Shown here: positions 1 to 64,000 of the stretch, piece after piece
Layout of the letters: each line of letters opens with the position of its first letter
Position numbering within the stretch: the stretch's first letter is position 1
Assembly (NCBI RefSeq): GCF_006345805.1
Contig: NC_043007.1
Span: 17,670,001-17,734,000 of the forward strand
Direction of reading: 5' to 3'
DNA: 64,000 nucleotides
Origin: Octopus sinensis
Taxonomy: Eukaryota
The notes under the pieces: generated by a model
Seen by the model: only the letters and a program-made list of their open reading frames with translations
The model's database searches: none
Told to the model about the DNA's origin: nothing
Translations under genes and position numbers: made by a program

Positions 1-3000
1 ATAGTCACATGTCTTTGCATGCGCTGGCACTTACTTAGACACACTTCTTTACACATGTGGGCATACAGATAGAAACATTTTTGCATATGTAAGCATACAC
101 ATATTTTCACTTCTTTGCATATGTGGGCATACACATAGATGCACTTCTTTGCATATGTAGGCACATACATAGTCACACTTCTTTGCATATGTGGGCATAC
201 ACATAGACACACTCCTTTGCATATGTAGGCACATACATAGTCACACTTCTTTGCATATGTGGGCATACACATAGACACACTTCTTTGCATATGTGGGCAT
301 ACACATAGACACACTTCTTTGCATATGTGGGCATACACATAGACACACTTCTTTGCATATGTAGGCATACACATAGACACACTTCTTTGCATATGTGGGC
401 ATACACATAGACACACTTCTTTGCATATGTGGGCATACACATACACACACTTCTTTGCATATGTGGGCATACACATAGACACACTTCTTTGCATATGTAG
501 GCATACACATAGACACACTTCTTTGCATATGTGGGCATACACATAGACACACTTCTTTGCATATGTGGCATACACATAGACACACTTCTTTGCATATGTG
601 GGCATACACATAGACACACTTCTTTGCATATGTGGGCATACACATAGACACACTTCTTTGCATATGTGGGCATACACATAGACAACACTTCTTTGCATAT
701 GTAGGCATACACATAGACACACTTCTTTGCATATGTAGGCACATACATAGTCACACTTCTTTGCATATGTGGGCATACACATAGACACACTCCTTTGCAT
801 ATGTAGGCACATACATAGTCACACTTCTTTGCATATGTGGGCATACACATAGACACACTTCTTTGCATATGTGGGCATACACATAGACACACTTCTTTGC
901 ATATGTAGACATACACATAGACACACTTCTTTGCATATGTGGGCATACACATAGACACACTTCTTTGCATATGTGGGCATACACATAGACACACTTCTTT
1001 GCATATGTGGGCATACACATAGACACACTTCTTTGCATATGTGGGCATACACATAGACACACTTCTTTGCATATGTGGGCATACACATAGACACACTTCT
1101 TTGCATATGTGGGCATACACATAGACACACTTCTTTGCATATGTAGGCATACACATAGACACACTTCTTTGCATATGTAGGCACATACATAGTCACACTT
1201 CTTTGCATATGTGGGCATACACATAGACACACTCCTTTGCATATGTAGGCACATACATAGTCACACTTCTTTGCATATGTGGGCATACACATAGACACAC
1301 TCCTTTGCATATGTAGGCACATACATAGTCACACTTCTTTGCATATGTGGGCATACACATAGACACACTTCTTTGCATATGTGGGCATACACATAGACAC
1401 ACTTCTTTGCATATGTAGGCATACACATAGACACACTTCTTTGCATATGTAGGCACATACATAGTCACACTTCTTTGCATATGTGGGCATACACATAGAC
1501 ACACTTCTTTGCATATGTAGGCACATACATAGTCACACTTCTTTGCATATGTGGGCATACACATAGACACACTTCTTTGCATATGTAGGCATACACATAC
1601 ACACACTTCTTTGCATATGTGGGCATACACATAGACACACTTCTTTGCATATGTGGGCATACACATAGACACACTTCTTTGCATATGTGGGCATACACAT
1701 AGACACACTTCTTTGCATATGTAGGCATACACATAGACACACTTCTTTGCATATGTAGGCACATACATAGTCACACTTCTTTGCATATGTGGGCATACAC
1801 ATAGACACACTTCTTTGCATATGTGGGCATACACATAGACACACTTCTTTGCATATGTGGGCATACACATAGACACACTTCTTTGCATATGTAGGCACAT
1901 ACATAGTCACACTTCTTTGCATATGTGGGCATACACATAGACACACTTCTTTGCATATGTGGGCATACACATAGACACACTCCTTTGCATATGTAGGCAC
2001 ATACATAGTCACACTTCTTTGCATATGTGGGCATACACATAGACACACTTCTTTGCATATGTGGGCATACACATAGACACACTTCTTTGCATATGTAGGC
2101 ATACACATAGACACACTTCTTTGCATATGTAGGCACATACATAGTCACACTTCTTTGCATATGTGGGCATACACATAGACACACTTCTTTGCATATGTAG
2201 GCACATACATAGTCACACTTCTTTGCATATGTATGCATACACATAGACACACTTCTTTGCATATGTAGGCACATACAGTCACACTTCTTTGCATATGTAG
2301 ACACATACAGTCACACTTCTTTGCATATGTAGGCACATACAGTCACACTTCTTTGCATATGTAGGCACATACAGTCACACTTCTTTGCATATGTAGGCAC
2401 GTACATAGACACACTTCTTTGCATATGTGGGCATACACATAGACACACTTCTTTGCATATGTAGGCACGTACATAGACACACTTCTTTGCATATGTGGGC
2501 ATACACATAGACACACTTCTTTGCATATGTGGGCATACACATAGACACACTTCTTTGCATATGTGGGCATACACATAGACACACTTCTTTGCACATGTGG
2601 GCACACACATAGACACACTTTTTTGCATATGTATGCATACACATAGACACACTTCTTTGCATATGTAGGCACATACAGTCACACTTCTTTGCATATGTAG
2701 ACACATACAGTCACACTTCTTTGCATATGTAGGCACATACAGTCACACTTCTTTGCATATGTAGGCACATACAGTCACACTTCTTTGCATATGTAGGCAC
2801 GTACATAGACACACTTCTTTGCATATGTGGGCATACACATAGACACACTTCTTTGCATATGTGGGCATACACATAGACACACTTCTTTGCACATGTGGGC
2901 ATACACATAGACACACTTCTTTGCATATGTGGGCATACACATAGACACACTTCTTTGCATATGTGGGCATACACATAGACACACTTCTTTGCATATGTAG

Positions 3001-3650
3001 GCATACACATAGACACACTCCTTTGCATATGTAGGCACATACATAGTCACACTTCTTTGCATATGTGGGCATACACATAGACACACTTCTTTGCATATGT
3101 AGGCATACACATAGACACACTTCTTTGCATATGTAGGCACATACATAGTCACACTTCTTTGCATATGTAGGCACATACATAGTCACACTTCTTTGCATAT
3201 GTGGGCATACACATAGACACACTTCTTTGCACATGTGGGCACACACATAGACACACTTTTTTGCATATGTATGCATACACATAGACACACTTCTTTGCAT
3301 ATGTAGGCACATACAGTCACACTTCTTTGCATATGTAGACACATACAGTCACACTTCTTTGCATATGTAGGCACATACAGTCACACTTCTTTGCATATGT
3401 AGGCACATACAGTCACACTTCTTTGCATATGTAGGCACGTACATAGACACACTTCTTTGCATATGTGGGCATACACATAGACACACTTCTTTGCATATGT
3501 GGGCATACACATAGACACACTTTTTTGCATATGTATGCATACAAATAGAGACACTTCTTTGCATATGTGGGCACATACATACATAAATACACACACTTTG
3601 CATATGTACTTACTACTTTTCATGCACAGGCACATGCATACCTACACACC
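1..3650. repeat. Minisatellite array, 34-bp unit (ACACTTCTTTGCATATGTGGGCATACACATAGAC) with 34- and 32-bp variants, roughly 105 units
   Basis: Direct tandem repetition. Variants are ...GTAGGCACATACATAGTC (34 bp) and ...GTAGGCACATACAGTC (32 bp). Units are degenerate at both edges and decay into (TACA)n/(CA)n near 3660-3690. Confidence 0.97.
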
Positions 3651-3924
3651 TTGAACCCGTAGGTACATACATACATACACACACACACACACTCCTTGCT
3701 TGTGCACATGTATGCTTAAACACTCCACTCACATGCATGCAAGTGCACAATCTGCAATTCAGAAACATTTCTCAAGTCTTGCTCAAGTTAGTGTTTGTCT
3801 TCACTGTCATATCACACATAGGCTAGTGTTGTTAAGATTTAGCCCCGGGTCAACTTTGATTGAGTAGTCCTATGATCATCAAAGGCATTGTAGATTTTTA
3901 TTCAGACTCAGTGTATCTAGGTCT

Positions 3925-4091
3925 ATCATCATCATCATCGTTTAACGTCTGCTTTCCATGCTAGCATGGGTTGGACGATTTGACTGAGGACTGGCGAACC
4001 AGATGGCTGCACCAGGCTCCAAACTGATCTGGCAGAGTTTCTACAGCTGGATACCCTTCCTAATGCCAACCACTCTGAGAGTGTAGTGGGT
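3925..4091 (-). mobile_element. SINE family 3 (RTE-type tail ending in (GAT)n), 3' part
   Basis: Shares GGCATTAGGAAGGGCATCCAGCTGTAGAAAC...CATGGAAAGCGGACGTTAAACGATGATG with copies at ~16520-16737(+), 34895-35097(+), 38904-39048(-), 45275-45590(-) and 51715-51988(+). Confidence 0.8.
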
Positions 4092-4883
4092 GGTTCATGA
4101 TTGTAAGGTCGTGAGTTCAATTCCCGGCAATGCGTTGTGTCCTTGAGCAAGACACTTTATTTCATGTTGCTCCAGTCCACTCAGCTGGCAAAAATGAGTT
4201 GTACCTGTATTTCAAAGGGCCAGCCCTGTCACACTCTGTGTCACGCTGAATCTCCCTGTGAACTACGTTAGGGGTACACGTGTCTGTGGATTGCTCAGTC
4301 ACTTGTACATTAATTTAATGAGCATGTTGTTCCGTTGATTGTATCAGCTGGGACCCTCTTCGTCATAACCAACAGAGTGCTCTTAATTACTATAATATTA
4401 GTGATTTTAAAGTAGGTGACACATTGTCTCTGTGTGTTGTTAGAGGCATCTAGAAAAGTTTGTGACACGAAGAACATCAGCTGTTAAACGCTGTCTCAGA
4501 AAACCCTTCCAACCACAATGAAAAGCAGATGATGGCAACGATGATGATGGTGCTAACAATAATACCACCCTATTGATACTGTAAGAATTATTGCTCAGCA
4601 GTTAGCCTTGTACTATTATGTCAACAAGTTTGTGCCTAGACACACATTTGTTTATATTTTAATAAATAATTTATAATACTACCATTCGCAGTTTGCACGG
4701 AGAAGGAGGAGGAGTGGATAAATCTTGATGAATTGTTAAACGACCATGGGATTGTTTTGACCCTCAACCCTACCTGCCAAAAAACCCCTTCTGGATATAA
4801 TTTTATTTTGCACCAAGGCTAAATAGATAAGGATACAAGTCTGATTGACATAGCAGTTTTAATTGTCTGTACATCAGATACAA

Positions 4884-5440
4884 GCATGGCTGTGTGGTTA
4901 AGAAGCCTGCTTTGCTACCACATAGTTTTGGGTTCTGTCCCACTGTGCATCACTTAGGGTGTCTTTTACTATAGCTCTGAGCTGATCAATGTCTTTGTAA
5001 ATGAATTTGGTTGACAGAAACTGTGGAAGCCTGTTGTGCCTAAGTATATATTTGTGTGTGTGTGCTGTGTTGATTTATGTTCTCGTAACTTAGCAATTTG
5101 GCAATAGAGACTGATAGAATAACTACCAGACTTTTACCTCGTTTTCAGCTCTACAAAACGAGGTAATTTCTACTCTTCTCCTCTGGAAGTCATTTGCTCG
5201 CGATACCAGAGGGTGCACACTCTCCTATCCTGATGTAATCTCCAGGGATACAGGCATCCAGCGACGGGACCTCCGTAATGGTATGATGGACCATGAAGTC
5301 TGGTGTAACATAAATTCCATTGTCTCGACCACGGTTGAACAATGAATGAAATGACCAGACTTTTAAAAAAAGTAAATAAATACTGGGGTCAGTTTGTTAG
5401 ATGAAAACCCTTCAAGATGATGACCCAGCATGGGGCACTG
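4884..5440 (+). mobile_element. SINE family 2 copy interrupted by an RTE LINE fragment
   Basis: Head GCATGGCTGTGTGGTTAAGAAGC...GGGTTCTGTCCCACTG. The body resumes after 5353. Confidence 0.75.
5137..5353 (+). mobile_element. 5'-truncated RTE-clade LINE (ORF2 C-terminus) with (ATGA)n tail
   Basis: Translates to ...NEVISTLLLWKSFARDTRGCTLSYPDVISRDTGIQRRDLRNGMMDHEVW...VEQ*. Flanked by a 12-bp TSD ACCAGACTTTTA at 5125-5136 and 5354-5365. Confidence 0.8.
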
Positions 5441-5862
5441 CTTTGAAAGGTTTCACTGTTGTCTTGTTCCAGGTCAACTCTGACTGAGCAGACCTGTTAT
5501 CGAAGTTGTTGCTGCTGGAATCTTCCCATCTATCTAGGAGCATGTTCAGGATTGCATTGTCAAATATGTCCTATCTTTAAGACACTCTCCTTTCATGCTC
5601 ACATGACCATACTTACCCGATCATGTGACTTATATATTCACCTTCCTGTAACTCCTCTTCCTCATCATCTTCTTTCTTTTCCAATTGGAGTAGTCATGTA
5701 TCTTCTTAGTGGAAGACACTTGTTTCTGTCTCCCTATCATACTTCAGCCATGACCTGCCATAAAGCCACTTCTCTCCACTCAGTTTAGGGGTGGTCTTGC
5801 AAGTTGCTTGGAGACCTTAATAGTACCAGTGTCACATAAAAAGCACCCAGTACACTCTATAA

Positions 5863-6083
5863 CCCTTTAGTATTCAGATTACTCTGTTAAATGTAATATT
5901 TTTTTACTCAAATTATTTTGAATTAATCAAGCATTATCTTATAGCTTTGAGGTTTCAATGATGTGAATGTTTATTTTTAGAATGTCAATGTAGGTTAGGT
6001 GTGAGAGGCTAGATATGGCTAGTTTGAATATAAAACATGTAGAAAATCTGGGCCAGATATGGCCGGTTTAAACACGAAAAGGA
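5863..6083 (+). mobile_element. piggyBac-type MITE family B inserted in a SINE remnant
   Basis: Collinear with 50698-50918. Ends are degenerate (CCCTTTAG...AAAAGGA). Confidence 0.7.
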
Positions 6084-6203
6084 TAAAGTGGTTGACATTA
6101 GGAAGGGCATCCAGCCATAGAAACATGCCAGAGCAGATGTTGGAGTTTTCCATTGCCAGGATGGAAAACACATTAAATGATGATTAGGTATGATTTTTGC
6201 TGG

Positions 6204-6507
6204 TGAAGGCGCATGGCTTAGAGGTTAGGGAATTCAGCTCACAATTGTAAGGCCATGTGTTTGATTCCCAGTGGTATGTTGTATCCTTGATACAATTATT
6301 TCACATTGCTCCAGATCACACAGCTGGCAAGAATGAATGGCACCTGTATTTCAAAGGGCTGGCCTGTCACATTCTTTGTCATGCTGAATCTCTCTGAGAA
6401 TTACATTAAGGGTGTGTGTGTCAGCCCCTTACACACTAATTTCATGAGCAGGTTGTTTCATTCACCGAATCAACTGGAGCCCTTGTTGTCATGACCGACA
6501 GAGTGCA
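6204..6507 (+). mobile_element. tRNA-headed SINE with CORE-like segment (family 4b); second, head-truncated copy at ~4098-4381
   Basis: A-box TGGCTTAGAGGTT and a degenerate B-box GTTTGATTCC. The GTGTCCTTGAGCAAGACACTT...CACTCAGCTGGCAAAAATGAGT segment is clearest in the 4098 copy. The two copies are collinear. Confidence 0.75.
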
Positions 6508-6611
6508 AGTTTATAGTTTCGCTGCTATTTCTAGCTTATAGGCTCACTTGTTGACTAGTCTATTGTGTCTGAGGGTATTGTATATCAGTTAGCATGTCTG
6601 AATATACTCTC

Positions 6612-7020
6612 TCTTTACTCTTTCACTTGTTTCAGTCATTTGACTGTGGCCATGCTGGAGCACCGCCTTTTTTTAGTCGAGCAAATCGACCCCACGACTT
6701 ATTCTTTGTAAGCTTAGTACTTATTCTATCGGTCTCTTTTGCCAAACCGCTAAGTCATGGGGACGTAAACACACCATCATTGGTTGTCAAGCGATGTTGG
6801 GGGGACAAACACAAACATACAAACACACACACAGTTATATATACATATACGTATATACGACGGGCTTCTTTTAGTTTCCGTCTACCAAATCTACTCACAA
6901 GGCTTTGGTAAGCCTGAAGCTATAGTAGTAGACATTTGCCCAAGGTGCCATGCAGTGGGACTGAACCCAGAACCATGTGGTTGGTAAGCAAGCTACTTAC
7001 CACACAGCCACTCCTCTGCC
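6612..7020 (-). mobile_element. SINE family 2, full length (tRNA-like head, central (CA/TA)n, tail ...GACTGAAACAAGT)
   Basis: Most abundant family here. Near full-length copies also at ~13030-13365(+), 15255-15657(-), 17752-18107(-), 28215-28590(-), 35397-35820(-), 48052-48375(-) and 63420-63808(-), plus many partial copies. Confidence 0.85.
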
Positions 7021-9063
7021 TATCAATATAGCACTATCACTTGTGTTTTACTTTTGTGCTACAATAGTAAGACACCCTCCTTACAGTAGTAAGGAGGGCA
7101 TCTTGCTGTGAAAACACTTATATGCAAGGACTAAGATTTACAAAATAAACACCCCCTCCCTGCACTGCACTTAAGTGACTTGGTACGGGACAAAGCAGTT
7201 TGAAATAGCAACCTTTATTATTTCTGTTTTAGGTTAATTTATTATGATTTAGTGTTAATTGTAGCTGAATTAGTAGAGATAAACTGTTTACTTTATGACA
7301 GCTGAAATCTTTCCTCCTGTTATCACTTCCTCTTCCTTTCTTCTGAAGGTGATGAAATAAGTACTTCTTGTTTAACCCTGGGTCTGCTCTGATTGACCAG
7401 ACCTATGATCAAAGACCTGCCAAGCCATAACCATTGCAACTTTTGGTTTCCTGAAGGAATTTTGAACAAGGACCACATTATTCAGTCTGTACCCCCACCA
7501 GCACCTTTAAAATTTGATTTGAAGGAAATCCAGCTGCTGTTTCTAGCAGGCTTGGTTACCACATAGAAGCTCCCTCTTTGGCTCAAATGAGTACCAATAG
7601 TACACCATGATGGTCTTGCATGATAAGAATGAAAAAAAAACAAACAAAAAAAGATATTTGATATTATAGTTGTAAAGTTTGATGTTGTTTAAATCCAGCT
7701 CCACCTCCTGATCTAGGTAACCTATGATATAAGGCATTCCACCTTTGACCATCCTGTCTATTTTTCAGACTTGGTGTACATAGGGTGACGTTATCCAATA
7801 TGTCCTTCTTTGTTTTCTAATAGTAATAATGGGTCCTCATTTAATTTATTAAAATAAAATTTGAAGATGTAGATATTAAATACTTTGGGGAGTGGGCGGG
7901 TGGAAGCAATTTAGACAGCAATAATAATGCATTCTTATATTCTTCGAAACCATTTTCTTATATAGAAAAAAAAAAGCCCAACAACAATAATAAAGATTTC
8001 TAACTTTGGTATAGTAGAATTCTGTTTCCACTATTGTAATAAAGCAAAGCATTTCATTGCCATCTTCTAAACTGGAAATGACTAGCTTAAGACCAGTGGT
8101 TCTTAATTGAGGTCCATATGGCCCTTGATGGAGTCTATATGGCCATTGATGGGGTCCATCTAAGATTTTGTCAAAATTTGTCTGCAATAAGTTGGTTTAT
8201 ACTTCTACAGTACACAAAATATTTTTATACAGTTCCAAATAATATTTAATTATAAAAATATCATTGTTTTTTTTTTTTCCACATGAAATGGCTAGGAAGG
8301 TCTATCCAAATAAAATAGTCAAAGGAATCCTTAAATAATAAGAAAAATGGTTGAGAAACACTGGTTTAGACTGAAGGTTTCAATAAGACTTTTGTAATGA
8401 AAGTGTTTTCCCTTTGGTATTATTTATACTATTAAATACTTGTAAAATACATCCGTGCGAATATTTGTTTTAAAAAATTATAATTTTTTAAAGATTTTTA
8501 GAAAATCAGCAAAAATAGGTCAGCATGAACAAAAAATGAAACTGTAATATTCTTTTCTATTCTAGACACAAGGCCCAAAATTTTAGGGGAGGGGGCCAGT
8601 CAATTAAATTGACCTCAGTACAAAACTGGTACTTAATTTATCGACCTCGAAAGGATGAAAGGCAAAGTCGACTTCAGCAGAATGAAACTGTAATATTGTT
8701 GGTTTTAATCATTCTTAGTATTGTTAGGTATCTTTATTTTTTTTTTTATCAGACCATGGAAAGGTGAATGGCAAATTTTGAGTTTAGTGAAATTTGAAAT
8801 CAGAATGTAGTGGAAACCTAACTAAATATTACAAGACATTTCAGCTTTTTATGTCTCCTCTTTAACACATAACAACAACAACAACAGCAGCAACAACAAA
8901 GATATATCCTGTCAGTGGGAACATTGGTCTACAGATCAAAAGAATGATAGGTTGCAGACAGAAAAGGTGTATAAGATAAAAAAGCTGCGTAAGATAAAAA
9001 ACAATGTGAGGTAACTGTGTTCTTGGGGCATAAATGCTAAAGGAAGTGCGGTCTAGGGGATGC

Positions 9064-9070
9064 AAACACG

Positions 9071-9121
<51 letters not shown>
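9064..9121. repeat. (CA)n microsatellite; others include (GA)n ~20988-21038, (TA)n ~37640-37720 and (TG)n/(TA)n ~28593-28650
   Basis: Direct inspection. Confidence 0.95.
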
Positions 9122-9124
<3 letters not shown>

Positions 9125-10262
9125 TGATGTGTGTGTTTACTTGCATATAGATATGTGTGTGAATGTGAGTATATATGTATTTGTGTGTGAAGAGGGAATA
9201 TTAAATTGTGATATAAGAAGAGAGGGGATGGTGAAAGAAGAGGCTGTTTCAAAGGGACCAGGCAAGCTGGGGCTGCATTTTAAAAGGAGGGGTCTCAGTG
9301 CCATCACTGGAGGGTGCTGCTGTACATCTTAAGCTCTGTAATGCCGGATGTAGTTTAGAAGGCTAAATATAACTGATGCATGTATTGCATATTTCATTAA
9401 TTGTAAAACAACTGACAAAAAATGTGTCTTCGTGGCAGGGGTCGGCTAGATTGCATTTTTTTTTTTTTTGGTGAGGTTAATAAATGATTAAATGATGTAG
9501 TTTTGATTGTGGAGCGGGTGGGAAGGGATAGACCGAGGCTTTGTTTTTGAATCTTTTGATGTCGACAAGAGTATAGCATTGTAAAACTGATGCAAAGATA
9601 ACTTGAGTTTCATAAAACTTTAGTAGAGATATAGAGATACAGTCTTTTGAATAGACCAAGGAGCAAATTCCAATGTATTCCAAGTGTGACAATTCCTGTC
9701 CCCTGCTCCCACTTTTTTTTAAGGTTTGTGTATGATTACATTATCTAATGGATGTTAAGGCGGCAAGCTGGCAGGATTGTTAGCATGCTGGGCAAAATGC
9801 TTAGCAGTATTTTGTCTGTCTTCATGTTCTGAGTTCAAATTCTGCTGGGGTCAATAAATTAAATACCTGTGAAACACTGGAGTCGATGTAATCAACTGGT
9901 CCCCTCCCCCAAATTCCAGGCCTTGTACCTATAGTAGAAAGAATTATTTAATGGATGTAAGATGGTGAGCTGGGAGAATTGTTAGCTATCAAACTGCTTA
10001 GCTGTTTTGCTTGTAGCTCTTCATAGACCGAGTTCAAATGCTGCCTAGGTCAACTTTTCTTCCATACTTTCAGGGTCAGAAAATAAGTACCAGTTAAGCA
10101 CAGGGGTCAATGTAATCAACTTACACGCTCCCCTAAAAAATTGTTGGCCTTGTGCTGCTATTTCTCTTTAATGTTGAATGAAGACCTAAGAGATTCCTTC
10201 ACTAGATCGGTAGCATAGAACAATGTCCATACCGAAGTTTGAATACGAGCCTATGTACTTAA

Positions 10263-10482
10263 CCCTTTTGTTATCAGCCCGCCTGACACCGGCTCTGGCT
10301 CTGAGTACAAATGTCTTGTTTTCATAAGTTTTCAATTAAAATCTTCCACCAAACCTTAGTCCCAATTTACGTTCCTAACACTAGCTGAATGATAACTAAG
10401 TTATTTTACTAAATTCTTCGTTATATTTAAAGAAATTGAAAGAAACACAGAACATCTCAAAATAAATACAGTAACTAAAGGG
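10263..10482 (+). mobile_element. piggyBac-type MITE family A (220 bp)
   Basis: TTAA|CCCTTTTGTTA...TAACTAAAGGG|TTAA. TTAA target duplication plus CCC/GGG termini is the established piggyBac signature. Confidence 0.85.
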
Positions 10483-10972
10483 TTAAATATCGGTCACTAT
10501 CCATGATTGAATATGATACATTTAACTGCTATTGGACATCTCAATGTTTTGGGTTCAAATCTTGCTCATTCTTCTTTGTTTTCATGAAGCAACTTTCAAC
10601 ATAGTATTCATTATCTCTGCAGCCTAATCGGGCTGTAATTGATTCGATAATTTTGGGAAATGCTGCAGACACTCAAACTTTAATCAAGCGTGTGATTACA
10701 ACTTGTCTTACAAGTCTTCTTGTTTAAACTAAAACAGCAGAACCCCCCCCCCCGAAAACTAGTGATGTGGTAGGGTCAGGAGGGGGATCTTCATCAGTGG
10801 GATAATAAGTGCAAAAAGTTCACAAAGTGCATTTAATTATTTTGCCTTGTGGTATAGAGAAATCTAAAGTTTCAGGTAGGATCTGTCTTTGGAGAAACAA
10901 AACTATCTGTTACTACCACCATTATAATGATGGCAGCAACACCACCACCATAATGATGGCAGCAACACCACC

Positions 10973-11003
<31 letters not shown>

Positions 11004-11731
11004 GCAGCAGCAACAACTACACTTGTTCTGTTTTAGTTTTCATATTTACATGTAACTGACACTGATGATATTCAGTGCAATGTTCCTAATGTTTGGTTTG
11101 TTGATAAACACAAAATGTTGATTATACATGATATGAGCCACAGAGCAGCACCTGGCAGCCCAGCTTACAAGCGAGCTCTTTACTTATTGTTCTTCTCTCC
11201 CTTCCTCTTTTTCTTTCTCCCTCTCTGGATGCACACATGCTCAGTAAATTTGAAACGAAATCAATATTAATCCAGCTCTATCGTTTTTGAAATCCTGCTG
11301 GTTCTTTCATGTTATTTCGGGATTGAATATACTTTTTAAAGTTGTATAAAGTGAACTTTGCATTTTCCCACTCGTGTTAAAGCAATTATGATTTTAGCAG
11401 TATATATACACTACCTGATAAATGATCATCCATGTGGACTCAGTTGATTGATAAGATAAAGCTATACATTTTCAATGTATGTATATATTTATAGCAAGAG
11501 GTGCAAAAATGATTTTTTTTTTGCTGCTTCGTTAATGTTGGTTAACCACAGGTCAACTGTAATCCGACAAATCTATGATAAAGATATTGCAGCTGTTTCT
11601 TTGCATTTTTTTTTTGTTTACCTTAATGTGTTTACCTTGGTGTGTTATTTTTATTCTTACCTATAGTGTATCTATGATTAGGCGATCCAATTTGTGGTTC
11701 CTTTTTCTTAAGATAGTAAGGTGTTATTTAA

Positions 11732-11953
11732 CCCTTTCGTTACCTTATTTCTGTTGAGATGCTCTGTGTTTCTTTTAATTAATTTTAAATATAATAAAGA
11801 ATTTAGTAAAATAATTTAGTTATTATTAAGCTAGTGTTAGGAACACAAATTGTGACTAAGGTTTGGTGGAAGATTTTTATTCAGAACTTTTGAAAACAAG
11901 ACATTTGTACTACAGAGCCAGACGCGGTTTCAGGCGGGTTGGTATCAAAAGGT
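11732..11953 (-). mobile_element. piggyBac-type MITE family A, reverse orientation
   Basis: TTAA|CCCTTTCGTTAC...; reverse complement of the 10263-10482 element. Confidence 0.82.
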
Positions 11954-13436
11954 TTAAAGGATATTTAACCATTATTTCTGGCATGTTTGGCAACATAAAC
12001 TTCCTTGTTGGCTTGTTTAAGTAAAAGCTCCTCTTAGTTTTCATTGAGCTGTTAACATTTCAGTGTTTAAATCATCCTCAACAGCATCACCATTTAATGT
12101 CTGTTTTCCATGCTGGCATGGATTGGGCAGTTTAATAGGTGTACATCTGTCTGTTTGTCTGTGTGCATGTACCACCTGGCATATAACCATCTCTTTCAAT
12201 ATGTTATCTACACAACCTGTTTTTTGTTTTACTTCGCTCCAGTTTATGACAGCTACATCTTCACATAAGGTGGTGTGCTGGCAGAATCGTTAGGGTGCCA
12301 GGCGAAATGCTTAGCAGTATTTCGTCTACCGCTATGTTCTGAGTTCAAATTCCGCCGAGGTTGACTTTGCCTTTCATCCTTTCGGGGTCGATTAAATAAG
12401 TACCAGTTACGGACTGGGGTCAATATAATTGACTTAATCTGTTTGTCTGGCCTTGCTTGTCCTCTCTGTGTTTAGCCCCTTGTGGGTAGTAAAGAAATAG
12501 GTACATCTTCACATATTTTGTAACTTTTTTTGTAAAACTTGTTTTGTATGTAATGGCAGATTCCTGAGAGAATTGGACAAAAGGAATTGTATTTTTTGTA
12601 TTCTTTGTTTTAGATTAAAATTCTGCTGTGGTCATCTTTGTCTTTCAACCATCTTGGGTGGTAGGGAGGGGTGATAAGTATTGGGTGGTAGGGAGGGGTG
12701 ATAACTATTGGAATGAGTCAATATAATAGACTCTTCTTTTCTCCTAAACCTTGAGGCGTTGTGCCAATCTGTGAAAGGCAGCAAGCTGGTAGAATCAATG
12801 TCGCACTGACAAAATGCTTTGCAACATTTCTTTCAGCTCTTTATGTCCAGAGTTCAAATGCAACTGAAGTTAGCTTTGCCTTTCAACCTTTCGGGTTTGA
12901 TGAAATAAGTACCAGTTGTGCAGTGGCGTTCGATGTAATCAACTTCCCTCTCCCTTCAAAATTGTTGGCACACGGCCAGTAAAAAATTAGAACGGAAAAG
13001 AAATTAGAATCTAAAAAAGTAAAAAATTATTGTTTGGGTTTAGTCCCACTGCGTGGCTCCTTGGGCAAGTGTCTTCTACTATAGCCCCGGGCCGACCAAA
13101 GTCTTGTGAGTGGATTTGGTAGACGGAAACTGAAAGAAACCCATCTTATATGTATGTGTGTGTTTGTGTGTCTATGTTTGTGCAACAACATCACTTGACA
13201 ACCGATGCTGGTGTGTTTCCGCCCCTGTAACTTAGTGGTTTGGCAAAAGAGACCGATAGAATAAGTACTAGGCTTACAAAGAATAAGTCTTGGGGTCAAT
13301 TTGCTCAACTAAAGTTGGTGCTCCAGCATGGCCGCAGTCAGATGACTGAAACAAAAGAATAAAAGAATTGGGTAATTGTTGTATTTATTTAGGCTCTTTC
13401 CATTCTGAGCTCAAAATCCCTTCGAGGTCAACATCC

Positions 13437-13764
13437 CCAAATCAGAAAACAGCACAGCTCCCATGACTTTCGGAAACGTTTTTTTCACACTCAGAGTTGC
13501 TGAAGCATGGAACAAACTTCCTGCATCAGTTTTTAGTTGCCGAGACATTGCATCCTTTAAAACCTCCATGCTTCCTGAAATTCACCAACACTACGCCTGA
13601 CATCCCTTCCTCCATACGCATGCACACATGTATATCATGACTCATACATTGTTTACTATCCTGACTTTTGTACATAATTTCATGTACTGTACATGCACCT
13701 TTGATGAGTTGTAGTGCACCAGAGCACTATACAAAATAATTTCATTATTATTATTATTATTATT
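13437..13764 (+). mobile_element. CR1-clade LINE 3' end with 3'UTR and (ATT)n tail
   Basis: Translates to KIRKQHSSHDFRKRFF/TLRVAEAWNKLPASVFSCRDIASFKTSM...HYA* with one frameshift. The RxxxFFxxRVxxxWNxLP motif is typical of CR1 ORF2 C-termini. Confidence 0.85.
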
Positions 13765-14343
13765 CTTGAGTGAGAGAGCAGTGCATGCCATCAAAGTGAC
13801 ACTGGGGTAAAATATACGAAACCCAGTATATCCATCATGACTACCCATCTGATAATGGTACATCAGGCACATGCATCACAACCATATGTGCACGACATGG
13901 TGATCTCATATCAAGATAAACAGCGCATGACCTTGCAGGTGGGGCCCAGCTAGTTTTCTTCTGGTCGAGTAACCCATACCACTCAAAAGGTCCCTGAATA
14001 AGGATTGTTTAAGGATGTTGAACGAACCACCCCTTTTCCAAAAGTGAATTATCCAAACCTCTAAGAATTCCTTTCAACATACGGCTATGATGCTCCCCCA
14101 CTACTTCTGCTCGTGATCAGAGATGCACATATTGTCAGCCACTAAGGGACATGCTCAACTGGTTAAGGTCAAACAACTGACAAGCAAATCTGTGGTATTG
14201 AGCAGAATATTTGCTGTAGCCCATCTTTTATACCAAGACAAAACAATGTACATGATAACTCTTCCAATCAGTTAAGATCAGAAGCCACGATAGCCTCTGC
14301 CTGGTACTGCATCAGGGCATTTATTATTATTATTATTATTATT
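13765..14343. mobile_element. ~560-bp interspersed-repeat-like element bracketed by (ATT)n on both sides
   Basis: Complex non-coding sequence between (ATT)n at 13744-13764 and 14321-14343. Family and orientation are not determinable from this window. Confidence 0.5.
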
Positions 14344-15254
14344 GTTATCATCATCCTTTCCTGGTTGATAAAATAAGGTACCAGTCAAATACCGAGGACT
14401 GATGGTATTGACTAACCTCCTCTTCTTGAAACTGCTGGGCTTCTGCCGAAATTAGAAACAGTGTTATTATCTTACTATTTTAACTCCCTAGTGTTTTTCT
14501 GCATAACCTGCTGCTTACATTGAAATAATATTTTTCGTGGAAACACACTAAACTGGAGATCTTTATATCAAGTTTTATCATAGTTACTTTGCTATCAACA
14601 AGTGCTAGTATGTGCCAGTACAGGTGCTTACGCATGTAAACACACAAGTATGTGTGTGTGTGTATTGTGAGTGTGTTTTTGTGTATTGTGAGTTTGCTTT
14701 TGTGTATGTGTGTGTATTGCATAGTGAGGAACTTATTTTGAGTTAAATTTTAAGCACCAGGTTGCTGTATGGTGTAGAATATCTCGCTTTATGGTGGATA
14801 GGTTCTTTTTTAAATTTGGTTGCCTTACTAACTCGAGGGAAAGGTAATATTTTACATGGAAAGTCTAAAATATGTTGTTTTCTGGGATTATGGCATACTT
14901 TGCACCAACTTAGTGTTACCAGCAAGTCCAAAATGTCTGGATGGTTCTGCGTGGTTATAGCAAATGGTTCACCACCATAATCAAATCAGTGGTTCTTTTC
15001 TCTATGCCTCACCGTAGATACAAGCATCAAACAATGGCTGAGCAGTTGGCCTCTCATGTAGAGTTTGATGAGAGAAAGAGAGCGGGTACATCATATTTAT
15101 TCAAAACTATTTATTTGAGGTTTCTCTTTCCTGAACTCCAGGCAACTGTTGTGATGTTCAAAGCTTGCTTCACACTCCAATGGCAAACTCATCAAACATA
15201 ATGACCCTTCCTACATATTGTTATGTATTCTTAGACAATATTATATTACTCCTT

Positions 15255-15657
15255 ACTATTTTACTTGTTTCAGTCATTTGACTGCGGCCATGCTGGAGCA
15301 CCGCCTTTAATCGAGCAACTCGACCCCGGGACTTATTCTTTGTAAGCCCAGTACTTATTCTATCGGTCTCGTTGCCGAACCGCTAAGTGACGGGGACGTA
15401 AACACACCAGCATCGGTTGTCAAGCAATGCTAGGGGGACAAACACAGACACACAAACACACACGTGCATATATATATATATATACATATATACAACAGGC
15501 TTCTTTCAGTTTCCGTCTACCAAATCCACTCACAAGGCATTGGTCGGCCCGAGGCTATAGCAGAAGACACTTGCCCAAGATGCCACGCAGTGGGACTGAA
15601 CCCGGAACCATGTGGTTGGTAAGCAAGCTACTTACCACACAGCCACTCCTGCGCCTA
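15255..15657 (-). mobile_element. SINE family 2, full length, little diverged
   Basis: Collinear with 6612-7020 and 63420-63808. Confidence 0.85.
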
Positions 15658-15768
15658 TTTAAGTTACTTTAAGTTCTTCAGCCTTTTCTTGTGAAAAACA
15701 TTCAGAAATTATTTCAATTTTAGTTAGTTAATGTTAAATTCAAATTTGCTGAATTGGCAGACTCACTA

Positions 15769-15800
<32 letters not shown>

Positions 15801-18189
15801 GGAGTGGGGCATGGATTTACTCAAACAAAAAGCTACCAACTTATGAGTGAGGGTAAGTGATGAGACAATGTGACATTCACGTCTTTCTTTCTCTGTGATT
15901 ATGGCATCAGTGGAACATGTGAAGAAAAAATTTGTTTCAACTGGCAATTTATCTAAATTGGGTCACACACTTAGTGTCTGTTGCTTTACAGTTTGTGTGT
16001 GTGTGTATATATATATATGAGAGAGAGAGAGAAATTATTTTGGTTGACTTTTTGCCGAGCATTTCACTATGAAAACAAATTTACACCAGTGTCTTTTACC
16101 ATTCTAGAAAAATAGCTTCAGTAGTAGTCCTTCCTTAATCCATAATTCCCAGACTGCTATAACAAACACTAAGGTCTCTGTGGGTCACAGCGAGTGTTAG
16201 CAATTGTTGGGTAATGTCAAAGGTTATCTAAATAGCTGTTAGCAGACTAGACATAGTAGCAGACAATATAAACTATATTTTCATTAATTATCTGTTTGCT
16301 AAAAGACCCAATTTGGCTGCTGCTGCCAGGATGCATATCTTCATATCAAGACTTCACAATGAGAGGTTAAATTTTATACACTTGAGTAACCCTTTTGAGA
16401 TGAGATTTGTAATGAAATACTCTTGTCTTTGGGTTTAAATTAATTTTGAAAATAATCAACAATTTGGAGACATTTAGTAAAATAACCAATTTCTTTACTA
16501 ATTATTTGAAAAGCACCAACCGACTGTAGCCGTTTGCCAGCCTGCTCTGGCCCCTGTGTCGGTGGCACATAAAAAACACCCACTACACTCACTGAGTGGT
16601 TGGCGTTAGGAAGGGCATCCAGCTGTAGAAACACTGCCAAATCAGACTAGAGCCTGGTGCAGCCTCCATGGCTTCCAGACCCCGGTCGAACCGTCCAACC
16701 CATGCTAGTGTAGAAAACAGACGTTAAATGATGATGAACTTAAAGAATTATGATGGAAGGTTTTGATTTAAAAACTAGAGGTTTTGCATCATGTAACAGA
16801 TGATCTTGTGTGTGTTGGTATTGTAAGGATTAAATAGCCAGTGTAAGCAAGCTAGCAAAATCTCTGGAGAAATGTAGGTGGAATTGTGTTATGAACATCT
16901 TGTATAAAGAAATTCTTCACTATAGCTACATTCAGAAATGTCCATGAGACAAAATATAAGGTCTGGTAGCTGATAGGTCAATGTGCTGGACTATAATTAA
17001 AAGATTATATATTCAAATCTTGAAACTCTGTGTGTGTGTGTTTTAATATAGAACCATAGCTGTGTGGTTAAGAAGTTCATGCCACAACAGCTCTTTCTGA
17101 GTGTAATCTAACCACACATCATTGTCTGCCCTAGATTGGGTTGACCAATAGCTTGTGTGTGGAAGTTGGTAGACAGAAACTGTGCAGAAGCGCGCATGCA
17201 CACACACACACATGACTGTGTGTTTAAGAAGTTTGTTTCCCAATCATGTGGTTTTGGTTTCAATTCTACTTGGGGTAAGTGTCTTCTACTACAGCCTTGA
17301 GTTTTGTAAGTAAATTTAGTAGACAAACTGAAAGAAGCCGTGTGTGTGTTTAGATTAGGGTTTTTTGAAAGTTGTGAGCTACCAGCAGTGTTGTTTACTT
17401 TTCTTGTCAAGAAATCCATCTTCATGTTTCATGCTTTCAAAGTTCCCTGGCTGAGAAGTGCCCTCAGCTGGGCCAGTTTGGGATGTGCCCAGAGCAATGA
17501 AACTGTTCAGCTTTGCTGAATCATTAGCAGGTTAGGCAAAATGCTTAACAGCATTTTGTCTGTCTTTACATTCTGAGTTCAAATTCCATTGAGGTCCACT
17601 TTACCCTTCATCCTTTCGGGGTTGATTAATAAGTACAAGTTGAGCACTGGAGTTGATGTAACTGACTTACCCCTCCCCCAAATTGCTGGCCTTGTGTCAA
17701 AACTTGAAATTAATATTTTTATTATTAACTTATTAATAAATTATTCTCTTTTACTCTTTTACTTGTTTCAGTCATTTGACTGCGGCCATGCTGGAGCACT
17801 GCCTTTAATCGAGCAACTCGACCCCGGGACTTATTCTTTTGTAAGCCCAGTACTTATTCTATCGGTCTCTTTTGCCGAACCGCTAGGTAACGGGGACATA
17901 AACACACCAGCATCGGTTGTCAAGCAATGCTAGGGGGACAAACACACACGCATATATATACATATATATACGACGGGCTTCGTTCAGTTTCCATCTACCT
18001 AATCCACTCACAAGGCTTTGGTTGGTCCGAGGCTATAGTAGAAGACACTTGCCCAAGGTGCCACGCAGTGGGACTGAACCCAGAACCACGTGGTTGGTAA
18101 ACAAGCTATTTTCATTTATTTATTTATTTTGTTTATTTATTTATTTATTAATTATTATATTTATTATATTTTTTTTATTGTTCTTCCAG

Positions 18190-18310
18190 CTGTGTTATCA
18201 CCATCTTCTATCCACGTCGCAACAAGCAAACTCACATTTTCAATGCTTCCAAGAAAACCATTACTGCGGTTGCTTTTTCTGGAGATGGCAAACATCTTGT
18301 TAGTGGAGAG
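18190..18310 (+). CDS. WDR62/MAPKBP1: Internal coding exon of a WDR62/MAPKBP1-family WD40 protein: (G)[40 protein letters not shown]
   Basis: Acceptor ttcttccag|C and donor GAG|gtgagt. The exon is 121 nt (1 nt + 40 codons) with no stops. The translation matches my recollection of the MAPKBP1 N-terminal WD repeat ([40 protein letters not shown]). Confidence 0.93.
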
Positions 18311-18978
18311 GTGAGTAACTAACTGTTTCTGTCCCCCGCTCCCTCCTCTCTCGTTCCTCTGTGATATGTATGAGTGCTGTGATGCTATTGTAAGTTCTGT
18401 TACATGCAAAATCTGATTATCTTAAAAAATGATCTCTCTGTTTTCCAAATTAACCATTATATCTATCTTTTTGATACTTTCCTCTTGAGTACCAAAGAAA
18501 GTAGATGGGATCTCATCTGATGTCTCATATTCTTTGACTCATTCCTACTTAGCATTGCCAGACTTCAAGAAACCTACACTTATTTTCCATCTTAATAATA
18601 ACTTGTGTCGTATGATAAAACCTTATCACTTTAGATAATCAACCACTTTCTTTCCAGGTAAAGAAAAGAAAGAAAAAAAAAATTGTAAGGAGAATTATTC
18701 TCATTATTATCCTGATTACATTTCAAGTATTCTAGCACCCTATCCAAGCTAAAACTTACAATGTTTGTAGTCTCCAAGTAATTCTTAGTCCACCAAAACC
18801 ATTTACAGAAGGAAAAAAAATTTAACTTGACATGACATGCATATTCATTCCAATTATGTTTTTGCCTCCACACCTATGTGTTTAGATTTAAATGGTTATG
18901 TCTTCATTAGACAGATGAATGAAGATAAAGACTCACTCAAGATTTTAAAAAAAATATTTAGTTTCTAATGGTTTGTAA

Positions 18979-19369
18979 TCTCTATATATAAAGCTGAAGT
19001 TGTCTGTGTATGGCAGGTTTGGTAGCCTTCAACTAACACTATCTCCTCCGAGACCCTGCAGGGCAAGTTGACCAAAATTGAGAGTATGATAGAAGAAGGC
19101 TTGCTCTTCCTTCCGTAGAAGAAAAAATTCAAATCGGGCCATGTTAACACCAAAAATTATTTACATTAAAAAGGTGCTTTTTTTCTAAGAAAATCCCTAT
19201 TTTTTACAATTTTTTTTACTGCTGTGTCGCCATTTTTCGGTGTATTTCAACCAGAAAAATGTTCACTTAAAGAGAATAACAAGCTACATAATGCAAACTT
19301 TTTACTTTTCAAAAATTCCAATTCTAAAGGGTTGAAACAAACCAGAGCAACGCCAGGCGATACTACTCA
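18979..19369 (+). mobile_element. Non-autonomous Helitron (~390 bp)
   Basis: 5' A|TC start (TCTCTATATATAAAGCTGAAG). Subterminal GC hairpin remnant CCAGAGCAACGCCAGG followed by a degenerate CTAG end. Second copy at 37721-38110. Confidence 0.75.
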
Positions 19370-20462
19370 TAAATTATAGATTCTATCTGTGATCCTGAGT
19401 TTTGTGTTAATTGATTGTCTGGTAACAAAATGTCACTAGATTTTTGTACTTAAAAACTGTTATTCTTATCATTGTTACTGCTGCCCAGCTAGGCATCTCT
19501 CTTTTATAATCTTGGTATCATCAGTCTCCTCGTGTTATATCTTATCCTTCCAATCTTGCACATTATCAATCTTTCAGTGAATACATTTAACAAGGAACTT
19601 AAAACTGCTCTGTAAGATTGAAGAGAAAGTTAGATTAGTGTTTTAATTTTTTTTTCAATTTTTCATAGCCACACTTCTTTGTGCTTTAATGTTCTTTTGA
19701 CAAAATTACAAGTGATTCATTATAATTATAAACGTAACAATTTCTTAAATGCTAGTACATTTGGCAGAACATTTGTCAGGGTTTTTTTTTACCTTTCATG
19801 TTATATAGATTGCTATCAACATTTGTATATTTTTGTAGCAGCAAGTCTATTGCAGAGATAAAAATTTAGATTACTTAATTACATTATTCCAGGCGGGAGT
19901 CTTACCTATTAAGTTGGAAAAAAAACCCCCAAAAAGACAAAAGCAAAAAACTGTAGAAATAAAATAAAAACTTGCTATATAGTTATTGTTGAAGAATGTG
20001 CAAAATTTCTTCTTCATTACTCACCTTTTATTCATGTTGATGGTTATTGTTCTTCTAAATATTTTTACACCTATCTTATTTTTTCCTTTGCTGGCTTGAT
20101 TTGAATCAAGATTTTCATAATCACTTTAACAAAATTAATTTTTTGTCCCTGTAAAAATTACATGCAAGTACAACAACATCTTAGCTTTCTATCCTGTTAG
20201 TCTGGGTTACATAAATATGCACAACATACATTAATGTGTGTGTATTAGATTAAATCTGTATAACATATTTCTACATATGTATCATGTTTGTAAGTTAGAT
20301 AAAATGTTTGCAGTGATATATTGCTGTGTCTGTCATGTTAGTGTGGAGTTTGGCTAAATGTACACAACATATTACTGTAATCTGTATTGTGAAATTATGG
20401 GTTAGATAAATATGCAGTAACATATTACTGTGTCCTTGTCATGTTAGTGTTTATTTTTTTTA

Positions 20463-20770
20463 TTTATGTGCCCTTTTCAAGCCTAGCCAGGCTCATGGGC
20501 CCAGTTTCCTGGTTTCTGTGGCATATGTGTTCCCCCCAGCTGGACGGGACACCAGTCCATCGCAGCGTTACTCAAGAAACAGAAAGAGAGAGTGAGAGAA
20601 AGTTGGGGCGAAAGAGTACAACAGGGGTTGCCACCACCCCCTGCCGGAGCCTCGCGGAGCTTTAGGTGTTTTCACTCAATAAACACACACACAATGCCTG
20701 GTCTGGGAATCGAAACCGCGATCCTCCGACCCCGAGTCCGCTGCCCTAACCACTGGACCATTGTACCTCC
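20463..20770 (-). mobile_element. tRNA-headed SINE (family 5 head) with an alternative tail
   Basis: Head matches 26985-27170. The tail contains CTGCGATGGACTGGTGTCCCGTCCAG, which resembles a conserved metazoan SINE middle domain (from memory, unverified). Confidence 0.7.
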
Positions 20771-20984
20771 ATCATGTTAGTGTTAGTTTACTTTATCTTT
20801 TACTGGTTTCCACCTACCAAATTCACTTGCAAGACATTGGTTGGGCCGGGCTATAGCAGTCTTCTACTTACACAAAGTGTTGCTAGCATGGAGAATGGCC
20901 ATTGAATGATGACGATGACGAAAAATTATGTATCTTCAGACTTGGATACAAAGATCCATGATTGCTGATGGCTGTAGGTAAGGC

Positions 20985-21037
<53 letters not shown>

Positions 21038-22092
21038 GAACTGTCAGTGTATGGTGTGGAAAAGATATTATCTAAAGTTCTGGGTTGGGTTGTATGTCTT
21101 AGAGAAATAAGGTCAGGCATGGTAGATGCAGAAGGTCAGTTTTTGATGATGATCAACAAAAATAATAACCAGAATTGAAGGTGAGGTGTGGTCTTTGTCA
21201 GCAAACAGTATTTACATAAAAAGAAGTAGTAAACTGTATTGGTCTGCCACATGGTAAAGGAATAGGTGTGGCTGTGTGGCAAGAAGCTTGCTTCCCAACC
21301 ACATGGTTTTAGGTTCAGTCCCATACCATGGCACTTTGGCAAGTATTTTCTACTATAGTCCCTGGTTGAACAAAGCCTTGTGAGTGGATTTGGTAGACAG
21401 GAACTCAGGCTTCTTTATATATATCTGTGTGTTTGTTTGTCTACCCACCACTGCTTGACAACTGGTGTTGGTGTGTTTGTGTCCCTGTAACTTAGCAGTT
21501 TGGCAAAAGAGACTGATAAAATAAAGAATGTGATCTTTGAACCTAGGAAGGGCTTTCATCTTTCAGTCTCAGATCTTCCTGAAACTAAGCCCTGTTCACA
21601 AACTCTTGGATGACATTCTGCAGAAATGAACCGAATACCATATTATCTGTCTCTTAAACAAGAAAATTGAAAAGAAAGTTAATTTAAAGTGAAAGAGTGG
21701 ACAGAAATGAATCTAAGTGCCAAATTGATTCATTAGGTGAACCATGCATCAACCTACCACCTCCAGAACATTCTGTAACTGCAGAGAATGTAAAATAAAA
21801 ATAAATCAAACCAACTATAAAACAAAGATGACATTATTTTCTACTATAGTCTCTGGTTGAACAAAGCCTTGTGAGTGGATTTGGTAGACAGGAACTCAAA
21901 GAAGCCTGTTATATATATATATATATATATATAACGAAACAAGCAACTTCATTGAATTTCTATAAATGAAACAAGCAACTTCATTGAATTTCATAAACTG
22001 CTGCAGAATGACCTTGAACCATAATTATTTCACCGTTTTCATAGCAAACCAATTGAGACTGCCTCTGCTTCTATGATACAAACTTATTTTAA

Positions 22093-22569
22093 CCCTTTCA
22101 ATACCAACCCGGCTAAAACTGCCTCTGGCTCTGTAATACAAATGTCATGTTTACATGAGTTTTGAATTTAAATCTTCCACCAAACCTTAGTCACAATTTA
22201 TGTTCCTAACACTAACCAAGCATAGATTGGCATATTTCGGTCATATTACGCGGAGAAAATCCCTGGAGAAGGACATCATGCTCAGAATGGTCAGGGGCAA
22301 GAGAGGAAGAGGCCGACCAAGAACCCATTGGCTTGACACCATCAAGAGTGATACTGGAATGGACATAGCCAATCTGAAAGAAGTGGCCCAGGATAGAACT
22401 GACTGGAGGACACTGATCCAACGAGTAACCGAGAGTTGACTTTGACTGAGCAGATAGATAGAAAGATAACACTAGCTTAATGATAATGAACTTATTTTAT
22501 TAAATTCTTTGTTATATTTAAATTAATTGAAAGAAACACAGAGCATCTCAAAATATGGTAACGAAAGGG
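22093..22569 (+). mobile_element. MITE family A carrying an RTE 3' fragment (22215-22466)
   Basis: TTAA-flanked CCC...GGG element. The cargo translates to KHRLAYFGHITRRKSLEKDIMLRMVRGKRGRGRPRTHWLDTIKSDTG...WRTLIQRVTES* with a (GATA)n tail. 8-bp TSD TAACACTA at 22207-22214 and 22467-22474. Confidence 0.88.
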
Positions 22570-24324
22570 TTAAAGTGATCTAAATTAAAAGCTTACATCA
22601 AAATTTCTTGTTCATTTTATGTTCCAGACCTGAACTTAGTAATGGCAAAGCTATTTTACTAAATCTTAATTATTTTCGAAATTAATTGGAATGAAAGCAG
22701 TGTATTTTAATAGAAATATGGTAATGAAATGGTTAAAGAATTGTAAAATGAGAAGTAGCACCGTTGTGTTGGATGTATTCTGAAGTGTAGCAGCATTATA
22801 CAAGAACTTATTGGGGAGTCAGTGACGTAAACTTTTTAATATTGCAGTTTGCAGTTATGTAGAGATAGCTACCAGTAGATTGTTGAACAATGTTAGCCAA
22901 CTATTCAACACTCACCTACACACACACACCACTGCCGTCACCACCACCGCTACCACCACCACCAAAGTTGCTGTTGCTCTAAGAATAGAGTTGACACATT
23001 GGATTCTTTTCATGCATGACTTCTTTTTGGAATGAAAGTTTCTTCCTAATCTCTTTTTCACTTCAACTCCCTCTGATCAGCCGTTCTTTCATTTCTGTTT
23101 TTCTCAGTGTGTTTGTTCTCTGTGTCTATATCTGGGTTGTTGTTTATTTTCTTCCTCTCTTGTGTGTGTGTTCTTGCTTGGAGATAACAAGATATAGAGA
23201 TTAAGCATTCCTCACATGAAAAAAGGGATGTATTCTTAGGTTTGTGTGTGTTTTGGCGGTTTCTGTTATGTAGTTTTACCTGGAAAAGTACACGGCTCAT
23301 CATAAAACAATTACGATTCCTCAAGTTTGTAAGGATTCTTAAGAATATTTGGTTCCAAAACCATTTATTTCTTCATGTTTTCAAGTGTTAAAAGGTTCTA
23401 TAAATTTGAGATATTTTGAATAAAAATGTTGCAGCAGGTGTGTTTTTTTTATCATGTAACTATCTTCAACCTAAGGTATCTTGCTAGCCCGAGCCAGACT
23501 TTGATTCATTTTACTGTTACTGTTTGTACCTGAACAAGGAAGGAATTGTAGTAAATAAGCTCACAACTTGGGTAACTGAATAAACCCCATCCTATCAGCT
23601 GTAGAAACTATGCTAAACATTAAATATCTTACCAACCCGTGTCCTCATCGTATTTGGCTTCTAGCTCAGGTGAGGAAATAATTTGCTTCTTGACACACCT
23701 GTTGTTAATGTAGGTTTCTCATCAATGGATAATGTAATCTTAGATATCTTATATCTGAAAATAAAACTTGATGATCACAGCTGTTATGAATTTGATCATT
23801 AGATCTTGGGGCTGAACAATAACAACACCAAGTTTTAACGTGCTCTTTTCCATGCTGGTATGGGTCAGACAGAATTTGTTGAGGCAAATTTTCTATGAGT
23901 GGATGCCCTTCCTGTTGTCAACCATCACCTTGTTTTCCAAGGAAAGCAATATTTCCCCATGGCCAGACATGTTTTCACAAAAAATTCTAAGTGAAGAATA
24001 CTGTTTGTATGATGGTTATACTCTTTTACTACTATTAAATATCAAGGCAAGGAGACAGTAACACATTCATATGATAGGCTTCTCTCAGTTTCCATTTACC
24101 AAATCCACTCATAAGACTTTGGTTGGCCTGAGGCTATAGTGGAAGACACTTGCCCAAAGTGTCACTCTGGGACTCAACCAGGAATCATGTGTTTGGGCAG
24201 CAAACATCGTTACCACACAGCCATGCTTGTCATCATTTTCAACGGCTGAGACTCCTTGTATATCTGATATCAGCAGTGTGGTCTGTATGGAGTATAAATA
24301 GTCAGAATTTAGAGTTTAATAGAC

Positions 24325-24556
24325 CTATTTCTTTACTACCCACAAGGAGCTAAACACAGAGAGGACAAACAAGGACAGACAAATGGATTAAGTCGATTAT
24401 ATCGACCCCAGTGCGTAACTGATACTTATTTAATCGACCCCGAAAGGATGAAAGGCAAAGCCGACCTTGGCGGAATTTAAACTCAGAATGTAATGGCAGA
24501 CGAAATACTGCTAAGCATCTCACCTGGCGTGCGAACGTTTCTGCCAGCTCGTCGTT
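24325..24556 (-). mobile_element. SINE family 1 (head GGCGGCGAGCTGGCAGAAAC, B-box GAGTTCAAATTCC, core CTTTGCCTTTCATCCTTTCGGGGTCGAT...AAGTACCAG)
   Basis: Collinear copies at ~9759-9948(+), 12275-12500(+), 12775-12975(+), 17510-17715(+), 30876-31106(+), 36045-36250(-), 39210-39437(-), 42010-42215(-) and 55879-56111(+). Confidence 0.85.
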
Positions 24557-26248
24557 ATATATGGGAGATAGGAAGGGAGTTGAAGGAAGCACCTCCTGAA
24601 GTATTTGATACAGGTTTTTGGGAGAGAGACATATGTGAAACGTTGATGCAGAGAGAAAGGTAGAACGAATAAGTGTGTGGGTAGCAGTGGAGTACAGTCT
24701 GTTGTTACAGTTCTTATTGATCTCATACTTCTGATAGTTTACACCAGCAGTTAATCCTAACTGCAACACATCTTAGAAGCCACACTAACCTGCCATGACC
24801 TGCTTCAATATAAACTGTGCTATAAAATAGATTCTTAGACCTCAGTGGTCTACAATTAGGCAGGATTAACTTAGTTGTTGTTGCTTATAGTAAACTGCCT
24901 CAGGCAATCTGTGTGTGTGTATGAAGCAAAGGAATTATTTGTAGAGAATAGTCTTCTGTTTTTTCCTTCAATAGAATACTTGTCTGTTATCAGCTGCTTG
25001 TAGCAGTTCTCACTCAGCTTCTTCTCTTAACATCCCTTTTCTTGATGTTTTGTTGTTATTAGAATGTTGACTGAAGGAAAAATGTATCAACATATAATTA
25101 TGGTCTCATTTCACATATATAATATTATGAATTGAAAAGCTTTAAGCAGCTGAGATTATCCAAGCAATTAACAGATGAAAAATAAGTACCAGTTAAATAC
25201 TAAGGGCAGTGTGACTGATTTTTTTTTCCTCTCTCACAATATTTACCATCCAAAATCTATGCAAAAAATGATTACTTTTGTTGTGAATACCAGCATAATA
25301 ATAATTAAAAATGATTAGTATTTGCTTGGTAGATTTGGTTAAGTTGTGGATAAAATACCTTGGGGTATTTAGTTATGTCCTGAGTTGTGCTTGATCTTTC
25401 ATTGTTTGAAGGTTGATGAAATAAAATACAAGTCAAATGCTGGAGTCAATATAATAGAGTATATACCCTTTCCAAATTTGTGGCATTGGGCCTCTGTTGA
25501 AAATCATCATTTAACATACTATGTTCCGTGCTGATATGGGTCAGATGGTTTGACAGGATCCAATGTGTCCTAAGACAGCATAAAGCTCCAGTGTCTGTTT
25601 TGGCATGGTTTTTATGGATGGATGCCCTTCCTAACACCAACCACTTTACAGTTGGACTGGGTGTTTTGTTTTTCCTATACCACTTGCACTAATGAGATCA
25701 CTATGTAGTTCATAGGATCATTGCTATTTCCACTTGATTTAATGTAATGGCTGAAGCAGTAGAGAAATGGATTAGGGGCTTGACGAAAACTTAACTTTTT
25801 TAAAATTGTATTTTCTGAATTCAAATCCCTCAATGGATACCAGTTACAGCTGTACCGTGATTGCTGTTTTTAATCTACTGCGCAGCATCTTGTACAAATG
25901 TCTTGAGAAAATTCCTTGTAAGTGAAAGTGAAAGTTGGTAAATGGAGACTGTAAAGTTTGGTATAGTTGTCTACAACTGCTGTATCTTTGTATGTGGTAA
26001 TAAATGTGGTTTTATTTGGATTAATCCAGAGCCTTTGATAGGGTTCACCATCAGTACTTGGTGGCAGCCCTCACTAATTCAGAAGGTACAATATGATTGG
26101 TTAGCTCTTTCGTTGTTGGCTGACAGTATTGCAGAAACGGTAACTTAACCAATTCTGCTGTTCCGGGGCTGTTTCCAGAAGCAAGTGCTTAGCCTTCAAT
26201 ACACTTACTACTTCTCCACTTATGGATATGCCACAAAGGAAAGATTTA

Positions 26249-26422
26249 AATAATAATAATAATAATAATAATTGTGTACAGTGCTCAGGTGCACTACAAC
26301 TCATCTAAAGTGTATATATAATCAGGTGTAGTTTCGGCGGATTTCGGAAAGCATGAGGGCCTTAAAGGATGCAGTGTCATGGCAGTCAACAACTGACGCA
26401 GGCAGTTTATTCCATGCTTCAG
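26249..26422 (-). mobile_element. CR1 LINE 3' fragment with (ATT)n tail
   Basis: Minus strand reads EAWNKLPASVVDCHDTASFKALMLSEIRRNYT*. Tail sequence is shared with 13690-13764. Confidence 0.8.
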
Positions 26423-26984
26423 TATATTTGTCAGTATATTCTCAACCTCTTAGCACCCCTTGCTCTCCACCCTTTCAGTGTACAAAGATCTGTTCTATCT
26501 CTTACTCTCAAACACACCACTACAGTGTACACACCAGTGGCATTACACTATAAACACACACATTCTCTCTCTTTCTCTTTTCTTAAGTGTTCTACCCCCC
26601 TATACCAGTATTACTACAACCTCTACTCTAAACATCCAGTACCTCCATATCTTCTCATCCTATTCCATTGGTGGGTACTCAACTAAATAATTTTCTCAGT
26701 TGTTCCTTCTCGGAACCGTAACCTTCAGAAATTCCTTCTTTGACCAAGTTTTACACATAGACACTTAAAAATTCCAAGCTGAACATCAACCGTATTGATT
26801 TCAACAAATCTGGAAGAGAATAGAAATGTCTTGGGTACCTCTCTGTTGCCTTTAACTGAACTGATCCTTCTCTAAGCATTTGCAACATCACAGTTTGTTC
26901 ACTGTGTGTGCACATAACCACACAACCATTCATGTGTGCATACTCTCTCACACACTATATACATACACACATGTATACATAAGT

Positions 26985-27283
26985 GGAGGTGCAATGGCCC
27001 AGTGGTTAGGGCAGCGGACTTGCGGTCGTAGGATCGTGGTTTCGATTCCCAGACTGGGCGTTGTGAGTGTTTATTGAGCGAAAAACACCTAAAGCTCCAT
27101 GAGGCTCCGGCAGGGGATGGTGGTGATCCCTGCTGTACTCTTTCGCTGCAACTTTCTCCCATTCTTTCTTCTGTTGGCCTGCTCGCTTTGCCAGCGGGGT
27201 GGTGTCATTTGAAGGCTAAAACAATGTGAAACGCATTGTGACCAGCGATGTGTAACATCTGATAGCGTGGTTGGTCACGGTGA
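26985..27283 (+). mobile_element. tRNA-derived SINE family 5
   Basis: A-box TGGCCCAGTGGTT and B-box GGTTTCGATTCC. Inverted copy at 28651-28946. Confidence 0.82.
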
Positions 27284-27704
27284 TGTATACATAAATGCAT
27301 ATATGTACACACACTCAAATACATTAAAAAAAAAGTACTTTTTATGGTTTAACCAGAGGAGGAAGAACAACATCATGACCTTTTTGTAGGGTCTGCAAGA
27401 CTCATATAAGAAAGAGAAAGTTACCCTGAGTCATTGGGTTCGTAGACCTGTCTGGAACGTTTGCAGCAGAGTGGACCCTATTAAGGGCATCCAAGCAGCT
27501 CAGTGGTAGATGTTAAACCAAGTGACAGATGATATCTATCTGCTTGCTCGCCATTTCTTTCCCTTCTGCTTCTCTCTCTCTCTCTCTCTCTCATACACAC
27601 ACACTTGTATTAAACTCCTTCTCTCTACATAGGTCATGTAATTAGACTTTCACTTGAGACTGTTTATTAAAGTGGTGATGATAATGATAATAATACTGTA
27701 CCTT

Positions 27705-28070
27705 TTAATCCGAATCGTGGCCGATGCCAGCGCCGCCTCGACTCGTTCCGTGTTGGTGGCACGTAAAAAGCACCATCCGAATCGTGGCCAAAGCCAGTGC
27801 CACCTCGACTGGCTTCCGTGCAGGTGGCACGTAAAATGCACCAATCCGACCGTGGCCGATGCCAGCCTCGCCTGGCTCCAGTGCAGGTGGCACGTAAAAA
27901 GCACCCACTACACTCACGGAGTGGTTGGCGTTAGGAAGGGCATCCAACTGTAGAAACATTGCCAGATAAGACCGGAGCCTGGTGCAGCCTTCTGGCTTCC
28001 CAGATCCCCGGTCGAACCGTCCAACCCATGCTAGCATGGAAAACGGACGTTAAACGATGATGATGATGAA
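27705..28070 (+). mobile_element. SINE family 3 with internal ~65-bp tandem units
   Basis: About three units containing GGCACGTAAAA precede the shared tail, which ends in (GAT)n. Confidence 0.8.
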
Positions 28071-28590
28071 GATGTTCATAGGAAACTGCAATAAATCCTA
28101 ATTGTTATAATATGGAAGAGATTATGTATTCTCTTTATCTCAAGACTAATGATAGCTTGATTCGTAAACTCACATCTCTGCTTCCACACATGTACACTCG
28201 TGTGTATATAATCTTCTATCTTTTATTTGTTCCAATCTGCGGCCATGCTAGAACACTGCCTTAAAGAATCTTTACTTGACTGAATCGACCCAGTACTTTT
28301 TTTTTCTTAAAGCCTGGTATTTATTCTATTGGTCTCTTTTGCTGAACTGTGAAGGTAAGAGAATGTAAACAAACCAACACCAGTTGTCAAGTGGTGATGG
28401 TAGTGGACACATACACACACACACACACACAATGAGCTTCTTTCAGTTTCCATCTACTAAATCCATTCACAAGGCTTTGGTCTGCTCGAGGGTATAGAAG
28501 ACACTCACCCAAGGTGCCATACAGTGAGACTGAACCTGGAACCATATGGCTGGGAAGCAAACTTCTTACCACACACCCATGCCTGCACCT

Positions 28591-28650
<60 letters not shown>

Positions 28651-28657
<7 letters not shown>

Positions 28658-28946
28658 ATCAGCCAGGCTATCAGATGTAGTTACACATCGCTGGTCACAA
28701 TGCGTTCGCATTGTTTTAGCCTTCGAATGAGGCCATCCCACTGGCTAAGCGAGCAGGCCAACAGAAGAAAGTGAGAGAAAGATGTGGCGAAAGAGTACAG
28801 CAGGGATCGCCACCACCCCCTGCTTTAGCCTCGTGGAGCTTTAGGTGTTTTCGCTCAATAAGCACTCACAATGCCCAGTCTGGGAATGGAAACCGCGATC
28901 CTATGACCGCGAGTCTGCTGCCCTAACCACTGGGCCATTGCGCCCC
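28651..28946 (-). mobile_element. tRNA-derived SINE family 5, reverse orientation
   Basis: Reverse complement of 26985-27283. Confidence 0.82.
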
Positions 28947-30833
28947 TCCCTCCCGCCTCAGGTTGCAGGCTGGTGCAGCCTTCTGGGGCTCACCAGCCCT
29001 CAGTCAAACTGTCCAACCCATGCCAGCATGGAAAATGGCATATATATATATATATATATATATAACATTATTTGGATTCATAACAAACACATTTGATTGT
29101 GTTAATTTAATTCTGTGGGAGTATATGTGTGATTGTGGGTGGACAGATGTGTATATGAGCTTTTCTTTTCTTTTGTGTGTATGTGTGTGTTTGGATGCAT
29201 CTGTATTTGAAGGTGTATTTCCATTTTTTTCTAAACAGTTAGTGCCCACTTTATTTCACTTATGTTTTGTATATCTTCACAAACACTCTGTAATTTTGTG
29301 TTTGTACATATGTATATGTTGTGTACACACACACACACACAACACACACTATACTTAAAGAGAAATGCATGCAGTTTTTTACACATACATTCTTATGCAT
29401 ATGTATAGGTATGTATGTACTATACACACTGTCATGCACATACACGTGTTAACACTTTTTTCCCTTTTCATTTATTTCTTCTGGAAACTTTCAACTAAGA
29501 GATTTTAAGGGCATGAGATAAGTCAGTGACTTTTGAATTAGTCTGCCTATAAATGGAGCAGAAAATACCAAGTGGAAGGTGTAAAACAGCTAATTGCTAA
29601 CATATGGATCTCCTTTTTTTTTCTCCTTCACCTTTCTTTCATCCCTTACCTTGTCTTAACAGGGAATTCCAAACTTGTGATATATTTGTCAGCTTTTATA
29701 GGGTGCCATCATCGGGTAAGTGAAGCAAGTAGGGAGAGAGAAGTTGAAGAATCTTTGAAGAATCTACAAGAATCTTGAAAGTCTCTTTATGATATTTACT
29801 TTAGGACGGGATGTAAGGAAGGGAAGTTAATGAGATTAACATTGAGGGAAACCTTTCTTCACCGATCATTGGTTGAATGTGGGGCGGCGGGAAGACATCA
29901 AATGGGAGAAAGATGGAAGGTTAGGTAGGTTAATGGGTGGCACGAGACTAACGGGGAGGAGGAAGTGTTCGTGGGGGAGAGGAAGTTTCGGTTTTTAGAA
30001 GTGCTGTTATACTGTTAGTAGGGGGTTCTTTTGTGTTCTGTATGAAGAATTTATGGTCTGGGGATAAGTTTACCTGGAATATTGGTTTTAATAATGTGTA
30101 GTCGTTATGGTATAACCTTGGAGTTTCTGGACAACAGTATGCATAAGGCGGCACAGTGGTATTCTTCACCCCATCTCTTTTTTGGTCAAAGTAAGGTGTC
30201 TACCTGGCAGTGGATAACTTGCATATAATGGGGCTAATGTGGAAAAATGTGAGGCCACAAATGAATTCCACACACCTCGTAATTTCAAAGCAGTGTCTCA
30301 ATTGAAAGCAATGGTATGTGGGTCAATTGAGATAATATATTAAGTTGTTAGAGAAATTTGGTTGTTTTTTTTTGTTTTTTTTAAATTTTATTTCTTGGCA
30401 CTCCCTCATCATTTGTTTGAAAAGAGGTAAAATTTATTCAAATTTCAAAAGCAATAAGCAAAAGTTGTAGAGGAAGAATAGAACTAAAAGAAAGAAAGAA
30501 CAAAAAACCTATTTATCACTATAATAAAAATATTTTTCATGTTAAATAACATTGGAAAGAATTAAAATAATTGGAAAAGAAAAAAGCAAAAAGCAAATGA
30601 AATTATTTGACAACCCAACAGAATAAAGAATTCTGCCTGTGGATTTGATCTCACGAACATTTAGTTCACTGGTTTAATTACATTAAACCAGCTTACCTTT
30701 GTAGTGTAACTATAGTAATGTGAAATAGAATAGTCTACAGATGGATGTTCTACAGTGTAGAAGTATCTAGCCTGGTGGTTTTCAGTTGTCGCCCAGTGAG
30801 CCATATTATTTACTGCAGTGTTCTATTGGTTAT

Positions 30834-31292
30834 GCCTTTAGCATCCAGATTATTCTGTCAGATATAATACTTAAAGGCGGCAAGCTGGCAGAAACGTTAG
30901 CACGCTGGGCAAAATGCTTAGCGGTATTTCGTCTGCTGCTACGTTCTGAGTTCAAATTCCGCCGAGGTCGACTTTGCCTTTCATCCTTTCGGGGTAAATT
31001 AAATAAGTACCAGTTACGCACTGGGGTTGATATAATCGAATTAATCTGTTTATCTGTCCTTGTTTGTCCCCTCTGTGTGTAGTCCCTTGTGGGCAGTAAA
31101 GAAATAAGATATAATACTCATTTATTCATTGTTTTGAATTATCCATGTGTTAACATGTGGCTTTGAGACTTTGATGATGTGACTGTTTAGTTTTAGAATG
31201 CAGGGTAGGTATGAGAGGGTGGATTTGGCCAGGTTGAACATAAAACAAGTAGAATATTTTGGCCTGATATGTCTGGTTTAAATGCTAAAGGG
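30834..31292 (+). mobile_element. MITE family B split by a family-1 SINE (30872-31106)
   Basis: Left end at 30834-30871 and remainder at 31107-31292. SINE TSD AGATATAATACT at 30860-30871 and 31107-31118. Confidence 0.72.
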
Positions 31293-31296
31293 TTAA

Positions 31297-31518
31297 CCCT
31301 TTCGTTACTGTATTTCTGTTGAGATGCTCTGTGTTTCTTTCAGTTAAATTTAAATATAACAGCGTATTTAGTAAAATAACTTGGTTATCATTCAGCTAGT
31401 GTTAGGAACATAAATTGTGACTAAGGTTTGGTGGAAGATTTTAATTCAAAACTTATGAAAACAAGACATTTGTACTACAGAGCCAGAGGTGGTTTCAGCT
31501 GGGTTGGTATTGAAAGGG
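31297..31518 (-). mobile_element. MITE family A sharing a TTAA with the family B end
   Basis: ...CTAAAGGG TTAA CCCTTTCGTTAC...GAAAGGG TTAA. Confidence 0.85.
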
Positions 31519-32479
31519 TTAAAGTAGTGAAGTATGACTGCCAGTTGGTGCCTGTTTACATTTAGGTAGTCTGAGCAATGTAATCCTTGCTCATTAGTAC
31601 TGATCTAAGGAGGGTAGGAATAACAGAATCCTGTTCAATTCAGGGAAAGTTTGTCATCTGGTATTACTTCATACCAAGATGGCAAAATAATAGCTATTAT
31701 TTCTACCAGCTTTTCTATGTTACCCGAATGCACTGCCTGCTGCTGAAGTCCTTCTGAACCAATTAACTGCAATATTACTGTAAACTTACAGACATGCTCC
31801 TAAACATTCGTTACAACATTAGCTTGCTTGCTTACATGGTACAGCATTTCTAGTAATTTATTTTACATTCTGAACTTACTCCCTTCCTCCACTTTTTGCA
31901 GTTTTAATTCATCACTTAATGTTTCTTGTGTTTATATTTACATCTCGACTTGCCACTGTAATGTTGCCATATTCCCTGCTTTCCTCTGCAGAGTATGTAT
32001 CAACAGCTAATAGTATTTAAACATTTATTCTGAAGTTAAATGGAAAATTTATTGCAATAAGTATAAGGTTTTATAAAACTGTTGTTTTAGTTATTACCAT
32101 ATTTGATGCCTCAAAAGACACACAGGCCTATAAGATGTGTCCAAATTTCAGCAGCACATATTCAGAAAAAAATGTTCTTACTGCATTGAAGCATGTAATA
32201 TAGGTCCAACTTTATATGTAATGTCCTGAGTTGATTTTTGAAGCATTTTTGGTGGGAGGAGAAAAAGTGCATCATATATGCCATCAAATCTGGTAACTAT
32301 TATCCTCTAGCATTTAAACTGACTTTAATCTAGCCCAAATATTCTACCTGCTTTATATTAAAACTGACCAGGTCTGGCCTCTTACACTTACCTACCATGT
32401 CATTCTAAAAGTAAACAATCACATCATTGAAATCTCAAAGCTATGAGATAATACATGATTAAGCCAAAACAATGCGAAG

Positions 32480-32630
32480 GGAAGTTATGGAAGAGGGAGG
32501 CCCAGGAAAACATGGAATGAAGTAATGAAGGCTGATCTCAAAACGCTGAGCCTTACAGAGAAGGTGACAGAGGACAGACATGTGGCACGTTGCTGTACTC
32601 AAGAAGACCTGCTTGCCACAACAGAATCGA
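32480..32630 (+). mobile_element. RTE LINE 3' fragment
   Basis: GSYGRGRPRKTWNEVMKADLKTLSLTEKVTEDR; the GRGRPRKTW motif is typical of RTE C-termini. Confidence 0.75.
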
Positions 32631-32651
32631 AACCTTAAAACCAAGGCGCCA

Positions 32652-33239
32652 CATGAAAATGTAGTGCGAAAAAGATCCTGAAGTTTGCCTAAGGATCCCC
32701 CAAAACAGCAACCAAAAAAGTTATGCTTTGTGTTTGGTGGGAACAAAAAAGCATTATTTATTATGAGCTTCTCCCATAAAACTAGACCATTAATTCTGAT
32801 GTGCACTGTGGTCAGCTGGCTAATTTAAACCAAAAAAATCGAAGAATTGTGGCCAGAGATTGCCAACAGGAAAGGAGTAGTGTTCCAACAAGATAATGCT
32901 TGATCATGTGTCTTTGGCTACCTAAACAAAGTTACATGAACTTGACTGGGATCTCTTACTCCATCTACTATATTCTCCCGATATTGCACCAACCGATGAC
33001 CACTTGTTTTTGTCTCTACAGAACCCATTGCAAGGAAAAACTTTTAATGATTTAGTTGGAGTCAAAATGCATCTAGATAACTTTATTCTTCAAACCCAGT
33101 CAAATTTTACGCTGATAGATGGGTAAAGGTCATTAATAATTAAGGAAATTATTTCATTGAATAAAATTTATTGAAAGGTCAATTATTTATATGCCTTGTC
33201 GCATATTAAGAAATGCTCAGAACTTTCCGGACAACCTAA
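32652..33239 (+). pseudogene. Decayed mariner (D,D34D) transposase, 3' half, with right TIR
   Basis: Fragments HENVVRKRS*, KKVMLCVWW, ELLP..TINS, RKGVVFQQDNA and HLLYSPDIAPTDDHLFLSLQN, with several stops and frameshifts. TIR-like end GAACTTTCCGGACAACCTAA followed by TA at 33240-33241. Confidence 0.9.
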
Positions 33240-33682
33240 TAACTGGTTAGTAGTAGTGGACATATTTTGACTCATCGCTGTTTTTAAATTTATTTTAAAC
33301 TCCACCCCACCAGAGTGACATTTTGTTTACTAATTAATTACATGAATAATCTCAGTTGATTAGAGCTGTTTTTTTCTATTACATACGTGAGACCTAATTA
33401 TACATGTATTTAGTTTATTAAACATTCAAACTGAGTATTTTGTATGCTAAGTACACACATCCTCTTAGGTACTTTTTCTCAGTCCTTTTGTTTGTTTCTC
33501 ACCTGTGGAATTGTTATAGACAGTGAGAATGCACCTTCATAATTGAAACACTTCATAACAGATGGGAATTTCCCTAAGATGGCAGTTCTAGACTTTTCTA
33601 AAGTCTAATAATAAGCTACTCCTTTTTGTAGTCAGATGCTAATTACTCCTTCCTACAATCCAACAGGCAGTCAGTACCTTCT

Positions 33683-34270
33683 TATTTCTTTACTGCCCAC
33701 AAGGGGCTACATGCAGAGGGGACAAGCAAGGACAAACAAACAGATTAAGTCTATTATATTTACCCCAGTGCGCAACTGGTACTTATTTAATCGACCCTGA
33801 AAAGATGAAAGGCATAGTCGACCTCGGCGGAATTTGAACTCAGAACGTAACGGCAGATTAAATACCGATTTCTTTACTACCCACAAGGGGCTAAACACAG
33901 AGAGGCCAAACAAGGACAGAAAATGGATTAAGTTGATTATATCGACCCCAGTGCGTAACTAGTACTTATTTAATCGACCCCGAAAGGATGAAAGGCACAG
34001 CCGAGTTCGGTGGAATTTGAACTCAGAACGTAGCAGCAGACGAAATACCTATTTCTTTACTACCCACAAGGGGCTAAACACAGAGGGGACAAACAAGGAC
34101 AGACAAACAGAATAAGTCAATTACATCGACCCCAGTGCGTAACTGGTACTTATTCAATCAACCCCGAAAGGATGAAAGGCATAGTCGATCTTGGCGGAAT
34201 TTGAACTCAGAACGTAGCAGCAGACGAAATACCGCTAAGCATCTTGTCCGGCGTGCTAACGTTTCTGCCA
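33683..34270 (-). mobile_element. Family-1 SINE with one head and three tandem bodies
   Basis: Units at 33683-33866, 33867-34049 and 34050-34233; head at 34234-34270. Confidence 0.88.
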
Positions 34271-34343
34271 CCACGCATTCTACTATCTGATGATGTCTAT
34301 TCCTCTTTATTATTGTTTACCCCGGGTTAACTTCGTTTAATAA

Positions 34344-34545
34344 CTCTTTAGTATTTAACTCAGCCATATCCAATTCAAACATTCCACCTATTTTTATACT
34401 GAAACCAGCCAGACCTGGCATCTAGCACCTACCCTAAAAATGAACAATCTCAGCATTGAAATATCGAAGCTACATGACTGCATGAGTAATTCAATTCAAA
34501 CCAATGTGAATAAATATGCATTACATTTGACAGAATGCTAAAGAG
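34344..34545 (-). mobile_element. MITE family B, old reverse copy (another partial copy at 32303-32460)
   Basis: Reverse-complement similarity to 50698-50918, with degenerate termini. Confidence 0.6.
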
Positions 34546-35623
34546 TGGCAACTGTGTGATCAAAAGTCAGGTGTGCAATGTAACAAGATAGCTTGTCATG
34601 GCATTGTCACCAAGATGATGCATCGTCATTATAAGTATATGACAGAGGCGAGTATTTTACTGAAGTAACATAATGGCTATAATATTACCAACTTGATACC
34701 TGTGATGTGTGGGAAGTCAGCGCTACAGCTATTACACCGTTGCGGTTGTCCATCCTGTATTAGTTTCGGGTTTTTGTCTTAAATCGTGATGGTAATAAGT
34801 AGTATTGGTTGTTGTATGTCAGCAGAAGATTAACTGTTGTGATGGCTGGTGGTACATATATATAAAGCACTATCTGAATGTGATCAATGCCAGGGCTGCC
34901 TGACTGGCTCCTGTGCCGGTGGCACGTAAAATGCACCCACTACACTCTCGGAATGGTTGGCGTTAGGAAGGGCATCCAGTTGTAGAAACACTGCCACATC
35001 AGACTGGAGCCTGGTGCAGCTGCTGGTTTTCCAGACCTCAGTCAAACTGTCCAACCTGTGCCAGCATGGAAAATGGATGTTAAATGATGATAATGAAAGA
35101 TGGTACCAACTGTATCATAGTAAATTCCTAAGTGTTGCAGTGATAACAGCATAACAACATTGTCTATGTGTACAATCACAATATTGTCTATGTGTATATA
35201 ATAATATTGGATGTGTAAATATATTCATGATGTTGGAAGTGTATATAGAATAAAAAAATTGGATGTTTGGGTATATAATCATTAGGTAGGTGCATAATTA
35301 ATGACTGTTTTTTTTTATTATTATAAATTTAAAAAAAATAAAACACCTAAATAAAATAAAACAGTTGTTAATTATGTACCAACACAATAGTACCTTTTAC
35401 TGGTTTCAGTCATTAGACTGCAGCCATATTTGGGCACTGTCTTGAATTTTTTTTTGGGTGAATGAATCAACTCCAGTACTTTTTTTTTTAATGCCTGGTA
35501 CTTATTTTATCAGTTTCTTTTTGGTGAACTGCTAAATTATGGGGACATAAATACTCTAACGCCAGTTATCAATTAGTGGTGGGTGATACACAAAGATACA
35601 TGCGCATGCACACACAGATACAG

Positions 35624-35654
<31 letters not shown>

Positions 35655-36917
35655 TGCGTGACAGGCTTCTTCCAGTTTCTGTCCACAATATCCATTCACA
35701 AGGCTTTGGTAGGCCTGAGGCTATAGAGAGAGACACTTGCCTAAAGTACCATGCAGAGGGACTGAACCTGGAACCATGTGGTTGGGAAGCAAACTTCATA
35801 CCACCCAGCCATTTCTGTGCCTACACACACCATATTTTTTTCAAATTTTAAATGCCCCTTTTCCAAATTTTTATATATAAAAGTTAGGGGTTTACATTAC
35901 ACATGGGAACTAAATGCTATCCTTTTTTCTCCAGCTAAGTGCATGAAAAGTATGTTATGTCTATTGTCCAAGCTAACTGATGTAGGAGGAACATTTTAGA
36001 TCTCTGTAATAATGTTACACTTTTGTATAATAATAATAATCCTTTCAACTATAGGCACAAAGTCTGATATTTTAGAGGAGAGGCAGCTAGTTGATCACAC
36101 CTAGATCAACTCCAGTGCTCAACCGTTACTTATTTTATCAACTCCGAAAGGATGCAAGGCAAAGTTGATCTTGGCAGCATTTGAACTTGGAATGGTAATG
36201 ACAGATGAAATGCTGCTAAGAATTTTTTCTGATGCTACCAGCTTGTTGCTTTAATATAATAATGTTTTTATTAACCACTAAGGGTGCACAAAAGATGTTA
36301 GGGATGGTACAGGACAATACAATAATAATGATTGAATGTTCATTATATTTCATAAATATGTATGAAAGATGTGAATTTATGTTACTAGTTCAACTATTGA
36401 TATCTGTTGCATAAAGCTTACAAACGATGATCACCATTGTCTTTTTAAACACTATGCATTGATCAATGTCCAACTAAATACAGCAAAATTTTGCTCATGT
36501 TGTTTTGATATGAAATAATAATAAATATAAATTAATAGATAAATAAATAAATAAAATCAACATTGTTAGCAATGAGGTACTGTTTTATTTTTGGTTTTTA
36601 TCAAAATAAATTTGTGCGAAAGCATGTGTGACTTCATGCTATAAATAGATGCTGTCTGCACCATTTTATGTTCCACAGAATTGCATTTGTTGGAATTACT
36701 AAATGTAACACTGGATTGTTTCAAATGAAATATTCAGGTTTTAACAACGCAGCAGTGACAAAAAACAATGATGCTTTGTTATTATTGCTGTGTGTTCTGC
36801 TCTCTGAATATTGTTAGTCCTTTTTACAGTTTGATGGTTTGATGTAGTGAGCTCCTTCCTTCAGCCTGATGGCATTTACCCTTTCTGCTACTTGATGGTA
36901 GTTACTCCCACTTACAT

Positions 36918-37253
36918 GAAGGCGCATGGCTCAGTGGTTAGAGCGTCGAGCTTATGATCATGAGGTTGTGAGTTTGAATCCCGGACCGAGCTGCGTGCTG
37001 TGTTCTTGAGCAAGACACTTTATTTCATGTTGCTCCACTTCACTCAGCTGTAGAAATGAGTTGCGACGTCACAGGTGCCAAGCTGTATCGGCCCCTTTGC
37101 TTTTCCCTTGGATAACACTGGTGGAGTGGAGAGGGGAGGCCGGTATGCATGGGCGACTGCTGGTCTTCCATAAACAACCTTGCCCGGACTTGTGCCTGGG
37201 AGGGAAACTTTCTAGGTGCAATCCCATGGTCAGTCATGACTGAAGGGGGTCTC
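36918..37253 (+). mobile_element. tRNA-headed CORE-like SINE family 4a
   Basis: GAAGGCGCATGGCTCAGTGGTTAGAGCG...GAGTTTGAATCCCGG, then GTGTTCTTGAGCAAGACACTT. Collinear copy at 48706-49046. Confidence 0.85.
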
Positions 37254-37648
37254 AACTCCCACTTTTATTAGCCTAAGAAACATCTGCAGAACACCCACAT
37301 CAACACACTTGGTGAGTTGAGGGTGCCCTATCTTGTCATCAACAAATAACATGATGTTTATTTACCTGTTTGCTTGTTAGACATGTGCACATATTCCCTC
37401 TGTCCCTGTCTTTCTCCCTCACAACTAGTTTCAGTTATTGAATTGTGATCATCATCTTAAACGAGTACAGACTGTTATATTGACCTTCTGTACTTAACTG
37501 GTATTTATTTTATCAACTTCAGAAGAAATCTAGGTAAAGTTGATTTGGAAAGGATTTGACTTTAGCCGTAACCAAATACCAAAAGGCATTTCATCTGAAG
37601 CTCTACAAATTCTGCCATGCACTACCTCTCTCTCTCTCTCTATCTATC

Positions 37649-37712
<64 letters not shown>

Positions 37713-37720
37713 TATATATA

Positions 37721-38110
37721 CTAGTAGTATCGCCCGGCGTTGCTCGGGTTTGTTTCGACCCTTTAGAATTGGAATTTTTGAAAAGTAAAAATTTTGCATC
37801 ATGTAGCTTGTTATTCTCTTTAAGTGAACATTTTTCTGGTTGAAATACACTGAAAAATGGCGACACAGCAGTAAAAAAATCGTAAAAAATAGGGACTTTC
37901 ATAGAAAAAAAGCACCTTTTTGGTGTAAATAATTTTTTGTGTTAACATGGTCCGATTTGAATTTTTTCTTCTACGGAAGGAAGAGCAAGCCTTCTTCTAC
38001 CATACTCTCAATTTTGGTCAACTTGCGCTGCAGGGTCTCGGAGGATATAGTGTTAGTTGAAGGCTACCAAACCTGCCATACACAGACAACTTCAGCTTTA
38101 TATCTATCTA
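37721..38110 (-). mobile_element. Non-autonomous Helitron inserted in a (TA)n microsatellite
   Basis: The minus-strand 3' end reads CCCGAGCAACGCCGGG-CGATACTA-CTAG|T, the canonical hairpin plus CTAG. Reverse complement of 18979-19369. Confidence 0.85.
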
Positions 38111-40923
38111 TCTATCTATATATATATATATATATCTGTGTGTAATATTTCTTTAGGAAGAAGTGTTCTATATCCTAGTTCAACCACACCCTTGATGATC
38201 TTTACGAATATTTTACATGCAAATACACAGAATGCTAATGTGACAACACAGTTTCTACTTCATCAGTGCACTAGACATTTTGACTAGGCTGCATATTATC
38301 ACTGATACGTATGTGTATATATGTGTGTGTGATATTTATATTCATGTGTGTTTGTGTGCATATGATGTACATATAAATAGGTGTGTGTACTGTGTTTATA
38401 TATATATCTCTTTGTTTGTGAGAACAGATAAAGTATTTATAGCTAAACTTTTGGCAAGCATGTCAAGTTTAATATTTAAATATCTCTGCTCTATATGTTC
38501 GTAATTTGAAAACACAGTCTTCAGCCTTTATTTACTTCAGTCTTCTTGTCTGGGAATCAGACAGCACTCTCACTTAGCACTTAAATGTTGAGTGTTCTGA
38601 AGAACTTCCAGTTACAGAAATGCCTTCTCTAGTGATTCTTGTGAATATCTAAAATTGCAGTACCACTCTGTGCCAGACGCCTTCCTAATTAACTATTATA
38701 GCCTGATGGCTATCTAGTTAGAGAAATTTTTTAACCAACCCCATGTTGATTTATCGTCTTCATTTTTTATGCCTGTCTTCCACACTAGTGCATGAGCTGG
38801 CCTGTTGAGTGGTTGTTTAACTCTTTACCTGTCTGAAACATTTTCATTAGTTTGTTCTAAACATTCATGCTTGTTCACAAACTTTTAGCTGGCCCTGGTT
38901 TCATATCATCATCATCATTTAACGTCCGCTTTCCATGCTAGCATGGGTTGGACGATTTGACTGAGGTCTGGCGAACCAGACTCCGATCTGATCTGGCAGA
39001 GTTTCTACAGCTGGATGCCCTTCCTAATGCCAACCACTCCGAGAGTGTATGCCATATGTTCTGTTTCATATGTTCTGAGTAATATAAAGCTTTTCTTTCA
39101 TAAGTCCCAAGTTACTCTGGTCGTTGGAAACATTTGGGAATGTCCACTGTAGGTACCAGAATTTGCTTTTGTAAGTCAGAGATATTGCTGCCCGATTTAA
39201 CACTTTCGCTTATTTCTTTACTACCACAAGGGGCTAAACACAGAGGGGACAAACAAGGACAGACAAACAGATTAAGTCGATTACATTGACCCCAGTGTGT
39301 AATTGGTACTTAATTTATCAACCCCGAAAGGATGAAAGGCAAAGTCGACCTTGGCGGAATTTGAACTCAGAACGTTGCAGCAGACGAAATACCTCTGAGC
39401 ATTTCGCCCGGCGTGCTAACGATTCTGCCAGCTCGCCGGCTTAATTAACTCTTTACCTGTCTGAAACATTTTCATAAGTTTGTTCTAAACATTCATGCTT
39501 GTTCACAAACTTTTAGTTGGCCTTTGTTTCATATATTCCAAGTAATATAAAGCTTTCCTTTCATAAGTTCCAAGTTACTCTGGTAGTTGGAAGCATTTGG
39601 GAATGTGCATCTTATATGATGCACGGACAACAGGCAAATATGCAACGTGTTTCACATGTGATACATAGGACAGGCAAAGGGTTAAAATTTGGGGTCTGGT
39701 CATCAATTTTGTCCTGCTGTGTAATGTAATGTATCTTGGTCTCTTACTGGTTCCACCTTGTTGGCTATCAAATAAAGTTGATAAATATACCTGATTGTTT
39801 TTATTTTAGTTCACTTTGAGTCACTTAAATTGGTGGTTATTATCAATTAAATTAATTATTATAATTCTTTCTTCTATTGCTTAAATGCATCTGTCAAATC
39901 TCAAATGTTGTCTTACTCCTACCATATGTACCAGAATTTGCTTTTATGACTGAATATCCAGTCAGGGATATTGCTGCCTGATTTAAAACTATCATTTGGT
40001 TTTTGGGTACACTTAACAGAATTTATTCTGTTACAAGAATGCAAAGTGTGTTTCATGGTTCCCATCCTGTGCTGGTTGGGACCAGTCTGAGAGAGTCCTG
40101 CAAAAGCCATGGGCACTGTTCTTCCTTTTTGTGTGTGTATGCCATACACCCCACTCCATTTGAGGAAGCCATGTCTTTCCTCTAATACAAAACTCCTTTT
40201 TCTGTCTCTCACTACTACTCCTCTCTTCAGTTGAGGGTCTTGTCTTGCAAGTTACTTGGTGACCTCATTGTTGCTGGTGCCATGTTGGCATTAGGAAGGG
40301 CATCCAGTTGTAGAAATGTGCCAAAGCAGAAAGCAGGGGTTCGTGCAATTTTTTGATATGCCAGTTCCTGTGGAACCATCCAACCCATGCCAGCATGGAA
40401 AACAGATGTTAAATGATGATGATGAGATATATATATATCTGATCTTTTAATATCCGTATTCTATGGTGGCTTAGTTTGGATATTTGACAGGATATGAGGC
40501 CTGTATTAATCTCTAATGTTTGCTTTGAGAGGTTTCTATGGCTGGATGCTCTTCCTAATACTAACCACTATAAAGAGTGTACTGGGTGCTTTTTACATAG
40601 AACTAGCACCTGTAATATCACCAAGTAACTTCAAGCCCCTTGAAAGAGTTGAGGTTCGGAATTGAATGGAGTGACTTTGAGCCTGGTGTAGACAGGCAGA
40701 AAACAGGTGTCTTGCTGTAGAGATGATCCTTGGCTACCCCAGCAGGAAAGAGAGAAAGGACAGTGGAAATGAAGTATTGAGAACCAAGAATGTGGATAGG
40801 GAGAGAACAAGGGGACAAAAAATCCATCCTATTTCTAATTTTTGTGTTATTAAATAATCCTTAAACAAGATTTTCAGCTGTATATATTAGCATACAAATA
40901 ATGTTCCTTTCTGTTTCTTTCAG

Positions 40924-41016
40924 AGTGGTCATCAGCCTGCAGTCAGAGTCTGGGATGTTGAAGAGAAGGTTCAAATCGCCCAGTTTCATGGACATAAGTT
41001 TGGCATCAACTGTGTG
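40924..41016 (+). CDS. WDR62/MAPKBP1: Coding exon: [31 protein letters not shown]
   Basis: Acceptor ctgtttctttcag|AGT and donor GTG|gtcagt. 93 nt, phase 0-0, in frame with the previous exon (GE-SGH). Matches the [12 protein letters not shown]...HKYGVACV segment of the family. The preceding intron is 22,613 bp. Confidence 0.93.
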
Positions 41017-41345
41017 GTCAGTTACTTTCCCTCTATATTCATTTTATTAAACACTTAAAATGCTTTTTTTTTTATCAAACTGTATTACAGTTTATATTTT
41101 TGCAATAGTTTTTTTTTTATAACCTCAGCATATTAATATATATTCCAAAAATAATGCACATTTTTTTTCCTATCAAAATCGAGATTAAAATCAGTGGGTG
41201 TCTAAAATACATACTAATAGGCTGCAAAGTCTCCTTACTTTTAATACTGTGTTTTTGAATGTAAGTTGGTTACATCGACCCCCCCCCCCCCCCCCGTACT
41301 TGACTGATACATTCTCTTATTGGACTTGAAAGAATGAAAGGTTAA

Positions 41346-41694
41346 CCCTTTCATTACCAACCCGTCTGAAACCGCCTCTGGCTCTGTAGTACCAATGGCT
41401 TGTTTTCATAAGTTTTGAATTAAAATTTTCCACCAAACCTTAGTCACAATTTATGTTCCTAACACTAACCAAGCATAGATTGGCATATTTCGGTCATATT
41501 ATGCGGAGAAAATCCCTGAAGGATATCATGCTCGGAATGGTCAGTGGCAAGAGAGGAAGAGGCCGACCAAGAACAATTTATGTTCCTAACACTAACTTAA
41601 TGATAACTAAGTTATTTTACTAAATTCTTTGTTTATATTTAAAATAATTGAAAGAAACGCAGAGCATCTCAAAATAAATATGGTAATGAAAGGG
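41346..41694 (+). mobile_element. MITE family A with a shortened copy of the same RTE cargo (41468-41574), itself inserted in a family-1 SINE remnant
   Basis: TTAA-flanked. The 5' cargo junction AACACTA|ACCAAGCATAGATTGGC is identical to that at 22215. Confidence 0.85.
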
Positions 41695-44600
41695 TTAAGT
41701 TGATTGCACATGGCAGGATTTGAACTTAGAATATGAGTATGAAGAAATGCTGCTAAGCATTTTGTCTGGTTCAGTATTGACTGTTTATTCCCTTAATAAG
41801 AGCAATACCTACTTGTTTTACGCTTGCAATGATATTTTCTTGATAAGAGGAGCATTTGTGTTTCCAAAACTGGCTTATTCTGCTTAGGACACTCCCAAGG
41901 GCGCCTGTTTATGGCAGTGGGTGTGGATGGGGAGCAAACAACCCTGAGATATACCAGAGCTGACAGAGTGAGAAACAGAAAAAAATTCCATCTACATGTG
42001 ACAATATTCGTTTCTATTATAGGCACAAGGCCTGAAATTTTCGGGGAGAGGGGGCAGTCGATTACATCGACCCCAGTCTCAACTGGTACTTAATTTACCA
42101 ACCCCGAAAGAATGAAAGCTAAAATCGACTTCGGTGGAATTTGAACTCAGAACGTAAAGACAGACGAAATACCGCTAAGCATTTTGCCCGGTGTGTTAAT
42201 GTTTCTGCCAGCTCACCTACAATCTGGCTGCAGTCTAATGACTGAAACCAGTAAAAGATAAAGATATTTCCTGTTTTGCACACACACACACCTCCGTCAC
42301 ACATTCACTTGTATACTCACACCTGCAGAAGCTATTTTAAGTAGTGAGATGATCTCGAAATAGCATGCTTTTTGTATGTTAAATCTATCAATGGGACTAT
42401 TCTTATAGGAGTAAATGTGTATATATACTTAATGGAAGGGACTGCCTACTGATGTGTCATAGGTTTGTCATTTAGACAGTTGTGTCAAATTGGTAATTTG
42501 ACAAAGGTCTTCTCTCAAAATGTCAGGATTCTTCATCTAACTAAGTAAATACCTGACAGGAGTATATATTTAGGTTCGCTTCAGCCAACACTTAATTTTA
42601 TGCATTATATATGTTTATCTCTGTTTATAGCGCCAAACAGGCATGGCTATGTTGGTAAGAAGCTTTCTTTCCAGCTGTATGGTCTTGGGTTCAGTCCTAC
42701 TGAACTGCACCTTTGGCCAGTATTTTCTAAGGCCTCTGGCTAATCAAAGCCTTAAGAGTGGATTTGGTAGATGGAAAATGAAAGAAGCCTTGTATTGAAA
42801 AGTGTTGCAGCTATGAGCATCATACCTATTTCTATATCTAGATCTTTCTGGTTCAGTGTGTCCTTCTTTGTGTTGTTGTTTAGCTCCCGTTCAAGCCTGA
42901 GTATGGTTACAGGTATTTCACCTGTGAGTTATTTAAGAACTGAAGTCACAGGTATGGTTGTGTGGTTAAGAAGCTTGCTTTCCAACCATGTGGTCTCGGG
43001 GGTTCAATTCCATTGCAAGGTACCTTGGGCAAGTGTTTTCTACTGTAACCTTGGGTTGAACAAAGCCTTGTGAGTGGGTTTGATCAGCGAAAACTAAAAG
43101 AAGCCTGTTAATATATGTGTATGGGTGTGCTTCTGTCTAAACATCAAATGATGATTGGAAATGAACATCATCGTCATATATCTAGGACTGTGTCATTTCT
43201 TGTCTTCTGTGAAAAATGTATTTGGCTATGGAAAGATATTACATTGCTTGGACAAAGTGAGGGTTGGTAACAAGGACATCCAGCTGTAGAAATTCCATTT
43301 GACCCATGCAAGCATGGAAAAGTGGATATTAAATAGTGGTGCTGAAGGTTTTGTTTTGAGGGTTATTTGGTTGCTATTTCTAACAGTTCAAACAGCTTCT
43401 CAGAAGCTTCTTTGTTTGTGATGTACAATTTAGTGGCTTACACATGTTAATTTCAATACTAATTTAGCTAATACAGATGAGATAGGTACGAGGAAAAGAA
43501 CATTTTGTAACTAATCAGTTTTCACGCATCTTTGGTGAGTGGTTGCAAAGAAAGCATTGAGATATATCATTATCATCATCATCATCTCTCTTGTTTCCTT
43601 TGATAAATTGGATAAAGAAAACATTGAGCTATATGGTACCATCTCACTGTTACAATAGATAAATTGGATAAACGAACCACGAAGGAAATTATTATGGCTT
43701 AGAAATGAATGACTTTGTTTGGCTGAATGTCTGGTTATTTTCTGTGTATGTTTGATGATTTGCCGTGTGCGTGTGTATCCGACTGTTAGCTCTGTGTAGG
43801 TACATATGTATGGCTATTTGCTGTACATATGTATGTGTTATGTGCGTGTGTGTGGATATGTATTTGTGTGTGTGTGCGCATGGCTATTTGCTGTGTATAT
43901 GTGTGCCTGGCTATTTAGGGTATGTTTTGGTTCTCAACTGGGGTCTGTATGACCCTTGAGTGTCCATACAAGATTTTGCTGTTTTGGATGCAATACATTT
44001 GGTTATACTTTTACACTACAAAATGTTTTCAGTTTTTTTATAGGCATAGGAGTGGCTGTGTGGTAAGTAGCTTGCTTACCAACCACATAGTTCCGTGTTC
44101 AGTCCCACTGCATGGCACCTTGGGCAAGTTTCTTCTAGTATAGCCTCAGGCTGACCAAAGCCTTGTGAGTGGATTTGGTAGATGGAAACTGAAAGAAACC
44201 CGTTGTATATATGTATATATATGTATATATGTATGTGTGTGTATATGTTTGTGTCTGTGTTTGCAAACAAGACATTTGTACTACAGAGCCAAAGATGGTT
44301 TCAGCCGGGTTGGTAACGAAAGGGTTAAACTTCACATTTTCTGATAAATATTTTCATACATCATTGTAATTACATAGAAACTCTGTCAAATTACATTTCA
44401 TTATTTCACTAAATGCACTGAAATTGAACATAATTTCACATACTCACAAAAGCAAAAATATATTTTAGATTTCTTTTGTTGGTCTCAGATTATACCTCAC
44501 ATGATGACATCTATCATTCAAGCTATTATGTTTCTCTTCCCCATTCTTCCTTTTACATTTTAACTTTAGATCTAGTCACAAGTTCCAGCCATGTGTCTAT

Positions 44601-46121
44601 AAGCTTCTACTTGTTTAAAGCTGTTTTACCCACCACCTTTCTCTCTCTCCCTCTCTGTCTTCCTCTTTTCTCTGTCTCTCAGTTACATGTGTGCGTGTAT
44701 GTGCTTGCGCATACACACACACACACATGCACGAACAGAACACATAATTTTACATTGTTGTGTAGGTGAGATGGTTTTATAAAATTTTTTAAGAGGGAAT
44801 AAATTAAAAATTTTGTGTTCTGCTGGAATTATTTTCAAACTGAGATGCCCTGCCCATCACCACCAACTCAACTATTGTATGAGATTATAGCTTTTGTTTT
44901 TCTAAAAAAACAGGTTGTTGTTTTTTTTTATTTTCAAGTTTAAAACCTTTCTAGAAAAGATATAATTATCATCATCATTTTAATGTCCCTTGCATGCGTC
45001 AAACAGAATTTGTTGAAGTAGATTTTCTACTACCTGATGGCCTTCTTGTTACCAACTCTCATCTTTTGGTGCCCCAGCATGGCCACAATTTGTGAGCTGA
45101 AACTAGATGAAATAATGAAATAATAAAATAATAATGTAATATCTTCCCATAGCCAGACATGTATTTTTATGGTAGGATGGAAACAAACAACATTGCTTGT
45201 ATGATGATGATGATCATTTACAATCATCATGTGATGTTCTAGACAAGGGTACATACAAACATACACACACACATACATCATCATCATTATCATCGTCGTT
45301 TAACGACCTTTTTGCATGCTGGCATGGAAAGTGGACGATTTGACTGAAGACTGGCAAACCAGATGGCTGCACCAGGCTCTAATCTGATCTGGCAACGTTT
45401 CTACAGCTGGATGCCCTTCCTAACGCCAACCACTCTGAGAGTGTAGTGGGTGCTTTTTAAGTGCCACCAGCACAAGGGTCTGTCAGGCGGTACTGGCATT
45501 GGCCATGCTTGAAAGGTGCTTTTTACATACCACTGACACAGGAGCCAGTCAGGCAACACTGGCAACGACCATGAGCCAGCACTGGCAATGGATTTCTTTC
45601 ACTTTCCATCCACCAAATTCATCCATCGGGCATTGATCAACTCAAGGCTATAAAAGAAAACACTTGCCCAAGGTGCCTTGCAATAGAACTGAAGCCAAGA
45701 CCACATGGCTGTAAAGCAAGCTCTTCAGTCACACAGCCATGCTTATACCTTGTTTCATGTTAGTGGTTGGTGAGAAAACATGAGGTGATGAGGAGAGGGC
45801 TTCCAGAAGAAAGCAGTTCATCCTTCATTGTAATGCATCATTGGGGAAGCCTTTATATAGTTATTTGATCTTCTAGAAATAACAGCTAAATCTTTCTCAA
45901 CTTGCATATTGTTGCCTTTGAGGATTGGAGAGTTAGATTAGGATTGATTTGGCTTGAATAATAATAGAACAGGACAGTCGATTGAATGAACCAAAATATG
46001 GTTTATATGTAAATATTGATATTGTAAAGATGATGATAAAAATATGGGAGATTATTATTTGTCGGTTGAATTCGAGTGTACTTGGGTTGAGTAACAGATT
46101 GATCCAAACAAAATGTGACTC

Positions 46122-46567
46122 ATCATCATCATCATTGTTTAACGTCCGCTTTCCATGCTAGTATGGGTTGGACGATTTGACTGAGGGCTGGTGAACCAGA
46201 TAGCTGCACCAGGCTTCAGTCTTGATCTGGCAGAGTTTCTACAGCTGGATGCCCTTCCTAATGCCAACCACTCTGAGAGTGTTGTGGGTGCTTTTACGTG
46301 CCACCGGCACAGGGTCAGTCAGGTGGCACTGGCAACGACCTTGCTTGAATCTTTTACACATGCCACCGGCACGGGTGCCAGTAAGGCGATGATGGTTACG
46401 ATCACACTCGAATGGTGTCTTTTTCATGCCACTGGCACAGAGACCAGATAGCCGCTCTGGCAACGATCACGCTCAGATGGTGCTCTTAATACCCTACTAG
46501 CACGGGGCTCGAGTGCCAGTAGTGCGATGCTGGTAACAATCACGCTTGAATGGTGCCTTTTAAGTGC
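46122..46567 (-). mobile_element. SINE family 3 with four internal tandem units
   Basis: Unit order is collinear with 60183-60757 and 53195-53618. Confidence 0.82.
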
Positions 46568-46596
46568 TCGTATGTAAATAATGTAAATTGGTGGAG

Positions 46597-46992
46597 GCAT
46601 GTCTGTATGGTTGAGAAGCAAGCTCCTTAACCACCTACATGGTTTCAGGTTCAGTCTCACAGTGTGGCATTTTGGACATGTGTCTTCTATAGCTCTGGGC
46701 CAGCCAAAGCCTTGTGAATGGATTTGGGAGGCAGAAATGGAAAGAAGCCTGTTGTGTGTGTGTACCCTTGTCTTGACTTCTTTTGATGGTTGTAAGCAAA
46801 CATCACTGTCATCCAAGCAGTGTTGTTTGTTTCCAGTCTTCCATGAAAAACAGATCTAGCTATGGGAAATATTACCTTGCTTGGTCATAGGTTAGGGTTG
46901 GCAACAGGAAGGGCACGACATAGAAAATCTGCCTCAACAAATTCTGTTTCACTTGTGCTAGCATGGAAAAGTGGATGTTAAATGATGATGAA
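46597..46992 (+). mobile_element. Chimeric SINE: family-2 head plus alternative RTE-like tail (…GGTTGGCAACAGGAAGGGC…GCATGGAAAAGTGGATGTTAAATGATGATG)
   Basis: Same architecture at ~42945-43335(+), 51105-51540(+) and 23820-24230(-). Tail-only pieces at ~44965-45260(-) and 58220-58480(+). Confidence 0.7.
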
Positions 46993-47747
46993 GATACAGT
47001 GTAAAAGATGAGGATAATAACAGTGTAAAGAATTATCATTTGCAAAGCATTAAATCTTGGAACTTAACTTTATATATTTTTAACCTCTACAGATGTTGAA
47101 TATTTTTAGCTTGGATTTATGAAATTATAAGATTTATCAGTGAGTAATTAATCTTACTGACTTGAATAGAGTTCCATTAGCCTACTGAGATAAATAGCTC
47201 TTAATGACCTAATAAACCCACTAGTTGAAGCAAGTGTTTGGGATTTTGTCCAAATTAAAACACTTTCAGTAACAGATTTTGCTAATTCCAGTGAACTGCT
47301 ACATCAGTTCATGGTCTCTTGTCTTTAATTACTCCTGATGTCTAGTATTCTTAACAGATAACTTGCATCATATGTGTAATGCCTGAGGAAATGAAATGAC
47401 ATAACTCTATCTTGTATTTTATTTTGCATTTTTTAATTTTTAGTTTCTGTAGAATATAATTTTGGATATTTCTTAATAGATAATGTTACATGATTGTTGG
47501 TGGTCTGAGTTCAGTCCCACTGCACAGCACCTTGAGCAAATGTTCTCTACTATATCCCTGGGCTGACCAAAGCCTTTGTAGTTGGATTTGGTAGATGGTA
47601 CCTGAACAAATTCCACCTGATCCATGCTTACATGGAAAAGTGTTCATTAAATGATGATGATGATAAGACAGAAAAATGAATTAGAAAGAAAGCATATTTC
47701 TTTTAAATTCTTAGTTATTCTCTATTTGTTTTCTGCATATTTTTCAG

Positions 47748-47864
47748 GCTTACTCTCCAAATATGAAATATATTGTTTCAATGGGAACTCAGCATGATAT
47801 GATTGTAAATGTCTGGAATTGGAAAACCAACAACAAAGTAGCATCAAATAAAATATCTTCCAAG
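47748..47864 (+). CDS. WDR62/MAPKBP1: Coding exon: [39 protein letters not shown]
   Basis: Acceptor atttttcag|GCT and donor AAG|gtaagc. 117 nt, phase 0-0. Matches [26 protein letters not shown]...VASNKVSSR of MAPKBP1. Confidence 0.94.
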
Positions 47865-48705
47865 GTAAGCATTATCTGATTATATTCTAGAAAAGAAAAA
47901 AAAAGTACAAGCATGGCACCTCAGGTAAGTGTCTTATATTCTAACCCCAGGTCAACCAAAGCCTTCTGAGAGGATTTAGTTGATGGAAACTGAAAGAAGC
48001 CTATTGTTTGTCTTTGTGTTTGTGTTTGCCGCCATTTGGCAACTATCTTTTATCTTTTGCTTGTTTCAGTCATTAGACAGGGGCTATGCTTGAACACTGC
48101 CTCGGAGGGTTTTAGTCGAACAAATTGGTCCCAGGATTTATTTCTTTTTAAAGCCTGGTATTTGTTCTATCACTCTCTTTTGCCAAACAGCTTAGTTATT
48201 GGGATGTAAACACGCCAATACCAGTTGTCAAGCTGTGGTGGTGGGACAGATACATACACACACACACACACACACACACACCACACACACACACACACCA
48301 CACACACACACAGAGTACGACTAGTTGGACTGAACCTGGAGCCATGTAGTTGGGAAGCAAGCTTCTTATCACACAACCAATTTGTTTAAAAAAAAAGGTG
48401 CTGAGCTCAATTTGTTTAACTAAAACCCTTCGAGGTAGTGCCTTGGCATGGCTGTAATCCAAGATAAAAAATTAATGTAGTTGTTTAGTGCCCATCCCCC
48501 CAAATCAGCTCTGATAAAGCAGATATATTATCAGAAATGTTTAAGCTATGCACTTGCTATCCTTTATCTGGCCATAATATATATATGAGACTACATTACA
48601 AAACGTGTCCTTTTTTTTTAAGACAGAAGGATGTGATTTGAAAGAAATTTAGTTGCTATTGCTAGCTGGCTATGGCTCACTTATTGGCTTGTTCCTATAA
48701 GCATG

Positions 48706-49046
48706 TGAAGGTGCATGGCTCAGTGGTTAAAGTGTCAAGCTTATGATCGTGAAGTTGTGAGCTCGAATCACTGACCGGGCTGTGTGTTGTGTTCTTGAGC
48801 AAGACACTTTATTTCATGTTGCTCCAGTTCACTCAGCTGTAGAAATGAGTTGCGACATCACAGGTGCCAAGCTGTATCGGCCCCCTTTGCCTTTCCCTTG
48901 GATAACACTGGTGGTGTGGAGAGGAGAGGCCGGTATGCATGGGCGACTGCTGGTCTTCCATAAACAACTTTGCCCGGACTTGTGCCTGGGAGGGCAACTT
49001 CCTAGGTGCAATCCCATGGTCTGTGTCATGACCGAAGGAGGTGTCA
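48706..49046 (+). mobile_element. SINE family 4a
   Basis: Collinear with 36918-37253. Confidence 0.85.
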
Positions 49047-49618
49047 GAGATAAACATGAAAAAAATAGAGTAAATTCTTCTGAATCAAATCAATTTTCTA
49101 AATCAGTTGTTGTCTGTTGCTCATTTGTTTTATGCCTGTTTTTTTCATGGAATCATGGGTTAGATGAATATATATTATTGGGGCATTGTTTTACAATTGG
49201 ATGCACTTTCTTTTGCTAGACTTTACCTATTTTATTATTTTCTTTTGCTTACCTAGTTTATAATTGAAATTTATTTTTTTTATTCGACACACCTAGCATA
49301 GAGCTAATGGTAGAGCTGTTTATAGGGATTTGCAACAAACCTCACCATTTGTAGCTCAGGACTTTGTGAAGTGCAGGATGTGAACTATCTCTCTCTCTCT
49401 CTCTTAAATTCATTAGCAAGGTATTTGTTGGCACAAGGTTACACTAGAGATTAATAGTCATAAATTTTAGATTTGTAATTTCATAAATAATTCACCAATC
49501 TATTCAATTATGTGAAAATGCCATGTTGGATCAATAAATATTTTTGTTTTCTAATTAGTATTTCAGTTGCTAGACATTGCTTAGGATTCTGCCATAGAAG
49601 AATTTATTATGAGCCCTA

Positions 49619-49865
49619 CATTATTTACATTTGATGGATATTTGTCCTCATCTTGTTTGTTGTTAATACAATGTTTCAGCTGATATACCCTCCAGCTTTT
49701 ATCAGGTGTATTGGGCAAATTTCAAACTTGAGTTCTCATTCCTACGGTATTTTTTGATATTATTATTGTTCAGGTCACTGCTTGGAATCGAACTCGGAAT
49801 CTTGGGGTTAGTAGCCCGAGCTCTTAATCACTACACCATATGCCCGTGGGCGTATAGAACTGTAC
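49619..49865 (-). mobile_element. tRNA-headed SINE with a degenerate hammerhead-like motif in its tail
   Basis: Minus-strand A-box TGGTGTAGTGATT, anticodon-like loop CTACTAA and B-box GAGTTCGATTCC. 11-bp flanking direct repeat TATGAGCCCTA at 49608-49618 and 49866-49876. Confidence 0.72.
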
Positions 49866-50076
49866 TATGAGCCCTATTTTTCTTGATAGATGGGTTAATG
49901 GAAGTTAGTGTTATTAGCAGAAATAAAGCAAAAAATATAAAAAGATCTGGGATTGAAACTGGGTTGTGGACTTTTGCAGAATTTATTTAATCAGAAATTA
50001 CTCAGCTTAGACACTCAACACTGAGTGTCTAATCAGAACCAGACAATATTTATAAAATCTCCTTTCTCACATTCAG

Positions 50077-50172
50077 GTCAGTGCCGTAGCATTCTCTTCT
50101 GATGGAAGCTATTTTGTAACGGTTGGAAGTAGACACGTGAAGTTTTGGTACATGGCCAGCAGCAATTCAAAG
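50077..50172 (+). CDS. WDR62/MAPKBP1: Coding exon: [32 protein letters not shown]
   Basis: Acceptor ctttctcacattcag|GTC and donor AAG|gtaagt. 96 nt, phase 0-0. Matches [26 protein letters not shown] of MAPKBP1. Confidence 0.94.
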
Positions 50173-50697
50173 GTAAGTTTGTTATTTTCTTGGAATCTTT
50201 TTTTCTGTCTTAAATCTTAAAGTAAATTGAAACTGGTTCTAAGTGTTTCCTTATTTTTCAAACTTCAACTAACTTCAGATTCAATTAATTGCAATGAAAG
50301 GGTAACTATTATCTTTCTTTTTAATCATGACTGTATTCACAGGCATATTATTTTTGTAGAAAGGTTCCCTTACCGTTAAAATACAGCTTCAAATGGAACA
50401 GTTAAGTTTCATCTGTTTTGTAAGTAATTAAAAATTAAAAAACAGTTTTGACAGACTGCACTTAATGGATTAATTACATTGAGGTTTTATTGTTCTCATT
50501 AATTTTTATCCAGTGTTTTTCAAACTCAGAGCCTTGCTAGTAAATTGCCAGGCAAGGGAAATATCATTGATACTGTTAAAAGTTTGTACATAGTAACTCC
50601 ATGAACAACAGGGAAGAATAAACTATTGTAGATGATCTGTTTCATAAAACTAGCAAACCAATGTCTATAGGGTACAATTTGATATTAGTGATATTAA

Positions 50698-50918
50698 CCC
50701 TTTAGTGTTCAGATTACTCTGTTAAATGTAATACTTTTTCACTCAAATTGTTTTGAATTAATCTTGGATCATCTTACAGCTTTGAGGTCTCAATGATGTG
50801 ATTACTTATTTTTAAAATGGCATTGTAGGTTAGGTGTGAGAGGCTAGACATCGCCAGTTTGAATATAAAACATGTAGAATATATTGGGCCAGATTTGGCC
50901 AGTTTAAACACTAAAGGG
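50698..50918 (+). mobile_element. piggyBac-type MITE family B, intact
   Basis: TTAA|CCCTTTAGTGTT...AACACTAAAGGG|TTAA, with perfect 12-bp TIRs. Confidence 0.88.
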
Positions 50919-52190
50919 TTAAAGGGGTGGTGGTAATGAAGAAAAGAAGTTAAGGCTGCTGTGAGTCTTCGAAAGCATTGTAAAGCAATATATTTCATTT
51001 CCTCCTCAGAAGGGAATATTTTATGATTATGTAAGAAATCTATGTAACCAAGTATAAACACTAAATACATCGACAGATCACAATGGGAGCATGAAGCAAA
51101 GATGGTATGGGTGTAGCTGTGTGATTAAGAAGCTTGCTTCTTAACCATGAGGTCTTGGGTTCAGTCCCACTGCATGGTACCTTCAGCAAGTGTCTTTTAT
51201 TGTAGCTCTGGGCTAATCAAATCCATGTGAGTGGATTTGTAGATGGAAACTGAAAGAAGCCTGTCCTGTGTGTGTATGTGCGTGTGTGTGTGTGTGTGCA
51301 CATGTGCCCTTGTTTAGAGATCATGTGATGTTATAAATGAGCAACATGGTCATACAGGTGAGGTTGTTCATGTCCAGTCTTCCGTGCAAAAGACGTCTGG
51401 TTATGAGACAATATTACCTTGCTTGGAAACAGGTGAGGGTTGATGACAGGAAGGGCCATAGAAAATCTGCCACAATAAATTCTGCCTTACCGATGCTAGC
51501 ATAAAAAAAGTGGATGTTAAAGGATAATAACGATGATGTTTGAGCAGCCATGAGAATATTGAACCTCACTGAATGGATGATATAGGAACAGGAATACAAT
51601 CAATAGGTGATTGGTCAGGATATTGTAACCCTGTTCAGCATACGGAAGTCTTATTGGAAGCTTCAATCTTGACTCATTTCCACTTAGAAGATAGCAATGA
51701 AATTTTCATCGTTACCAACGTTGCCTTACTGGCACCTGTACCGGTGGCATGTGTAAAAAGATTTGAGCGAGGTCATTGCCAGTACCGCCTGACTGGCCCC
51801 CGTGCCGGTGGCACATAAAAACCACCCACTACACTCTTGGAGTGGTTGGCATTCGGAAGGGCATCCAGCTGTAGAAACTCTTCCAAATCAAGATTGGAGC
51901 CTGGTGCAGCCATCTTGTTCGCCAGCCCTCAGTCAAAATCGTCCAACCCATGCTAGCATGGAAAGCGGACGTTAAACGATGACGATTGCAATAATGGAAA
52001 CTTATGATAATATGATATGAAGATGAACTATGGGTTAGATATTAGGGGTGAGAAGGGCTCTATGATGGAATAGTTTGAGAAACACTGGACATGTCGTGTA
52101 TAATAAAATTAATCTATCAGGAATTAGTTGTTTAAACTTTCTCTAAATAAAAACTATTTACTGAAATAAAATGGTTGTTTTGTTTCTTAG

Positions 52191-52211
52191 CCTAGACGAG
52201 CAGGTTCTATG
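52191..52211 (+). CDS. WDR62/MAPKBP1: Candidate 21-nt microexon (PRRAGSM) of the same gene
   Basis: Acceptor ttgttttgtttcttag|CCT and donor ATG|gtaagt. 7 codons, phase 0-0 like its neighbour. Splice-signal evidence only; no transcript evidence. Confidence 0.55.
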
Positions 52212-53194
52212 GTAAGTTCTGACTTCGATTTAGTGTTGTGTAACATATTGCATGTTTGTTGTTATTATTGACGATAGGTATTTTACTGACATGTGTTTGT
52301 GATGTCTGTTGAGCACTTCGTATTTAGAGACCCCAAAACACCGGACTGCTGTACATATTTTCCCTGACTCCTACACTAATGAATTTTTTCTAACTTAATC
52401 TGTTTATCATTTTGTTTTTATTTGTTTCTGTTTTGTTTTTTTTAACCTTTAAACACAACTTCCAGTATTTTAGTTAACATTTTATCACACTCTTCACTTG
52501 TTCGCTGTTCTGACTTTCTGTAGTTTAGTTAACATCTTGTAAATGTACCGACCCCACCCTCACTTGTCTGGTCTTCTGATGTTCCATCATATTTTGATTT
52601 AAATTGATAACATGTTTGGATATTTATTTTTAAAAATTTTATGATATTGGCACAGGTGTGGCTGTGTAGTAAGAAATTTGCTTTTATAATTGTATGGACA
52701 TTTTAGTCCAAATATATTGTATTTTAAATTGTAAGAGGGTTAATACCTCTGTATATGATGTCTGTAAAGAACAATGTTTTAGAGAAGCAGAGGGTCGGCA
52801 GGCACTGTCTTCTCTTATCTTTATCATTTTTGTATCATAATCATTCCCCTCATCAGTGTCTATGTCCAACCCACAAAGCTACCTTATCTATGTGCTGCCT
52901 GTATGGCAAATTTAATGAATAAAAGAAGTTTGCTTTTCAACCACATGGTTCTGAGTTCAGATCCACTGTGTGGCACCTTGGGCAGTTGTCTTCTACTAAA
53001 TCCACTGGCCTACCAAGGCCTTGTAAGTGGATTTGGTTGCTGGAAACTGAAAGAACTCTTTCTCTCTCACATACACATGTATAACTGTGTGTGTCTGTCC
53101 TCTTGGCAGCTGGTACTGGTTTGTTTACATTCCTGTAACTTAGCAGTTTGGCATAAAGAGACCAATAGAATAAGTATCAGATTTAAAAGAAATA

Positions 53195-53618
53195 TCAAGT
53201 GTGATTGTTACCAGTGTCGCCTTACTGGCACTTGTGCTCCGTGTTAGTAGGGTGCTAAGAGCACCATCCAAGCGTGATCGTTGCCAGAGCGGCTTACTGG
53301 CTTCCGTGCAGGTGGCACATAAAAGGCACCATTCAAGCGTGATCGTTACCAGCATCGCCTTACTGGCACCCGTGCTGGTGGCATGTGTAAAAAGATTCGA
53401 GCGAGGTCATTGCCAGTACCGCCTGACTGGCCCCCATGCTGGTGGCACGTAAAAGCACCCACTACACTCACGGAGTGGTTGGCATTAGGAAGGGCATCCA
53501 GCTGTAGAAACACTGCCAGATCAAGATTGGAGCCTGGTGCAGCCATCTGGTTCTCCAGCCCTCAGTCAAATCGTCCAACCCATGCTAGCATGGAAAGCAG
53601 ACATTAAACGATGATGAT
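53195..53618 (+). mobile_element. SINE family 3 with four internal units, joined to a truncated family-2 copy (52915-53190)
   Basis: Tandem units precede the shared tail and (GAT)n. Confidence 0.82.
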
Positions 53619-54379
53619 ATGCTGGGGTTGATGCAATGGGCTAAATCTCTCAAAGCAGTACTCCAGCATGGCCACAGTCCAGTGAGTGAAACAAGAAAAA
53701 GACACAAGATAAAAAATGACAAAACAAAGCAAAACCCCCTTTCAGATGAGTTCTGTTCTGTAGACGTTAAGGGCTTCCACTTGCAGCAGACATACCTGCA
53801 ATAGTAAGAACGATGTTGGTTTGTCACCTCAGTCTATTTCAGTCTCAAATCTCTGAAGTTTCTTTTGATTAAACTCACATCACCCCCCCACTCCCATTTC
53901 ATTATAAGTAACATGAATCTTTACGAGGAGATATTAATAATCTTCTTTCCTACTCATACAATTAAATTCAAGGTTAGTTAATCCATTAGACACCAGCCCA
54001 CCTGAGACTACCTCTCGTCTCCTCTCATACAAAATTTCCTGTTTTCAGGTGTTTTCAATGTCTCAACTTTCCATCATGATTTTGTATATATGAATTTTTT
54101 AATTAAAGTCTTAATGTTAATTAATGTTGCAAATATCGATAACAAAGCATCAAAATATTATTTCACTAATCCATTGCCAGAAATTAAAATCTTTTTTAAT
54201 ATTTTCAAAATTAATTTAAACTCATAGATGCAGGTGTGACTGTGTGGTTGAGGAGATTGCTTCTCAACCATGTGGCTTTGGGTTCAGTCCCACTGTGTGG
54301 CATCTCATGCCACAATCATCTGAATGCTAAGGGTTTAACTGGAGTAATTGCTCGTGTAAGATTTTAAAATTTGGGAACT

Positions 54380-55000
54380 GTTGTTGTCTTGGCAACTCAG
54401 AATGGTAGCGAAGCTAGGTCATAGGTCAGGCATAAGTGATATTCGGGTCATGACCATCTCATCTTTCTCTCAGGTATTCTGTATCAAGAATTGCTTTATC
54501 CATTGTGTCCTTCCCTTTTCAAAATGCTATCCTGTCATTTGAGAGATACTTCACTGCTATGTCTAGGGCCTCCTACTTGGTCTAAGTACCCTCATCAATT
54601 TTCAACATGTCTAATTCTTAACCTACAAAAAAAAAGTTTTGCATGTCTAATTTGTTGTCTTTTTGATGTTATTGTGTGTTTTACTTTGATGTTTTTTTTT
54701 GTGTCTATGTGGTATTTTATTACACTCTACCCATTCCCACCAAATTCTCTTAAATGTTCTAATTTTCTACACTTCCATTGATGAACTGAAAACCTACTTT
54801 ACAATATACATCACTGACCTGGATTGTTAACAATCATTATGTTGTCCAGTCCTCTCCTACTATGCCTAAATTACACACTTATCTTTCTGTTTTCACTATT
54901 TCTATTGCCCACTGCTTGTTTACAATTTATTTTCTCTATAATTTACCACCATACTGTCTTACCACTACTGAGCAATCAACTATAAAGAGAAGCAATACTT
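54380..55000 (-). mobile_element. Possible very old LINE ORF2 remnant
   Basis: Minus-strand fragments AF*KGKDTMD and YDLASL loosely recall the RT motifs QxGFRKGRSTxD and AYDxVxH. Heavily decayed. Confidence 0.3.
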
Positions 55001-55878
55001 TACCAAGTCTTTATTGTCAGCTTTTGCTTGTCTGTATTTATGTATTTGTTTATTATCACAGAATTTCCATGTGGGTTGGTGACTAAACACTCTGGTAGCT
55101 TAGTGTTAGCATATTTAATATATGAAAGTAACTTAGCTCTCCTCCCCACTCTCTCTTTCTCTCTCTCTCTCCTGTATATGCATGTATACATACATAATAC
55201 ACACATGCTTATATGTACAAATGCCGGGTGGTGGAGAAAAAAAAAACGCATTCAGTATATGAAATAGTTTATTTAAATATAGTAAAATGGTCTGTGAATT
55301 CTAATCCTTGTTTCTTAGTTTTATGCAGTCACACACATGCTATATATCTGAAGGAGCCCAGCCACATTTTGCATGTGTGTGACTCTGGAACTGAGTAAAT
55401 TGTGTGTGCATGTGTTTGTACACTACACACAGGGCTTCTGCTGCAAGGCATGCCCTTCATCAGCTGTCAATTGGTGATCATAATGATTTTGAGAACTCCT
55501 TGACCATATCACTCCCTACAGCAGTTCCAAGTAACATTGACATATCCAAAGAATGTTAGGATTTTTTTTTGGCCCATGCTGTAGCATGTTTATCTTCCTC
55601 AGTCATTCATGCAACACCTATTTTGTTTTACCACTCAGTGAAAACATGTTCTTTGCTTTTATTTTTGGTCCTATCTCTACCTGCATTTTCCATATCAATG
55701 ATGAAGCATTTTCTACTTTCCTCTCCAGTTTACAAATCTCTGTTCTGCTATCCTCCCTAAGCCTAATGCCAACCAGGTAGGATACAGTGGATCTAGCCAC
55801 AAACCAAGGCATCCTACCACTACCAGAAGCACTGTACTCTACCATTCTTGTTCCTTATACTATCTCCTATGTCCTTTG

Positions 55879-56111
55879 AGGGCGGCGAGCTGGCAGAAAC
55901 GTTAGCATGCCGTGCGAAATGCGTATCTGTATTTTGTCTGCCGTTACGTTCTGAGTTCAAATTCCACTGAGGTCGACTTTACCTTTCATCCTTTCAAGGA
56001 CAATAAATTAAGTACCAGTTATGCACTGGGGTCGATGTAATTGGCTTAATTTGTTTGTCTGTCCTTGTTTGTCCCCTCTATGTTTAGCCCCTTGTGGGCA
56101 GTAAAGAAACA
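55879..56111 (+). mobile_element. Family-1 SINE, full length, with a 23-bp TSD
   Basis: TATACTATCTCCTATGTCCTTTG at 55856-55878 and 56112-56134. Confidence 0.9.
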
Positions 56112-59100
56112 TATACTATCTCCTATGTCCTTTGTATTTAAACTCTTTCTTTTGTGTGTCTTTTCTATATTGCTTTCTCGTGACACCGTCATCTCATCAC
56201 TCAAAGCAGTTTTTTTTTTTTATCAAGTTAGACATACCACAAGGTCAGGGTGCTGCTCTGATAACAAAATATTGCTTGAGAATAGTACTTTCTTCACCTT
56301 CAGTCATTATAACCGTGTAGAAAACCTGGGTATCAGCTTTCTGTTGTTTTTGCCCTGTGTCTCCTCCTTTCTTGTGGAAAACAACAGATTATAGCCTTGT
56401 ATTAATTCTTCTTGCACGACACTGTGGTATTGTTGTTTTAGTGTATCACTAAGGATATTCAGGAGTTGATAGTGGCACCAGGCATACTCTGCAAGAGATG
56501 ACTAACCTGCTGCCAGAACAGACTCCAGTGATGCATAACCTCTTCACTGATGACAATCAGCAGTGTCCCTCTGGGAGCTGGCTGAACAATATTGGACCAC
56601 AGTCCAATATTGGATTTGTTCAGCTGTCTCACATACATACAGTGGGAAAAAAAAGAAAAGCAGTGTTAGTCACTGATTAGTAATATATTATTTTTTCTTG
56701 CTAGTATGGGAGGTAAATCTAGGCATGTTTCAGTCTCATTCTGATCTCATCAGTAAAGCATAGCATTCACTATACTAATTATTTGGTGGTTGTTATTTAA
56801 CCCCAGGTTAACCCTACCTGAGCAGACCTGTGATGAAAGACATTTCAGCCATTACTGTACTGTCTTCTTTGGCATTGTGTATCTAAGGCTATATGATCCA
56901 GTGTGTTTCTTTGTTTTGATGGTGGTGAGGTGTAATTTGAGGAAGGGTTGGCTGGTATTTCTAGCCAGTAGGTCACCTCTTTACAGGCTCCTTTGTTTTG
57001 TTTTCCTGTAATTTACTTAGATGTGGTTTTATATCCTGAGCAAAAAAATTTCCCTCACATCTGTTCGACACTGCAAAAAACTAAGTTAAATACTGATCTT
57101 ATGGACGTTTTAGGGTTAATGTGAGGATTAACATTTAATTTATTTTGAGATAATAACCCTCCCCGCCACCTTATGGTGTGTGTACATGTGTGTGTTCTGT
57201 TCATTAAATGATGATTAGTCAAGTTCCATCACACTTAACTTCGGTTCACCGATTCCGTGTAATTCTTCTCTATCTTATTTCTTTATAATATATTTTACTT
57301 TATAAGTTTCTGTTCTCCTGGCCCCTAATTCTCAACTCTTACTGCCTCCTTAAATTCTAATCTGTACCAATATCAGAACCAACATATGGCATCCAGTAAC
57401 CTGCTTCACATCATCCTCCCCCCCAACCACCCCACATTCCACCACCCCTATAGCTTTTTATTTGTTGTCGTTTTATTTTTGCTTTCCCCATACAAATATC
57501 ATTTGATGCCTTTTAAATTCCCAGTTGCTGTAATACACACACACCCTGGCATGCACATATTAATTGGGGAGAGAGGGAAACAGTTTTTTCCAAACACATT
57601 ATTAAAAACGCATCTTTGTTTTAATTTCTCATATTTCTTATGAATTTTGTTGTTTTTAGATAGAGTGGCAGTTGCCTGTTGTGATCTCATTGGGGGCAGA
57701 GTCCTTTAAATAGTAATAACCAACTGATAACATTAAGCAGTGGATATAACAATATCCTGAGTGTATAACCCAATTAATGTGGACAATTATGATCTGATTT
57801 CATCATAAGTGCAGGCATGGCTGTGTGATTAAGAAGTTCGCTTCCTAACCTCATGGTTTCAGGTTCAGTCCCACTGTGTGGTACCTTGAACAAGTGTCTT
57901 GTACTGTAGCCCCACACTAACTAAATCCTTGTGAGAAGATTTTGTAGATGGAAACTGTAAAAAGCCTACGATATAATACACCCACACAGCCACATATTTT
58001 TGTTGTATAAGATATGGATTCGGAGAATCCTATGCCTATCTCAGAAAGCTCCTCTAATGGACTCGGCTATCAGACCATACAGTAATCCAACATAGGGAAG
58101 TGTAATGCAGAATGTCTATACGGAAATTATTACTACAGGAAGAAGGCTGCAAAACGGCCATAATCTTCGAATTGTCATACCGCCCAACTTTTTATGGCAT
58201 GTATGTGTGCGTGTGTGCATGCACACATGCGTGTGTGTAATGTTTGTATGTATGAATATGCTTGTACTTCCTTGTCTTGATATTGCATGGTTGTTGTAAA
58301 TGAATGTCATTCATTTCCAATATTCTGTGAAAACATATCTAGTTACGAGGAAATATTGCCTTGCTTGAAAACTTATATGGGTTGATGACATGAAGGGCAT
58401 CTGGCCATAGAAAAATCTGCCTCAGTAAACTCTGTCTGACCCATGTAGGTATGGAAAAGTTGATGTTAAAATGATGATAGAATAACATAATCTAGGATTA
58501 TAAGTGGCTTTTACTATGTTTCAAATAATACTGTTGCAAAGTTATCCATAAAAATATTTCAAGGATACGTAACTTTATCTTTAGTGTGACAGCTGTTATA
58601 GAATATCAAATGATGGCCTACCAAACTTCACTTTTGAAATCGATGCTTATCAGTAATAAATTGAGAATATGTATATATGGATGTGTGGTTAAGGTTTGTG
58701 AGGATGTGGTTTTGGGTTCGATCCTTGGTGTGCTGCACTTTTGGAAAGTGCCTTCTATTATCATATATCAGCCAAAGTTCATGATGGTACCCCATCATTC
58801 ATAAGCATCGACATGGGATAGGTGCAGGCTTGGCTGGTTTCTGAAGAATTTTGCTTTGCAGCCCATGTGGTTTTGGGTTCAGTACCACTGCATGGCACAT
58901 GGTGACTTGGGTAAATTCTTCTTCTGTAGTCTTTAGCTTACCAATACCTCGCGAATGAAATTGGTACGTAAAGTAGCCATTGCAGTTCAGCCCTAGGTCA
59001 GCCCTGATCCAGTAGTAGAAGCAATTGGATCAATGTCTGGATTTGATGATTGTGTAGGTGGTATTGAATATTTCTCAGTTGACTTCATATAACCAATCCT

Positions 59101-60182
59101 GTTATTGCTTCTCTTGCTTTTTTTTTTCGGTTTTTTTTCCTGATTTTTTTTCCCCTATTAATTTGTTTTTCTCACACATCTGTTTCTTTCGAAGTAGCAT
59201 AATTTATTGATGATTCAGTGAACATGACATTTGAATTGCAAGCCATGATGCTTTCGCTTTCAGAAAAAAAGTTTAGAGAGTTTAATCCAGCTATAGTTCT
59301 GGTAATATGAGCTTTCTACAGGTTCCAATAAATCAATAAGCTGATCATGAGAATGGAATCTACCATGTTTGAAATAGTAAAATTTAAAAGAGCTGTAAAC
59401 TTTTCTTAGTGAATCTTCAATATACATTGTGGTTATTTAAATTAGAAGAATTATCAGAAGTAATAATGGGAATAGCTGTTTGCTGTTAGTTCCAATAGTG
59501 TTGCAAAAATGGTAAATATGTTGTTAGCTGTACCTACTTAAGCCACTGCATTCCTTGTTTGTAAAGAATTTAAATGTGTTCTTCAAAATTCTTTAATTTT
59601 AGACAATTTGTTTTATCATGTTTGTCCATTGGAGTGATGAGGACCACCTAGTTATCCTCAAGGATGACTAATGACTTGTGTGGTGATTTTGTGTTATTGG
59701 CATAACAACCCTTCTGAGATACAACAAAGTCTGTTTCAACACATGAGTTCACATCAAGAATCTTACAAAACCAAATGCAAAAACATTTTAACTTGCCCAT
59801 TGAAATGTTAACTAAGTTATTGGAGGTAGTTAGGTAAAAGTTGTCTGTTTGTATGAAGCAAAGCATTTTAATCAGCTTATGGCAGTTACTATCAAAATGC
59901 AAAGAGCCTGAATAAATATTGCAGAGCATCCTTTCAAGTACTGCAACAATTTTGCTACCAATCCACTACCTTAATAATAAATGTAATAAAATTTAGCTTG
60001 AATCCCAATGGCTTGCTAATCTATTGGGATTTCCTTGTGTGAATTCAGATCTTAATCTCATCACTAGTGTTGTATTTTTCAATGGGTTTAAATGCGAAAG
60101 CTATATACTGAAGCTTTAACGTAACTCTTGTTTCTCTTTAGCTTTGCTTCAAGATGGTTTCCACAATTGGTTTGCTATAGTT

Positions 60183-60757
60183 ATCATCATCATCATCGTT
60201 TAACGTCCGCTTTCCATGCTAGCATGGTTTGGACGAATGACTGAGGGCTGGCGAACCAGATGGCTGCACCAGGCTTCAATCTTGATCTGGCAGAGTTTCT
60301 ACAGCTGGATGCCCTTACAAATGCCAACCACTCCGAGAGTGTAGTGGGTGCTGTTACATGCCACCGGCATGGGGCCAGTCAGGCGGTACTGGCAACGACC
60401 TCGCTTGAATCTTTTACATATGCCACCGGCACAGGCGCCAGTAAAGCGATGCTGGTAATGATCACACTCGAATGGTGTTTTTTACGTGCCACCAGCACGG
60501 AGGCCAGATAGCCGCTGTGGCAATGATCACGCTCAGATGGTGCTCTTAATACCCTACTAGCACAGGGCTCGAGTGCCAGTAAGGTGACGCTGGTAACAAT
60601 CGCGCTCGAATGGTGCCTTTTAAGTGCCACTGGCATGGAAGCCGGTAACCGCTCTGTCAATGATCACACTCATATGGTGCTCTTTTCACCCCGCTAGCAT
60701 GGACGCCAGTCATCGAATTTGCCTCAACAGGTCTTTGCAAGCAGAGTTTTCGTGTCC
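60183..60757 (-). mobile_element. Longest SINE family 3 copy (five or more internal units)
   Basis: (CAT)n end at 60183. On the + strand the units begin with GCCACCGGCAY-like motifs. Confidence 0.82.
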
Positions 60758-62067
60758 ATCCTTCTCTGCTAGAGAGCAGCATAGGTAGCGAAATACCTAG
60801 CACTGGAGATGTTTCCCCTGCTTCCATGTTCTTGTCAGGGCAACAATTTTGTTTTTAGAATAGATTTTTCGCTCTCAACATCTAGGAACATGTACAGTGT
60901 GTTTCTTTCCAGTTTTGAAGTAGCAGTGTGAAAAACGATCCTGTAAAACTTGTCGTTTCTCCTTCACACCTCAAACAAATGACAGACGACAAAGAAATAA
61001 AATTTTCACACCAGCCATTGTCCTTTTATAAATAGTTCTGTTCATATCTTTAACAAATTCACTAATCTTTTTTTTCAATCTTAATCTTTCATCTATTGTT
61101 TCTTATAAATATCTTTTTTAATATCACATTGTTCACAATTCTACAGTTACAAAACAGATATTTGTCTTTGGCATAAATACAATGGATAGGAAATTGTGGC
61201 TTAGAAGATGGCAAAGATTTCATTTGTTATTGTGGATACTGGTTGGACTTAGAACAAGGCTGCTAGTTAAGTTAATAAGTAAAATGCGTGAGTTCCATCA
61301 ACCCTTCAGGTATCACAGCTGCCGTTTCTTCTTCATTTAATGTATTGCATTTTAAAGCAGATCAATAGTTTTATTACTTTTCCTAACGTTTCTTATGATC
61401 CGAGGTGTAACAGCTGGAGGTTATCCTTTTCCTTGCTCATTTAGGCTACATATCCTGTGAAGATTTTACTGGTAGGAGACGCCCTTCGTAGGTTTTACAA
61501 TGCACCTCCTGGCTTGAGAATCAAACCTACGTGAGTGCAGTACCCTAACCAGTAGCCCTCCTCCCCTATATGTGTGCATGCACATGCGTTCACACACACA
61601 CACAAAATTATGTACAAACTGGTATGCTTGCTACAATATACAAATTGAATATACAAGTTAAATTAATATCTGATACATAAATTATATCAACAGCTATTAC
61701 TTCAGTAAAAGTAAATAATTGACGATGTGTATAAAGAAAGGTTCAGATGTAAGTTATAGACAATAAAATTATGCATGAAACGATTTGGCATAATTACATA
61801 AAAACTTCTTTTGCAAAGCTATTTTCTAAATTGGTGGGGAAGGTAGTGGGGGGGAGGGCACAATATTGCATTTCTCTGAAAAATTGCTGAGTTGGTGACA
61901 TTGGTCATTTTGCTGTTAACGAATCATACTCTGGCTTCATACTTTCAAAGATGTTTAGGATAAGAGATCATTTCCTTGAAAGGAGGGGAGGGAGGGGGAC
62001 AGAAAATAAACAGGTAAGGGTTAATGACAGGAATAGTATCCAGCTGTAAAGCAATGTTTCAATAATT

Positions 62068-62492
62068 GGATCTTTTCAGTTTGAACGGCAGTTTTTAACA
62101 TAATTTCTAGGTAACTAAAAAATTTTAAACTTCGTACACTGTTAGAATGTGTTTATAAAACATCTTTTTCTCTTGGCTTTATTGAGAAAATTCTATAGTT
62201 TGTAAGATATTTGTTGTTTTTTTTCTTCTTCTATTTCTGCAATTTCAACCAATCACTGACGTCCATTGAGGTAAAAAAACATTCTGTGCCGTATGAATAT
62301 GTCCCTCGTTTAAGAAACAGATTGGGTTTATTTACATTTGTGAAAAAAAAAAATACCCTTCCTCCTACCCCTAACCCTAACTCTAACCCTAAAACAGATT
62401 GAAATGCAATAGATCGATACTAGGGTCATAATTATGGGTGACAATTTCATATGACACCGCTAGAAAAACTGCCGTTCAAACCGAAAAGATCC
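62068..62492. mobile_element. Non-autonomous TIR element (425 bp) with 29-bp TIRs and internal (CCCTAA)4-like repeats
   Basis: GGATCTTTTCAGTTTGAACGGCAGTTTTT...AAAAACTGCCGTTCAAACCGAAAAGATCC, one mismatch. Flanks are CAATAATT and CAATAATA (7/8 match). Confidence 0.88.
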
Positions 62493-63419
62493 CAATAATA
62501 TATTCATTTAACCCATGCTAGCATGGAAAAACAGGTGTATAAACAAAGTAATATCAGTGTATATCTCCTAACTTATATATACAGTTTTATAGCATTAGCC
62601 CCTATAAAAGTTATTATTAAATATTACACAGAAAATACCTTTTGTTTCACACTCACAGCTTCATGTATGTGCATACACACATTGCTTCATGTACATACCC
62701 TGCCACACTATCCATTCATAGTTACATTCTCTTACGTGTATACAGAAAATATCTCCCAAGATGTCAGATGTTTTCAGAGAACATTGTTATTTCAAAAATA
62801 TTTATAGTCTAAGCAAGTGACAACTACTATTTGAATAATTTGTTCATATATGTTGGGCTTACCTTGAGGCATGTGTGTATATAGATTTACTGGCAACACA
62901 TACATTTACTGGCAACAGTCCCACCATGGGCCACTATTATTAGTTTGGTTGTTTAATGTCACATCGTTACCTTGTAAGGTATATTAGTATAGTGAGGTGT
63001 GTGTGTTGTGTGTGCTTGGTGAGAGCAGCTGATATGTCTAAGTTATGTATTTCAATGGGGGATTACACTTTTCTTAGGTGATTTATTGTTTGTTCCTCTC
63101 CCAAGGGATGGTTATTGATGGAGACCAAGGCAAGGAGGAGGGAGAAGAGAGAGAGAGAGACAGGCCAACAGACAGATGTATTAGGAAGATGGAGACAGAT
63201 ATAGATATAGCATGAAGGGTTTTTCATTTTCTCACTTAAGGGAGACACTAAGAATAGACTAGTTCTAATGTTGGTAACTGTTATTAACTTGTAAATACCT
63301 ACAAGTTACTTCAACCCTTTGAAACCCAGAGCTGAAGTTATAAACCTTCAGGATTTCATTTTTACACCGAAACTGACTTGGTTCAAACCTCTTCCTTCAC
63401 TTTCTCTTTATCTTATAGT

Positions 63420-63808
63420 CTCTTTTACTCTTTTGATTGTTTCAGTCATTTGACTGTGACCATGCTGGAGCACCGCCTTTAGTCGAGCAAATCGACCCCA
63501 GAGCTTATTTTTTGTAAGCCTAGTACTTATTCTATTGTTCTCTTTTGCCAAACCGCCAAGTTACGGGGACGTAAACACACCAGCATCGGTTGTCAAGCGA
63601 TGAGGGGGGGGGCAAACACAGACACACATGCACACACATGCATATATACGATGGGCTTCTTTCAGTTTCCGTCTACCAAATCCACTCACAAAGCTTTGGT
63701 CGGCCCAAGGCTATAGTAGATGACACTTGCCTAAGGTGTCACGTAGTGGGACTGAACCCAGAACCATGTGGTTGGTAAGCATGCTACTTACCACACAGCC
63801 ACTCCTGC
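63420..63808 (-). mobile_element. SINE family 2, full length
   Basis: Collinear with 6612-7020. Confidence 0.85.
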
Positions 63809-64000
63809 ATCTTTAACTTTTAGTTAACAATAGGATCTATGTTGATTTTAGTACAATCACCAATGGCTCCAATGTACAGATTTCAATTGAGACTTAACAT
63901 GAGTTTATATGAAATTTGTTGACCACATAAACAAATACTTGAATGCACAGTAGTTTTATGCTCTATAATGTACTCACAGTTTGACATACTTTATAGATGA

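What the first reader, a model, noticed from the sequence alone, without database searches (positions are those of the whole stretch)
52171..52400. Candidate regulated microexon (PRRAGSM) in WDR62/MAPKBP1 with downstream Rbfox- and QKI-type motifs
Seen: a 21-nt frame-preserving segment with a strong acceptor and a consensus G|GTAAGT donor. TGCATG lies at 52249-52254, ACTAAT at 52375-52380 and CTAAC at 52390-52394. About 400 bp of flanking intron has no recognisable repeats, in a window where such gaps are uncommon. Established: downstream UGCAUG (Rbfox) and ACUAAY (QKI/How) typically promote inclusion, and microexons are enriched in neural transcripts. Inference: a tissue-specific insertion of a basic, Ser-containing peptide (R-x-x-S) right after the WD repeat ending KFWY...SK, in a gene family tied to neural progenitor spindles and JNK scaffolding. 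Alternative AGs at 52195, 52200 and 52203 would shift the frame.
Basis: partly seen in the sequence, partly recalled or inferred. Interest (0 to 1): 0.72.

Follow-up and report, generated by a model that had tools for sequence, protein, structure and literature searches.

The report
Real cephalopod microexon in WDR62/MAPKBP1 gene
The 21-base segment is a genuine, optionally included mini-exon of the octopus WDR62/MAPKBP1 gene; it is shared by octopuses, argonauts and cuttlefish but absent from other animals, and what controls it and what it does remain untested.

Summary
Bases 52191-52211 (CCTAGACGAGCAGGTTCTATG, PRRAGSM) lie between an AG acceptor and a GTAAGT donor, in frame with the upstream WDR62/MAPKBP1 exon that ends at 50172.

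- **Real exon.** Five deposited Octopus vulgaris proteins and the O. sinensis protein read ...[30 protein letters not shown]...
- **Alternative.** One O. vulgaris isoform and both O. bimaculoides models skip it.
- **Conserved in coleoids.** Argonauta hians has PKRPGSM at the same junction. In Sepia esculenta, one assembled transcript carries a clean 21-nt insert (QKRVGSS) and three lack it.
- **Cephalopod-specific as far as sampled.** No non-cephalopod orthologue among about 300 carries this 7-residue insert. The conserved core is [KR]-R-x-G-S.
- **Location.** An AlphaFold model places the insert in a low-confidence loop after the KFWY strand of the first beta-propeller.

What is not shown:
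- Tissue specificity and Rbfox or QKI control. The TGCATG (+38) and ACTAAT-N10-TAAC (+164) motifs exist, but each has roughly a 3-4% chance expectation, and their conservation could not be checked.
- The upstream UGC signature of Srrm/eMIC microexons is absent.
- The repeat-free flank is real but not unusual for this window.

This is an ordinary kind of feature, already present in annotations but, in the literature I could search, not described.

The parts
18190..18310 (+). WDR62/MAPKBP1 coding exon (x)[40 protein letters not shown]; starts with 1 nt of a split codon, ends in phase 0
   Evidence: tblastn with O. vulgaris protein P0002, 100% identity; boundaries ttccAG| and GAG|GTGAGT
40924..41016 (+). 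coding exon [31 protein letters not shown]
   Evidence: acceptor tttcAG|, donor GTG|GTCAGT
47748..47864 (+). coding exon [39 protein letters not shown]
   Evidence: donor AAG|GTAAGC
50077..50172 (+). coding exon [32 protein letters not shown], immediately upstream of the microexon; ends in phase 0
   Evidence: donor AAG|GTAAGT (9/9 consensus)
52128..52190 (+). 3' splice-site region of the microexon: 61-nt AG-free zone, G-interrupted pyrimidine tract (60% pyrimidine at -23..-4, the weakest of the five exons), TAG acceptor, no TGC within 120 nt upstream
52191..52211 (+). 21-nt alternative microexon, PRRAGSM
   Evidence: Present in O. vulgaris CAI9729696/97/98/700/701 and O. sinensis XP_036363024; skipped in CAI9729699 and in O. 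bimaculoides XP_014789139 and XP_052827959. Homologous 21-nt insert in a Sepia esculenta transcript. Only place in the window that encodes PRRAGSM.
52212..52217 (+). 5' splice site GTAAGT
   Evidence: 8/9 match including exon positions
52249..52254 (+). TGCATG (Rbfox-type hexamer), +38 from the donor, embedded in GU/UGU-rich sequence
   Evidence: chance P about 0.04 within 100 nt; function and conservation untested
52375..52394 (+). ACTAAT-N10-TAAC, fits the bipartite QKI/How response element; equally branch-point-like (CTAAC)
   Evidence: chance P about 0.03 within 200 nt; function untested
52395..52465 (+). long T-rich pyrimidine tract ending in ttccAG, directly after the CTAAC: a 3'-splice-site-like arrangement. 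The sequence after it hits a stop within 4 codons in the microexon's frame.
   Evidence: read; not tested further
52218..64000 (+). downstream intron; the next coding exon (INETVPLMGRSGILGE...) is not in the window, so this intron is longer than 11.8 kb
   Evidence: no tblastn hit for P0002 residues beyond 208

Best explanation
Bases 52191-52211 are a genuine 21-nt alternative cassette microexon of the single cephalopod orthologue of WDR62/MAPKBP1.

Shown:
- Transcripts and proteins exist both with and without it in Octopus vulgaris and in Sepia esculenta.
- It has the same position, length and phase in Octopus, Argonauta and Sepia, so it predates the octopus-cuttlefish split.
- It is absent from every non-cephalopod orthologue sampled.
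- It adds 7 residues with a conserved [KR]-R-x-G-S core.

Inferred:
- The insert lengthens the flexible loop that follows the KFWY strand (strand C of the fourth blade, by my count) of the first beta-propeller, on the rim of the domain. There it would add two positive charges and a possible basophilic-kinase Ser, tuning a protein or microtubule contact rather than the fold.
- The exon is too short for exon definition and has the weakest acceptor of the five exons in the window, next to a near-consensus donor. Inclusion therefore probably depends on intronic enhancers. The UGCAUG at +38 in a GU-rich stretch is the best candidate (Rbfox-type activation from downstream), and the ACUAAU-N10-UAAC element is a weaker second candidate.
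For: - Exon and frame.
- Deposited proteins with the insert: O. vulgaris P0002, P0122-P0125; O. sinensis P0127; Argonauta P0005 (PKRPGSM). Without it: O. vulgaris P0121; O. bimaculoides P0003 and P0126.
- Sepia esculenta transcript assemblies: L001 has a clean 21-nt insert CAGAAACGTGTGGGTTCTTCG between ...GTAAAG and ATAAATGAA...; L002, L003 and L004 lack it. The contigs are otherwise 99.7-99.9% identical. The species is assigned through SRR19578103.
- Linker length between FW[YF] and PLxGR in 311 orthologues: 12-13 residues is typical, and 19 occurs only in cephalopod plus-forms.
- AlphaFold2 model: mean pLDDT 85, pTM 0.86. Residues 199-210 have pLDDT below 50 and lie between strands 190-195 and 217-220.
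- Weak acceptor, strong donor, 61-nt AG-free zone.
- Motifs present and somewhat rarer than chance.
- An Rbfox homologue has been reported in the O. vulgaris transcriptome (PMC5736919).
Against: - No tissue-resolved data, so 'regulated' rests only on different samples yielding different forms.
- The O. bimaculoides skipping models could be aligner misses of a 21-nt exon.
- Single TGCATG and QRE matches have about 3-4% chance expectation each and were picked post hoc. Their conservation could not be examined.
- The CTAAC followed by a long pyrimidine tract and an AG may simply be a pseudo 3' splice site.
- The peptide is less conserved than its flanks: 3/7 identical residues Octopus versus Sepia and 13/21 nt (counted by hand from the two sequences), against 78-85% nt in the flanking exons.
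- Phosphorylation and any binding effect are pure inference. R-x-x-S is a minimal motif.
Confidence: 0.85

Rival explanations
1. It belongs to the Srrm (eMIC-domain) neural microexon programme. Inclusion would be switched on in neurons by an Srrm2/3/4-type protein acting on the 3' splice-site region, and the downstream Rbfox and QKI motifs would be irrelevant.
For: The size (21 nt), frame preservation, location in a loop of a scaffold protein, weak acceptor and long AG-free zone match the class described for flies and mammals (PMC8797185).
Against: The hallmark UGC close to the 3' splice site is missing: there is no TGC in the 120 nt upstream, although the background density is 14/kb. The pyrimidine tract is UG-interrupted rather than UCUC-rich. 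No expression data are available.
Confidence: 0.2
2. The exon is essentially constitutive. The forms without it would be annotation or assembly artefacts, or low-level splicing noise, so there is nothing regulated.
For: Microexons are often missed by spliced aligners, which could explain the two O. bimaculoides models. Five of six O. vulgaris models include it.
Against: Three independent de novo Sepia esculenta assemblies from different runs join the flanking exons directly, and a fourth from the same project as one of them includes the 21 nt. De novo contigs cannot lose an exon through alignment error. One O. vulgaris model also skips it.
Confidence: 0.07
3. The exon is real and alternative, but the TGCATG and ACTAAT...CTAAC matches are coincidental. 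Control would lie elsewhere, for example GU-rich CELF-type elements, exon-internal signals or RNA structure. The CTAAC plus pyrimidine tract plus AG at 52390-52465 would be a decoy 3' splice site.
For: Each motif is a single occurrence with a chance probability of a few percent and was chosen post hoc. GU/UGU-rich runs flank the hexamer, and a 3'-splice-site-like arrangement follows the CTAAC.
Against: The position of UGCAUG, +38 downstream of a weak cassette exon, is the classical activating location (established knowledge). The bipartite spacing fits the QKI element exactly.
Confidence: 0.45

Closest known systems
Neural microexons of vertebrates and insects (3-27 nt cassette exons; Srrm/eMIC-dependent programme; PMC8797185)
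   Same: [quoted passage not shown]
   Different: No UGC near the acceptor. Neural enrichment is unknown. The exon is restricted to cephalopods and has no counterpart in the vertebrate or insect orthologues sampled.
Rbfox-activated cassette exons ((U)GCAUG in the downstream intron)
   Same: UGCAUG 38 nt downstream of the 5' splice site of a weak alternative exon.
   Different: A single copy; conservation and Rbfox dependence are untested.
QKI/How-regulated exons (ACUAAY-N1-20-UAAY)
   Same: An exact bipartite match, ACUAAU-N10-UAAC, 164 nt downstream.
   Different: The same letters are branch-point consensus and are followed by a pyrimidine tract and an AG, so they may belong to a pseudo 3' splice site. 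Untested.
[quoted passage not shown]
   Same: A clade-specific short exon arising in a deeply conserved gene. Other lineages show isoform length variants at the same exon junction (fish MAPKBP1 isoforms).
   Different: MAPKBP1 and WDR62 are not mentioned in that text. The fish variants are database predictions only.

Membership tests
MABP1/WDR62 (MAPKBP1/WDR62) protein family | First WD40 propeller, Pfam PF24780, above the gathering score | tested here: met
   Sepia orthologue, residues 45-376: 567 bits against a cut-off of 496. Window exons are 100% identical to residues 60-208 of O. vulgaris 'MAPKBP1-like'.
MABP1/WDR62 (MAPKBP1/WDR62) protein family | Second WD40 propeller, Pfam PF24782 | tested here: met
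   559 bits against a cut-off of 290 in the Sepia orthologue. This part of the gene lies outside the window.
Microexon (alternative cassette exon of 27 nt or less) | Length 3-27 nt, a multiple of 3, canonical AG...GT | tested here: met
   21 nt, AG at 52189-90, GTAAGT at 52212-17
Microexon (alternative cassette exon of 27 nt or less) | Both inclusion and skipping products exist | tested here: met
   O. vulgaris isoforms with and without it; Sepia esculenta contig L001 with it, and L002-L004 without
Microexon (alternative cassette exon of 27 nt or less) | Evolutionary conservation of position, length and phase | tested here: met
   Octopus PRRAGSM, Argonauta PKRPGSM, Sepia QKRVGSS at the same junction. 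Nautilus was not available.
Microexon (alternative cassette exon of 27 nt or less) | Neural-enriched inclusion | not testable with these tools
   No read-level data. Tissue metadata for SRR8281672 and SRR8281678 were not found. SRR19578103 appears in studies of S. esculenta larvae/juveniles, and its contig gives the skipping form.
Srrm/eMIC-dependent microexons | UGC motif close to the 3' splice site | tested here: not met
   No TGC in the 120 nt upstream
Srrm/eMIC-dependent microexons | Weak 3' splice site with a long AG exclusion zone | tested here: met
   61-nt AG-free zone, against 31-32 nt for three of the four neighbouring exons (82 for the fourth); the lowest pyrimidine content of the five acceptors
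Rbfox-activated exons | (U)GCAUG within about 300 nt downstream | tested here: met
   TGCATG at 52249 (+38); chance P = 0.044 per 100 nt
Rbfox-activated exons | Motif conserved in orthologous introns; inclusion depends on Rbfox | not testable with these tools
No cephalopod genome collection is on hand.
QKI/How target exons | Bipartite ACUAAY-N1-20-UAAY near the regulated exon | tested here: met
   52375-52394; 8 such matches in 60 kb, P = 0.026 per 200 nt
QKI/How target exons | Conservation and dependence on QKI | not testable with these tools
   Same limitation as for Rbfox

The most novel reading that the evidence does not exclude
The exon is part of a coleoid-specific neural microexon set that arose independently of the vertebrate and insect programmes. 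In neurons it would switch the single WDR62/MAPKBP1 scaffold to a form carrying a phosphorylatable basic loop ([KR]RxGS) on its first propeller, changing spindle, centrosome or JNK-scaffold interactions. Inclusion would be driven by a conserved downstream Rbfox site rather than by the Srrm UGC code.
Probability: 0.2. Interest if true: 0.55.

Novelty: new member of a known kind. Interest (0 to 1): 0.4.

Why it matters
WDR62 and MAPKBP1 are centrosome and spindle scaffolds, and WDR62 mutations cause human primary microcephaly (PMC7517699). Cephalopods evolved large brains independently. A microexon that is cephalopod-specific, conserved since before the octopus-cuttlefish split, and inserted in the one orthologue of these genes is a small, concrete and testable example of lineage-specific isoform innovation in a brain-growth gene.

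It is also a useful positive control for the scan: a 21-nt exon predicted from raw sequence alone proved to be real. The practical value is limited, however. The exon is already in public gene models, and its kind (a short in-frame loop insertion in a scaffold protein) is well known.

Tried and rejected
1. **Constitutive-segment idea.** I considered that PRRAGSM might be the conserved 'PLxGRSG' segment, that is, a constitutive exon. Rejected: the orthologues continue with INETVPLMGRSG after the insert.
2. **Genomic DNA of another cephalopod, for intron-motif conservation.** The Argonauta hians gene was located, but no DNA was returned because the gene range is 111.5 kb. Octopus genes are longer still. 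No other accessible collection holds cephalopod genomes.
3. **Two more protein searches at fragment lengths** (127-404 aa and 330-1050 aa). They found no further cephalopod sequences, so neither squid nor Nautilus was sampled.
4. **Tissue of the Sepia samples via the literature.** Only SRR19578103 could be placed, in studies of S. esculenta larvae/juveniles. SRR8281672, SRR8281678 and SRR25158156 were not found.
5. **Srrm/eMIC cis-code.** UGC near the acceptor is absent.
6. **'Repeat-free flank is unusual'.** Not supported.
7. **Solved structure of the propellers.** None in the PDB by sequence.
8. **Literature on this exon.** Nothing found for microexon with cephalopod or octopus, or for MAPKBP1 with microexon.

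Method notes:
- All exon calls were afterwards confirmed with the database protein P0002.

Full report
**1. The observation**

The window is AT-rich (38% GC), repeat-rich animal DNA. At the stated place the sequence reads ...aaatggttgttttgtttcttAG|CCTAGACGAGCAGGTTCTATG|GTAAGTtctgac....
- The 21 nt at 52191-52211 translate to PRRAGSM.
- The upstream coding exon is 50077-50172 ([32 protein letters not shown]). It ends on a codon boundary at AAG|GTAAGT, so the 21 nt stay in frame.
- The AGs ending at 52195, 52200 and 52203 exist. They lie inside the exon, downstream of the first AG that follows a 61-nt AG-free zone.

**2. The gene**

- A search with the 143 residues they encode returned Octopus vulgaris 'mitogen-activated protein kinase-binding protein 1-like' at 100% identity. 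It also returned O. bimaculoides 'WDR62-like' (99%), Argonauta hians (96%), a cuttlefish transcript cluster (91%), and orthologues from molluscs, arthropods, echinoderms, lancelets and vertebrates.
- tblastn with the O. vulgaris protein fixed the exons at 18190-18310, 40924-41016, 47748-47864 and 50077-50172.
- The next exon (INETVPLMGRSGILGE...) is not in the window, so the intron after the microexon exceeds 11.8 kb.
- The cuttlefish orthologue passes both family-specific Pfam models, PF24780 and PF24782.

**3. Is the 21-nt segment an exon? Yes.** After ...[11 protein letters not shown]:

| Species | Records | Form |
|---|---|---|
| O. vulgaris | CAI9729696, CAI9729697, CAI9729698, CAI9729700, CAI9729701 | PRRAGSM, then INETVPLMGRSG |
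| O. vulgaris | CAI9729699 | straight to INETVPL (skipped) |
| O. sinensis | XP_036363024 | includes PRRAGSM |
| O. bimaculoides | XP_014789139, XP_052827959 | skipped |
| Argonauta hians | GAB1607476 | PKRPGSM at the same point |

PRRAGSM is encoded only once in the window. This matters because the bare splice pattern is not distinctive: eight AG-N(9-51, in frame, stop-free)-GTRAGT segments occur in the 13.8 kb after exon D.

**4. Independent transcript evidence from a decapodiform**

Four de novo assembled contigs from public RNA-seq runs encode the cuttlefish orthologue.
- L001 (SRR8281678) contains CAGAAACGTGTGGGTTCTTCG (QKRVGSS) between ...AACGTAAAG and ATAAATGAA...
- L002 (SRR19578103), L003 (SRR8281672) and L004 (SRR25158156) join the two flanks directly.
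- Apart from alternative segments, the contigs are 99.7-99.9% identical, so they come from one species.
- SRR19578103 appears in several papers on Sepia esculenta larvae and juveniles.
- De novo contigs cannot lose an exon through alignment failure, so skipping is real. SRR8281672 and SRR8281678 carry near-adjacent run numbers, so probably come from one project, yet they gave opposite forms.

The exon is therefore alternative in both major coleoid lineages. By general knowledge, not tested here, those lineages separated roughly 250-300 million years ago.

**5. Distribution and conservation**

- In 311 orthologues, the linker between FW[YF] and PLxGR is usually 12-13 residues. The 19-residue class consists only of cephalopod plus-forms.
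- None of the non-cephalopod molluscs carries the insert, including several individually listed oyster isoforms.
- Octopus and Sepia share 13/21 nt and 3/7 residues (R, G, S), plus a K/R exchange, counted by hand from the sequences. The flanking exons are 78-85% identical in nt and 83-97% in residues.
- The conserved core is [KR]-R-x-G-S. The peptide is thus freer to change than the propeller, but its length, phase, two basic residues and the Gly-Ser are kept.

**6. Where it sits in the protein**

- No solved structure of this family exists by sequence search.
- An AlphaFold2 model of residues 1-760 of the Sepia plus-form (42-sequence alignment; mean pLDDT 85, pTM 0.86) shows two beta-propellers.
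- Residues 199-210, which contain the insert (203-209), have pLDDT below 50. They lie between strand 190-195 (HVKFWY) and strand 217-220.
- Counting the WD-like strand-C motifs (VRVWDV, VNVWNW, VKFWY) puts the insert in the C-to-D loop of the fourth blade. In textbook WD40 topology that loop lies on the outer rim of the bottom face (inference).
- It therefore lengthens a surface loop rather than disturbing the fold.

**7. How inclusion may be controlled**

- Among the five exons in the window, the microexon has the poorest pyrimidine tract (60% against 70-85%) and a TAG acceptor. Its AG-free zone is twice as long as those of three of the four neighbouring exons (the fourth has 82 nt), and its donor is near-consensus.
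- This is the usual picture for a short exon that needs help.
- The Srrm/eMIC signature described for fly and mammalian neural microexons includes UGC close to the acceptor (PMC8797185). Here there is no TGC in the 120 nt upstream.
- Downstream, TGCATG at +38 sits in GU-rich sequence. ACTAAT-N10-TAAC at +164 fits the bipartite QKI element.
- Against the window's own background these have chance probabilities of 0.044 (per 100 nt) and 0.026 (per 200 nt). That is interesting but not significant after post hoc choice.
- The CTAAC is followed by a long T-rich tract and ttccAG at 52460-52465, so it may belong to a pseudo 3' splice site instead.
- An Rbfox homologue has been reported in O. vulgaris transcripts (PMC5736919).
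- I could not test conservation of the motifs.

**8. What remains unknown**

- Tissue specificity, regulators and function.
- The 'unusually repeat-free' argument does not hold. The 920-nt unique stretch (51987-52906) is one of 46 such stretches, and 61% of the window has no intra-window repeat.

**9. Novelty**

- The exon is already in deposited gene models, so it is not a discovery in the database sense.
- I found no paper describing it, or any microexon in MAPKBP1/WDR62, or cephalopod microexons in general. A 2026 preprint on tissue-specific splicing includes O. bimaculoides but does not mention these genes in its text.
- It is a new, well-supported member of a known kind: a lineage-restricted, conserved, alternatively spliced microexon in a loop of a scaffold protein.

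Noticed in passing
window 36-3581: A 34-bp satellite (consensus TAGACACACTTCTTTGCATATGTGGGCATACACA), about 105 tandem copies, 91% matches. It produces long spurious minus-strand ORFs (LCMCLHMQRSV...).
   Followed up: partly
window 51750-51986 and from about 52907: Dispersed repeats with 7-16 further copies inside the window bracket the unique 920-nt island that holds the microexon. The upstream one has the tRNA-derived look of a SINE (...ggcacctgtaccggtggcatgt...).
   Followed up: partly
window 52390-52465: CTAAC, then a roughly 55-nt T-rich pyrimidine tract, then ttccAG: a strong-looking 3' splice-site arrangement 250 nt downstream of the microexon. The sequence after it reaches a stop within four codons in the microexon's frame, so if used it would be a poison or decoy exon.
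   Followed up: no
proteins P0285, P0339, P0345, P0349 (fish MAPKBP1 isoforms): The same exon junction shows length variants in other animals. Pygocentrus has ...SSK-ISNKT-VNATV (+5 residues). Three Hippocampus comes isoforms differ by 0, 3 or 6 residues there. This suggests the loop and its intron are a recurrent site of splice variation. These are database predictions only.
   Followed up: partly
loci L001-L003 (Sepia esculenta transcripts): Beyond the microexon, the contigs differ by at least two other in-frame segments (around L001 3005-3077 and 4035-4090, against L002 4322-4491), so the gene has several alternative regions.
   Followed up: no
window 22191-22436 (+): An 82-residue open frame (...GKRGRGRPRTHWLDTIKSDTGMDIANLKEVAQDRTDWRTLIQRV...) resembles the C-terminal tail of retrotransposon ORFs but has no Pfam match.
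   Followed up: partly
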